DNA from: Thalia democratica
Lineage: Eukaryota
Assembly (NCBI GenBank): GCA_965202585.1
Contig: OZ241826.1
Location: 23,250,001-23,314,000, forward strand
Length of the DNA: 64,000 nt
Direction of reading: 5' to 3'
Positions 1-64,000 of the stretch are shown here, piece by piece. Position numbers and translations under genes: made by a program. The notes under the pieces are model-generated. The model had not been told where the DNA came from. It was given only the letters and a program-made list of their open reading frames with translations, and ran no database searches. Each line of letters opens with the position of its first letter. Within the stretch, counting starts at the first letter, position 1.

Positions 1-750
1 AAAGTTTATGTAAACTTTACAATAACTCATTATCAAAGTGGTTATTTTCAACTTGAACTACTGCATAGTTACATATTTGTGGCTTATTTCGTTAGAAGCT
101 ATAACACCTTTTTCAATTAACTTGTTTGTATCTAAACAAACTCAAAGGTTTACACTTTCAACAATTTTATAAATATTCGATGTAAGTACTTCATTAACCT
201 TTAAATAACTTATTTTAAAACGCCCTTTTTTACATCATGTTATCACTTATACTACTTTGATGTTGTCTACCCTTTAGTATAAAACATTTTTAGTTTGAAC
301 AACTAAATTTGATAGATCTAAGCTATACAGCTTTGAGATAACTTTTTACATACTCAAAGATTAAATAGGTCACTTTTAAAAGGACAACTGTATAAAACTT
401 CAAAATGTCAAACTAATATATGCCTCATATTACATGTAACACTTTTATAACAAACACTTTACTATAGAATTATGACGTAATTCTTGCTCTAAACTTATAT
501 TTTAAAAACATTTTGTTAAAAAAAAAAAAAAATAATTGCAACTGTTATTGTGTCTTATATAAATCATTTAACGCAATTAAAACTTCTATTTTCCTTAAAC
601 CAAACCCACTATCGCGTCATAAACGACATGTACCTTACAGGAAAACAAACATAAGGGCAAAAAGAATAAATATGATTTTTTTTATATTTCATTTAACGCA
701 ACTAAAACATCTGTTTTCTTATTTCAAATTTTACGATTATTACGTCACAG

Positions 751-3700
751 GAATGCGGTGTGTTGTCACAATGGACCGCGTGGGGATCATGCTCGGTAAC
801 TTGCGGAGGAGGATCCAGATCGAGGACCAGATTCTGCGACTACCAGACGTACTCCAGAGGGTGCGGAGACGGTATGCTGGAGGAATACGAAAACTGCAAC
901 CAATTGGTACGTTGTTTGGAGCTAGTTTGTTTCTTGAAACACACAATAGATCTAACCTTGTTATTTCTTAATATCCGATACATAACCGACAGTTTTAAGC
1001 TATCTCAGTATAAGTAAAAAAGTTTATTGCTTTCTTTAAAAAAGCAAACCTAAAAGATTTTTTATATCTTGTATGAATATGTATAAAATAATATTCTAAT
1101 AAAACATATTTTGAATATTTTTATTTTTTACAGTAACAACTAAAATAAATTGCATAAAACATTCTTAATTACTAAAATAACCGTTAATTTTTATTTTTTG
1201 CTGAGTAAATTTAAAAACTTGATATTTTTCACGATACAATTATTCATATCACAATCCATCATAACAGCTTTACGGAAAAATAAACGCAAAAATACTCGAT
1301 GACTCATATAAATTTAAAATTTTCACCTGTTGCTCTACAAGTGTTGTTTACTGTGTAAATTTGAGATAAAATTTGCGGTGTTTTCTGTAAACACGAGTAA
1401 ATTCGAATTTGATTTATCGTCAAACTATTAATAAATGCGATACGAGCAATTTATTTCTGTTTTACACAAACGACTATTTGTCGTGTAAAAGTGATAAGAT
1501 CTTCAAGTTTAAATACAAACAGTGAGCTAACATACCGTATAAATATTTGTCTGCTATAAAAATAAACTTTGAAAAACACCCTTCAAAAGTTTTTACAACT
1601 AAGTTGTGTTTTTTATATAAATTGTTTATACTTATCACAACAAATGTAAATGATCAATTTTCTTTTGTTATTGTAAACAAATGTGTGTTATTACGCTTAT
1701 TTTATAACAATGTATAGGTAGATAAAATTATAATCTCTATTCAAGTATTTAAATTTAAACTTTCAAAATTCTTCAAAAATACAAAACTACTTATGTATAA
1801 AAGTAACGTAATATTCTATAATTGAAACAATAAAAACCATATTACTGCCGTACACAACTTTAAATTGTGAATAAAGCGGTGCTAAGCTTGTTTCAAATGA
1901 ATACTAATTCTTTAAAACATTCAAATCAAACAGAACTTATAAAATTATAAATAAAAAAAACCTTGTAACACAAACCGTGTTGTAGAAAAAACTTTATAAC
2001 GTCATACTAACAGCATAAAACAACAAAACAAAACCTTACTAACAATTTAACTAACCAGCCATGCGTGATGTGGATGCAATGGTCTGATTGGTCGGACTGC
2101 AGCGTGGACTGCGGACAAGGATTCAGGTCCAGGTCGAGGATGTGCACCGGAGGATCGCTCTTCAGCGAGATGGGATCCGGAGATCAGTGCGACTCCATCG
2201 GACTCGACGGAAGCGAGAGTTTCGAAACCATGTCCTGCGTTGAAGGAGTTAGTAATATTATTTTTATATATTGTTCATGTTTTTATTAGATTTTTTTGGA
2301 TCAAAAGAAGTTTGTATAAATTTATTGTAAAAATATATTCTATCATTATGCTTAAAAACTACAGTTCATAAAAACAATCATTCTAAAACTTTTATTTTAA
2401 ACCTGACTCTTTTAGACCTTCTTTTAATAAGAAAAAAAGTATTGAAAATTAAAAGGCTTTTACTCAGATTAAACAACTGTTTTTTAGCTTAACTAAACTA
2501 ACATCTAAAACCATAGGAATGCGCCTTCTGGAACGACTGGAGCTCATGGACTGACTGCAGCGCGGAATGCGACGGAGGGTTCAGGTCCAGATCCAGGATC
2601 TGCTCTTTCGGAAACCCGGGAGACGCGGGATGCCTCGGACAGGCTTACGAGAGGCTCACTTGCAACAACTTCGTTAGTTTGATATTTGTGTGATTTGATA
2701 GCGAAGTTTGAAAATAAATCACAGGAAGCTTTATTATTTTCTAAAATACGATTTATTTAAAATAACTGAAAGTTAAGTTATTTTAAAAATTTAAAACTTT
2801 TAACGCTTAATTAAAATCGTTCAGTTTATCGTTTTATCCTAAAAAAGACAAATAAAGTCACAAAATTATATTAACTTAAAAACCTATTTATTTAAAATGT
2901 GTTTTCGGCACAAATTTATTCAAACTCCCACACTTTTAAAGGCATGCCCGATGTGGAGCGAATGGTCAGCCTTCTCTGTGTGCAGTGTGACTTGCGGAGG
3001 AGGAATGAGGATGAGGAACAGGATCTGCATCAACGAGGATCTTGATAATGACATCACTTGTCCGGGTGCAGCTGAAGAAGAAGACTACTGCAATGGAGAT
3101 GTAAGTATACTTTGAAACTAAATTGTTTTAGTTAGTATTTTTTAACAAATCATGAACTATTTACTGCAAAGTTTAAGTTCTGAAAGTTTTTACTAGTGTT
3201 TATACTATTATGATTTGTTATATTATACTAAAATTGCTTTAATAAGAACCAATAATACACTTTAAAAACTTTTAAGCTAAAGAGGTTGATATCCATGCTT
3301 AAAAAGACCAAGTATACATACTAAAAAGCTAAATACACAAAAACAAATGAATCAACAGTTAACTTTTGTTTTATAATACTTAGGTCTGCCCATACTGGTC
3401 CGAATGGAGCTACTGGGGCGGATGCTCTGTGTCGTGCGGAGGCGGATCCAGGACCAGGGACAGGTTCTGTTTGAACGGAGAAGTCGGTCAGCTCGGATGC
3501 GTCGGACCAACCATCGAAGACGAGGGGTGCAACCTTGAGGTAAGAGATTAAAAAAAAAAATTTTTTTATTGAAAAATTGCATTTTAAATTAAAAAAATTG
3601 TTAGGCTAGAACTTTTTTAGAAAAATTTTTGTTTTCTTAATTTTTTTGTTCAGCACAACAATAAAGTTTTAATAGCTAGGTATGTTACAACTTACTTAAC

Positions 3701-6700
3701 AAACAAAATATATTTTAAAAATTGTTGAAAACAATTTTACACTTTCAGGCTTGCCCCTTCTGGGACCAATGGAGCGCGTACGGCGAGTGTTCATCGCGAT
3801 GCGGCGAAGGATACAGGACCAGGGAGAGAGAATGCAATGGGGGCATGCCGGGAATCGCCGGGTGCACCGGAGACTACAAACAAGTCATCGAGTGCAACAA
3901 TGAGGTACGTGGTTTAAATGTAAAATTAATATATTTAACAACTTCTTAAGCTTTACACAAAAATTATACTATTATTTTTTGCTGAATAACTATAACTTTG
4001 CAAACTTTATACTAATAACCTTCTTTTACATATAATAGTTAAAATTACTGTTTTTAAGGTTGCTTACATTTCTAAAACCTTAGTACTAACCTTTTAAAAC
4101 AACTAATCAACAGAAATGCGCTTCATGGGTGCCGTGGATGTCGTGGACCGAGTGCACTTCCACGTGCGGAAGAGGCACCAGGATGAGGATGAGGCTGTGC
4201 GAGAACGGAAACGCCGGTGACGTGGGATGCGAGGGAGACAGCAACGAATCAGAAGACTGCATTCGTGGTGTGAGTAGAGTGTTAGAAAATATAAAAGACT
4301 TAAAAAATAACAAATTGAAGACTACGATGAAGTTTAAACTTTGGTTTTTAAGCATTAAAAGTAATCTTTTTAATTTTTTCAAACTACTTTTTTGATAGTT
4401 ATAATCAAAAAGACGAATATAAATATGCTGATTTTCTTATAAAAACTCTTTTATAAATTTGTTATAAAACTAATTGGTGAATTAAAAGTTTAAAAAATTC
4501 AATTAAGTTTTTCTAAAAGTTGTGCGCATTCTGGCAAGACTGGTCGACATGGACTAGCTGCAGCGCCTCGTGCGGCGAAAGTTCGAGGAACAGGTACAGG
4601 ATTTGCAGGAACGGCGTGGCTGGTGACGAGGGTTGCGAGGGTTTGAGCGACGAAGTTGAACTTTGCAACGTTCCACAAGTAAGATTTGTTATTTTGTGAA
4701 TTCTTATCAGTATTTATGTTAGATGAAGTTATTTTTTATTCAAATTTAGTCATCATAAATTTTTCTTCACAGTTTTGAACGAAAATCAATAGCTAACTTT
4801 ACCAAGTAATATGTTCAAAAAATTTCATTAAAGTTAGACTTTTTAAATACAGTTTAAAAACTTATGTTAGAATTGTAACTTTATAAAAAGTAAAATGTAG
4901 TTGAAACCTAATAATTTTTGCTTATAAAGCTACAATTTAATTTCCAAACAGTTGTGCCCGCAATGGTCAGCTTGGTTGTCGTGGTCCGACTGCACCCAGA
5001 TCTGCGGAGGAGGAATGAGAGAGAGGTCACGTGTCTGCCTCAACGCTCCAATGAACTTGGACTACACTCCGTGCCCAGGACCCGCGTCCGAAGAAGAATC
5101 CTGCAACGGAAGGGTGACTATTTGAAAATAAATTAAAAAAATAAAGATAATTGAACTTCTTATTTCACACATTTAATAATACTTAAAAACGTTAAAATTT
5201 GTTCGTACTATTAAAGGTTTAAAAAAGTAGTTTTTAAAACTTTTAATAACTTATGTTTTGATATAGCTTATTAGTTTTTTTAGGTTTAACATAAGTTCAC
5301 TTTCTATAAAAGTTTTTAAGTTCCAAGTATAAGTTATGTAATTTTTTTTATTTAGATGTGCCCTTACTACACTGAGTGGAGCCCATACGATCCATGCTCG
5401 GTGTCTTGCGGAGGAGGCGTCCAATCACAATCCAGGATTTGTTTGAACTCTTACGCCGACTTGACCTGCGACGGTGACGAAATCAAAATCAGAACTTGCA
5501 ACGAACAGGTACGAACTATTTCAATAGTTTATTACTTATCTATTTTGAATGTTCACTTAAATAAAGTATGCTTTTCAAAATTTTCCTACTTAACTAAAAT
5601 AAAAACATTTTTTATTATATAAAATGTAATCGTTGACACTTTGTTTAAAGCTTCAAGAATTAAAAGCTAAGTTGTTTCAATTTCTGAATCAAAGTAAAAG
5701 TTTTTAAAGTAATGAATATTCTTTCAGGCATGCCCGTACTTCGGAGAGTGGACCATGTGGGAGCCGTGCAGCAAGTCATGCGGAACGGGAGTGCAGGGCA
5801 GGGAAAGGACCTGTATCGCGGACGACGACTTCAGCGCAACCAAGTGTGTCGGCGACAGATTCGAAGATCGCGTCTGTAACCAGCAGGTGAGAAAAAACTG
5901 TTCATTTGTTTGTATATTTGTTTATAATATGTATAATAATTTAAATTTTGTCACAATTTCATTATATTTCTTAAAAGTTTTAAGTTTGTCAGGTTTTTCT
6001 GTCATCAACAAGTGAGAATTGTTTTCGTAGTTTATTTAAGAAACCGTGAAATACTTTTCGGAAAATTCAATTAGCAAGCTACACATTTTAGATTATTTTA
6101 AAAACAGCGATTACCATAAATATATTATCTAAAATGTAAAAGTAAACATGTTTAGTAACCAGCAATTAAAAAAACAACTTCGTTTCTTGAGGTGTGTTTA
6201 ATAAAAAACATAAGCGAATTTTATTGCAGCTTGATTGATTTCTCGGAAATTCGCAATTATGTCAAGTAAACAACATATCGCGCGATATAATTTGTAATTA
6301 ATTAGTTAACATTTTGATAAATTATTTTATTAAAGTACCAAATAATTGTCAGTTAAATTAGCAATAAGTTGTCAAACTAGTTTAAGCAAACACTTTCCCA
6401 TAACGTTTGCATGCTTTTTTTTTGATGAAAAAACATGTAAATAAACTAATCATAACCTATTTCTTAACGACATGCAATAATCTAAAAAACTTGAGAAACT
6501 TGATTTATTACATTACTGTTTAATATAGCGTCACAATTAATTGAATTACAATTACAAACACTAATACGCTTGTATAGCATTTTATTCAGCCTTTTAAAAC
6601 CTACTGTAGAACATAAGTCTTATACAAACATTTAAACTAAACACATTTTACCAGACATGTACATCATGGTCAGCATTATCTTTAAACCTTTTTTTTCTGG

Positions 6701-9700
6701 AAAAAAATCTACACAAATTAAAATACTTGAATGTTTAAAGCTAAATTTAAATATTAAAGCACATTTGAAACTATATTAAACACAATTTATATCACTAAGC
6801 AATAATTTTATACACGACTTAAAGTCAATTATTCTTCCAGGCCTGCCCATCGTGGTCAGTGTGGACCGAGTGGTCGATGTGCAGCGTGTCTTGCGGACGT
6901 GGAACCAGGCAGAAGTCGAGGACGTGCACCAACGGAGCCATCGGAATGGACGGGTGCCCAGAAGGCATGAACGTCATGACCGAATCGTGCGTCAGAGGAG
7001 TTAGTTTTGAATATTATTTATACAATGCTTGTTTCAAACTATGTATACATTGATATATAGATTTTCACACACGTTATAAATTTTAAAACTTCTTTTGAAT
7101 GAATTATAGCACAATAAAAGTTGTTTTTATTTTAAAACTTTTAATCCAAACTTTAGCAGCTTAATTTTACATAAGACTTCTTTTTACAAGACAGATTGTA
7201 CTTTAAAGTATATTACATCAAAACAAGTAAAAAGCTAAGGAAGAGTTTTAAAATTACATAGTCAAAACTTTACGTTCAATTTTCATTATAAAAAAAACAC
7301 TTTTTATAAACCAAGTACTAATACAAATGATCTCAACAGTTCTGCCCGTACTGGAGCGAGTGGGGAATGTACTCGCAATGCTCAGCTTCGTGCGGAGGCG
7401 GAGTCAGGATGCGCTCCAGGGAGTGCATCAACGGAGGACTCTTGCAGTCGTGTCCGGGTGACGCAACCGAGGCGACCACCTGCAACACCGAGCCGTGCCC
7501 CATGTGGCTGCCGTGGTCGGACTGGACCGACTGCAGCTCGACGTGCGGCGGAGGAGTGATGACCAGAGACAGGGAGTGCATGAACGGAATGGCCGGAAGC
7601 GACGGGTGCATGGGAGCCTCAAGCGAGTCCATGGCCTGCAACGCTGTTGTGAGTTACAAGCTGTTTATTATTTGTATAAGAAAAAAATATCATACTTATT
7701 TAATTGCATCAAGAAACTATAGGTTTTCCTTTTTTAAAGTTTATCATTAAAGACGGTTAATTATTTAAGAGAACGTCTGAAAAGAAAAAAACAAGGGAAT
7801 TTGAGAAAAAACAGATGCTTTGTAGCAGTAAAGTGCACCAAGAGCTCAGAAAAAATATTAAACCGTTTAACAGGCTTGCAGCTTCTACATGCCTTGGAAC
7901 ATTTGGACGGAGTGCAGCCAGTCTTGCGACGGGGGAGTCACCTCCAGAATGAGGGTTTGCAACACCGAAGAAGGTGCCGCCCCTTGCGAAGGCAACAACA
8001 TGGAGACCAAGTTCTGCAACAACCAGGTATTGTTACGTCATAATTAAGTCAAAATTATTTGTAAATTACTTAAGAAATTTTTTTTGATTGTTTTATTTTT
8101 AAAAAATAGTTGTTTAAACCTATAATTTAGTGCCTTGTATGTGTAAACAATTGGGTTAAAACGTAATTTTATTGATTAAGTTATTTAAGTAGTAATTTCT
8201 GTATCGCAATAAAAAAAATATTCTTTTTACTTTTCACTTAATTACTAACCAATCAACAGGCTAAACTAAAAAAACTAACTAACTAACTAAAAAACACATA
8301 AAAACACACTAAAAAACTGATATCTTTTAAAATCGATGAGTCTTGCAAAATATTCTTTTTACTTTTCACTTAATAATATTACCTACCTACTAACACAGGC
8401 ATGCCCATACTGGGACCAATGGTCGTCTTTCAGCGACTGCACCAAGGAGTGCGGCGGTGGAGTCATCAAACGTCACAGGGAGTGTGTCAACGGTTACCCT
8501 GGCGACGCGGGTTGCCAAGGTGACAACATGGAATCCGCTAGCTGTCAGGACAGAGTTAGTATATTATTCAATTTATTTGTTCGTAATAACCATACAAAAC
8601 ACTATGGTATGAAAATATCTAGATTAATTTATTGTTACTGTATACCTATTGAAAGTCTTCTTTTTAGATGCTCAAATTACTTTGTTGTTAAATTTTCTTC
8701 AAACTAACACTTTTATTAGTTTTTTTCTCTTATAAATTCAATGGAGTAGATAAGCATATATATACCTTTTGACTACAGTGAATTATGTAAAATACTCATA
8801 CTTTCAACAGCCTTGCCCATCTTGGTCGCAATGGACCGCTTTCACCGATTGTTCAGTGACTTGCGGCGTGGGACAGAGGACCAGAAACAGGTTCTGCGAG
8901 AACTCGTACGAAGACCTGACTTGCCCCGGACCAAGCTTTGAAACCGTCGACTGCACTGTCAACGTGAGTTAAGAAAATATAAATTAAATTATTTAAAAAC
9001 ATTATTTCAGCTTACTTTTTATGGCATTCTAAATGAACTTCACCATTTAGTTCCATGAACAAATCAAATCAAATAAGCTATATTTCCATTATGAGACAGT
9101 TAAAAAATGATAAAAAATTTAATCTATCACTAACAATTCACTTTGAGCAAGCAATGTTTAAAAATAAGTTCAAGCAAACATGTTTTTTAAACTTTAAAGT
9201 TAATACTAAACACAATTAACAAAACAGAACTGCGCTTACTGGGCCGAATGGGGCGCCTTCAGCGACTGCAGCAAGTCGTGCCTGGGCGGCCAGATGACCC
9301 GTTTCAGGTTGTGCATCAACGGAATTGCCGGACAGAGCGGCTGTGAGGGCAGCAACGAGGAGACTTCCGCCTGCAACATCAAGCCGTGCGCCACTTGGAG
9401 CGAATGGGGCAACTGGACCGACTGCAGCACCACTTGTGGTGGAGGCATCAGGAGCCACAGGAGGGATTGCATCTACGGCGAGCCGGGTGACATCGGTTGC
9501 CAGGGATCCGCTTACGAGCAGGGATACTGCAGCGAACAGGTTTGTATCTTTATATTAAAATACGACCAATTATGTTCTTTAAAGTTTTGATTTAAATTTA
9601 AAATAACGCTAAAAAGCATTAAAATTTATCGAAAAATACTTGTATAAAAATAATTAACATATCTTTAATTTAAAATATTTCAATTCTTATTTACAACAAT

Positions 9701-12700
9701 TTTAACTTCTAACGCTAAACAATTATTTTTTACAACTATTTACTCAAATAACAGGTGTGCCCATACTGGTCTCACTACGGAAGCGCTGACGAGTGCAGCG
9801 TGACTTGCGGAGGCGGAGTGTCAGCCAGGAGCAGGTACTGCGTCAACGGAATGCCGGGAATGCAGGGTTGCGAAGGAGAAAGCATACTAATGAACGTCTG
9901 CAACGAACAGGTATATAAATAAAAAAACTACATAGAACTTCGTCATGCCAACTTGAAAATTTTTTATAAAACTTTTTAACTTTTTCATTAAATGATTTTT
10001 CCTACAAGCTTAATAAATAGAGCAAATAAAACATTTCATTACAAAATAGAATTAAATTTAGTAAACTTTTTAAACAGCACAAAAGGTTTCAAGCATATAA
10101 CAACCTATCGTAAATAACTAAAACTCTTTACAGCCATGTCCATACTGGGAACAATGGACCGCATTCAGCCCGTGCTCATCGACCTGCGGTGAGGGCAAAC
10201 AGTCACGTGGTCGTCGTTGCATCAACGGCGTGCCCGGATCCATCGGTTGCGAGGGATCCACTAATGACGATCAGTCCTGCAACCTTGGCGAGTGTCAGAC
10301 CCCGTCCTGGTTGTCATGGGAATCGTGGTCGCTGTGTACTCAATCTTGCGGTGGAGGATACCAGCGCAGGGTGAGGGGATGCTCCATGGAGAACAGGTGC
10401 ATCGGACCTTACCAGGAAGACAGGAGCTGTAACACTGACGTATGTTTTTCGTTTTTATAATATCTAAGAATAAAGATGATTTTGCTTTTATTTTTGGTTT
10501 TGTCCTATTAAAACGCTTAAAACAGTACTTTTGAAACTCAAACAAACAAAATTAAAAAAAATACCTCGACTAGACCAAAGTATTTTCACACTACTTTAAA
10601 ATCACATTCAACCAACAGGCTTGCGCCAGATGGACTACCTGGACCGCTTTCGGAGCTTGCAGCGTGTCCTGCGGCGGCGGAATCAGCACCAGGTCAAGGT
10701 CCTGCATGAACGGAGAGGCTGGCGTCAGCGCCGGATGCCTCGGAGAGGCCATGGAAGCTTCGGGCTGCAACGTCAACGAGTGCCCCGCTTGGTCATCGTG
10801 GTCTCAGGCCGGCTTGTGCTCCGTGTCGTGCGGAGGCGGAGTCCAAAAGAGGACCAGAACTTGCGTTAACGGCATGCCGGGAATGGACGGGTGCAGAGGA
10901 TCAAGAGACCTCATGAACGACTGCAACGAACAGGTAATGATTTTTTTTTTTTTAATAATACTTAAAACTTGTTTGAAAAAATTATAAATTTTACACATTG
11001 TTGTAAACTGTTATTGAATTTATTTCAAAGAAAAGTTATTGTATATATATAAAAGCTCCATCGACTAAATTAATACATATAATTGATTGCACACTCAACA
11101 ACCTATTTTTTTGATTAAAATCAAATTAGTTACTGACTAAATAAATTTACACACAACTCTTAAACAGGCATGCCCAGTCTACTCAATGTGGAGTGCATGG
11201 GACGAATGTAGTACCACCTGCGGACTCGGATCCAGGAGGAGGTACAGATCCTGCTCATATCCCGATGACGATCTCTGCGTCGGACTCCCAATGGAAGAAG
11301 AGGCATGCGTCAGAGGAGTGAGTAGATTGATAATATTTTGTTAACTCAATAAAAGAAGTAACTAGTCTGAGTTTCGTGAAAATTTAATTTAGTAGCACAG
11401 TAAATTAAGCTCACTAAAACTCAACCAAAGCTTTTCTTCTTTTTTCAATAAATTTCAATAATAAGTAGCAAAAGGCTAAATGCCTCACATTATTTTACAT
11501 TTATAATTATAACCTCATTACAAATCAGTTTTTAATTTTTAAACTCTCCACAGAACTGCGCATACTGGAGCTTGTGGGGAACTTGGTCCGCTTGCCCGGC
11601 AACGTGCGGCGGCGGAATCAGGACCCACACCAGGATCTGCGTCAACGGCGAGATTGGCGACGACGGTTGCCAGGGCAACGCCATGGAGGCCGTCGCCTGC
11701 CCCAACCCCGTCTGCCCCATCCTGGAGTACTTGCCGTGGTCGGAGTGCAGCGTGAGTTGCGGAGGAGGCAAGCAGGTCAAGAACCAAGTCTGCTTGAACT
11801 CGAACGAAGCCGAGTGTCCCAAGCTTGTGTCTGAAGAAAGAGCTTGCAACGAACAAGTTAGTATTTAATAATGTAAATATAGAAAGATAAATAAATATGA
11901 ACCTATTTACTTTCAATATATATTTAAGCGTTCACAACTAATCTTTTTTTAAATACTGTTGATAATTTGTTATAACTTTTAATTACTTTTTTAAATTGAT
12001 TTAAAGTTTTTTCTTAGAAGTGTAAAGTCAATGTTGTTATGCTAAAGATCTTTAACTTAAGACACTCTAAAAATTTTCTATTTCACGCAGCAATGCCCAC
12101 AATGGAGCGCATTCGGACCGTTCGGAGCTTGCAGTGAGTCTTGCGGAGGCGGAGTGAAGATCCAGTTCAGGCAGTGCTTGAACGGAAACGCGGGTGAAGC
12201 CGGTTGCGAAGGTGACGACTTCAACAGAGCCGTCTGCAACATCGAGGTATGACGTCATAATTGTTTTTTGAGCATAATTTTCTAATTTACTTAAAATCTA
12301 TTTTGAGAGAGTATTTTTTAAACCATCATAAGCACAAATTCGCAAAGTTTTGTTCAAGTATTGTTAATTAAGTTGTTTGAAGCATATCTCTACGCAGTAT
12401 TATAAGGAAATTTTTGTTATTTTCTTTAGTAGACGTTAAGAACATTGCCTTTTACTATATCACTATAATAACCATTCTAAACACACAGGCCTGCCCAATG
12501 TGGTTCGACTGGGGACCATGGACCAGATGCTCGAAGACCTGCGGTGGCGGTCTTGAGATGAGAGAAAGGGGATGCAACGTTGACATTGACCTCTGCTTCG
12601 GACAATCCATGCAGAGAAGACCTTGCAATGTTCACGTGAGTTAACTGTTTTGAACAATAGATCTGTAATAGAATAAAAATAAAATCTTAAAACATTTAAA

Positions 12701-15700
12701 CCAAACAAGGAGCTTTTCTGTTAGTCAAAGATTGTTTAATAAACTTTTTGAATTTATTTTTTAAGAAAAACTACAGTTAACAAACTTTAAAGTTAACCTA
12801 AACAAAACTCGAATTTAAACTGTTTTTACTTTGACTTTTTAAAAATGTACTGTTTTTTAAATTAAAATATAAAACTTTCATTTCAAATCATTCCAGGCTT
12901 GCCCATACCTGACCGAGTGGTCTGAGTGGACTCCGTGCAGCGCCATCTGCGGCGAAGGATTCCAGCACCACCACCGCATCTGCGTCAACGGAGAGTTTGG
13001 CGACGTCGGGTGCCAGGGAGAAGAGTCTGAAACAAGGACGTGCCAGGCCCAGGCTTGCGCATCGTGGGCCTCATGGACCATGTTCACTGGTTGCAGTGTG
13101 AGCTGCGGCGGAGGAGTGCAGACCAGGCAGCGCGAGTGTTTCCGCGGCAACGCCGGGGAGGCCGGTTGCGAGGGACCTACCGTGGACATGTCCATGTGCA
13201 ATACTCAAGTGAGTTTGATATTGGTTGAATACTTACGCTGGAAAATTTTTGGCTTTGGACTTATATCTTGAGAAATATGCAAAATAGTAATACTAAAGTT
13301 AAAACTTAAAATGTAATATTTTGTAACTTCAAACTTATCAGGAGAAAAATTGAAAACTGCAATTTTAATATTTCAAGCTAATTTTAGCAAGTTTTGTACT
13401 AAAACTATAGTATATTTTTTTAACATAAAAAACTCTTTATAAAAACTAAAAAAAATATTCAGGACTGCCCAGTATTCCAGCAATGGAGCGACTGGAGCGC
13501 ATGCTCGCAGACTTGCGGAGGAGGAATAATGAGAAGAGAAAGGAGATGCGACAACGGGTTGCCGGGTGAAGACGGTTGCCAAGGAGACGTTCTCGAAATC
13601 ATGCAGTGCAATGATGACGTAAGTGACTTATGAAAAATAAAAAAAGCACATATAATTTATAATCACATGATCAGATTATTTTATTAGCTAAGTTTTAAGA
13701 AAGTAGTTTTACATTACAAAATAAAAAATAATAAAATCCTTAGTAGTATTTCATCTGACGACTAGCAAAACTTAATATTTATAATATTTTAAGTTTTTAA
13801 AGATACAATAGTGAACTTTGATGATATTTTAATTTGTTTTAATTTCCAGGAATGCCCATACTGGGGCGGATGGACCGCGTGGGACCAATGCTCGGTGAGC
13901 TGCGGAGCCGGAATCAGGATCCGATCCAGGGACTGCGTCTTCGGCAACATCGGCGTCGAGGGATGCCGCGGCGACGCCATCGAGTCGGCTCAGTGCATAC
14001 AGGGCGTGTGCCCGTACTGGGAGTTCTGGTCGCCGTGGTCCGGATGCAGCGAGGTGTGCGACGGAGGCGTCAGGAGCAGGTACAGGAACTGCATCAACGG
14101 CGTCGAGGGACAAGGAGAGTGCCAGGGTGCCGCCAAGGAAGAAGAAACTTGCAACAACGACGTCAGTATTTACAAACTGTTTTTCCTTAAACTTAGAAAC
14201 ACCATTGAAACTTGTACTTAAGCACTTGAAAATCTTACTCATTATTTGCGTTATAAAACCAAGTCACTTAACTTTGTTTAAAATGGATTTAAAAACTATT
14301 TTATATATGTAGTTATATCCGTAATAAAGTTAATTTGTTTAACAGGCATGCTCAAGATGGACCGAATGGACAGAGTGGTCGATGTGCTCACTCTCCTGCA
14401 ACGGAGGCGTCAGGTCGCGTGCTCGCTCATGTGTGAACGGCTTGCCGGGAGACCGCGGTTGCCGCGGCAGCTCCAGCGAGCAAGAGTTCTGCAACCCGCA
14501 GGCGTGCCCCTACTTCAGCACCTGGATGCCGTGGTCGTCGTGCAGCGAACCGTGCGACGGAGGCTTCAGGACCCACCAGAGGATGTGTTTGAACGGTGAA
14601 GTTGGTGACGACGGTTGCGACGGCAACATGATGGAGAGCCAGATGTGCAACAATGACGTTAGTGTTTGTTTTGTTTGATGTTGATTTATGAAGAAGCCAG
14701 AAAAAAAATACAATTTTTTTTATTAGTTGGTTCATAAACGCATAAAAGTGTCTTTGTTTTTATTTCATCAAAAGTATGACTCTTTCAAAACTTTGTTTTT
14801 TAAACTAGTTATAAATATCAAAGATTTGTGTTTCAAGTTGTTTACTTATTTTACCATAAAAATCAAAAGTAGTTCAACTTAAAAACAACAAGCAAATAAA
14901 TTATTGCATAATTAAAATTTTCTCCTTACAGCCATGCCCAACATGGTCTGCATGGACATCATGGGGATCTTGCACCAAGTCGTGCGGAGGCGGAGTCAGA
15001 GGAAGAAAGCGTGATTGTCCAGCTGACGACGACAGCTTGCTCACTTGCGAGGGACAAGCCGATGACTACGAAAACTGCAACGAACAGGTTTGTAAATTTT
15101 TAGTTAGATTGCTATACTAATTCGAAGAGCAGGTTAATAAGGTTACTTGAAATGATCAAATTAACTACTCTTATACAATAACTTTTTGCTTTAAACCAAT
15201 CATTCATTACATTAAACTTTCAAGGACAAATAATTCACAATTAGTTTTTTATAAAATTAAAATCTTAAAACAGTTCATATAATATTGTATATTAAACATC
15301 TCTTAGGATACTAATTCTGAATACAAACCTATCAAAACAGAACTGCCCGGCATGGAACAACTGGTCGATGTGGACCGAGTGCAGCGTGTCGTGCGGCAAG
15401 GGAGTGATCACCAGGGGTCGCGTGTGCGTCGACGGCGTCAAGGGCCAGTTCGGCTGCGACGGCGACGACTTCAACAGCGTCGACTGCGTCAGGGGCGACT
15501 GCGCCTACTACGACCAGTGGTCGTCGTGGGGCATGTGCAGCCAGTCTTGCGGAGGCGGAGTGAGGAGCCACGTGAGGAGGTGCGTCAACGGCATCGCCGG
15601 CGACGTCGGTTGCGAGGAGCCCGCCATGGAAATTGAGTCTTGCAATAACCAGGTATGTGAATGTTATCATAAATAAATATGAATTTATAACTAAATGTAT

Positions 15701-18700
15701 AAAAATTTTTCAAATGACTCTACATCTAAAAACTTTTATATACACATAAAACAATTTATGAAATTTCAACAAAAACCTAAAAGTTTTTAAGTTTATACCA
15801 GGCTTCAAAATTGTTTTTATTTCAGTTATTGTTTTTATTTTTTTCTAACTTTTAAACTTACTTCTTTAATCAGGGATGTCCAATCTGGTCCGAATGGGGA
15901 TTGTGGAGCAACTGCTCGGTGCCATGCAACGGAGGATACAGGACCAGGGAGAGAGTTTGCATCAGAGGAAACAGCGGTGACCTCGGATGCGGAGGTGCTT
16001 CCATCGAACAAGAATTCTGCAACAACTTCGTTAGTTTTGTTTATATAGAAAAATAACCAATTTTTTTAATTACTATAGTATTCGTGTTATTATTGCAAAC
16101 AATAAACATTTTTGAATTAATCGATGTTTGACATAAACAACATCCTGCAACTACATAAATAAAATTAGATAGTTTCACTTGTACTTGCTACATAAAACCC
16201 TATTCTTCTAAATGAACATCAATACTTTTAACTGAAATATTTAATTAATAACAGAGATGCCCATACTACTCCGACTGGACTGCCTACTCGCCGTGCGACG
16301 TTTCGTGCGGAGGCGGAGTGGAAGTCAGGAGGAGGATCTGCATGAGCGACACCGAGGACGCGTGCGACTCCATCGACGGAGGCGAGTTCGACTTTGTCTC
16401 GTGCAACGACAAGGCTTGCCCCTTCTGGAGCGAATGGAGCGCATACGGAGAGTGCTCGCAGCCTTGCGACGGCGGCAGGAGGTACAGGACCAGGGACTGC
16501 GTCAACGGAGTGTCCGGAGACATCGGCTGCGACCAGGGATCGTTCATCGAATCCGATGGTTGCAACGAACAAGTTTGTTTTCACGCATTTGGAGAATTTT
16601 TTACTTAACAAAAACAAAAAATTAATTGAAACATCAAAAATTCATTTTAATAGTATAAATATAAAACCCTGTTGCTAAAATATACTTTAAGATAAAAATC
16701 ACAATTGATAACAAATTATAAGAATTTTTATAAACACTTTTACAACAGCGATGCGCAATGTGGGACGGATGGACTGCATGGTCCGAATGTTCAAGAACTT
16801 GCGGCGAGGGAGTCCAGACCCACATGAGATCTTGCCTCTTTGGCGAGCAAGGCGACCAGGGTTGTCAGGGCGACGCCTTCGAGTCCAGGTCGTGCACCGT
16901 CAAGGTGTGCCCCTTCTGGATCCAGTGGAGCCAGTGGTCGGAATGCTCAGCCAGCTGTGACGGCGGCAGCAAGACCAGGTTCCGCCAGTGCAGGAACGGA
17001 CCGGCCGGCGAGGGCAACTGCGACGGCAGCGACGTCGAGACCGTTGCCTGCAACACCCAGGACTGCGTCAGCTGGTCGCAGTGGACCGCCTACTCCGCTT
17101 GCTCCGTTTCGTGCGGTGTGGGCAGCAAGACGAGGCAGAGGTTCTGCGTGAACGGCGAGCAAGGAGACGCCGGGTGTTTGGGAGATGTGACCCACCAGAT
17201 CGGTTGCTACGAGAGGGCGTGCCCCTACCTCACCCAGTGGTCGGCTTTCTCTGCTTGCTCTGTGTCGTGCGGAGGAGGTGTCATGTCAAGGAACAGGGAG
17301 TGCATGAACGTTGAGAACAACAACGATCCAATGTGCATGGACCTCAACGAAGTTGCTCCTTGCAACACACAGGTATGAATATCTAACATATACTTTATAA
17401 CAAAACTTTAATTTTTTTTTGAGTTCTTCTGTTAGTCGATCTATTGTGATAATTGAAAAGTTGAAAATTTTTGTCAAAAATTACTTTATGATTAAACTTT
17501 ACTTTAAAAAATAATTCAGCTAAAAGTTATTATTAGTACTTTACGTAATTAATTTCAAATAAGATAACACTGACATCTTATTTTCAATTCAGGCTTGCCC
17601 AGTTTGGTCAGTGTGGTCTGACATGTCTGCTTGCTCAGCATCTTGCGGCGACGGAATCAAGATGAGGTCGAGGTCTTGCATCGGTGGAGTCGCCGGTATG
17701 GCCGGATGCACCGGACCCGTCAACGAACAAGAAGCCTGCAACGAAAGAGTAAGTTACTTTTTATTGTTACAGTTTTTTTTAAATGTTTAACTGTAGAGTC
17801 TTGTATTACACACATGTTTAGTTCTATAAGCTTATTTGTAAAGTTTTATTTGTCCAGAAAAAAACTGTAAGCTTAAAAAGCTTTAGAACATAATAATCAA
17901 GAAACTTTAAAACTAATTAGCCGTAAAATGTACAAAAAAATATATAAATGACGTAACAAAGAAACTTGATGAAACAATTATAACAGACATGTCCATTCTG
18001 GGACAACTGGAGTGAATACAGCGCATGTTCTGTGACTTGCGGATACGGAATGAGAAGGAGGACCAGGGACTGCATTCTCGGAAACCCAGGTGAGGGACTC
18101 TGTCAAGGATACGCCACCGAAGAAGAATCTTGCACTCAAGATGTAAGTATTTCAACTACTACTTAAAAAAAATTAATCGAAGTAATTTAAAGAATAAAAA
18201 ATAATATTGACTTCAAATTAACTTGTACATAAATTTATCTTCTTACTAACTACTTCATATCACAGTCTTGCGCATACTGGACGCAATGGAGCGATTTCGA
18301 GCCATGCTCGGTGTCATGCGGTGGAGGAGTCCAATCGAGAGGAAGGGATTGCAGGAACGCTATGGTGTCCGATGAAGAGTGCGGTGGAGGTGACAGAACC
18401 GAAACCAGATCTTGCAATGTCGAGGTAAGACTTTTTTAATTAAGTACATTTTTTTAGAAAATAACTTTACTTTTAAACTATTACATATAATAAACAACAT
18501 TTTTTACTAATATCTGTTCAAAAACATTAACAAAAAAAATCTTTTTCCCGCCAAGGCTTTGTACTTATAAATGAATACTAATTACTAATATTTCCCCTTT
18601 CTTTTAGGACTGTCCATTCTGGTCACAGTACAGCGAAGGATCGGCCTGCACCGTTTCATGCGGAGGCGGAGTAACCACCAAATCCCGCCGCTGCATCAAC

Positions 18701-21700
18701 GGTATCCAGGGCATGATCGGTTGCCAGGGACCCGAGCAGGTCAGCATGCCCTGCAACGAGGACCCTTGCCCGTACTTCGCGCCATGGCAACCGTGGGGAG
18801 CCTGCTCGCTGTCGTGCGGTGGAGGCACCAGGTCACGTGGCAGGAACTGCATCAACGGCATGGTCGGAATGCTCGGATGCATTGGAGAAGAGATGGAAAT
18901 GGAAGCTTGCAACACTGAGGTATGGATTCAATTATATTTTAAACAGCTTTCAATTATAAGTATGTATAAGTGCTGAAAACTCAAAGTTCACTTTTTATGT
19001 AAATATGTTCGACGTTCTACCAGATCTAGACCTTAAACATAGATAATACATTAAAAATGAACAAACTTATTTGAAAAATAAAATAACGACTGACTTTAAA
19101 GCAGCTAAAAGGTATTAAAAAAGTTTTTAACAAATATTACCTTAAAGGCCTGCCCAATGTGGTCGATGTGGAGCGAATGGGACGAGTGCCCTGTCAGGTG
19201 CAATGGAGGCCAACAACGCAGAACGAGGTCCTGCATGAACGGTCACCCAGGAGAGCAGGGATGCGACGTGGGCAGCAGCACCGAAGTGAGGGCATGCGCC
19301 ACCGAGGAGTGCGAGTACTGGGAGTTCTGGAGCACGTGGTCGGCGTGCAGCGAGACTTGCGGCAGGGGACAGAGGACCAGGTCGAGGTCTTGCGTCAACG
19401 GAATGCCCGGAGACATCAACTGCCAGGGAGGCACCTTGGACGTCGAACCGTGTCAAGAAGGAGTTAGTTTATTGTTATGTTCTGTTAAATGGTGTTTAAA
19501 CATTTCTTTCAAGATTAAAGATGTCTTAAAGATTTTAAGAAATCAATCGATGTATTTTAAAATTTAAATTGAAGATTTTGAAAAACAGTTTTAAATGGCA
19601 TGATCACAAAAATCAAGTTAAATAAGTTACGATCATCTCAAATATATATTGGAAACATATTTCTAAAGAAATAAATCAACTTTTAGGACTGCGCTTTCTG
19701 GCAAGACTGGACCGAGTGGGGCGACTGCTCCGCCACCTGCGGCATGGCGCGCCGCGTGCGCATCAGGTCGTGCTACAATGGCATGCCGGGCGACGAGGGA
19801 TGCGAGGGACTGGACTACGGCATGGAGGTGTGCGACTTCAAGCCGTGCCCGGTGTGGTCGGCCTACGCCAACTGGACCGAGTGCTCGGTGTCGTGCGGAC
19901 AGGGAACCCACATGAGGATGAGGGAGTGCCTGAACGGCGTGCCCGGTGACATCGGTTGCGAGGGAGTGGCTGAAGAACAAGCTCTTTGCAACAGCCAAGT
20001 GAGTATTTTGGCTTTTACAGTAAAAAATGACTTAATTTTTTTTTTTTTTTAATTTATTCTCAAAACATTTTCATGGATAGTTTTATTTAAATTTAAACTA
20101 AAAAAGATCTTTTTTAAAATATCTATAAACATTTAAAATGTTTATTTTTTCTTGTACGGTCTAAATACAAGTATCTAACTTTTTTCTTCATTACAGCCAT
20201 GCCCACAATTTTCGAGCTGGTCACCTGAAGGAGAGTGCTCTGACACTTGCGGAGGAGGATTCGCTCTGAAGAAGCGTGTCTGCCTGAACGGAATCGTCGG
20301 AGAGGTCGGATGCCAAGGAGCGCTACAGGATCTCACCACTTGCAACACTCAAGTTTGTATTACATAATTTGTAGAAAAACTTTAAAAACATACTTATACT
20401 TAAAATCAATTATCAAATAAGTTTCTTAAACAAATTAAAGTGTTTATATGCGTCGAATCTTACAAAAAAGCATTTTGAAACTCAAGATATGTTTAACCAT
20501 TTTCAATTACCTTTATCTGAAACGAGTTTGTCCTGAAAGCCACATGTTATTAATTATCCTAAATTTATACATTACTCTTTCATATTTTTAAATACTATTT
20601 CATAAACTCAGGACTGTCCAACCTTCACCAACTGGGGACAATGGTCCGAGTGCAGCGCCACTTGCGGAGATTCGCAGAGAGTGAGGAACAGGAGGTGCTT
20701 GAACGGAAACTCCGGAATGCTCGGATGCGTCGGAGAGACGCAAGAAATGGAAGCTTGCGCCTCAAGAGTGAGTTGCTTGTTTTTATTATTATTATTATTA
20801 AGTTTATTGTCCAACGAAGGACCTAGGCATTAAAACCTAAGCCACTTAAACTGAAAGACACTAACATAAAAAGAAAAAACAAATTCCGATTCCGTTTAAT
20901 TACAATAAAGTTGGTTAAAATTGTACCAAAAAGCTACTTGTGTTTTTTTGTAATGACTTTATGTTAAACTGAAGTTGGAATTTTTGAATAGAGTTTGTTA
21001 TATAGTTATTATAACTTTAACTAAAAGTTAGTTAAAGTAAACCATTAAAAACATTTTTGTGTTTTGAACTTTAAGTTTTTATTAAGAAACTTAAATCATT
21101 TCAGCTAATGACTAAACATGATACCAATGAACAGTACTTTTATAAATAAATTATCACAGGAATGTCCAGTCTACTCAACATGGACGGCATGGGGCAGCTG
21201 CAGTGCAACTTGCGGAGAAGGAGTCATGATCAGGTCCAGGAGGTGCACAGACTTCAACGGTTGCGAGTCACTCGGATCCGCCACTGAAGAAAAACCATGC
21301 GCTGTCGGAGTTAGTTTGACTTGATAAATATTAGCTAATAAAAACAGCTTTAATTATATAGTTAAAGATTAAAACGCTACAGTCTAAAACGATCGCATAT
21401 TTGCACAATAATTTGAAAAATAACTTACATTTTTTTTAAATACTTAAATAATTGAACAAGATAGTTCAAATGTTACGTCATAACTGTTTAATTAAAATAA
21501 AGCTCAAAATAAAATGCGTTGGCTTTCCTAAAACTAGCAAACTAAAATTCAAGCAAATCTTAATAACTAAACCTCAAATTTACCAAAACAGAACTGCCCG
21601 TACTTCTCGCAATGGGCCGACTGGTCGTCTTGCACGGTCACTTGCGGCGGGGGAACCCAGAACAGGAACCGCAGGTGCGTCAACGGCAACGTCAACGAGA

Positions 21701-24700
21701 TCGGGTGCTTGGGAGAAACGTTCGAGACGAGGTCGTGCGGCAGGGAGACGTGCCCGCTGTGGTCGCAGTGGAGCGAGTGGGGAGCGTGCTCTGTGACGTG
21801 CAACGGCGGAGTGAGGTCTCACTCGAGGACGTGCGTCAACGGCATCGCCGGACAGAGGGGATGCGTCGGACCGGAGACAGAAGAAGAACTCTGTAACTAC
21901 AACGTTAGCTTGTTTTAATAATTGATAAATGTCCTAAGCAACATACTAGTACTTTTTTTATTAACTCCTTATAGAATACAGTATTAATTAATAATTTTAA
22001 AGTAAGCTTATTTTTATAAAATTTTTTTAACATTTAAAGCAACACATCAGTATTTTTTCACAACTTCTTTTAATACACAGACTTAAACAAGTAAATTAAA
22101 TAACTATTTTAAGCAAGGTTGTTTGAAAATACAAATTTTGTACATATTTTATAAAACTCTAAATTATCAAAATTCCAGGCTTGTCCTTACTGGACCGAAT
22201 GGACCAAGTCTGCATGCTCAGTGACTTGCGGAACCGGATTCGAAATTCACCAGCGTCAATGCTTGAACGGCGAGCCGGGACAAGTTGGATGCGAAGGAGA
22301 AAATATCAAACAAGCCACTTGCGCTACCAACGTCAGTTGAAACTTTTATTGTTTTTTTATATAGTTATAGCTTATGAAAATAAACTTAATCTTCAAATAC
22401 ATGCAAAAATAAAGTAAGTTAAAATAAAGCACTAAATTTTATTTAAAACATAGACTTTTTTTTAAGTTTCGTGTATTCTAGTTTGAAAAAGTAACTAAGT
22501 CATTTATAGAAGACAAAGTATAAATGATTTATTTTTATATCCAGCCATGCCCTATAAGCGCACCAACTCCGTGGTCCGACTGCAGCAAGTCGTGCGGAGG
22601 CGGAGTGCAGTACAGGACTTTCGACTGCACGGCCGGAGGAATGCCAGCTCCGTTCTACCAGTGCGAGGGATCGGTACAGAGAGAAGAGAGGGCCTGCAAC
22701 ACTGAACTGTGCGAGTCGTGGGCTTTCTGGTCGCCGTGGACTCCGTGCTCGTCATCGTGCGGACGTGGTTCGAGGACCAGGACGAGGACTTGCGACAACG
22801 GAGAGGCCGGAGATGCCGGATGCCAGGGCGAGAGCTTCGAGTTCGACATGTGCATCCACGGAGTTAGTTTTTTGTGTGAATATTAAAAAGCAGCAATTTT
22901 TTATGATCTTAAAATAACACCATACGTACAATTTTATAAACATCTTTTTGAAAACACAGCAATTTTTATGGCCTCAAAAATCTTTTTTTTGGTACTTATG
23001 ATCGTTTTCAACTGACATAGGCTAGCAAGTTACAAGATTTTAAACTCACAACAATTTTCAGGACTGTCCATTCTGGGGAGAATGGAACGAGTGGGGACCG
23101 TGCGACAAGACTTGCGGCGCAGGAACCCGCGTGCACACCAGGTCGTGCGTGAACGGCGAACAAGGAGAAGAAGGTTGCAAGGGAGCGACGGCAGAACGCG
23201 CCGCGTGCAACACCCAAGCGTGCCCGTCATGGACAATGTGGTCCGCGTACGGAGCTTGCTCTGTGTCATGCGGTGGCGGAACCCAGATGAGGGGAAGGCA
23301 GTGCAACAACGGAGTGGCCGGACAGCCCGGATGCGACGGCATGGCGTCTCAAGAGAGGTACTGCAACGGACAGGTGTGCCCGCACTGGTCGGCGTGGGCC
23401 GAGTACGGAGCGTGCAGCAAGTCGTGCGACGGCGGCGTTGCCACCAGGAGCAGGGTTTGCTTGAACGGAGACGCCGGAATGGCCGGTTGCGACGGTGACG
23501 TTATGCAACTCGAACCATGCAACTCTGCTGTGAGTTTACGATCAACATAGCTTCAACAAATAGTTTTGTTGGCGAAAAAAACTTAACCTTTTGATAAATA
23601 AAACTACTTTATTAAAAAGATTGTTTTTATGAAAATGTATTAAACTATAAGTTCTATTTAACTCTAAAATATAGTCAACAAGCTATAAGTATGCATGAAA
23701 TTTATACAAAACTAATTAACAGGCTTGCGCTTCTTGGTCGATGTGGGGAGAATTCTCCGAATGTTCGAGATCTTGCAACGGTGGAGTCCGTCGCAGCTTG
23801 AGAGAATGTCTCGGCGCAATCGGAAGCTGCCCAGGTAGCAACGAAAAAACCGAAAACTGCAACCAACAGGTAGAAAACAAAAAAAAATCATTACTGCTTT
23901 ACTATTTAATGCAACTAAAAGCTAAAGCAAAACAATTCAATAGTTTACTTTGATTAAACTTATGATAAATAGCAAATGATTTTGATAACAAAATTATTCT
24001 TTATTTAATACTAACCGTACAACAACAAAAAAATCAACTTGAACAAACCAACGTAGGCATGCGCATCCTACTCCGAATGGTCCATGTGGTCATCGTGCAG
24101 CGTCAGTTGCGGCATGGGAGTGAGGACGCACATGCGCGCTTGCGACGGAGGCATCGCCGGATCGGACTGCCAGGGACCCCAGATGGAAGAGGAGTCGTGC
24201 ATCGTTCAGCTGTGCGCTTCGTGGTCGATGTGGGGATCGTGGGGCGGATGCAGCGCCACTTGCGGCGCGGGCGTCAGGAGCCACTCCAGGGACTGCCTCA
24301 ACGGCGACATTGGTGACGACGGTTGCCAGGGCAACGCGGTCGAGATCGCTCCATGCGTGCTTACAGTGAGTCAACAAACTTTTTTAAATCTTAAGCACAT
24401 TGATTTTAATTAAACACTTTATACAACTTATAACTTTAAGACTCAAAGTATTAATTTTTTGTGTAGAAATGGGTAAGAGTCAAAACAATAAACAGTTTTA
24501 ACTTATAAAAAAAAGAACTAATCTTAATAATAAATCCTAATAACCCTTTTCTTTTAGCCCGACTGTCCAGTTAAATACTCATGGGCCCAATGGAGCTCGT
24601 GCTCGAAATCATGCGACGTTGGAAAGAGAACCAGAGAGAGGATCTGCACCGATGAACAGACCAGAGACGAGTGCGAAGGACTTCCAGCTCAGGAAGAAGC

Positions 24701-27700
24701 CTGCAATGAACATGTAAGTTGTTGAGAAAGTAAAAATAAGTCTTCAAAATTTCAAAACCAAAGTAATGTTTTTTCATAGTATTTTTTTATTCTATTTATA
24801 CCAGGCCAAACTTGTATACAGTTCATTAATATGCGATGTTAGCCATCAATTTTTTAAGCTTTTTAACAAGTTGTTATAAACTCTAAACATAAATATTTTT
24901 AGAAATTTAAACCCCCGTATTTAAACAGGCTTGCCCAAGATGGTCGATGTGGACTATGTGGACCGAGTGCTCGGCCTCTTGCGCCGGCGGAAACCGCAAC
25001 AGGCAGAGGGAGTGCCTCAACGGCAACCCTGGCGACAGCGGCTGCCTCGGAAACACCATCGAGATGGACGTGTGCAACCAGCAGGCGTGCGCAGCTTGGA
25101 CAATGTGGACCGTGTGGATGCCTTGTTCTGTCACTTGCGGTAACGGTTACGAGTTGTACAGGAGGGACTGCAATGAAGGAGTCGAAGGCGATATCGGTTG
25201 CGAGGGCAGCAGAGTAGAGTACAGAGAATGTGGAAACACTGTTAGTTTATATTCAATTAAACTTATTCACTACATTTTTCAACATTTTTTTGTGGAAGTT
25301 AAACATGTTTAGTTAAAACTTTTCAAACTTTTTAGCTGAAGCTTCAATTTTGTGAGCAATTTCGTTTTTTCAAACAAAACTCATAAAATGTGTTCAAGGG
25401 TAAATAAACTTAAAGCAAGCATAACACAACGATTATAACTAAAACTTATATTTAGCAAACACATAGTAACCACGTTAACTCATACCAGATGTCACTGTGC
25501 CCAATGTGGAGCCAATGGAACAGATGGACGGTTTGCACCGCTTCATGCGGAGGCGGACTTAGAACCAGAGACAGGACTTGTTTGAACGGTGAAGCCGGCG
25601 ACCAGGGATGCGAAGGAGACTTGAACATGGTCGAAACTTGCAATGTCAAGGTTTATTGTTAAAACTTAATTGAGAAAATTTCACTAGATATATATTTTAA
25701 TCAAGTACTTAAATTATGCAAAACAGCAACCATTAATTACAAACTATTATGTATAACGTATGTTTTAAATTTGTGAAAACATTAATACTAATAAGACATA
25801 AAATTAAGTTTCAAATGTGTTATAAAAATTACTTACAAATTTTAATCAAAGTACCCTAGACAAATTATTTTAAAACATTTTTGTTATAATCATTGACATA
25901 ACCAAACAGAGTTGCCCAATGCTCTCAGCATGGGGAGAATGGGGATCTTGCAGCGTGTCGTGCGGAGGCGGATCCAGGATGCACTACAGAACCTGCTCTG
26001 AGGAGGGTGGTTGCGGAAACGTGGCCTTGTCCGAATCTCAATCCTGCAACTCCCAGGACTGCCCGCTGTGGTCGGTGTGGGGAGAATGGAGCGAGTGCAG
26101 CACCACTTGCGGACCGGGCGTGAGGTCTCACACCAGGGTTTGCATCAACGGAGATCCAGGAATGGCCGGATGCGTCGGAGCCTCGTTCGAAGAAGGAGAA
26201 TGCTCTGGAAGCGTGAGTAGTTTGTCTAAAAAAAATTAAATATATTTTTAAGAAAAAGTTCAAGTAAAAGTATTACGATGCTAAAATAAAGTTTAATATA
26301 TTGTATAGAATCATGATTAAGTCTTAATTCACTAAACAGGTTTGTGCTTACTGGAGCGCATACGGACCATCAGGACAATGTTCAGTTACCTGCGGAGGAG
26401 GTATGTCGACCGCGTACAGAACTTGCATCAACGGTGAAGAAGGAGACGCCGGTTGCGAAGGATCAGTAATGAGAGTCACCACTTGTAACTCTCAGGTAAG
26501 ATATATTTCATTGATTTAAAAGTTCGACTCTCAAATGTATAAATTTCCTCCTGTTCGGTATATATCGAGTCTTTTTTTTAATAAAATAAAATAAAGTTTT
26601 TAAATAACTAATTTTCTTGATTGATTTCAAACTTTAGCAGTTTAAATACCTCAGTACTAGTCATTTTTATTACTTACTACTACTTTTGTAACAGCAATGT
26701 CCATTCTGGGGCGATTGGGAGAACTGGAGCGAGTGCTCGCACGAGTGCGGCGGAGGACTGCGCACAAGGAGCAGGAGGTGCAGATTCGGAGTGTTCGGAC
26801 AACCCGGATGCACCGGAGACTACTCCGAGAGCGAAGAGTGCAACCAGGCGGCGTGCGTCGGCTGGTCCAAGTGGGGATCGTTCGGAGCGTGCTCGGTCAC
26901 TTGCGGCGCCGGAGAGCAGTCAAGGACGAGATTCTGCCCGACCAACGACTGCCCGGGATCGGGAGTCAACAGCAGGGCTTGCAACATCCAGGAGTGCCCG
27001 TACTGGAGCAACTGGAGCAGTTTCGGTCCGTGCAGCGCCTCGTGCGGCGACGGCAGCAGATCGAGGAACAGGGTGTGCATTGGAGGGGAGCCGGGCGACG
27101 TCGGTTGCCAGGGACCCACTGAGTTCGCTGAAGCTTGCAACTCACTGGTTGGTTGAAATTTTTTTAAACTTTTTTCTCAGATAATTATAATTAGAACTAC
27201 TTTTTAATAAATCTTAAAAACTTTTAAATTATCTTTTTCATTATTTTTTTTTACTATTTAGTTAACGCAATAGCATGCTGGTCAAAACTACTAAACTGTT
27301 TGTTACAGATGTTTATATTAGTTCGTACTAAAATTAAAACTATTTTCACAGAGCTGCCCAGCATGGGGACTGTGGAGCGAATGGGGATCTTGCACTGCCA
27401 CTTGCGGTGCCGGATTGGAGCAGAGATCGAGATCTTGCGTCGGAGGACTTCCGGGTGACGCGGGATGCAGCGGAAGCAGAACCGAAGAAAGAGTCTGCAA
27501 CACTGCTGTATGTATTTTATATTCTGTTCAAATTGTTTTGTATAGTGAAACAGATAGATGTATTTAATATCTATCTAAGTAGTTTTCAAACTTGTATTTA
27601 GTCAAGTATAATCAAAAATAAATATTTAAACCTGATATACAAACAATACATAAAAAAAGGTAGAAACAATTGACTTTGTATAAAACTTACCTACTTTATC

Positions 27701-29936
27701 TAAAATCATTGAGTAATGTCAAGACCAAAATATTTTCTGTTTTCTTTTTAAAAACCAGCTTTAAGGTTTTGTTGCAAAGCTAAACATAAAAAAAAGCTTG
27801 AAAGCCCAAAAACTCGTAATATAATAAAAGCTGTCAAGAAATACTCAAAATAAAACTTTACACAGATTTGCGCTTCATGGAGCGACTGGACTGGATTCTC
27901 GGCTTGCAGCGAGTCATGCGGAGTCGGAATGCACACCAGAACGAGAGCTTGCAACGGAGGAAGGCCAGGCGAGCCAGGATGCGAGGGTGAAGCCATCGCC
28001 ACCGAAACTTGCAATGAAGGAGTCAGTGATATTATTTGTTTTATTTGTTTGTTAATGATTTTGTTACATGACTTATAAACTGCTGTTAACACGACTTGGT
28101 TTTCTTAGTTTTAAAAACTACTAATACTAAAGTATAGATATTAGTTATCTCTTAATGCACATTTCGTCATTAGTTAAGCTATAAAACTAATTATTTACCT
28201 TCTATTTGTAAAACACAAACTGTTTACAGGCATGCCCAATGTGGGGATTGTGGTCTGACTGGTCGTCTTGCGACAGAACTTGCGGAAACGGAATGAGAAG
28301 CCACGAGAGAAGGTGCTTGAACGGACAACCCGGAGATCTCGGTTGTTTGGGAGCTTCTGTTGAATTCGCCGACTGTGCTGAACAGGTTGGTATTAACAAT
28401 ATTAGATTATCAATGGAAAACTTTTGATTAGGTGTTTTTAGTTTCACTTTCTCAAATCGTAGAAACTAGACTTTTATAGTAATGATTACAATTAGAAACT
28501 GATAAGGTTAGCTTTTTTTTGCTTTTTAAGTGTAAACTATACAAAAACTATAATCAGATGAAAAAATAAAAATTAGAAATAAAAAAGCAAATAAAGTGTC
28601 AAGATTTTAACAAAAAACAAACTTACAGGCACCATGCCCGTTCTGGGACAACTGGGACGACTGGAGCCAATGCTCGAGAACTTGCGGAGGCGGCAACATG
28701 CAGCGCATGCGCCAGTGCGTCAACGGAGCGCAGGGCGACGAGGGGTGCATGGGCGACCAGATGGAGAACAAGGCTTGCAACACGCAGCAGTGCCCCTTCT
28801 TCTCGTCGTGGTCCGCGTGGTCGCAGTGCTCGGTGACGTGCGGCGGCGGCCAGCAGTCGCACTCGAGGCAGTGCGTGAACGGACAGGCGGGCGACATCGG
28901 GTGCGAGGGACCGGTGAGCGAGGACAGGGCTTGCAACGTGCAGCAGTGCCCGGCGTGGGGCAACTGGTTCGACTGGCAGCCGTGCAGCGCCTCGTGCGGA
29001 GCCGGAGCGCAGAGGAGGATGAGGGCCTGCAACAACGGAAACGCCGGTGACGCGGGATGCCTTGGAGACGATTCGGAGATCAGGATCTGCAACACTCAGG
29101 TATGAAAGTGTTTGTAGCAAAACAACTTCGAAAGTTAATAAAACACAAATAAAACTTTCCATTTTATATACTGTTTTTTTTATTTAGTTGGTAACTAATT
29201 TAGAGATTTTTATAACTTAATCTAAATTGGTCAGACACATTCAACTTTCTGTATTTCTTCCTAAATAAGACTGTTCAGGCATTACATGATAATTTGTATT
29301 TAACGTTATAATTTCTCCTCACAGTTGTGCCCAGGATTCTCGATGTGGAGCGAGTGGTCTGCTTGCAGCGTGACTTGCGGCGAAGGAGAAGAGAGCAGGT
29401 CGAGGACTTGCTTGAACGGAAACGCCGGCAGCTTCGGATGCGAGGGACCGTTGAACGAAAAGAGAGTCTGCCGCAACCAGGTAAGGGCTAGTTGAAATTT
29501 TAATACTTACTTCGAAATAATTGTTAACTAGTAAGTTGTTTTTATAAGTAGTGATTTTAAATTTAAGATTGCAAAATAATAAGGATTATTCAATTGTAAA
29601 TTAACATAATTTTTTGCAATAATCAAAATAAAAATCAAAGTAATTAAAAAGTTTATTAGAAAATTTTTGTATTGAAATGTATCTTTTCAAGCGCTCATTG
29701 TTGATACTTATCTAAATAGTTAAAAAACAAAATTTCTACCAATTATATATCAAATATTTTTATACAGAACTGCGTGTTCTGGAGCCAATGGACTGACTTC
29801 GGACCTTGCTCGAGATCTTGCGGTACCGGAGGAGTCCGCCAGAGGACCAGGACTTGCAACGGAGGCAACCCGGGAGATTCCGGTTGTCAGGGCAGCGCGT
29901 CTGAGATCGTTGCTTGCGAGAACGCACCTTGCCCAT
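751..29936 (+). CDS. TSP1 (thrombospondin type-1) repeat array, 87 repeats in 60 exons
   Basis: Repeat consensus xCPxWxxWxxWxxCSxxCGGGxRxRxRxCxNGxxGxxGCxGxxxExxxCNxx (~52 aa) shows the TSR Trp ladder, CSxxCG and RxR strand. There are 38 single, 18 double, 3 triple and 1 quadruple exons. Confidence 0.95.
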
Positions 29937-32900
29937 GTGAGTTAATTGAAAATAGTTAATGTCATGTTAATTTTTTTTAATCATTGTGAAAAAATCATTG
30001 CAAATGTATTTTAGAAATACTTTAACTAAACTTGATAAAACTTTATTCATTACTATATTTTTTGAACAAGTAATAAATGCATTTTTAAAAATATGACACC
30101 TCTTGGTCCAAACCACTTTGAGTCAACAAAACAAATATATAAACAGCTTGCGAGCCTGACCACGAGAGACTTGGAATGCTGTACGGAATCGTGCAGTGCA
30201 CCAACTTCAACAACTACCAGTCGTCGTGCGTGTTCCAGTGCAACAACGGCTACTTCATCACCGGCTACTCAACATTGACTTGTGAGTCCAACGGAGACGG
30301 AACTTACTCGTGGAACCACGAAGCACCTGTGTGTGTCGGTGAGTAGATTTATATATTTATATATTTATTTATTTAAAACACTTTTACAATCGAACTTTGT
30401 TGTTGTTTGTTTCACTCGTGGAACCACGAACTCACGAGTCGGTGAGTGCGAAGAAAATTGTTTGCGGCATTTAAACCAAGCTATATTATAACCAAGCTTT
30501 TTACAATCTTAAAAGCACAAGCTGCATTTTTTGTTCAAAAAGTTATACGTTTCAAAAGCGATCCAAGTTTAAATGACTATATTTTAAGAAAACTTTCAAG
30601 TCTGTCCAAATTAATAGTTTTCGGAAATTATATATATGAATTACTTTACGAACACATTATCTGAGCAAACTATGTCCAAACAGAAAAATGCACATCGAAC
30701 AAGCTGGACATCGCGCTGGTGATCGACAGCTCGTCGTCGGTGAAAGCCAACAATTTCGAGCTCGTCAGAGGCTTCCTTCAGGTCGTCGTCAACAAATTCG
30801 AAGTCGGACCTGATGACGTCAGAGTAAGTAAAAATTTTGATTGTTTGTATATTAAAATTTTACGTTTTCTTATTACATTTTGCTGATTTTTGTAACAGGT
30901 TTTTTAAGTCAATCAAAAAATAAACATTTTTTTTTCATTTCAAAATATATTATTCAAAAAAAATCGAATAGTTTGGGAGAAAAATCCAACGAAATAAAAT
31001 TAAAAACATTTTTAAACTTGATATTAAAACAAACTTTCTCCGAACAGTTCAGCGCGATCAGGTACAACAGGGACGTCGAGGAGCTGTGGAACTTCGGATC
31101 GTACAACACCATCCAGGAGTACGAGGGCGCCATCATGCGGATACCTTACGACGGAAGCGGCACGAGGACCGGACAGGCGCTCGACTACGTCAACAGCAAG
31201 AACTTCATGGACATGATGGGCAACACCAGGAGGGAATCGGTGAAACTGGTCATGTTGCTCACCGACGGTAACTCTCAGGTATGTTTACTTAATTGAATTT
31301 GTTCTTGGTCTTTCAATTCTAGTTTGTTGCTTTTGGACCTTGGATTATTAAATGGTTTATTCAAACCACTTTATTTTTGTTAATTTTTTGAAATATTTAA
31401 GATTAAGTTGTCTACTCTTCTAATAATATTATCGTGTATTTTTCTTTAATAGATAACTTATTCTAAATATTCATAGACAAAAATAATTACAACTTATAAC
31501 ATGACCAAAACTAATGTAATATAAAACTAATAAAGATTTTTACTTCGAATAAAACACTTTTTATCATGTAAACTAACAAACAACATCTTTTTCACAGGAC
31601 AACAGCGTTGAAGCAGCCGAGAGGTTGAAGGCGAAGAACATCTACCTGACCGTGGTCGGCATCGGCGAGAGACTGGACAGGGGAATCCTCGGAGAGATGG
31701 CCTCAGCGCCCAAGGAGGACTTCACCCTGTTCATCGACAACTTCGCCCTGCTCAACGCCAAGACGGACGCTCTCGTCGAAATATTGAAACAGTGTAACGT
31801 TAGTATTGATTTGTTAAAGTTACGAACTTTTTACGTCTGAGCTGTTTTTAATTACATTAGCATATTGTTTAATTGGTGCTCTAAGGCTGTTTTAACCTTT
31901 TTTTTTTAGTTTAAATTATTATTTTTCTAAATTTACAAACTTTTAGTTAAATTTTAAAAAATGCCTTTTACTAAACAACAAACAATCAACAGAGCGTGAA
32001 ATGTTTCCCGAACCAGTCTGTATTAGACCTTGTCCTGATGGTGGACACCTCTTCATCGGTTGGCCAGGCAAACTTCGTCCTCATCAAGGACTTCCTGGCC
32101 AACATTTTCGGCAACTTCCCCATCGGAAGCACGGAGACCAGGGTGGGCATGGTGACGTACAACAATGACGTCAACATCAAGTTCTACCTGAACACCTACA
32201 CTGAGAAGCAAGACGTATTGAGAGGTTTGTTATTTTAAAGAGCAAAATTTGCTAATACCTTTTCAGTCTATAATCTTTTATATAATTTATAAAAATCCAA
32301 TTAAGTTTTTAAAATCTAAATTAAGCAATGGTAAAATTTTAAGGCATATTTTGCTGCATTAAAAAATGATCACCTAAACTAGAAATAGAAACTAATCTTT
32401 TTATCTAAAAGCACAATTAGTAAACTTAACAAATTACAAATTTCAGCAATCACTGAGTTCGAGTACGAAGGAGTCGGAACTCAGACGGGCAAAGCTCTGA
32501 TCCAGACGACTGCCAACATGTTCAGATCTGAAACTGGACACAGAGACGGAGTCCCATCAGTCACTATTCTCATCACTGACGGTTTGTTTTACTTGTGATT
32601 TTTTCAAGTTAGAAGTTATTAAACATACAATGATTTTTTAAATAAACATAATATTATTATCCTAAAATCAAGTATATATATAACTTCGCAGACATTTTAT
32701 ACATTTAAACAACCATTTTACCCCACAGGAATTTCGCAAGATCCAGTCAACGAGGCCGCCAAGTACCTGCAGGCCGAGTCGAGGGTGATCGCGGTCGGCA
32801 TCGGAGCGACGGCGGACGTGGACGAGCTGCAGCTGATAGCGTCGGGCGAGGGAATGGACAACGTGTTCACGGTGAACGGGTACGAGACCCTCACCCAGAT

Positions 32901-32952
32901 ACAAGATCAGCTGGCGGTGTCAATAGCGAGCAGCTGCAACGACAAAAACTAA
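751..32952 (+). CDS. Very large multi-exon gene, 5'-incomplete: at least 87 TSP1 repeats + Sushi/CCP + 2 vWA domains; probably secreted extracellular protein; 4,977 aa encoded in the window
   Basis: 67 GC-rich exons with AG/GT boundaries join into one open frame (14,934 nt including TAA at 32950-32952). TSR exons (xN = repeats per exon): 751-906, 2059-2247, 2517-2672, 2942-3100, 3384-3539, 3749-3904, 4114-4269, 4520-4678, 4952-5113, 5356-5508, 5728-5886, 6841-6999, 7340-7648x2, 7874-8026, 8399-8554, 8811-8963, 9228-9539x2, 9755-9910, 10134-10439x2, 10619-10933x2, 11168-11317, 11554-11856x2, 12091-12246, 12489-12635, 12897-13208x2, 13463-13618, 13850-14161x2, 14346-14657x2, 14932-15087, 15341-15652x2, 15874-16029, 16255-16572x2, 16749-17372x4, 17593-17748, 17987-18142, 18266-18424, 18608-18919x2, 19148-19462x2, 19687-19998x2, 20197-20352, 20612-20767, 21160-21309, 21592-21903x2, 22179-22331, 22545-22862x2, 23062-23529x3, 23723-23869, 24057-24365x2, 24558-24713, 24929-25240x2, 25489-25650, 25910-26212x2, 26340-26495, 26695-27147x3, 27352-27507, 27866-28021, 28230-28385, 28629-29099x3, 29325-29480, 29768-29936. 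Then 30147-30338, 30684-30823, 31048-31278, 31598-31798, 31993-32224, 32447-32581, 32729-32952. The first exon starts at an acceptor (cacag|GAATGC), so the start codon and signal peptide lie upstream of the window. Confidence 0.93.
20784..20879 (-). mobile_element. 3'-end fragment of a CR1/L2-like LINE or SINE in the intron after exon 20612-20767
   Basis: Near-identical to 51813-51910. On the - strand it reads as a GGCTTAGG...CCTAGGTCC stem-loop (G-U pairs allowed) followed by a (TAA)n tail, typical of CR1/L2-clade 3' ends. Confidence 0.6.
30147..30338 (+). CDS. Sushi/CCP domain exon (phase 1-1)
   Basis: Translates to [63 protein letters not shown]. It has the CCP pattern (CxxGY, LxC, W...PxC) plus an extra Cys pair as in selectin-type CCPs. 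Confidence 0.88.
30684..31798 (+). CDS. vWA domain 1 (3 exons), MIDAS intact
   Basis: [13 protein letters not shown] (DxSxS), [10 protein letters not shown] (MIDAS Thr), [11 protein letters not shown] (MIDAS Asp), and VVGIG. Confidence 0.93.
31993..32952 (+). CDS. vWA domain 2 (3 exons), MIDAS intact; C-terminus of the protein
   Basis: [34 protein letters not shown] and IAVGIG; ends ...[13 protein letters not shown] with no hydrophobic membrane anchor. Confidence 0.93.
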
Positions 32953-33167
32953 CCGCTACGCGGCGCTGCTCGGATGAAACTGTTTTTATATGCACGCCTG
33001 TTTGCCTTATAGTTGTTGTGAATTAACATTTAATATTTTTTATTAGTTAAATTTCTATTATTAAAGTATGTGACTAAGTAATAACATGAACTTTTTATTG
33101 AATTTCTTAACGTTAGTTGATATATTGCACTTTTTGCCATTTTCGTTTTACTTTTCTTTTTCATTGA

Positions 33168-33173
33168 AATAAA
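33168..33173 (+). terminator. Putative polyadenylation signal of the TSR gene
   Basis: First AATAAA seen after the stop codon (~215 nt downstream), preceded by a T-rich tract; the background is AT-rich, so specificity is low. Confidence 0.4.
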
Positions 33174-36100
33174 TTTTAAAAAAATACTTGAGTGTTTTTC
33201 ATAGTGTTGTTAATGTATGATAAATGAAGCATTAACTAATTAATAAGTCTAAAAAATAATTTTAAATGTTAAAGGCTCTATTTCCTAAACACAACAAATA
33301 AAGCAATCTAACAAAGTTATACCTTAGGGTCGTAAAATTAGTACACAAAGGTATAAATTTGTATACGGTTGAAATTAAAAATGATTGTATATTGAAATGT
33401 CTACAACTTTTTAGTTAGTTGAATCAACCAAGTTTTTTTTTGATATACGTTGAGTTACAACTGTTTGAGAAAAAACTTATCAATTAAACTTATCTAAACC
33501 AGTATCAAAGCTTACCTAAAGGATAAAAAAGAGAGAAAAAGCTTTATAAAAGTTTTTATAGGATATCAGTAAACATATATACCTCGTATAACTAAGTAAA
33601 CTAATAATTGAATGTATAACTTCAACTTTTATTCCTAGGTAAGCAAAACCAAAAACAATAATAGAACAATTTCCAACATCAAGCTTATTTAATTTTGTGT
33701 AAAAGTTGTTCTTATAATAATTTAGATGCAAGAATAGTACTTTATGTGAAATTTCGATTTTACAGATCATAATCAAATCATATGCAATACTAAAATAGAG
33801 ATAACCATTGCAAATCAAAATGATATACTATTATTTCTTCTAAAAAATTTGTTTGTAGAAAACACTAAGAAAATCTATTTTTCAGATTTTTTACTAAATA
33901 CCTAAAAATTAATTACAAAATTTTAAAATTCAAGTTTGTATATGTGTTTCACAGCGTTTTGTATATTATTAGAATTTTATTTATTTATGAGGTACATATC
34001 AATAATTATGTATTATCTTTAGTTGTAACTGTATTTACTTGTTTCTGCCCTGTTAAGTAACCACTAATAATTTTAGGTAGTTTATAATAAAATTTAAGGT
34101 ATCATTTTAAATTATTTTGTAAAATTTTCAGCAAAAAACTGATTAAAATAATTGAAATTTTTAAAACTTTAACGTATAAAGCTATGTTGTTCAACCTAAC
34201 TATTTTTGTCTGAATGTTCTTTTTTACAACTCATTATTATTCAAAAAACTACTGAGCTAGCTTTGTTTAACTTGTTATTTTGTAATTAATTATTTAAACT
34301 CATAGAATATTAATTAAACAACTACAAAAGTTTACTTATGTTATTTAGTATACTGATTAAGTACTTAAGTTTTATCATTGCTTTAGTTTGTTAGGTAGTA
34401 ATTATTTTTTTAAAAGAATCAGTTTTTAAACAAAAACTATTATATGACTAACCTTATATCTAAACACTGTATCACTTTTATCTATTATTAACAAAATCTC
34501 ATAAATTAACAATGGTCTAAACATGTTAAAAATAAGTAAATCACTTTTAATATTTTTTGTTTCAAATTAGTACTATTACCCTCAAGTAATGCTTTGTAAA
34601 TTTTAATTTAAACAAAACTAAAAAGGAAAGATAAACATTTCTTTGTACTCTTTTGTTTTTGTATAGCTTTTTTCAACTTAGGCACTAAGCGTTAGCAACT
34701 TTAGGCAAACTACGTAAGCAACTTTAGGCAAACTACAATATTAAGATTAACAGTTTTTTTGTTTAATAATTTAGACATTAGAATTTTATTTTTAGAATTA
34801 GTTTTAAACATCAGTCGGATAAAAGTCCTTTTTGTAATATTATTGCAAATAATACAGTAGTTTATACTCAAGACAATATAGTTTAGAACACAACACAAAC
34901 TACGTATTGTGTTTTTGTTATCTAATGATTTTTGAACATTAAATTAAATAATCTTTTAAAAAATATTTAGTTAAAAATCTATGATCGATTGGTCGATTAT
35001 CTAAAAATACAAGAATAATTCAAGCGGTAGCGTATGTTTTTCTCCCAGCTAAAAATATAAGCAAGTAGCCTTATCATTAATGTTTTAGATTATAATAAGT
35101 TTTAAATATAATTAAATTATTGAAAGCATTTAAGTTGACTATTTTTGCTAGTAAAGAGGATATCTTCAAAAGCTAGTAGTAAGTAATATTTTTCTTAGCT
35201 GTTAATATTTTATTCTGAAATGTATAATGTGTGAAACTTTATTTATTTCCTTTTAAAATTGCAAGTATTAATAAAAAAATTATATTTAATGTGATATTCT
35301 TAAATAATGTAACAAATACTCTAAACTATAAGCTAAAAATAATAAATGAAAAAACAGATAAAGATTGAACGGCTTACTCAATATTTTTAGCTTTTCTATA
35401 TTTGTCTAAATAATATTTTTTTAATTATTTTCTTTAAAACTCAGTCTAAAAAACATGTGTAAAACTTTCATTTAATAAAATAAATGAAATTGTTGTCATA
35501 AATTGAATTGTAGTATATAGCATATATATACATTAAACACGCCGAAATGTTCTTAAAACTTAAAAAAAGCAAAAACAAACCAAACAAAGGTATACAATTA
35601 CAGTTATTATGGTATGCTGGCTGGTATACTATCAAAATCCACCCGCGTTCAAAATCAACTCGACTTTTTTTTCTTTATTTATCAATTTATTTTATACATT
35701 TTTTGAATTTTATATATTATCATTTATTTATCACTATCACTGCTACCCTCGATCGATATGCAGTCATTTAATTTGACTGGGTGGATTTTATTTGTGTCCC
35801 ATTCTGGCTAATTAAAACTAAAAATTAGTTAAAAATGCGTTCATTGTTATTAAAGACTATAAAAATTTACTTTGCTACTTACTTAATTTAGTTTTAGTAA
35901 AATACTATTAAGACTCTAGTATAAATAAAGTAAATTAATATCTAGGTAAGTTACTATTTAAAGGATTAAAACTTTTTTTAAATCTATCAATACACAAAAC
36001 ATAAGAGTATTTTAGGGCATAAGCTTTTTACGACGTAGTTTTTCTACACTTAAAATACACTGGATTGTTTTCAGTTTTCTTCGTTTCGTAATGACTGCAC

Positions 36101-39100
36101 AGTTTTTTAGTAACAATCTAAAAACTTTACGGTATTTCTTCTTAAATTTCCTTAACACACACAAACATTTTTCTACAATTTCAAATTTGTTTACTAAATC
36201 TTCAGGAAGTATAAGAATTCAAAATATCTAATTGTTAAAATTATTAAATAATACTAATGTCAAACATTTTCAAAATTATACCGACAATATGGATAAAAAA
36301 AATTAATTTTGTAACTTAGACTTGGTTGATGTTGAAGAAGTTTTTGAAATCAGTCATTTTGTCCACTTTATAAAGTTTGATAAAAAAATTGGAAACATTA
36401 CTTTATGTAATTTGAATGTTGACTGTCAAAGTCTATTTGCCCAATATCAACCACCTGTTTGCTTATCTTGAAGTTGGAGGTTAGTAAGATGTTATGTGAT
36501 AATAAATACCTGCTAGTTTGAAAGTAGTAATTATATTTTATTAATCCTATCCTATAAATCCTAATATAAGTTTTTATAAGTGCTAAATTAACAAATTTTG
36601 TGGTTTTTGTTGTCTAAAAGTAATAATTACCTTTTTGTACAGAATTATATGTATAACAATGTTAGATTTAAGCTATTTTTGAGTTAAAAAAGTTTTAAGC
36701 TTAAAAATAAGCCAGTTTATCTACAGTCTCCTTATAAGCTATTGTTGTTTCTAAATGAACTAAGTGTCTCCATTTATTTATCCTCAAAAAAAATCCTTAA
36801 GGTGTCCTCATAGAAGTTAGATTAATTTAAAATTAATATTACTATATCTATAAGGTTGTTAAAATTCTGTAGTTTTAATTTTTTTTAGAATTAAGTTTTT
36901 TCTTAATGATAATATTGAAAATAATGAAACCAACATATGATTATACTTAATAAGTATTTAGTTACTATTTGAAGTAAATACATTTGTTATGCTAATTTAT
37001 GCTATTTAATTGGATATTCTAATTTGTAATAGGTATAAATTTTTATTTTTAATTATTATTTCTTCACTACTTGTTAATATTTATAAACACTCATCAATCT
37101 TATCCAGAGTTTATGTGAGGTTAGAATTAAAATTAAACATTTTGTTTTAGTTGGAATTAGCAATGTAAACTATATTAAAATGTGTGTGTTACATAGTAAC
37201 TAATTTTAGTATAACAATTTGAAAATTATATTTATGTAATATTTTGATATGTTAAAATACTGACATTATTTAACTTGTTGAGTTAGTAAGTTGAAAAATG
37301 TAACTGTTCACAACTATAGTCAAAAACATATTTTTAGTCTTGAAACTAGTCTTTTTTTTTCATCCTTTACACATTTATATTTTTTGACTGTTTAAATTAT
37401 TGTTTTTTTTTTGTTGAAGGGTATATCTTTTAGCAAGTAAAATTTCTACTATCTAAACTATGCTAATTTAAGTAACTTATAGCTGCCAACTATACTTATG
37501 TTGAATTTATAGAAGGTTAGATATGTTTCATATTTGTTATGTATCTCTAGGTCATAAAAATTAGATCAATACAGTAGGTGGATAACAATATACTCAACTA
37601 AAACTTCATAAAAATACTATAAAAGACTCAATTTTTAATAAATTTAAATGTTTTAAAACAAAAAAAGAAATTTATAGACGAAAAGAGCTACTATTTGGTT
37701 TTAAACTCTAGAAGTTTAAGTATCTTCAAAGTATATTTCAAGTCTGTTGTACTTTTTGCTTATACTTGCCATTATTTGTCTTTTTCTTCCTAATCATACT
37801 GAAAAAAGACGTTTATTAATGAAAGTTCTTTTAGGTTTATAAATGGTCATTTGCCATTAGATAAATTGTAAATTATTATGTGACATATTTTTTAGTATAC
37901 CTGTTTTTTATAAAAAAGCTATGAATATTAATACTAACTCCCTATGTTTCATTATTTAAGTTTGCCACAAAACTTGTAATTTTGAACATAAATCACTAAA
38001 AAACCTGGAATTTTAAACAATGTTAAGTAGTAAAACTGTCATTTGATACATAAATCTTTGATATAGATAAAACTTTTTGTTATAATCATTTTTATCATTC
38101 ATATCATGAAAACATAGTAGCTTTACAGTATCTTTTGGCTGTTGTAATACTAGAACACAGTTTTCAAGTTTAAACTTAGTTTTAAACCAAGTATAGACCT
38201 AAAAACATCTACTTTCATAACATTAAAGAAATTTCTCAAAACTAGTTGCCACCCTAATTATTGGTTTTTGCATAAGTATCAATTATTTTAATTTAGATTC
38301 AGATGATCAGCAAACCTATTGGGCATATTTAATGTCCCAGAAAACAATTGTAAGGCATATTAGTTTACTTCAATAATAAAATAATATTTTAGTGTAAATA
38401 ATCTACATAGTATACAATCTAGATTAAATAACTTTATTCTTCACAAAACATGAAACAACTTTTTGGAATACTTATACTTGATGCTTTAACACACTTGCTG
38501 TATTCAGAAAAGAATTGTTGTATAAAATTGTGCTGTACTATATACTACATCGATTATTTTGTGACTGGTATGTTCACACAATACATAAAGCTAAGTTGTA
38601 ATTTTTACAAGTTACTTAAATAGAATTTAATATTGGCCTATGTGGTACAACACTATTTTTGAATTTATCTAGGATGAAAAAGCCAACTTGGTGAGTTTAA
38701 GACCTATGAACAAAATATGACATAAACTTTTGGTCTTAAATCGTGTTAATGTTATTTGTAGTAGGCTGTAACTTGTTAATAAAAGGTTTAATGTGCATGT
38801 CAGTATTTAACATTTTGCTTGTGGTCTTGCTATTTATTTATTTTGATAAAATTTGTTCAGTGTATGGTTCAATTAAGGTTTTCCAAGCTTTTTTTCAAAA
38901 GCCACTTTTAAAAAATTAAAAAAGCTATGGCCCCCTCCAACAACTTAACTCAGAAAACTAATATCAAAAGACCTTGTTTTTTTGCTCTTTATCATCAATT
39001 TGGCTCCTTTAGGAAACCTTGGATTAGATTGTATGATAAAATAAGTTTGTCTTACAAGGTAACTTTATTTGTCTACATATTGTCACCCATATATTATATT

Positions 39101-39433
39101 CAAAATTAGTAAATGCAAAATTAGTTTGTTTTTGTATTTTATTTTTCCACTTATTTTGTTTAGAGCAGTGGTTCTCAACAGTTAAAAATGTGCACAGCAA
39201 AATACTGGAAACTAAAACTATTCTGTGTACACTTAGCTAAAATAAATTTTAAGATCAAACCATTAACTTTTATGTTTTAATGGTTCCATTTAATGATTAA
39301 ACTGTTGGAACTCTAAATTTATGATTATAGAATTAAATTATAAATTGTTGTATTAATAAATAATTATTAGATCCTTAGCATTAAAAACTTAAGTATGTAT
39401 ATGTTATATTTAATTGATTTTATTTTTTCACAT

Positions 39434-39682
39434 CAGGGTTTCCAAAAGTGAGCCATACGGCTTCCTTGAGAACCTTTTTAGAAATTTAGGGGGTTATAAG
39501 CTGTAAAAAGGATGGCAAAAAGGACATAGTTTCAAAATTATGCTAGGTATTCTGAGGTTGATCATAAAAATAAAAAAAGTTTTAGGTGTATTTATGGGTT
39601 TTTTTTGGGAAGTCTTGTTGAGAGCCCATAGCTTTTTTAATTTCATCAAAAGGGCCTTTTTTTTAAAGTTAGGAAATTTCTG
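39434..39682. mobile_element. Possible old hAT-type MITE
   Basis: Begins CAGGGTTTCCAAAA and ends ...GTTAGGAAATTTCTG (degenerate terminal inverted repeat), flanked by 8-bp tttcacat/ttttacat. A second hAT-like end, CAGTGGTTCTCAAC, lies at 39166-39179 with no visible partner. Confidence 0.35.
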
Positions 39683-42449
39683 TTTTACATAACTAAAATA
39701 AAATGTTAATCCTTATTTTTTTATAAAAACTATTTTACAAAAATGAATTTACATTATAATAAAATCAAAGTTTTACAAATAAAAATGTACATATTTAAAA
39801 CAGCCAAAATATATTTCCAAGTTTAGTATTTTAAAACACAGCTATGTTACATAAAAAAGAAAAAATTAACTTGGTACCTATCAGATGAAATTCTGTAAAA
39901 ACTTGTTTTTGTAAAACTATTACCACAAGTAGTCATTCTTATATAAGAAGTTCTCTAGTTTTCGTTCAAATACATTACTTAAACTATAACTTATAGGGAG
40001 ATTTTATTTTCAATTAATTCTCACAAAATGCTTTGTATCAACCTGTATGAGTTATTCAAAATAGTAAATTAGATAAAGTTGGTTTTATTTAACACATCAA
40101 TTTAACAATCTCCATTCACCGGTAATCTTTGTAGAGTATCAGCATAACTATAAAAGTGTCATAAAATACAAGTTCTCATTACAAAAAGAATTGTAATAGA
40201 ATATAAAAACTAGATATATAAGGTTGATCAATAGCTAATTTATTTTAAATCTTAATTAATTTTTGTGTTCTAAAACATGTTTATATTTTCTTTGTATGAT
40301 AGACTTTTAATAATAAATACTGACAAAATTTGTAACTGTTAATGTGTGGTTATCAAAGTTATCTTCTTAAATTAATTAAGTCAAGTTGTCATTTATTTTT
40401 TGTTTTAGTTAGACTAATTTATAAACATCAAATGGCATTACTAGCTGGTAACTTAAGTATTAGTTTATATTAAACTTTATATTTACACTTGTGATTATGT
40501 TAAGTAAAGACAGGAATATTGTAGTATTTGTTGTATTGTACATAATAAGGCATTTATCTGTTTTATTTTCCAAAATATCATAAATATGTTAAACATGATT
40601 ATCTAAATTTTCAATTTAAGTACACTAATAACCACTGAATACTTCTACAAAGTATTTTTTTTTGTTAATTTAGTATGAAGTCTTGTTTAGTTATCATAAA
40701 TATTTAGTAGTTTTCACTAAATTACTTAATGTTTCTTAGTTGATTTGTACATTCACACAAAAAATCTACGTGTTGTTTGTCATAATTAGTTATCAAGTAC
40801 GTACATTTCAGTTTGGTCAAAGCTAACTATAAATGATTTTTTTTTAAAGTGACACTTTTGCTAAAATCTGAAGAGTTCAAAATTATTTTCTGTCAACCAA
40901 AAAATAATATAACCTTTGTATAGTAGGGGTAAGAATATGGGTATTTTGAATTAATACCAAGTTTATTTTTCTTAGAAATATTTAGACATTTTAACATATA
41001 ATTTTTCTTGTCAAATAAAAGTTTTTTTGGATTCAAAAAAGGTTTTCTCAGTTTTACATTTTTATTATCTTCTATTTAGTTAAAAAAACATATCAACTTA
41101 ATTATAATCATTTATTGTGATTTACTATCATTTAAGCTATTTTTAAATTGAACTAGTAGTGAATATTTTGACATAGATAACTGTCTAAGAAAAGAAAAGA
41201 GTATAAATGTGTTTAAAAAAGCAATAAATAAAATAAATTAAAATTATTAAGTTATATTTCTGTCAAAAAAGAAGTTCTTTTAAAATATTTTCTTGACTCT
41301 TCTTTGTTGCTACTAAAAGTTAAGCTACAATTTTAATTGTTAGCTTTGAATACTCCCTAAATTTAGGTTGAATTTAAATAAATTAATTTGTTTTAAAATA
41401 CTATAATCACCAACTATAACAAATATTTGCATACAGCAAGATTTTCTGAAGCGGTTATACTGAATAGGCCACAAGCCTTCATTCAGTCATTACCAATCAT
41501 GAGTAGTAGCATGGAGCTGTTGGCGGGTGGATGATATGTGACGTCGGGTGGAAAGCACGAACCTGCATCAATATCTGAAAGGAAAAGAACATCTTCAACG
41601 AGTTGCAAGTGATGAAAGGTTGTCTTGTTTATGAAGCATGTGATTTTTGAGTTTAAAACTGAAGCTCCAAAGTATGTTAAATTACTAATGAGCGTGCAAA
41701 TAAGTATTTCTGATGTTTTTTAGTTATAATATCATTTTATTTCTTGCTTTTTTTTAAACATAAAAGAAACCATTCTTCGACCAGTGTTTCAGCCTGGTAA
41801 ATATGTTATACCTAATACTTTTGTATTTATGAAAGTGTCCAATTGTTTACAAAGTTTTACATTGCCTTTTTACTTTTTCTCTTTAGTTTTAAATTAAAGA
41901 TTGGTTTGGCACCATAAGTAATTTTAAAAGACATAAGGTAAAGAATCATTTTCTGAGAGTGAACAGTCGAATTTGCCCAAAGTTTTGTACTCCAAACGAT
42001 TTTTTTAATTGGTAGTTATTGAAAATTCTTTACCTGTACATCTAAGTTTTATATCTTATAGAAAGAACCTTTTATTTGAAAAAGTTTACAATTGTGCAAC
42101 AAAAAATTGAATTAATTGAAATATGCCTCTAGTCTAAATAAACTACCTTTATTGATAAATTTTAAATTGATGCTGTTTTTGTTTCTAATAAATAAAGTTA
42201 CAAAAAAAGGTGATACATAATAAAATGGTGAAAATAATTAATCTTGCTAAAACAAATGTAAAAAACTTATAAATTTGAAAATTTAATTAATTTGATTAGA
42301 ATAGTTACATTTTATTATTTGCATTTATCACAAGTTTTTAAAAACTGTTCATCATGTTTTAACTGTTCATTTTCATTATAAACACTCAAACAGTTGGTTA
42401 AACTTAAAAGTTGATATCTGTAAAGTGATCGTTCTGCTTGTTACTTAAT

Positions 42450-45400
42450 TCACTTTTTAGTTTGTATAAGTCTTAACTTTATTTATATAATTTTCATCTT
42501 TCAAGTAAACTCACAAATTAGTTTATTTTTCTGCATCATACCCCCTTGACTCTCGTGTTTTTCATCGAGCTATATCATATAGAAAACCCTGGAATCATCT
42601 TTATATACTAGCAATATTCTTTACTTGTATACAGGCAGGGTTGCCTGTATTTTTGTTTTCATCTGATTTTCACAAGCACATACTTTTTTGATACTTTTCT
42701 TGATTTATCAGCCTTCTGACACTTTCAACAATTATGTATGATATATAGACCACATTATAAATACAAGTACTAAAACTTTTATCCAAATGATATCAGAAAT
42801 TACCTTTAAGTTATACGAAAAAAAGGACTGAAACACTCTGCTTTAATCTGCCATAGTATCAGTAAATAGATCTTTAAAGCCTTGTTTCGAGTTTGTTTCA
42901 AGGGTTTGATTCATCAATGCGTAGCGTGGATGCTACTAACACTACTGAATGCAACTTAATTTCATTTTTCAGGATTTTTACTCTAATATGTATATTTTTT
43001 CAGCTGTTCCATTGTTATTGGAAAGCACATTCCTCATCATTCAAATTTTTGTTTCAAACAATTTTGTAATGCAAATAAATGTTTTTCAACTTTAATAACA
43101 ATACTTATAAGAAGTGTCAAACGTTTGGTTTATGACTATTTAATTCAAACTTGAAACACAACCTCCTCACATGTATGACATAAATTTTATTTTTACTTGA
43201 TTCATATACCCATAACTGCTGACATGTATGTTTGTAATCAATAGATAACATACAGGATTTTTGAGATATACTTTCTGAATGTTTTATATACAATGCAAAC
43301 ATAAAAGGCAGGTCCATTAGGAAATCCACGCTCACAAAACCCTTAGTTACCCATTAGTTTTGCATAAGCTTTTTAAGTGTGGAAACAAACTAATTTTAAT
43401 CCTGAAGAACATAATTAAAAAAATATATTAAGACGTTTAGAAACCAAAAACTTTTCATTGCGAGTTAAATAATTTAAAGCATACTAAAGTAGCCAAGGCT
43501 TAAGTTCGTCGTGAAATCTAATTAAAACTTGGTGAAATGAACCCGGTTTAAATTATCGGTAACAAGCTGGTTTAGTACACAAGGTCTTACTAACTTTCAA
43601 CTGCTTACCTAGTTCAACATCATTTCTTGCTTTTTTTTTAATAACAAAATTTCATTGGATTCTGTTCATAATAAACAAAAAACCCATCATGTTCAAAGGA
43701 ATTTACATACAAAATAACCTGTGTTATTTGAAATCTGTCATACTAATTGATTTCAACTTATTTTACAAAAAATGTATTGTAAGCCAAAACACTTGAAATA
43801 CAGTTTAAAAAGTCAACTAACATTATACTCCTGTAATGCTCTACTTAAAATTGTTTAAGGAAGTTCTTACTTTCTAATGACATCAGCATTTTTAAATTTT
43901 TTAAAATGTCATCAGCAGCTAAAACTCTTATAGGTTTAAAAAATCAAACTAAATTTATTAATTAAATTTAATTGGGTTCTGTTTATAATAAACAAACAAC
44001 CCATCGTATTGAAAGAAATTTACATATAAACTAACTTGCGTTGTCTTGTTGTTTTTATAGTACTACTTGAATAAAACTTGTTTTACAAGAATTGTACTAT
44101 AAGCTAAAACAATTGAAATACACTTTAGAAAGTCAACTAACATTATACTCCTGTAGTGCTCTACTTAAAATCGTTTTTAGGAAACTCTTACCTACAAGCT
44201 AATATTCTAATGACATCAGCATTTAATTTTTTTTTTAAATTTCATCAGCAGCTAAAACTCATATAGGTTTAGAAAATCAACTGACGTATACTCTTAGCGT
44301 GCTCCACCGTAAAATGTTATTTAGATGTAACGAAATAAACATTTCATTTTATAATTTTTTGTGTGTAAATAAATATGTAATTTTTGTAACAACAAAACCA
44401 ATGATAAGCTTTCTCAAATCATTTTTTTCCTAAAACAACATTATTTTGTTTAGTTATAATATATCTTCGTGCTTTTGTAGTTTATGTAAATAAAAGATTA
44501 GTTTTTATTAGTTCTGTATATTAATATATATATTTCTATTCCCTTTTACCCCTTAAGTATTTCTCTTTTCGAGATATAGGGTATTTTTTGGTTTGGGACT
44601 TTTGTATAAATTTGTTTTGAAAATTTTATTTATTTGACCTTTTGTAAAATTTATTCAGCTTTGCTTGATCTTCAAGTTTGTACAATATAGTGTTTTTTTC
44701 AACCATCGAAACCTTTTACAAAATGGAGACACTGTTTCTCAGATGTTTTTTATAAAAAAAAACTAATAACCTTAACTTATTGAGAAATAATTAATTTAAT
44801 TAATAGTTTTTTTTTATTTAATGTTGTTAGCTTATTAACAAAAATACATTTAACGTATCCTTATGATAATCTTCTTTTAGTATAATATCAAATGTTAACT
44901 AGATTTTAAGTTGTCTTTCGACAACTTGCATTATTGTTTCTTTTATTCTTTTTATCGGAAACAAAAATTTTTATTTATCATTCTTGTAGTTGTTCACGTG
45001 ACGTTGTTCTTCAGCAAATTCTTAATTTCAATAGATCTTTTAGTATGTATAGGCCATTTAGTTTATATCCTCTCACTGTAAAGCTGGCTGTTGTAAAAAT
45101 TAAGTATAGCTGGTTATTTTTAATTTCTGTATATATACTTTTTAAATTTATTTATACAAACTTACTTTTTTTCTTCAAAAGTTTAATATATTTTAAATAA
45201 TTAAGATACCTCTTATTTAAGACCACTCCTCTTCAGAACATTAATACACAGCTGCAGAGGCGAACCCACACCATTTCAGAAATTCAAGATTTAGGGTAGA
45301 TTAGGCTTCTTGTATAAACTGAAGTGTGATGTTATATTTTTATTAGTACAATCATAAAGGCTATATAGATCATAAATAATTGTCAAATAAAATAAAGCTA

Positions 45401-47420
45401 ACCTAGTTATTCACAAAGCTTTCATCATTTATCTGACAATATAAATACAATAAAAACATCATTACAATATTATTGCGTGAATTATACTATTAGTACATAA
45501 ATATTTTAAGATACAGTATGTATAAGTTGATATTATGTTATTTATAACTACAACTTTCATCTATCAAGTGAATTCTTGTTTCAAATCGTTTCTCTGCATC
45601 ATACACCTTGATTTATATATTTTTTAAGCTATAATAAAAGAAGTGACCATCTTCATACACTAAAATAGTCTTAACTTGTTTACACAATGCAATTTTGCAT
45701 AAAGTCTTTCAAAATCTTTCTCAAATTATGTTTATTGAGTTTTACCTAGTCAGAGTTGTTTTTTTTCTTTTCTTAATTTTAAAGGTTTCGTGAACTATAA
45801 TGATCAAAAGTGTTTAATTTTTCAGTTGTCTGGTCTTTTCAGCAGGTTTTGGAGGACTTTCAATATTTATGAACTCTATATACACAGCCTTATATTTACT
45901 GTTATAAGTTTTGAAGTTTTGTAACATTTTTATTATTTATTCTTATCTGCTGGCTCTCATCTAAAGTGAATGTTTTGATATTGATCGTTCACACTATAAA
46001 CTTAAAGTACTTTGTTTTTTTTTAAATGTATCATATTCAGCTTCTACTAATTTAAAAGGCCTTGAAAGAATGATAAATGTTTTCCTTTTTAAGGCTCATC
46101 TGTGCTTCCGGCTACTTGATGATCAAAACTTTTAACTTGTTCAAATTATTTATTTTCTCAGATTAACATGCAGTTTTTATTCAGTTTAGTTTGACTTAAT
46201 TCCTGGAGTTTTTTGTGAAATTCTACTATTTTTTAATTCACTTTTTCATGGCATCTTTCATAACCCATTGTATCCGCTAAAGTTTATTTAAACGCTACGA
46301 CGTTTAAATTGAAATGGGCTGGCTAAATAAAAAAAGTTATTATAGAGTAAATATATATTGACAAAAAATACAAAGAGTAACTTACTTAACATTTTGAAAA
46401 AAGTAAAAAAAAAAGAGAAAAAAAATCAATATTTTAGTTTTAACAGTAACAATTAGGTCTTCTTCTTATTTTATAATTTAAGCCATCAAGTCAGTTATTC
46501 TTATCTTTATTTCTTGCTTTCAGTAGGATTGCCAATAAAATATTTACATTTTTATTGCTGTTCTTTACAATTTAACTTCTTAAAGCCACAAGTAATTTCG
46601 GCATCTGTTTTGTTTTATAGTTTTTATTGAATTGCAAAAACAACGATACAGCATCTAGTTTATCAATGTAGCAGTTTTTCAACTAGTTATAAATCTCTGT
46701 AAAGAACATGTCTGTCTCACATTTATTCACATATAGCAAACACGTTTTTGAAACAATAGTATAAATGTATGCATTGCGTGACAACTGAGTCTGATGCTAT
46801 ACTAACACAGATGTGACAAATGAAGTGGTATCCTTTGATTCCTTATTTTTGAGATAAAGTTTGTAGCAGGCCATGAAAGTAGTGCAAGACGTACTTTAGA
46901 CTAAAGGTCTTTGGAAAACTTGCTTATTTGATTTTTGTTGCACTGTACCCAGGAGTCTGCTTCTTGCAACACCTGTAATTCCGAATCGATGTTCTGAGCT
47001 GGCGAATATCTGTTTCACGCAAGCATAGTCTATTTGTGTAAAGTATGACCAAACTAAAATGGTGTTCAATGTAGTGCAGCGATATTTTTTACATTTTTAG
47101 TTTTAAACTAGCTGGAATACTGGAAGTAGCGTGCCACGTTTTTAACCTTTACAGTGCTATCAAAACGTTTGATGATTCTATATTTGTTGTGATTATAGTC
47201 CATAAATTTAGCTGACTTTATGATTGAAGTGATTTTTTGGTCAAACATGTTCGTAGTGTCTGAAAAAATGAAAATAAAATCTATATTGTAATACCATAAG
47301 GATTCACAAAGGAACTAGTCTCTTGTAATGAGGGCAGTACTGTTAACGCCGACAGAATCATTGCTTAGCCATGAAAACATTTACCCTTCATATCTCATAT
47401 CTAACAAACTGGCAGTTTAT
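42450..47420 (-). pseudogene. Decayed multi-exon gene with P-loop NTPase (STAND/NACHT-like) remnants and internal duplications
   Basis: Long - strand frames broken by stops. Walker-A-like FGITGVARSRLL at 46959-46982 and Walker-B-like KTCLLYVNKCETD at 46710-46748, about 70 codons apart. Exon-like pieces with AG/GT ends at ~45197-45315 and ~43870-43920. 42480-42620 is paralogous to 45550-45690. Confidence 0.4.
43655..44283. repeat. Diverged tandem duplication of ~317 bp
   Basis: 43655-43952 aligns with 43973-44283 (shared blocks such as aagtcaactaacattatactcctgta and catcagcagctaaaactc). Each copy contains a - strand exon-like segment (ADDILKNLKMLMSLE in the first). Confidence 0.75.
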
Positions 47421-47499
47421 TATATTAGTTGATTTCTGTTATAGAAATAAATAAATATACTTACTACAAAGCTAAGGACCTTCAAACGCTTCCTTTTTC

Positions 47500-47600
47500 A
47501 AGCCATATTGGATTTGTGTTTAACTGTTGCTCTCGAGCTTTTAGTTCTTCATTAGAAAGTATTTGTAGTTACAGGTAAAGTCGATACGTGGTTATCAATG
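47500..47600 (-). pseudogene. Additional fragment of the KMT5A-like SET exon
   Basis: With one frameshift it reads DFTCNY / QILSNEELKAREQQLN, paralogous to DLICIY...QMFFNKELKAREKELN in copy A. Confidence 0.55.
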
Positions 47601-48418
47601 TTATAAATGTTTTAAAGTTTTAGCCAAGGGTGAAACTTTAGTTTAGAACTACGGGTTCGCCCGTACAACAAAACTCTTCATATTCGCTAATATCCCTACT
47701 CGCTGTGAAGTAAGGGTGAGAGCTCTGTAGTGCAAGGATACTTTTCAGTATCCAAGCCAGTTTCACTTGGCAGTTTGGTGCTACTATTATTGATGATCCT
47801 TCCAAGCTGCCATCTTACAGCGTGGCGTCTAAACCGATCCAGTTACATTTACATAGAGGGTAGACCAGATAAGTTTGCTCTGATTCATCAGGATTCAGTT
47901 CTTTCTCGCGAGCTTTTAGCTCTTTATTAAAAAACATTTGGTGATCGTAAATACAGATTAAGTCGCCACATGGTATATCATCATTTTCGTTAAAGCTACG
48001 TATTAAATTAAATTTTCCATAATTCCTATCGCAAGTTAAATCGTGTAATTTTCTCATTGTTTTTGTGTTTATAGCAAAAATTTTGTTTGTAAAAAACAAT
48101 AAACTCTCATATTTATAAGTGCCGTAGCTTTTGCTTGTTTAATACAACGCATAATAGTATAGTTTGTTTTTAGTTTATCTTTTTAACATTCATATATAAG
48201 ATGATGTAATGTTTATCGGCACAGAAATGGCGTAGAGTTAAAAGTTTTAAAGACATTTATTTTTATTATTTATTCTACCATAAAACTTCTGATTCCATGC
48301 AAATTATTTTTAAATTCACATGTTTGTGTCTGATTTCCTATTAACAAATGCTTAGTTATCGTTTTCAAATAAATAAGATATTTTTTTTTTACATTAAAGT
48401 TTATTGCAAACAAAATAC

Positions 48419-48457
48419 AAAATAGAAGTACTTTTCGGACACGCTCTTCAGTATTTT
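48419..48457 (-). ncRNA. Minimal type I hammerhead ribozyme in the Penelope 3' terminus
   Basis: The - strand reads AAAAUA-CUGAAGA-G-cguguc-C-GAAA-aguacu-UC-UAUUUU: complete core, 6-bp stem I, 1-bp stem II and palindromic loop III. Confidence 0.8.
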
Positions 48458-50135
48458 TTCGTGTCAAAACAAGCTGAAATAATGATTTACTGATAAAAAC
48501 TAATAAAACTAAGTATTTAAGAAAACAAATTAAATTTAACACAATAGTAATAATTAACAAATTAAGGCAATCGTTTAATCAGAAATAATATAAATGTAAC
48601 ACAACTTTACTAATCAACTAATTTAAGTTCAACGAATTAAACAAAATGGTCGAATAAACAAATTTCTTTTGTTTACAGAGATCTGGCTTTAAGCTTAAAA
48701 TGTATATAGCTTCTAAAGTTTTTAGGTGAAATTCATTACGAGCAACTGATATTATTTTGAAGTTATCCACTTTATAGTTTTCGACACACTTAGGACTAGT
48801 AATCAGGTGTTGGCCAATCGCTGAACTACTATTTAGTTTTTTCAAATCATCAAATTTCTTTTCCTCGTTACATGACTTTATCTTGTTTAAAAGGTTTTTT
48901 GGTATGTGTTGGTTAATTCTTGAAATCAAATTGTTACTCGTTCTACCCACGTATGTTTTTTACATAAACATACAAATTTATAAATTACATTGCTGGTGTT
49001 TAGGGTGGGTAATTTATCTTTGTTTTTAATCTGAAACAGTTTATTGGTTGAGTATACTATTCGTAAATTAACAGATCTATAGCCATTTTCTACTATTTTC
49101 TTCAAATTATTATGCAAAACTGTATTCTGATTGAATGGCAACTTAAGGTATACCGGACACTTTTTTGGACCAAATTTTATTGACTCAAACCTTGTCTTTG
49201 TTTTTTGTATTGTGTTCTTTATTATGTCTAGAGGGTAACCTAAAGTCGCAAAGATTCTTTCCACATTTGATAATTCTGTTTCTAAATATTTTTTAGAAGA
49301 AATTTTCATTGCTCTATATGTAAGGCAACTGATTAGATTTAGTTTTTGTCTCATTGGACTGTATGAGTTATAAGGGACATAGTCCCCACTGAAGGTACTT
49401 TTTCTAAAAATGTTCGTATAGAACATTTGATTCTCCCTATTGACCATAACATCTAAGAATGCTAAATTGTTTTCAGTTGCTGTTTCCATAGTAAATTCGA
49501 GGTTTGCATGCATGCTATTCAGTTTTAATAGAAATTCATCTCTGTCTTTATCGTCTGTAAAGATGGCAAACGTGTCATCTACATAACGTTTGTAATAAAT
49601 GGGAGAAATATCTTTTATGAGTTGTTGTTCATGGAAACCAACAAAAATGTTTGAGAGAATAGGACCAAGTGGCGACCCCATTGATATACCGTCAATTTGC
49701 TTATACATATGATTATTAAAGCTAAATTCTACTCCACAACATGCTAATATTAATAATTCTTTGAAGACTTCTGGTTTTAGGTATTTTGGAGCTAATCTGT
49801 ATTTAAATAGTTCATTCACAACTAAATTAATGCTCTCCTTAATCGGTAAGCTGGTAAAAAGAGACTTGATATCGAAGGAACACATACTAATGTTTTCCTG
49901 ACTGATTTTTAACTGTCTAATATCATCAGCAAAACTGAATGAGTCTTTAATACAATAGATCGAGTATACTGATTCTAATGGTTTCAACATTTCTACACAC
50001 CATTTAGCAATCTTATGTTGCGGTGAATTAATCATTGAAAGGACTGGTCTCAGAGGTACTTTTGCTTTGTGTGTTTTTGGCAACCCATACAGTCTGGCTT
50101 CACGTGTCAAACCATTCAGCTTGTTTTGACACGAA

Positions 50136-50174
50136 AAAATACTGAAGAGCGTGTCCGAAAAGTACTTCTATTTT
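50136..50174 (+). ncRNA. Minimal type I hammerhead ribozyme in the inverted terminal copy
   Basis: aaaata ctgaaga g cgtgtc c gaaa agtact tc tatttt; predicted cleavage 3' of C50168. Confidence 0.8.
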
Positions 50175-51784
50175 GTATTTTGTTTGCAATAAACTTTAAT
50201 GTAAAAAAAAAAAATGTGATTTTTATAATGGAAAAACCATTATTTCAACAAATAAGATATTGTTTTATATTGTTTATGGTACAAATACTTTCCTACACTA
50301 CTTAGCAAGTTGTATTTTTATGTAAACTAGCTAAATTATTTTTGTATTTACACAATTTTAACAATTTTTTTTAGTAATTTTTCCAAACTTAGGTTCAACC
50401 CAAACCTTTCCCACGAACCCTACATTTAAATATTTATTTTAGGTTTGAAAAAATATTTAAAGAAAAATACTTTTTAGATAGTTAGGTCTGAATAGGTCAG
50501 AATTCTTTCTAAATAGTTGTCACCATAACAATAGAAAATTTTGTCGCTACCATTAGCTTATGTACGTACTGATCTTATTAACGCTTTTTTAAGGCCATTA
50601 GATATTCTATTAAAAGATTTCATTATCGTGTAAAGTACAATTTTTATCTAATTGATTAAAAGTATAAAACGATTTTTCACAAAAAAACAATGAACATTTT
50701 TATCTTTATGTTGAACGGAATGATTAAGAAGTCGGTCTTTTGTTTTAATCTTTTTCTATAATAAGTTGTACAGTCATGTATTTTGGTAGTGCTGTGAGTT
50801 GTTCTATGATTATTTAGATGTTGCTTGGTCTTTAAACTTTCTTGTAATCCAGGCATTTGAAAGGTTTTTTTTTATTCGAGTGTTTGATTAACTGTGACTT
50901 GTAACAAAATTCTTTGAAGGAACACATCACAGATGCACCTTTCTTTGGCGCTGTTTGAAGAAATGTCAAATACTAAAATTACAAACTTATTTTTCTATAG
51001 ATTTTCCTTCAATTTTAGCTCTTTAATTAATGTAAATTAAAACAAAGTAGTAGCTGAATTTACAATGTTTGTATATCTCTCGCTACATCGCATGCAATAA
51101 AACTTTATTTCTAAATTTATACCTGTACTCTACAATTCCACTCTAGTTCATGGCGTATGAAAAATAAGGGAAAGAATACCACAAACTATGTATATATTTG
51201 TAAGAAAGTATTGTTAGAAAAATAAAGCCTCCTTTTTAACCGGTTTGTTTGTAAGTGACAGTTAAAGACTTCTTCATCTTTGAACAAGAATTTATCCATT
51301 TTCTTAACTCCTTTTTTTCTGCGAAAGACATAACATGGAAATTCACTTTAAGAAAGTTAATAAAATCCCTTAAAGTTTTATCAAAATATCTACCAACCAA
51401 TTTTTTATTGTTTTTACATTAAAGGCACTTCATAAGTCAGCATTTAATGACCATTGAAAAATTAAAGCAGCTATTTACAAACTTAAACCTAATATTTACA
51501 TAAGTTACTAAATTCTGTTGTTAAAACTATATGTTGTTTTCTAAACCCATCTTTTTTGTTAAAAAGTTTTTCTTGATTTTTATCACTAAATGTATTCTTT
51601 TTATTTAAAACTTTTTAACCCAACATGTTGTTTTTTTTTTATTCCTGTGAATAGTAGATGATTAAATGGTTGGTCTTCATAGAAAAAGTGTTTTTTACAA
51701 ACTGTAAAATTTACAAGACTTTTTTTAAGAGCTTTTAACATTTTTGTAGTTTGTAAAACTTGTCTTGGCTTCTAACCTTTGCTT

Positions 51785-52360
51785 TTAATTGATTGGAAGT
51801 CTAAAACGATTTTATTATTATTATTAAAGTTTATTGTCAAACGAAGGACCTAGGCACTAAAACCTAAGCCACTTAAACTGAAAGACACTAGCATAACAAG
51901 AAAAAAAAATTACAGTGATTAAATAAACATAAACATTAAACTTATACAAGGCACAAACCGAATAAACTAAAACTTTCATAACTAAAATATTCAACGGTTC
52001 CAAAGTCACTAATCTCTACAAAATTTGCCACAAAAAAATAAAGAAAATTTTATCTTTATGTTGAACGGAATGGTTGATCTTTTGTTTTAAATTTTTTCTG
52101 TAAGATGTACAGTCATGTATTTTGACAGTACTGTGAGTTGTTCTGTGATTATTCAAATATTGCCTGGTCTTTAAACTTTCTTGCAACCAAGGCATTTGAA
52201 AGGTTTTTTTCGAGTGTTTGGCTAACAGTGACTTCTAACAGAATTCTTTGAAGCACCACATCACAGATGCACCCTTTCTTTGGCGTTGTTTGAAGAAATG
52301 TCTAATACTAAAGATACAAACTTATTTTTCTATAGATTTTTTCTTCAATTTTAGCTTTTT
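51785..52360 (-). pseudogene. Third copy of the zinc-finger exon (copy C), interrupted by a LINE/SINE tail
   Basis: Acceptor at 52307; KPFKCLGCKK...KTRQYLNNHRTTHS at ~52130-52206; aligns with 50650-51020 and 53640-54020. Confidence 0.75.
51813..52022 (-). mobile_element. 210-bp CR1/L2-like 3' fragment with (TAA)n tail inserted into the zinc-finger exon
   Basis: Absent from the paralogous exons; 4-bp duplication attt at 51809-51812 and 52023-52026; stem-loop plus (TAA)n tail; same family as 20784-20879. Confidence 0.7.
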
Positions 52361-52388
52361 AATTTCACTTTAGGGTTTATCTAAGATA

Positions 52389-52545
52389 ACTTACAACAGA
52401 ACGAAACCATATTGATAATTAGACCATTTTCATTTTCGACGACATATGTACTAATGACATTAGACCTCGGTAGGAAGTAATGCATGAATTCTTCTTTAGT
52501 GAAAACGGGTGAGAGCTTGAAATGCTTGAGGTAGTCGTACAACAA
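52389..52545 (-). pseudogene. NMT: Exon fragment of glycylpeptide N-myristoyltransferase (NMT), with its splice donor
   Basis: Reads LLYDYLKHFKLSPVFTKEEFMHYFLPRSNVISTYVVENENGLIINMVSFC and ends at a GTAAGT donor (52394-52389). This resembles the NMT C-domain segment LLxxYLxxFxLxPVxxxEExxHWFxPxxxxIxTxVVENxxGxxxDxxSFY, recalled from memory rather than searched. Confidence 0.8.
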
Positions 52546-54205
52546 AACTCTTCATGTTCGCTAATATCCCTACACGCTGTGAAGTAAGCAGAAGAGCTCT
52601 GCAGTGCAAGGATACTTTTTCGGATCAAAGCCAGTTTCATTTAGCAGTTTGGTTCTAATATTGTTGATGTTCTTCCCAAATTGACATCTTCTATCATGTA
52701 AATCAATACAGGCACCTTTACACTGAATGTAGACCAGATAAGTTTCCTATAATTTTTCAGGATTCTTTCTTTCTCTCGAGGTTTTAACTCTTCATTAGTA
52801 AACATTTGGCCATTGTAAATACAGATTAAGTCGCCCCATAGTATATCAGTAGTTGCTTTAAAGCTATGTGAAAAATTAAATTTTTCATAATTCCTATCTC
52901 AAGTTAAATCGTGGACTTTTCTTATTTTCTTGTGATTGGAGCTAAAAAATTTTTTGCAAAAAACAATAAACTCTCATTTTTTAAGTGCCATACTCAAGCT
53001 TGTTCAATAGAACACATTATAGTATGCTTTTTTCAAAGTTTATTTTTTTAACATTTATTTAACAATTTAAGATGATGTGTTATCATCTCAATAATGTTTA
53101 TATGCACTGAAATGTCGTGGAGTTTAAAAATTTTAAAGACATTTATTTTTAATAATTTTTATAAAATTTCTGATTCCACGTGATTCTTTACTAAATTCAC
53201 ATGTTTGTGTCTGATTTCCTAATGATGTTTTAGTTATCGTTTTTGGTTAAACATAAAATTGTTTATGGTACAAATACTTTCCTACACTATTAAGCAAATT
53301 GTATTTTTATGTAAACTAGCTAAACTATTTTTGTATTTACAATTTTTTTTTATTAATCTTTCCAAAACCTCATTTGATTAGGAGCAGGTTCAACCCAAAC
53401 TTTTCCCACAAACCTAATATTTAAAAAGTTTTTCTTTAGGTTCAAAAAGATTTTTCAACAAAAATACCTGCAAGCTAGCTAGGTCTGAATAGGTCAGAAT
53501 ATTTCCGGAATAGTTGTCACCCTAACAATAGAAAACTTTGTCGCTACATTCAGCTCATGCACATACTGATCTTATTAACTCTTTTTTAAGGCTATTAGAT
53601 ATCTTATTTAAAAACTTTCATTATCATTTAAGTTATTATGTTTATTTAGTTGAAAAGTATAAAACGATTTGTCTTAAAAAGAACAATGAATATTTTTATC
53701 TTAATGTTGATCGGAATGATTAAGAAGTTGATCTTTTGTTTTAATTTAATTTTATATAAGATGTACAGTCATGTATTTTGGTAGTGCTGTGAGTTGTTCT
53801 GTGATTATTCAAATGTTTCCTGGTCATTTAAATTTCTTGCAATCCATTTGAAAGGTTTTTTTATTCGAGTTTTTGGCTAACAGTGACTTGTAACAAAATT
53901 CTTTAAAACACACATCATAAATGCACCCTTTCTTCAAAACTGTATGACGAAATGTCTAACACTAAAGGTACAAACTTAATTTTTCTTATAGATTTTATCT
54001 TCAATTTTAGCTTTTTAATTTATGTAAATTTAAACAAAGTAATGGCTGAATTTACAATACTTGTATTTCTCTCATTATATCGCATGCAGTAATTTTTTTT
54101 TGTAAATTTATTGCTGTAATCTACAATTTTACTTTAGTTCATAGTGTATGATCAATAAGGAAAAAAATTACCTGTTTGGATCATTTGGTGATGAAGTGTA
54201 TTTAC
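52537..54205 (-). pseudogene. C2H2 zinc-finger + KMT5A-like SET gene, copy B (disrupted; SET 3' end replaced by the NMT fragment)
   Basis: SET region ~52537-52960 (FKATTDILWGDLICIYNGQMFTNEELKPREKE...YFTACRDISEHEE). Clean 54-nt exon 53468-53521 (GDNYSGNILTYSDLASLQ). Zinc-finger exon 53567-53961. Small upstream exon ~54172-54204. Colinear with copy A. Confidence 0.72.
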
Positions 54206-55399
54206 TAGATACTTTTTTTTAAAATCGGCTATTCTAACGTTTTACTCACCTTTCTTCTTTTAATCATGATTTTAATATGTCTAGTATCGTTCTATAGTTA
54301 ATGTCCGATTTTTAGATTTTTTTTGTAGTGTTCGTTATTAATTGACACTCCACTACTGTGAACTAGTTTATCAATGTCCTCGTGTGCTCCTTATTTGTTG
54401 GACATTGTAACAGTGCCTGACCTATTATAAGTGGATCTAATTCAGTATAAAACGAAGTATCTATTTACGTACATATCTATTATATCTTCTAAAGGCCAGT
54501 TGTAGTTCGTCGGAGTTCTTTTATTGCTGTTTTTTAAGTTATTATCATCGTTAAAATCAATTAACCCTATAGGGAACTTGAATTTTATTTTTCCCTCTCA
54601 TTTTCGCAACAATTAAACAAAATTTCAGGCGCGCTATTAGTCATCTTGGTACGTTGCAGGACGACGCCCGCGCATTCTCTTAACTTTAAGCTGATATTGA
54701 GTTAGTTAAATATGATTTGCTGTCGTTATACTTGAATTAAATCTAAATGAACTGTTTGATGATTTTAATTTGCACGTTCGGAAAGTTTTTGCTATAATTC
54801 CAGTTAGTTAGAAAATAGTTACTTTCGCTATATTAAAGTTTGGTTTTAAATGAATTATTTTTTAATACAGTTTGCGTGTTCATGCAAAAGATGTTTAATT
54901 TTTGGTTTAGCATAACGGTCTATTTTTGTACTTGTTAACAAGGTTATAAGAAGCTATGAGGATTTGTGCAGACACATGACTGAACCTTAAACGAAATATA
55001 AATGAGATTAATACACAAAGAGGAAAGTACAGCACTTACAGCTAATCTCTAACAAACAGTTTACTCTAGAATGAAATGCTATGTTAATGTACATAAATTT
55101 AGATATTTTTTAAAGCAGTCATAAATTTGCAACCCTAAAGAAGGAGCCTCAGGGCTTTAACAAATTCCAAAGTGTCTCGCGTGAAATTCACTGCAAAAGA
55201 TTTGCCGCTTTCTATTGTTTCCACAATTCTCTCAACAATGGTGTAGACGTCATTAATTAATGGTAAATTTTCAGTAAAACTATCCTGAGTTCCAATCACA
55301 AGATCTGAAGATCTTAAAGCTTCAAATTTCTGTGAATTGTCTGGGACTCTTTCTAATTCCTTTTTTTTTCTCACAAATCTGCTCGATGGCAGAGCGTTC

Positions 55400-55900
55400 T
55401 TAACAAATTTGTTTTTCTCTTTATCATAAATTAAAGTTTAAAAAGTTCTCAGTAAAAGTTTTCTTGCTATAAACAGCTGTCAAAAATAAGTTCTTGTGTC
55501 TTTTCTAAAACGTCAATAAAAGCCAATTCCTGGTAATTTTTCTTTTCTGATGTAAATGTTTTTGACGAATGTGTTTTGTTCAACACATTAAAAAATTCAT
55601 CAATCTCTTCCTTATCTTTTCCTAACACAAAACAAGCGTCGACATATCTATAATAAGTCACTTTGTACTAAGAGATCCACTTTCTTTCTATAAAGCCCAT
55701 GAATACATTTGACAAAGTCGGGCCTAATGGGAGCCCATGATTATTCCATCCTGTTGGGAATACATTTGTGTTTTTTTCGTAAATTGTACACTACTAGTTG
55801 ATAACTTTAAAGTTTACGAAAATTATTTTTACTTGTACTGGGTGTCTCAAGTCACGTATCAAGTTGTTAATTACCCTTTGCTTTATTAGTATTACTTTTA
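55400..55900 (-). mobile_element. Penelope-like RT fragment (degenerate)
   Basis: YSQQDGIIMGSPLGPTLSNVFMG and YYRYVDACFV...F..E...LAFIDV (ORF 55467-55661). Confidence 0.8.
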
Positions 55901-57309
55901 CGTTGATTACATTTTCACTATATAGTCTAGATTTGAAATTTATTTATTTGCTTAGATTTATTGCTTAGTTTACAACTGATGAAATAAGCATGAAATACAT
56001 ATTGTTTTGAAGTTTGAGTCTTATGTATACTTTTAAAGAATTTATTAAAGTGTCAAATGTTCTTATCATCCTTAAAGTCAATTATCCACATAGGGAAGTT
56101 TAATCAAAGATTCCAAAAAAAAAAGTTATACTCTTCTTCCAAAAAAAACAAAAGTTCACGGTTCGGCGCGATCACGTTGTTACTCGATTGTTAAAAGATT
56201 CAAATTTAAGTATTGGTCTTAACGGGTCAGCTGATGAACTACAAATGAGCCAAATGTCGGGTTTTTAATGTTTCTTCTACTTTTAATTCAATTTCTTCAG
56301 CAGCTTTCCATGATACTTACACAGGTAAGTATTCTTTTGATCAAGGTTGCGGCGCGTCTACAAAAAACAAATGGAAGTTTAAATATTTTTTTTCTTTTTA
56401 TCCTCCTTAAATATGTGCATTTTACTATTAACTTTGTAATAATTTAATTTAACGTGAAACTAAGTATCTACGTACACATTTATTATATCTTCTAAAGGTC
56501 AGGTGTAATTTGTCTCAATGCCGCTGTAGTTAGTTATTTTCATCCTTTAAATCAATTTTCCACACAGAAAATTAAATTCAACTTTGCCAAACTCTTCCTC
56601 CAAAACAAAAAATGTTTCATGCTTTAGCGCGATCATGCTGTTACTTGGCTGTTTACAAATAGGCAAGATGACGCCCGCGCATTTTCGTAACTTTAAGATG
56701 AAGTTTCAGTTAGTTTAGAAAGAGTTACTTTCGTTGTATTTGAAACTTATTTTTAGTAAAAAAAATTTAAATATAGTTTTGCATGTTCGTGCAAAAGATA
56801 AAAGAAATTTAATTAAGCACAACGATATAATTTAAAACTTTTTGTTAGCAAGGTCATAGATTTTTGGCTCGGATTTGTTTTAAACGCGCAAATAATCATA
56901 AGGTGTTTACCTGACATGTGAATTAACAGATTCAAAGCCTATAACTATATTTACTTGCTTAAATTTATTTCTGCAAGCATTTAGTTTCTTAAAGAGATAC
57001 ATATTTATTAATATTATTTGAATACTGCCTTAGTTCTTAAAATATGTAAAGTAAGTCTAAAAACTTAGTTTTAAACTAAACTTTTTATAATTTTTTAATG
57101 AATAAATGAACACTCAACTTTTTTCTTTCCAATATTATATATTTCGTTAAGTTCTTTTTAGGGAAATTACAATTGAAAAAATACAATAAAACACAACAAG
57201 TATATATATATACAAAAATTTTTGCAAGTTAATTAACTAAACAAATAAGTAAATGTAATCAACAAAAATGTAAACATCAAGAACTTTAAAAATCAACACC
57301 AAATGGTCT

Positions 57310-57830
57310 TAACTAAATAAGGCTAAAGTGTAGTCAAATTATTTCTTTTTACATAAACTTGGTTTGTTTAAATGTATTAAAATGGCTTCAAGTCTAATTA
57401 ATGCCAATGTATTTGAACATTGTCGCATTACACTGAAATTAGACAATGCAAACTTTTTTCCACAACTTAGATTATTCACAAGGTGTTCTGCTATCCCGGA
57501 TTTTTTTATTGCATTTTTGACTGCAACACTCTTTTCGTCTTTTTTGTCTTTAATATACGAAGTGATACACTTAGGAACATGTTTCTTTATTCTAGTAGTA
57601 AGGTGTCGAGAAGTTTGACCAATGTAGTTACTGTCACAGCAACATTTAAACTTGTAAACTACAAGACTTTTTTTCTTCTGGTCTCATTAGGTCTTTTACC
57701 GAACGTTGAAGTATTGGTTTGGACATGAAGAGAACCCTATGATTCACCGCATGATATGTTTTACTTGTAATATTCACTATTTTTTTCTCAATTAATTTCG
57801 ATTCAGCGCCAATATATGGAAGTTTCATTA
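57310..57830 (-). mobile_element. Penelope-like GIY-YIG 3' fragment
   Basis: KLPYIG...; VYKFKCCCDSNYIGQTSRHL..RI..H; IAEHL; RLEAILI..NKPSLC. Confidence 0.85.
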
Positions 57831-58229
57831 TTATTATTCAGAATTTGACGAAATATATTGGAAAGAAAAATTTGAGTGTTTATTTATTCATTAAAAAATT
57901 ATAAACTATAGTCTGTCGTTTAAATAACTAAAAACTTTTTATTATTTTTCATTTTCTACTTCTTACCTAGATGTTAAAATAAATGTTTATGTTGAGCAAC
58001 TTTCCACTATACTTACACAGGAAACTGTTATATTTGAGCCAAAATGTATAAAAAATCACGTCCTGTAAAACAAAAAATAAAAACATTTTATTTTGATCTT
58101 TATTATTGTTGCTTTATTAAATATATAAGTGATATATCGTTTCTTTATAATCAGACATCTAATTGAATTTTTAATTTTGTAGGTTTTAGATGAGTATTTT
58201 TATTTTGATACTATGTGGTAAACATCTCA

Positions 58230-58440
58230 CGTTTACCTAGAAATTTTTGAAGAAATTCTGTCCACAAATGTAAATTTTTAGACTGCTGTGAGTTGTGCTG
58301 TGATTACTTAAATGTTGCCTGGTCTTAAAACCTTCCTTTAAAATCTTTTAAAAGGTTTTTCACTCGTGTGGGTTCTTGTGGGGGTAGTCAGAAGTGAATT
58401 GTAAGCAAACATAGCAAGTGAAGTCTTAATGTACTTTTTA
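58230..58440 (-). pseudogene. C2H2 zinc-finger fragment of the same family
   Basis: RTHTSEKPFK...GFKTRQHLSNHSTTHSS, containing a canonical TGEKP-type linker. Confidence 0.65.
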
Positions 58441-58789
58441 AAGATGTATACAACTGTCATGTGTCAACTACTATTATACAAACTTTATATACTTTAGTAC
58501 AATATTATTGTTTATCGAACGAATGAATGCTTTTCCAATCTTCTAAAAATATAACATTTGGTATACAAATATTAAAAAGTATAAAACAGTCTAAATTTTT
58601 TGTGATAGTTTGATAGTATTTCTCTTTTTTTCATGAGAAACTAACAGTAGAACAAAACATAAACTTATGAGTATTTTTTTTAATAACAACCAAAAAAGTT
58701 CAAGCTAATTAAGTAATTAGTACAATAAATAACCAGTATAAATTAATTTTAATAATAATCAGTTAAACTAATATACTGCTAACAAAAAC

Positions 58790-60290
58790 AAAATAAATAA
58801 TTTAAGTATATAAAAACACTATGTAATCAAATCCCTTTTGTTTGCATAATTCTGGTTTCTATAAAAATATATAGGTAGCCTCCAACGAGATCAAATACAC
58901 AATTAAAATGATAAATTTTTTTAAATCTAAATGTTTTATATCTCCTTGAACAATCTCTATTGTTTATTAAATGTTCTGCTACTGAAAATATTTTAGCTGC
59001 GTTTTTGGTTGCCGCTGTCTTTATCAATAAATTTCAACACGCTAAATGTTCCTTTATCCTTTAAAAAGAAAGTAAATGTTCCTTTACTCTAGTTTTGAAA
59101 TGCCTCGAAAATTGACCGATATGGCTTCTTCTGCAAAAGCAATTAAAATTGTATATTAAACAACTTGTGTTTTGGTCTGGTATCTGATCCTTGAACTGCA
59201 CTTTTAATAAAGGTTTTTGAGAGAAATATGTTCTTGAACTACCTTTATTGTAAGATGTTTTTATTAATTCTTTTACTTTATTCTCAAATACACCTGATGT
59301 TTTTTCAATATATGGTAGTTTCAAAACTGCTGGGAATTACTCCAGTCCAGACATCTTAAGTTTATTTAGGTTATTGTACTTTATATAACCCTCCTTATCA
59401 AATATGTTGGACATCCATTTTTATTAAAATCTGTTTTATTCTCTCCACCTCTAAATGAAGTGGTTCTTTAGAACAAATCGTGTAGGCTTTATGACATAGT
59501 TTTTTATTTTGTTTACTTTTTGTTTCTTACTACAAAATTATTTATAGTTTAAGTACTGCCCAGTGAAAGTTGTTTTCCTATAGACACTCGTTAGAAAGTT
59601 TGTTTTAACCATGTCATTAATATATCTAAAAATGGCATTCGGTTGTTCTATTTCACTTCTCTAATAAAAGAAATCTTTTAATGTAAAGAATTAAACTTTT
59701 GAAATATAGCTATGTTTTCACTTTTTGTTTAAGAATCGTCAACTTATCCAATGTAGACAGCCTGTGACGACAGATCTTCAACAATTTTGGATTAAAGATA
59801 TCCGATAAAAATATTAGCAAGTCTTGGGCCCAACGGTAATCCCATAGCCACGCTGTCTATCTGACTTTAAAATTTAATTATTAAAACTAAACTGTACATC
59901 GCTTATTGCCATTTTCATTAGCTTAATAAAACTATTTTTCTCTAAGTTTGGTTTTACGATTTTATATAGTTTATCAACACTTACCTTTATTGATTCTTTT
60001 AATAGTACACTGGTGAATATTTGGTCTACATCAAAAAAATATTAATTTATATTAGTTGATCTAGCGCTTCAGATCACTTTCAATAACCTCAAAAGAGTCC
60101 TTAACAGCAAACAGTGAGTATTAAGTTAAAACCGACTCTTTTAAAAAATTCAGAAATCTGGCTAGTTTGTGCTGTGGTTACTTAATCATCGACAAAAAAG
60201 CTCTGAATAAAAATTTATTCTTTAGGCAGTTTTGGAAGACCGTATATCCTCGGCTTAATCGAACCAATTAGTTTATTAGCCATAAAAACA
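58790..60290 (-). mobile_element. Degenerate Penelope-like element (RT + GIY-YIG)
   Basis: PRIYGLPK (~60240), QIDSVAMGLPLGP (~59840), KLPYI...IYNFNCFC..SHIGQ.SRH...RVKEH (59061-59324), and VAEHL. Confidence 0.85.
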
Positions 60291-60490
60291 GATTATAAGA
60301 TCTCATTTTTTAATTATCATCTAAGTTATTATGTTTATCTAATTGATTGGAAGTATATAACGATTTGTTTAAAAAAGAACAATGATAATTCGTACCTTGA
60401 TGTTGAACGGAATGATTAAAAAGTTGGTATTTTTTTTATTAATTTTTCTATAAACTGTACAGTTATGTATTTTTTCAGTGCTGTGAGTCA
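60290..60490 (-). pseudogene. Partial fifth copy of the zinc-finger exon
   Basis: Aligns with 53620-53790 (gttgaacggaatgattaa, tgtacagttatgtatttt, gtgctgtgagt). Confidence 0.65.
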
Positions 60491-60981
60491 TTCTCTTTTT
60501 TTTAATTTCCCTGTTTTACTGTAACCATATATTTAACATGACCACATATTTAACCTGACTGATTTTAAATCTGCAAAAAAACAGGTAGTACGAAGTGAAG
60601 GTAATGAAATTTAAAAATTTTTTATTACTCAGCAAAAGAAAAAAAAAATCTGATTAAAAGTTTGGCTTAGAACCTTGCTGAAAGAAACGACCAATCGTAC
60701 AGCTTCCCAAAATAACAAACAATGTTTCGTGCTTCAGCGCGCTATTACTCATGTCAATGCGGTGCGGCATGACGCTCGCTTTTTAACATTAAAACCAGTT
60801 AGTTATAAATTATTTGCTGTCGTTGTACTTGAATTTAAACCTATATGAATTGATTACCAAATATAGTTAAGCGTTTTAAATCTAAGAATTTTTTTTTATT
60901 TTAATAACAGTTTAATTTTCATATTTTTTGTTAACTACTTCATAGACTTTTGTCAAAAGTTTGTTGCTCCCTGTGCCTCTT

Positions 60982-63341
60982 ACAATTTAAATATTTATTG
61001 TGTATTGAGATAGAGACCCTCTAATTTCCCATCAAGCAAATATATATTTCTTTCTTACCACTGTGTTGTTGTTCGTTGAACAGATCTACATCTACCCTGC
61101 GCCTCAAACAACTCAAATATTTTTTGTGCATTGAGAGAGACCCTTTATTTTCCCATCCAGCACATATATTTCTCTCTTCCTCCGTTTTGTTGTTTGTTGA
61201 ACAGATCTACATCTACCCTGCGCCTCAAACAACTTAAATATTTTTTGTGCATTTAGAGAGAGACCCTCGAACTTCCCATCAAGCACATATATTTCTCTTT
61301 CCTCCGTGTTGTTGTTTGTTAAACAGATCTACATCTACCCTGCGCCTCAAACAACTCAAATATTTTTTGTGCATTGAGATAGACCCTTTATTTTCCTATC
61401 CAGCACATATATTTCTCTTTCCTCCGTTTTGTTGTTTGTTGAACAGATCTACATCTACCCTGCGTTTCTAACCACTCAAATATTTTTTTGCATTGAGAGA
61501 GACCATTTATTTTCCTATCCAGCACATATATTTCTCTCTTCCCTCCGTGTTGTTGTTTGTTGAACAGATCTACATCTACCCTGCGCCTCAAACAACTTAA
61601 ATATTTTTTGTGCATTTAGAGAGAGACCCTCGAACTTCCCATCAAGCACATATATTTCTCTTTCCTCCGTGTTGTTGTTTGTTAAACAGATCTACATCTA
61701 CCCTGCGCCTCAAACAACTCAAATATTTTTTGTGCATTGAGATAGACCCTTTATTTTCCTATCCAGCACATATATTTCTCTTTCCTCCGTTTTGTTGTTT
61801 GTTGAACAGATCTACATCTACCCTGCGTTTCTAACCACTCAAATATTTTTTTGCATTGAGAGAGACCATTTATTTTCCTATCCAGCACATATATTTCTCT
61901 CTTCCCTCCGTGTTGTTGTTTGTTAAACAGATCTACATCTACCCTGCGTTTCTAACCACTTAAATATTTTTTGTGCATTTAGAGAGAGACCCTCTAATTT
62001 CCCATACAGCACATATATTTCTCTCTTCCTCCGTGTTGTTGTTTGTTAAACAGATCATCTACCCTGCGCCTCAAACAACTCAAATATTTTTTGTGCATTG
62101 AGAGAGACCCTTTATTTTCCCATCAAGCACATATATTTCTCTCTTCCCACCGTGTTGTTGTTTGTTAAACAGATCTACATATACTCTGCGCCTCAAACAA
62201 CTCAAATATTTTTGTGCATTTAGAGAGAGACCCTCTAATTTCCCATACAGCACATATATTTCTCTCTTCCTCCGTGTTGTTGTTTGTTAAACAGATCATC
62301 TATCCTGCGCCTCAAACAACTCAAATATTTTTTGTGCATTGAGAGAGACCCTTTATTTTCCTATCCAGCACATATATTTCTTTCTTCCCTCCGTGTTGTT
62401 GTTTGTTGAACAGATCTACTTCTACCTTGCGCCTCAAACAACTTAAATGTTTTTTTCGCATTTAGAGAGAGACCCTCTAATTTCCCATCAAGCATATATA
62501 TCTCTCTTCCCACCGTGTTGTTGTTTGTTGAACAGATCTACATCTACCTTGCGCCTCAAACAACTCAAATATTTTTTGTGCATTGAGAGAGACCCTTTAT
62601 TTTCCTATCCAGCACATATATTTCTCTCTTCCTCCGTTTTGTTGTTTGTTGAACAGATCTACTTCTACCCTGCGCCTCAAACAACTCAAATATTTTTTTG
62701 CATTGAGAGAGACCATTTATTTTCCTATCCAGCACATATATTTCTCTTTCCTCCGTTTTGTTGTTTGTTGAACAGATCTACATCTACCTTGCGCCTCAAA
62801 CAACTTAAATGTTTTTTTCGCATTTAGAGAGAGACCCTCTAATTTCCCATCAAGCATATATATCTCTCTTCCCACCGTGTTGTTGTTTGTTGAACAGATC
62901 TACATCTACCTTGCGCCTCAAACAACTCAAATATTTTTTGTGCATTGAGAGAGACCCTTTATTTTCCTATCCAGCACATATATTTCTCTCTTCCTCCGTT
63001 TTGTTGTTTGTTGAACAGATCTACATCTACCCTGCGCCTCAAACAACTTAAATATTTTTTGTGCATTTAGAGAGAGACCCTCGAACTTCCCATCAAGCAC
63101 ATATATTTCTCTTTCCTCCGTGTTGTTGTTTGTTAAACAGATCTACATCTACCCTGCGCCTCAAACAACTCAAATATTTTTTGTGCATTGAGATAGACCC
63201 TTTATTTTCCTATCCAGCACATATATTTCTCTCTTCCTCCGTGTTGTTGTTTGTTGAACAAGTCTACATATACTCTGCGCCTCAAACAACTTAAATATTT
63301 TATGTGCATTGAGAGAGACCCTTTATTTTCCTATCCAGCAC
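60982..63341. repeat. ~121-bp tandem minisatellite, ~19 units
   Basis: Unit approximately tgtgcattgagagagaccctttattttcctatccagcacatatatttctctcttcctccgt(g/t)ttgttgtttgttgaacagatctacatctaccctgcgcctcaaacaactcaaatattttt. The identical short ORFs in the ORF track recur at 362-363 bp spacing. Confidence 0.97.
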
Positions 63342-64000
63342 TAATTATTAAAATTGAGTTTAGCAACTTAATATTTATGCGATTTTGTAAACGATTATTT
63401 GCAACTGCCATTTGACTGAATAATCTTTAAATTGCTTCATTTGAATGTTGTAATGTAAACAGTTTTAGGGGAAATTTAGCAAGGTTTTTGTAAGAGCTTG
63501 TTTCTCTTTCAAGCTGATTCAGCCAAAATTTAACTCTTAATTCATCTGCTAGTATCTGATACCTTGTTAAACTAGTAGTACATAGTTAATAACATGTAGT
63601 TTTATTGTATTTTTATTGGAATAACATATAGTAAGTGTCTGTTTAAATTGACAATTCTATGTATAGTATTAACAAAGTTTATTAATAATGATACTCTAGA
63701 AAATGTATAAACATAATAAGTGACATCCTGTCGCTTCATGAAATTCAGCAGACAAGAAGGACCATTAATTTTCAGTGATGTCACGTTCTTGTTGTAAAGT
63801 CATATTCAAAATTATTTCAATAATGAACTAATTTCAGGCCGAGGAAATTCAAATACCTATTTTGTTACAGTTTAGATCAATATAACTTACAGCTGAATTC
63901 TACTAAAAACTAAAAAAAGCTCACTTTATTTAGTACTGAGATACTTTTAATTAATTCCAAACACTTGCTTAAAGTTCTTTGACGAGGCTAATAACATACA

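Follow-up and report, generated by a model that had tools for sequence, protein, structure and literature searches.

The question raised by this locus in Thalia democratica is whether segments resembling C2H2 zinc fingers, which lie 5' of segments resembling the SET domain of the H4K20 mono-methyltransferase KMT5A (PR-Set7, SET8), belong to a gene family in which both parts are joined in one protein. A preliminary description of the window (the whole stretch of DNA analysed, 64,000 nucleotides in length) had proposed such a family, expanded in tandem by birth and death, and had reported two colinear minus-strand copies, additional finger copies and an additional SET fragment, every copy being broken. 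The layout was confirmed by self-BLAST and tblastn, and stops and frameshifts were found in every finger and SET copy. The two colinear copies, units A and B, are on the minus strand, span ~1.6 kb and are composed of a finger segment, a spacer of ~690 bp and a SET segment. By self-BLAST they are 79-81% identical, unit B being contiguous (52536-54168) and unit A consisting of 47662-48365 and 50269-51177 with a 1.9-kb insertion in between. Beyond these units, there are three partial finger copies (ZF-C, ZF-D and ZF-E) and one short second SET fragment (SET2), and all copies are direct DNA repeats on a single strand, clustered in one array:

47512-47565, minus strand: beginning of another, older SET copy (SET2), found by tblastn ~50 nt past the SET-A stop
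47612-48370, minus strand: lower half of unit A, with the remaining spacer and SET-A
48057-48055 (ATG) to 47614-47612 (TAA), minus strand: SET-A, whose domain starts with an ATG of its own
48371-50275, minus strand: Penelope-like retroelement in the unit A spacer (RVT_1, E 3e-11)
50276-51177, minus strand: upper half of unit A, comprising the upstream part, ZF-A (at about 50610-50940) and the beginning of the spacer
51786-51813, minus strand: ZF-C continuation, finger 4 region, beyond a repeat insertion of ~210 bp
51814-52022, unstranded: short, very high-copy interspersed repeat inside ZF-C (depth 7e4-1e5)
52023-52365, minus strand: ZF-C, fingers 1-3, 85% identical to ZF-A, acceptor AG lost
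52393-52545, minus strand: N-myristoyltransferase (NMT_C) exon fragment (Pfam NMT_C, E 5.3e-15)
52540-52950, minus strand: SET-B, remnant of a KMT5A-derived SET domain, which has indels of its own in addition to the shared frameshifts
52951-53639, minus strand: non-coding spacer between ZF-B and SET-B, 83.8% identical to the unit A spacer
53625-53965, minus strand: ZF-B, the four C2H2 fingers of unit B in decayed form, TAA after finger 4
53966-54168, minus strand: upstream part of unit B, common with unit A (50980-51177)
58284-58360, minus strand: ZF-D, finger 2/3 fragment of 77 nt (80% over 77-80 nt, E 8e-15)
60309-60494, minus strand: ZF-E, fingers 3-4 (79-81% identity)

A finger copy previously placed at 51785 is accounted for by ZF-C, which resumes at 51786-51813 past the repeat insertion. 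The upstream part of unit B may contain an ATG mini-exon, together with a short stretch that resembles an intron and ends in ACAG.

The lesions of the individual copies are numerous. SET-A has an in-frame TAA (47817-47815) and frameshifts near 47803, 47780 and 47672, and the translation quoted in the preliminary description (YFTASRDISEYEE, then LLY...FHPWLKL and the stop) is indeed present in this copy, with a frameshift in between. SET-B is interrupted by a TGA after DLT and a TAA after PNC, and in finger 4 of ZF-B the second Cys is replaced by a TAA stop. SET2 is truncated in the window and continues in a metagenome contig (L001), which carries two SET copies of its own, SET1 and SET2. The catalytic NHS is altered to NNS in SET-A and L001 SET1 and to NNI in SET-B, and is kept only in L001 SET2, while LLYDYG is shortened to LLYG in SET-A.

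Several of these lesions are common to the copies. The N(N/H)(S/I) codons are separated from (P/Q)NC by 4 nt in SET-A, SET-B, L001 SET1 and L001 SET2, EE and LLY are separated by an additional T in SET-A, SET-B and L001 SET1, and finger 2 has a Cys-to-His spacing of 35 nt, instead of 36, in ZF-A, ZF-B, ZF-C and ZF-D. As the same frameshifts recur across copies, the unit was already dead at the time of its duplication, and no working gene took part in any of the duplications observed. Identity between units A and B is 83.5% for the upstream part, 86.7% for the fingers, 83.8% for the spacer and 82.0% for the SET segment, so that the 'exons' and the spacer are equally diverged (82-87%), and the differences per codon position amount to 26/27/23; divergence after duplication was neutral. 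Neither a sign of selection on the fingers nor an intact member was found among the copies. The locus has the marks of a duplicated pseudogene array, namely disabling lesions common to the copies and coding parts that have diverged as much as the non-coding ones, and birth and death of functional genes does not account for copies that inherited the same frameshifts and then diverged neutrally. Most probably, a cassette that had already lost its function was copied at the DNA level, by segmental or tandem duplication, to give the small array seen in this region.

Some of the shifts fall in homopolymer runs (an A-run in finger 2 and a T-run before LLY), as would be expected if the genes were intact and the breaks reflected errors in the assembly, programmed frameshifting or an alternative genetic code. 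However, these explanations were rejected because the lesions are common to diverged paralogs, which are just 65-82% identical, and to an independent short-read metagenome contig. In addition, the SET copies contain both TAA and TGA and copy A has a TAG past the finger stop, substitutions are spread evenly across codon positions, and the neighbouring TSP1/VWA exons and the Penelope-like reverse transcriptase (RT) are open in the standard code, so that intactness of the genes has a negligible probability.

The assignment of the SET segment to the KMT5A/PR-Set7 type, made in the preliminary description, was borne out. When stop-free SET pieces were linked by X into a 77-aa reading, which covers the C-terminal half, only KMT5A/SETD8 chains were matched in the PDB (12 best, E 2e-5 to 9e-4), the next SET protein following at E 1.3, and the KMT5A alignment runs to the last residues of the chain, HPWLK. 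In Pfam, the X-joined reading reached SET at E 0.016, which is below the cut-off, single stop-free pieces (94, 55, 58 and 21 aa) gave no match in either PDB or Pfam, and in the ESM Atlas a SET-like feature set was recognised and no useful relative was obtained. The alignment with the KMT5A chains passes through LGR(L/I)IN(H/N)S, NCQ.KL, ASRDI, EELLY and the terminal HPWLK. Judged from the sequence, the segment is derived from KMT5A/PR-Set7, the match being one of ancestry only. Unlike KMT5A, the locus has the SET domain alone, without the N-terminal region, and the copies are pseudogenes rather than an enzyme gene, as stops and two to three frameshifts per SET copy leave no intact KMT5A-like open reading frame. 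With respect to a possible origin of the SET segment by retrocopying, the domain of ~135 aa has no intron in these copies, and no poly-A or target-site duplication was seen after the SET stop, past which SET2 starts within ~50 nt.

The finger segments contain four fingers of CX2CX12HX3H spacing once frameshifts are allowed for. Pfam returned only a weak zf-H2C2_2 match (E 0.047) for the X-joined consensus reading and none for finger copy A alone; the C2H2 assignment, drawn from the spacing, is accordingly a tentative one.

Whether the fingers and the SET domain were ever parts of one gene can be judged from the sequence between them. The copies could be what is left of a fused gene that was functional in the past, in which N-terminal C2H2 fingers were spliced to a C-terminal KMT5A-type SET domain, giving a sequence-targeted H4K20 methyltransferase of which an intact member may survive elsewhere. 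Consistent with this, a pyrimidine-rich, acceptor-like AG directly precedes the SET domain in unit B, and order, strand and spacing of fingers and SET are alike in units A and B, as would also fit a former single gene. However, the finger frame stops at a TAA or TAG immediately past finger 4 in copies A and B (a TAG comes after the stop in copy A, and in copy E a TAA lies already within the short tail), and no donor-like GT precedes the finger stop in copies A, B or E. The AG of SET-B is not conserved in unit A, where an ATG opens the SET frame, and neither a continuous frame nor a conserved donor/acceptor pair links the finger exon to the SET exon. The single finger-to-SET gene put forward in the preliminary description is not supported by these features, and the frameshifts common to the copies, with no observed duplication of a working gene, also argue against a fused ancestor.

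The search for relatives points in the same direction, as no intact one was found among 1.84 billion representative proteins. With the 94-aa SET piece, HMMER returned one 50-aa fragment, which comes from a metagenome contig and is itself broken, and one spurious repeat protein. A word-index protein search with a 107-aa piece gave no match, two metagenome scans (by protein patterns and by a conserved 22-mer) gave no relatives, and literature searches yielded no description of a finger + KMT5A architecture or of a KMT5A expansion of such kind. The sequencing runs in which the locus occurs are either of an unlabelled kind, with most of the window present at genome-like depth, or marine metagenomes, none shown to be RNA. 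We consider a formerly functional fused gene improbable, and more improbable still that the cassette stems from a lineage-specific fused gene, with C2H2 fingers aiming a KMT5A-type SET domain at DNA sequences, of which an intact, expressed member survives in another part of the genome or in a relative. As in the PRDM family (e.g., PRDM9), C2H2 fingers are found at the same locus as a SET-type domain; in PRDM proteins, however, the PR/SET domain precedes the fingers, whereas here the fingers lie 5' of SET, which matches KMT5A rather than PR, and there is no frame or splice link and all copies are decayed.

The summed depth of the cassette is 130-380, compared to 72-90 for single-locus contigs, which suggests a few copies per genome, at about 2-5 times single-locus depth. 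A large expansion of the KRAB-ZNF kind, as the preliminary description had envisaged, is not supported by this depth; finger-encoding segments are locally repeated as in tandem KRAB-ZNF-type clusters, but the copies are few and the ancestor of all was already broken.

The array has also been modified by foreign sequence. The end of SET-B is replaced by the NMT_C fragment, which has an open frame of 50 aa and terminates at a GTAAGT donor, the junction lying inside LLYDY, a stretch common to both. The insertion in unit A qualifies by its sequence as a Penelope-like element, as it combines RT and GIY-YIG parts with high copy number (depth 3e3-4e4). It resembles known Penelope-like elements in its 5'-truncated RT open reading frame (48929-50167), a weak GIY-YIG remnant (48621-48959; E 6e-4 to 8e-4, just under the cut-off), 108-nt flanking inverted repeats and very high copy number. 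Since the element is absent from unit B and from another contig, an empty site with the joint 48370>50250, it entered unit A later and is a bystander interrupting the cassette rather than a part of it. No hammerhead ribozyme or other Rfam family was found at threshold in 44-64 kb.

These insertions bear on the possibility that the finger + SET unit is the cargo of a mobile element (Helitron-like, Pack-type or Penelope-associated) that picked up gene fragments and dispersed them. In favor of such cargo are the mosaic make-up from three unrelated genes (ZNF, KMT5A and NMT), the related copy in a metagenome contig, and the Penelope-like remnants within unit A and beside ZF-E, which is directly adjoined by an RT remnant (about 60000-60250). 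However, copy number led to the rejection of a mobile element as the main explanation, as there are few copies per genome compared to the depth of the Penelope-like element and of the short repeat. In addition, the unit is not bounded by terminal repeats or target-site duplications, the Penelope-like element postdates unit A, and the copies are grouped in one array, hence we regard cargo as very unlikely.

For the preferred reading, an array of duplicates from a cassette already dead, a course of events can be proposed. The first part of the cassette would be what remains of a small C2H2 zinc-finger gene, with four fingers in an apparent last coding exon followed by a stop, and the second, ~690 bp downstream and not joined to it, an intronless segment of KMT5A/PR-Set7 origin comprising only the SET domain, so that the two parts would come from separate genes. 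The SET segment would have gained a frameshift, undergone head-to-tail duplication into SET1 and SET2, and acquired a second frameshift in SET1, before the whole finger + spacer + SET unit was duplicated several times, presumably by unequal or template-switching recombination. The copies were further broken, probably after these duplications, by insertion of the Penelope-like element in unit A and of the short high-copy repeat in ZF-C, by exchange of the end of SET-B for the N-myristoyltransferase exon fragment at the LLYDY stretch, and by deletions and neutral point mutations.

In nothing essential does the locus differ from known arrays of duplicated (non-processed) pseudogenes or segmental-duplication patchworks, with which it has in common DNA-level duplication that includes a non-coding spacer, inherited lesions, neutral decay, later transposon insertions and junctions between unrelated genes, whereas its content (ZNF remnant, KMT5A SET remnant and NMT exon piece) is lineage-specific. 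It is an ordinary pseudogene patchwork and provides no evidence for a new DNA-targeted histone methyltransferase. The significance is small beyond annotation, where the copies are best masked or annotated as fragments of pseudogenes, lest gene predictors report a spurious finger-SET protein, and the locus would gain interest only with the discovery of an intact fused gene elsewhere. It is nevertheless a tidy small example of dead gene pieces that were duplicated and recombined in AT-rich, transposon-rich DNA. The array adjoins a satellite, and the high-copy repeat that interrupts ZF-C, the loose ends of which are poly-A-like, has a second copy at 20781-20885.

The array of finger and SET copies probably arose by segmental duplication of a cassette that was already dead. 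In this cassette the remnant of a zinc-finger gene is followed ~690 bp downstream by a KMT5A-derived SET remnant; inserted transposons and a join to an N-myristoyltransferase (NMT) exon fragment broke the copies further. Self-comparison of the window reveals two colinear direct copies on the minus strand, units A and B, with the fingers 5' of the SET segment, as the preliminary description had proposed. In minus-strand order, each unit comprises ~200 bp upstream of the fingers that both units share, a segment of ~330 bp with four C2H2-like fingers, a non-coding spacer of ~690 bp and a SET segment of ~410 bp. The three extra finger copies (placed at 51785, 58230 and 60290) and the extra SET fragment (47500) of that description were recovered as ZF-C, ZF-D, ZF-E and a short piece at 47512-47565, the coordinate 51785 arising because ZF-C resumes at 51786-51813 past a repeat insertion. 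Unit C has neither spacer nor SET.

Features of the array and its surroundings (window coordinates)
~7300-33000, plus strand: TSP1/VWA multi-exon gene (one exon matches Pfam TSP_1 at E 2e-37; VWA E 8e-19)
47512-47565: second SET fragment, short
47662-48365 and 50269-51177, minus strand: unit A, split within the spacer (self-comparison)
48371-50275, minus strand: Penelope-like element in the unit A spacer, 1.9 kb (RVT_1 E 3e-11; weak GIY-YIG, E 8e-4)
51814-52022: short interspersed repeat splitting ZF-C, poly-A-like loose ends at 51888
52023-52365, continuing at 51786-51813: ZF-C, finger copy split by the ~210-bp, very high-copy repeat
52393-52545, minus strand: NMT_C exon fragment, joined to SET-B inside LLYDY
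52536-54168, minus strand: unit B, contiguous (self-comparison)
55138-55667, minus strand: Penelope-like reverse transcriptase (RT) pieces
57342-57837 and 58830-59336, minus strand: Penelope-like GIY-YIG pieces
58284-58360: ZF-D, finger copy
60309-60494: ZF-E, finger copy
60969-63341: satellite of 122-bp units (19.6 copies, 88% identity), directly adjoining the pseudogene array

By sequence comparison, the SET segment descends from KMT5A/PR-Set7, and the earlier assignment to this family holds as far as ancestry is concerned. The stop-free SET pieces on their own match nothing in PDB or Pfam. The C-terminal half of SET-A, the SET remnant of unit A, was read through with an X marking every break. 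The resulting 77 aa match only KMT5A/SETD8 chains (twelve best, E 2e-5 to 9e-4), the next SET protein following at E 1.3; the alignment spans DAT..LGRLINHS, NCQTKL, ASRDI and EELLY and extends to the last residues of the chain, HPWLK. The Pfam SET model gives the X-joined SET-A reading an E of 0.016, short of the cut-off. The segment is intronless and holds the SET domain alone, the SET-A frame opening with an ATG exactly where the domain begins.

In the majority reading of ZF-A, ZF-B and ZF-C after frame corrections, four CX2CX12HX3H units follow one another, separated by short linkers, and these are likely C2H2 zinc fingers: the spacing fits, while the profile match is weak (zf-H2C2_2, E 0.047, for the X-joined consensus reading; ZF-A alone has no Pfam match). 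In A and B the last His of finger 4 is followed by five to six residues and then by a TAA that closes the finger frame (TAATAG in A), and in ZF-E a TAA lies three residues past the position of this His; no donor-like GT precedes the finger stop in A, B or E. In this the segment resembles the last coding exon of a small gene for a zinc-finger protein. Upstream of the fingers, A and B share an ATG, which is followed ~25 nt on by a donor-like site (B only) and ~95 nt further by an ACAG that in B is in phase with finger 1, and the finger part may originally have formed a complete mini-gene of two exons.

Every copy is broken, as had been noted, by stops and frameshifts that are in part shared and in part copy-specific. 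Among 1.84 billion representatives, HMMER with a 94-aa SET piece identified a single true match, a 50-aa ORF (87% identity) from a 752-bp ENA metagenome contig, L001. At 88.6% identity to unit A, this contig shares with it the junction between a first and a second SET copy (SET1 and SET2), and its breaks fall at the same places. The two copies in L001 are SET remnants arranged head to tail (1-392 and 418-752), the second beginning mid-domain; SET2 keeps NHS and SET1 has NNS. Four nucleotides separate the N(N/H)(S/I) from the (P/Q)NC codons in SET-A, SET-B, L001 SET1 and L001 SET2 (AGCA, AGAA, AGAA and AGAT, respectively), hence all four can be aligned to KMT5A only by allowing a frameshift at this one point; L001 SET2 is only 65-72% identical to the other SET copies, yet carries this same frameshift. 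SET-A, SET-B and L001 SET1 have in common a single additional T that separates ...EE from LLY..., and in finger 2 of ZF-A, ZF-B, ZF-C and ZF-D the distance from the second Cys position to the first His is 35 nt, not 36. These three lesions, being shared between copies, argue that the cassette was already dead before it was copied. An additional frameshift between fingers 2 and 3 is probably also shared, blurred by later indels. Private lesions come in addition. SET-A has lost 1 nt from a GGG run, SET-B has its own deletions of 1 and 5 nt together with two stops, and in SET-A and L001 the Glu codon expected to follow DAT(L) is a TAA or TGA. Decay after duplication has been neutral: identity between units A and B is 83.5% in the upstream part, 86.7% over the fingers, 83.8% over the spacer and 82.0% over SET, and the differences along the SET reading path fall on codon positions 1, 2 and 3 in the numbers 26, 27 and 23.

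The preliminary description had proposed a fused, DNA-targeted H4K20 methyltransferase, expanded in tandem like KRAB-ZNF or PRDM9 systems. Nothing in the window supports such a fusion: the frame of the fingers closes ahead of the SET segment, no conserved splice pair links the two, and none of the observed duplications copied a working gene. A fused gene in a remote ancestor or at another locus is quite improbable; in its favour, fingers and SET keep a constant order and spacing. No description of a finger and KMT5A architecture was found in the literature, and neither a word-index protein search nor two metagenome scans yielded a relative. The libraries searched, the 1.84 billion representatives included, gave no self-hit and so seem to lack this genome's own proteins; a blank result there is poor evidence on what other parts of the genome contain. 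The proposed expansion does not agree with copy number either: exact-match contigs of the locus have a word depth of 72-90 in run X1, and the summed depth of the finger and SET segments at 80% likeness is 130-380, which corresponds to a few copies, several of them within the window, and speaks against a large expanding family and against a mobile element. For comparison, the Penelope-like element reaches a depth of 3e3-4e4 and the short repeat a summed depth of 7e4-1e5.

The copies were also targets of later events. The Penelope-like element at 48371-50275 is young; its RT ORF is 5'-truncated with 413 stop-free codons, a GIY-YIG remnant is present, and it is flanked by 108-nt inverted repeats (48371-48478 and 50115-50222, 97% complementary). 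Insertion-free contigs joining 48370 to 50250 occur in the runs of both related organisms, and the insertion in unit A is therefore secondary. A further RT remnant directly follows ZF-E, with the RT start (..RIYGLPK..) at ~60000-60250; no hammerhead ribozyme reaches the Rfam threshold within 44-64 kb. The homology of SET-B to SET-A ends at LLYDY, after which an open 50-aa NMT piece follows (Pfam NMT_C, E 5.3e-15), ending at a preserved GTAAGT donor with ~30 nt of its intron and then ZF-C upstream sequence. This junction is a DNA-level join of unrelated gene fragments within a short stretch common to both proteins.

The array sits between the TSP1/VWA gene and the 122-bp satellite, among many Penelope-like remnants, in AT-rich eukaryotic DNA (GC 0.22-0.33 over 32-64 kb). 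Sequencing runs of one organism cover almost the whole locus, and it is partly covered by runs from a second, related organism and from marine metagenomes; none of the runs located is known to be RNA. The TSP1/VWA gene encodes many thrombospondin type 1 repeats, then VWA domains; several open frames run through its GC-rich exons (0.42-0.46) on both strands, and its introns are AT-rich. A second copy of the short repeat lies in this gene region (20781-20885, 93% identical over 105 nt). In the satellite, higher-order periods of 243 and 363 bp score better than 122 bp, and the AT-rich intergenic sequence at 43637-44280 contains a local direct duplication of ~320 bp with 79.5% identity.
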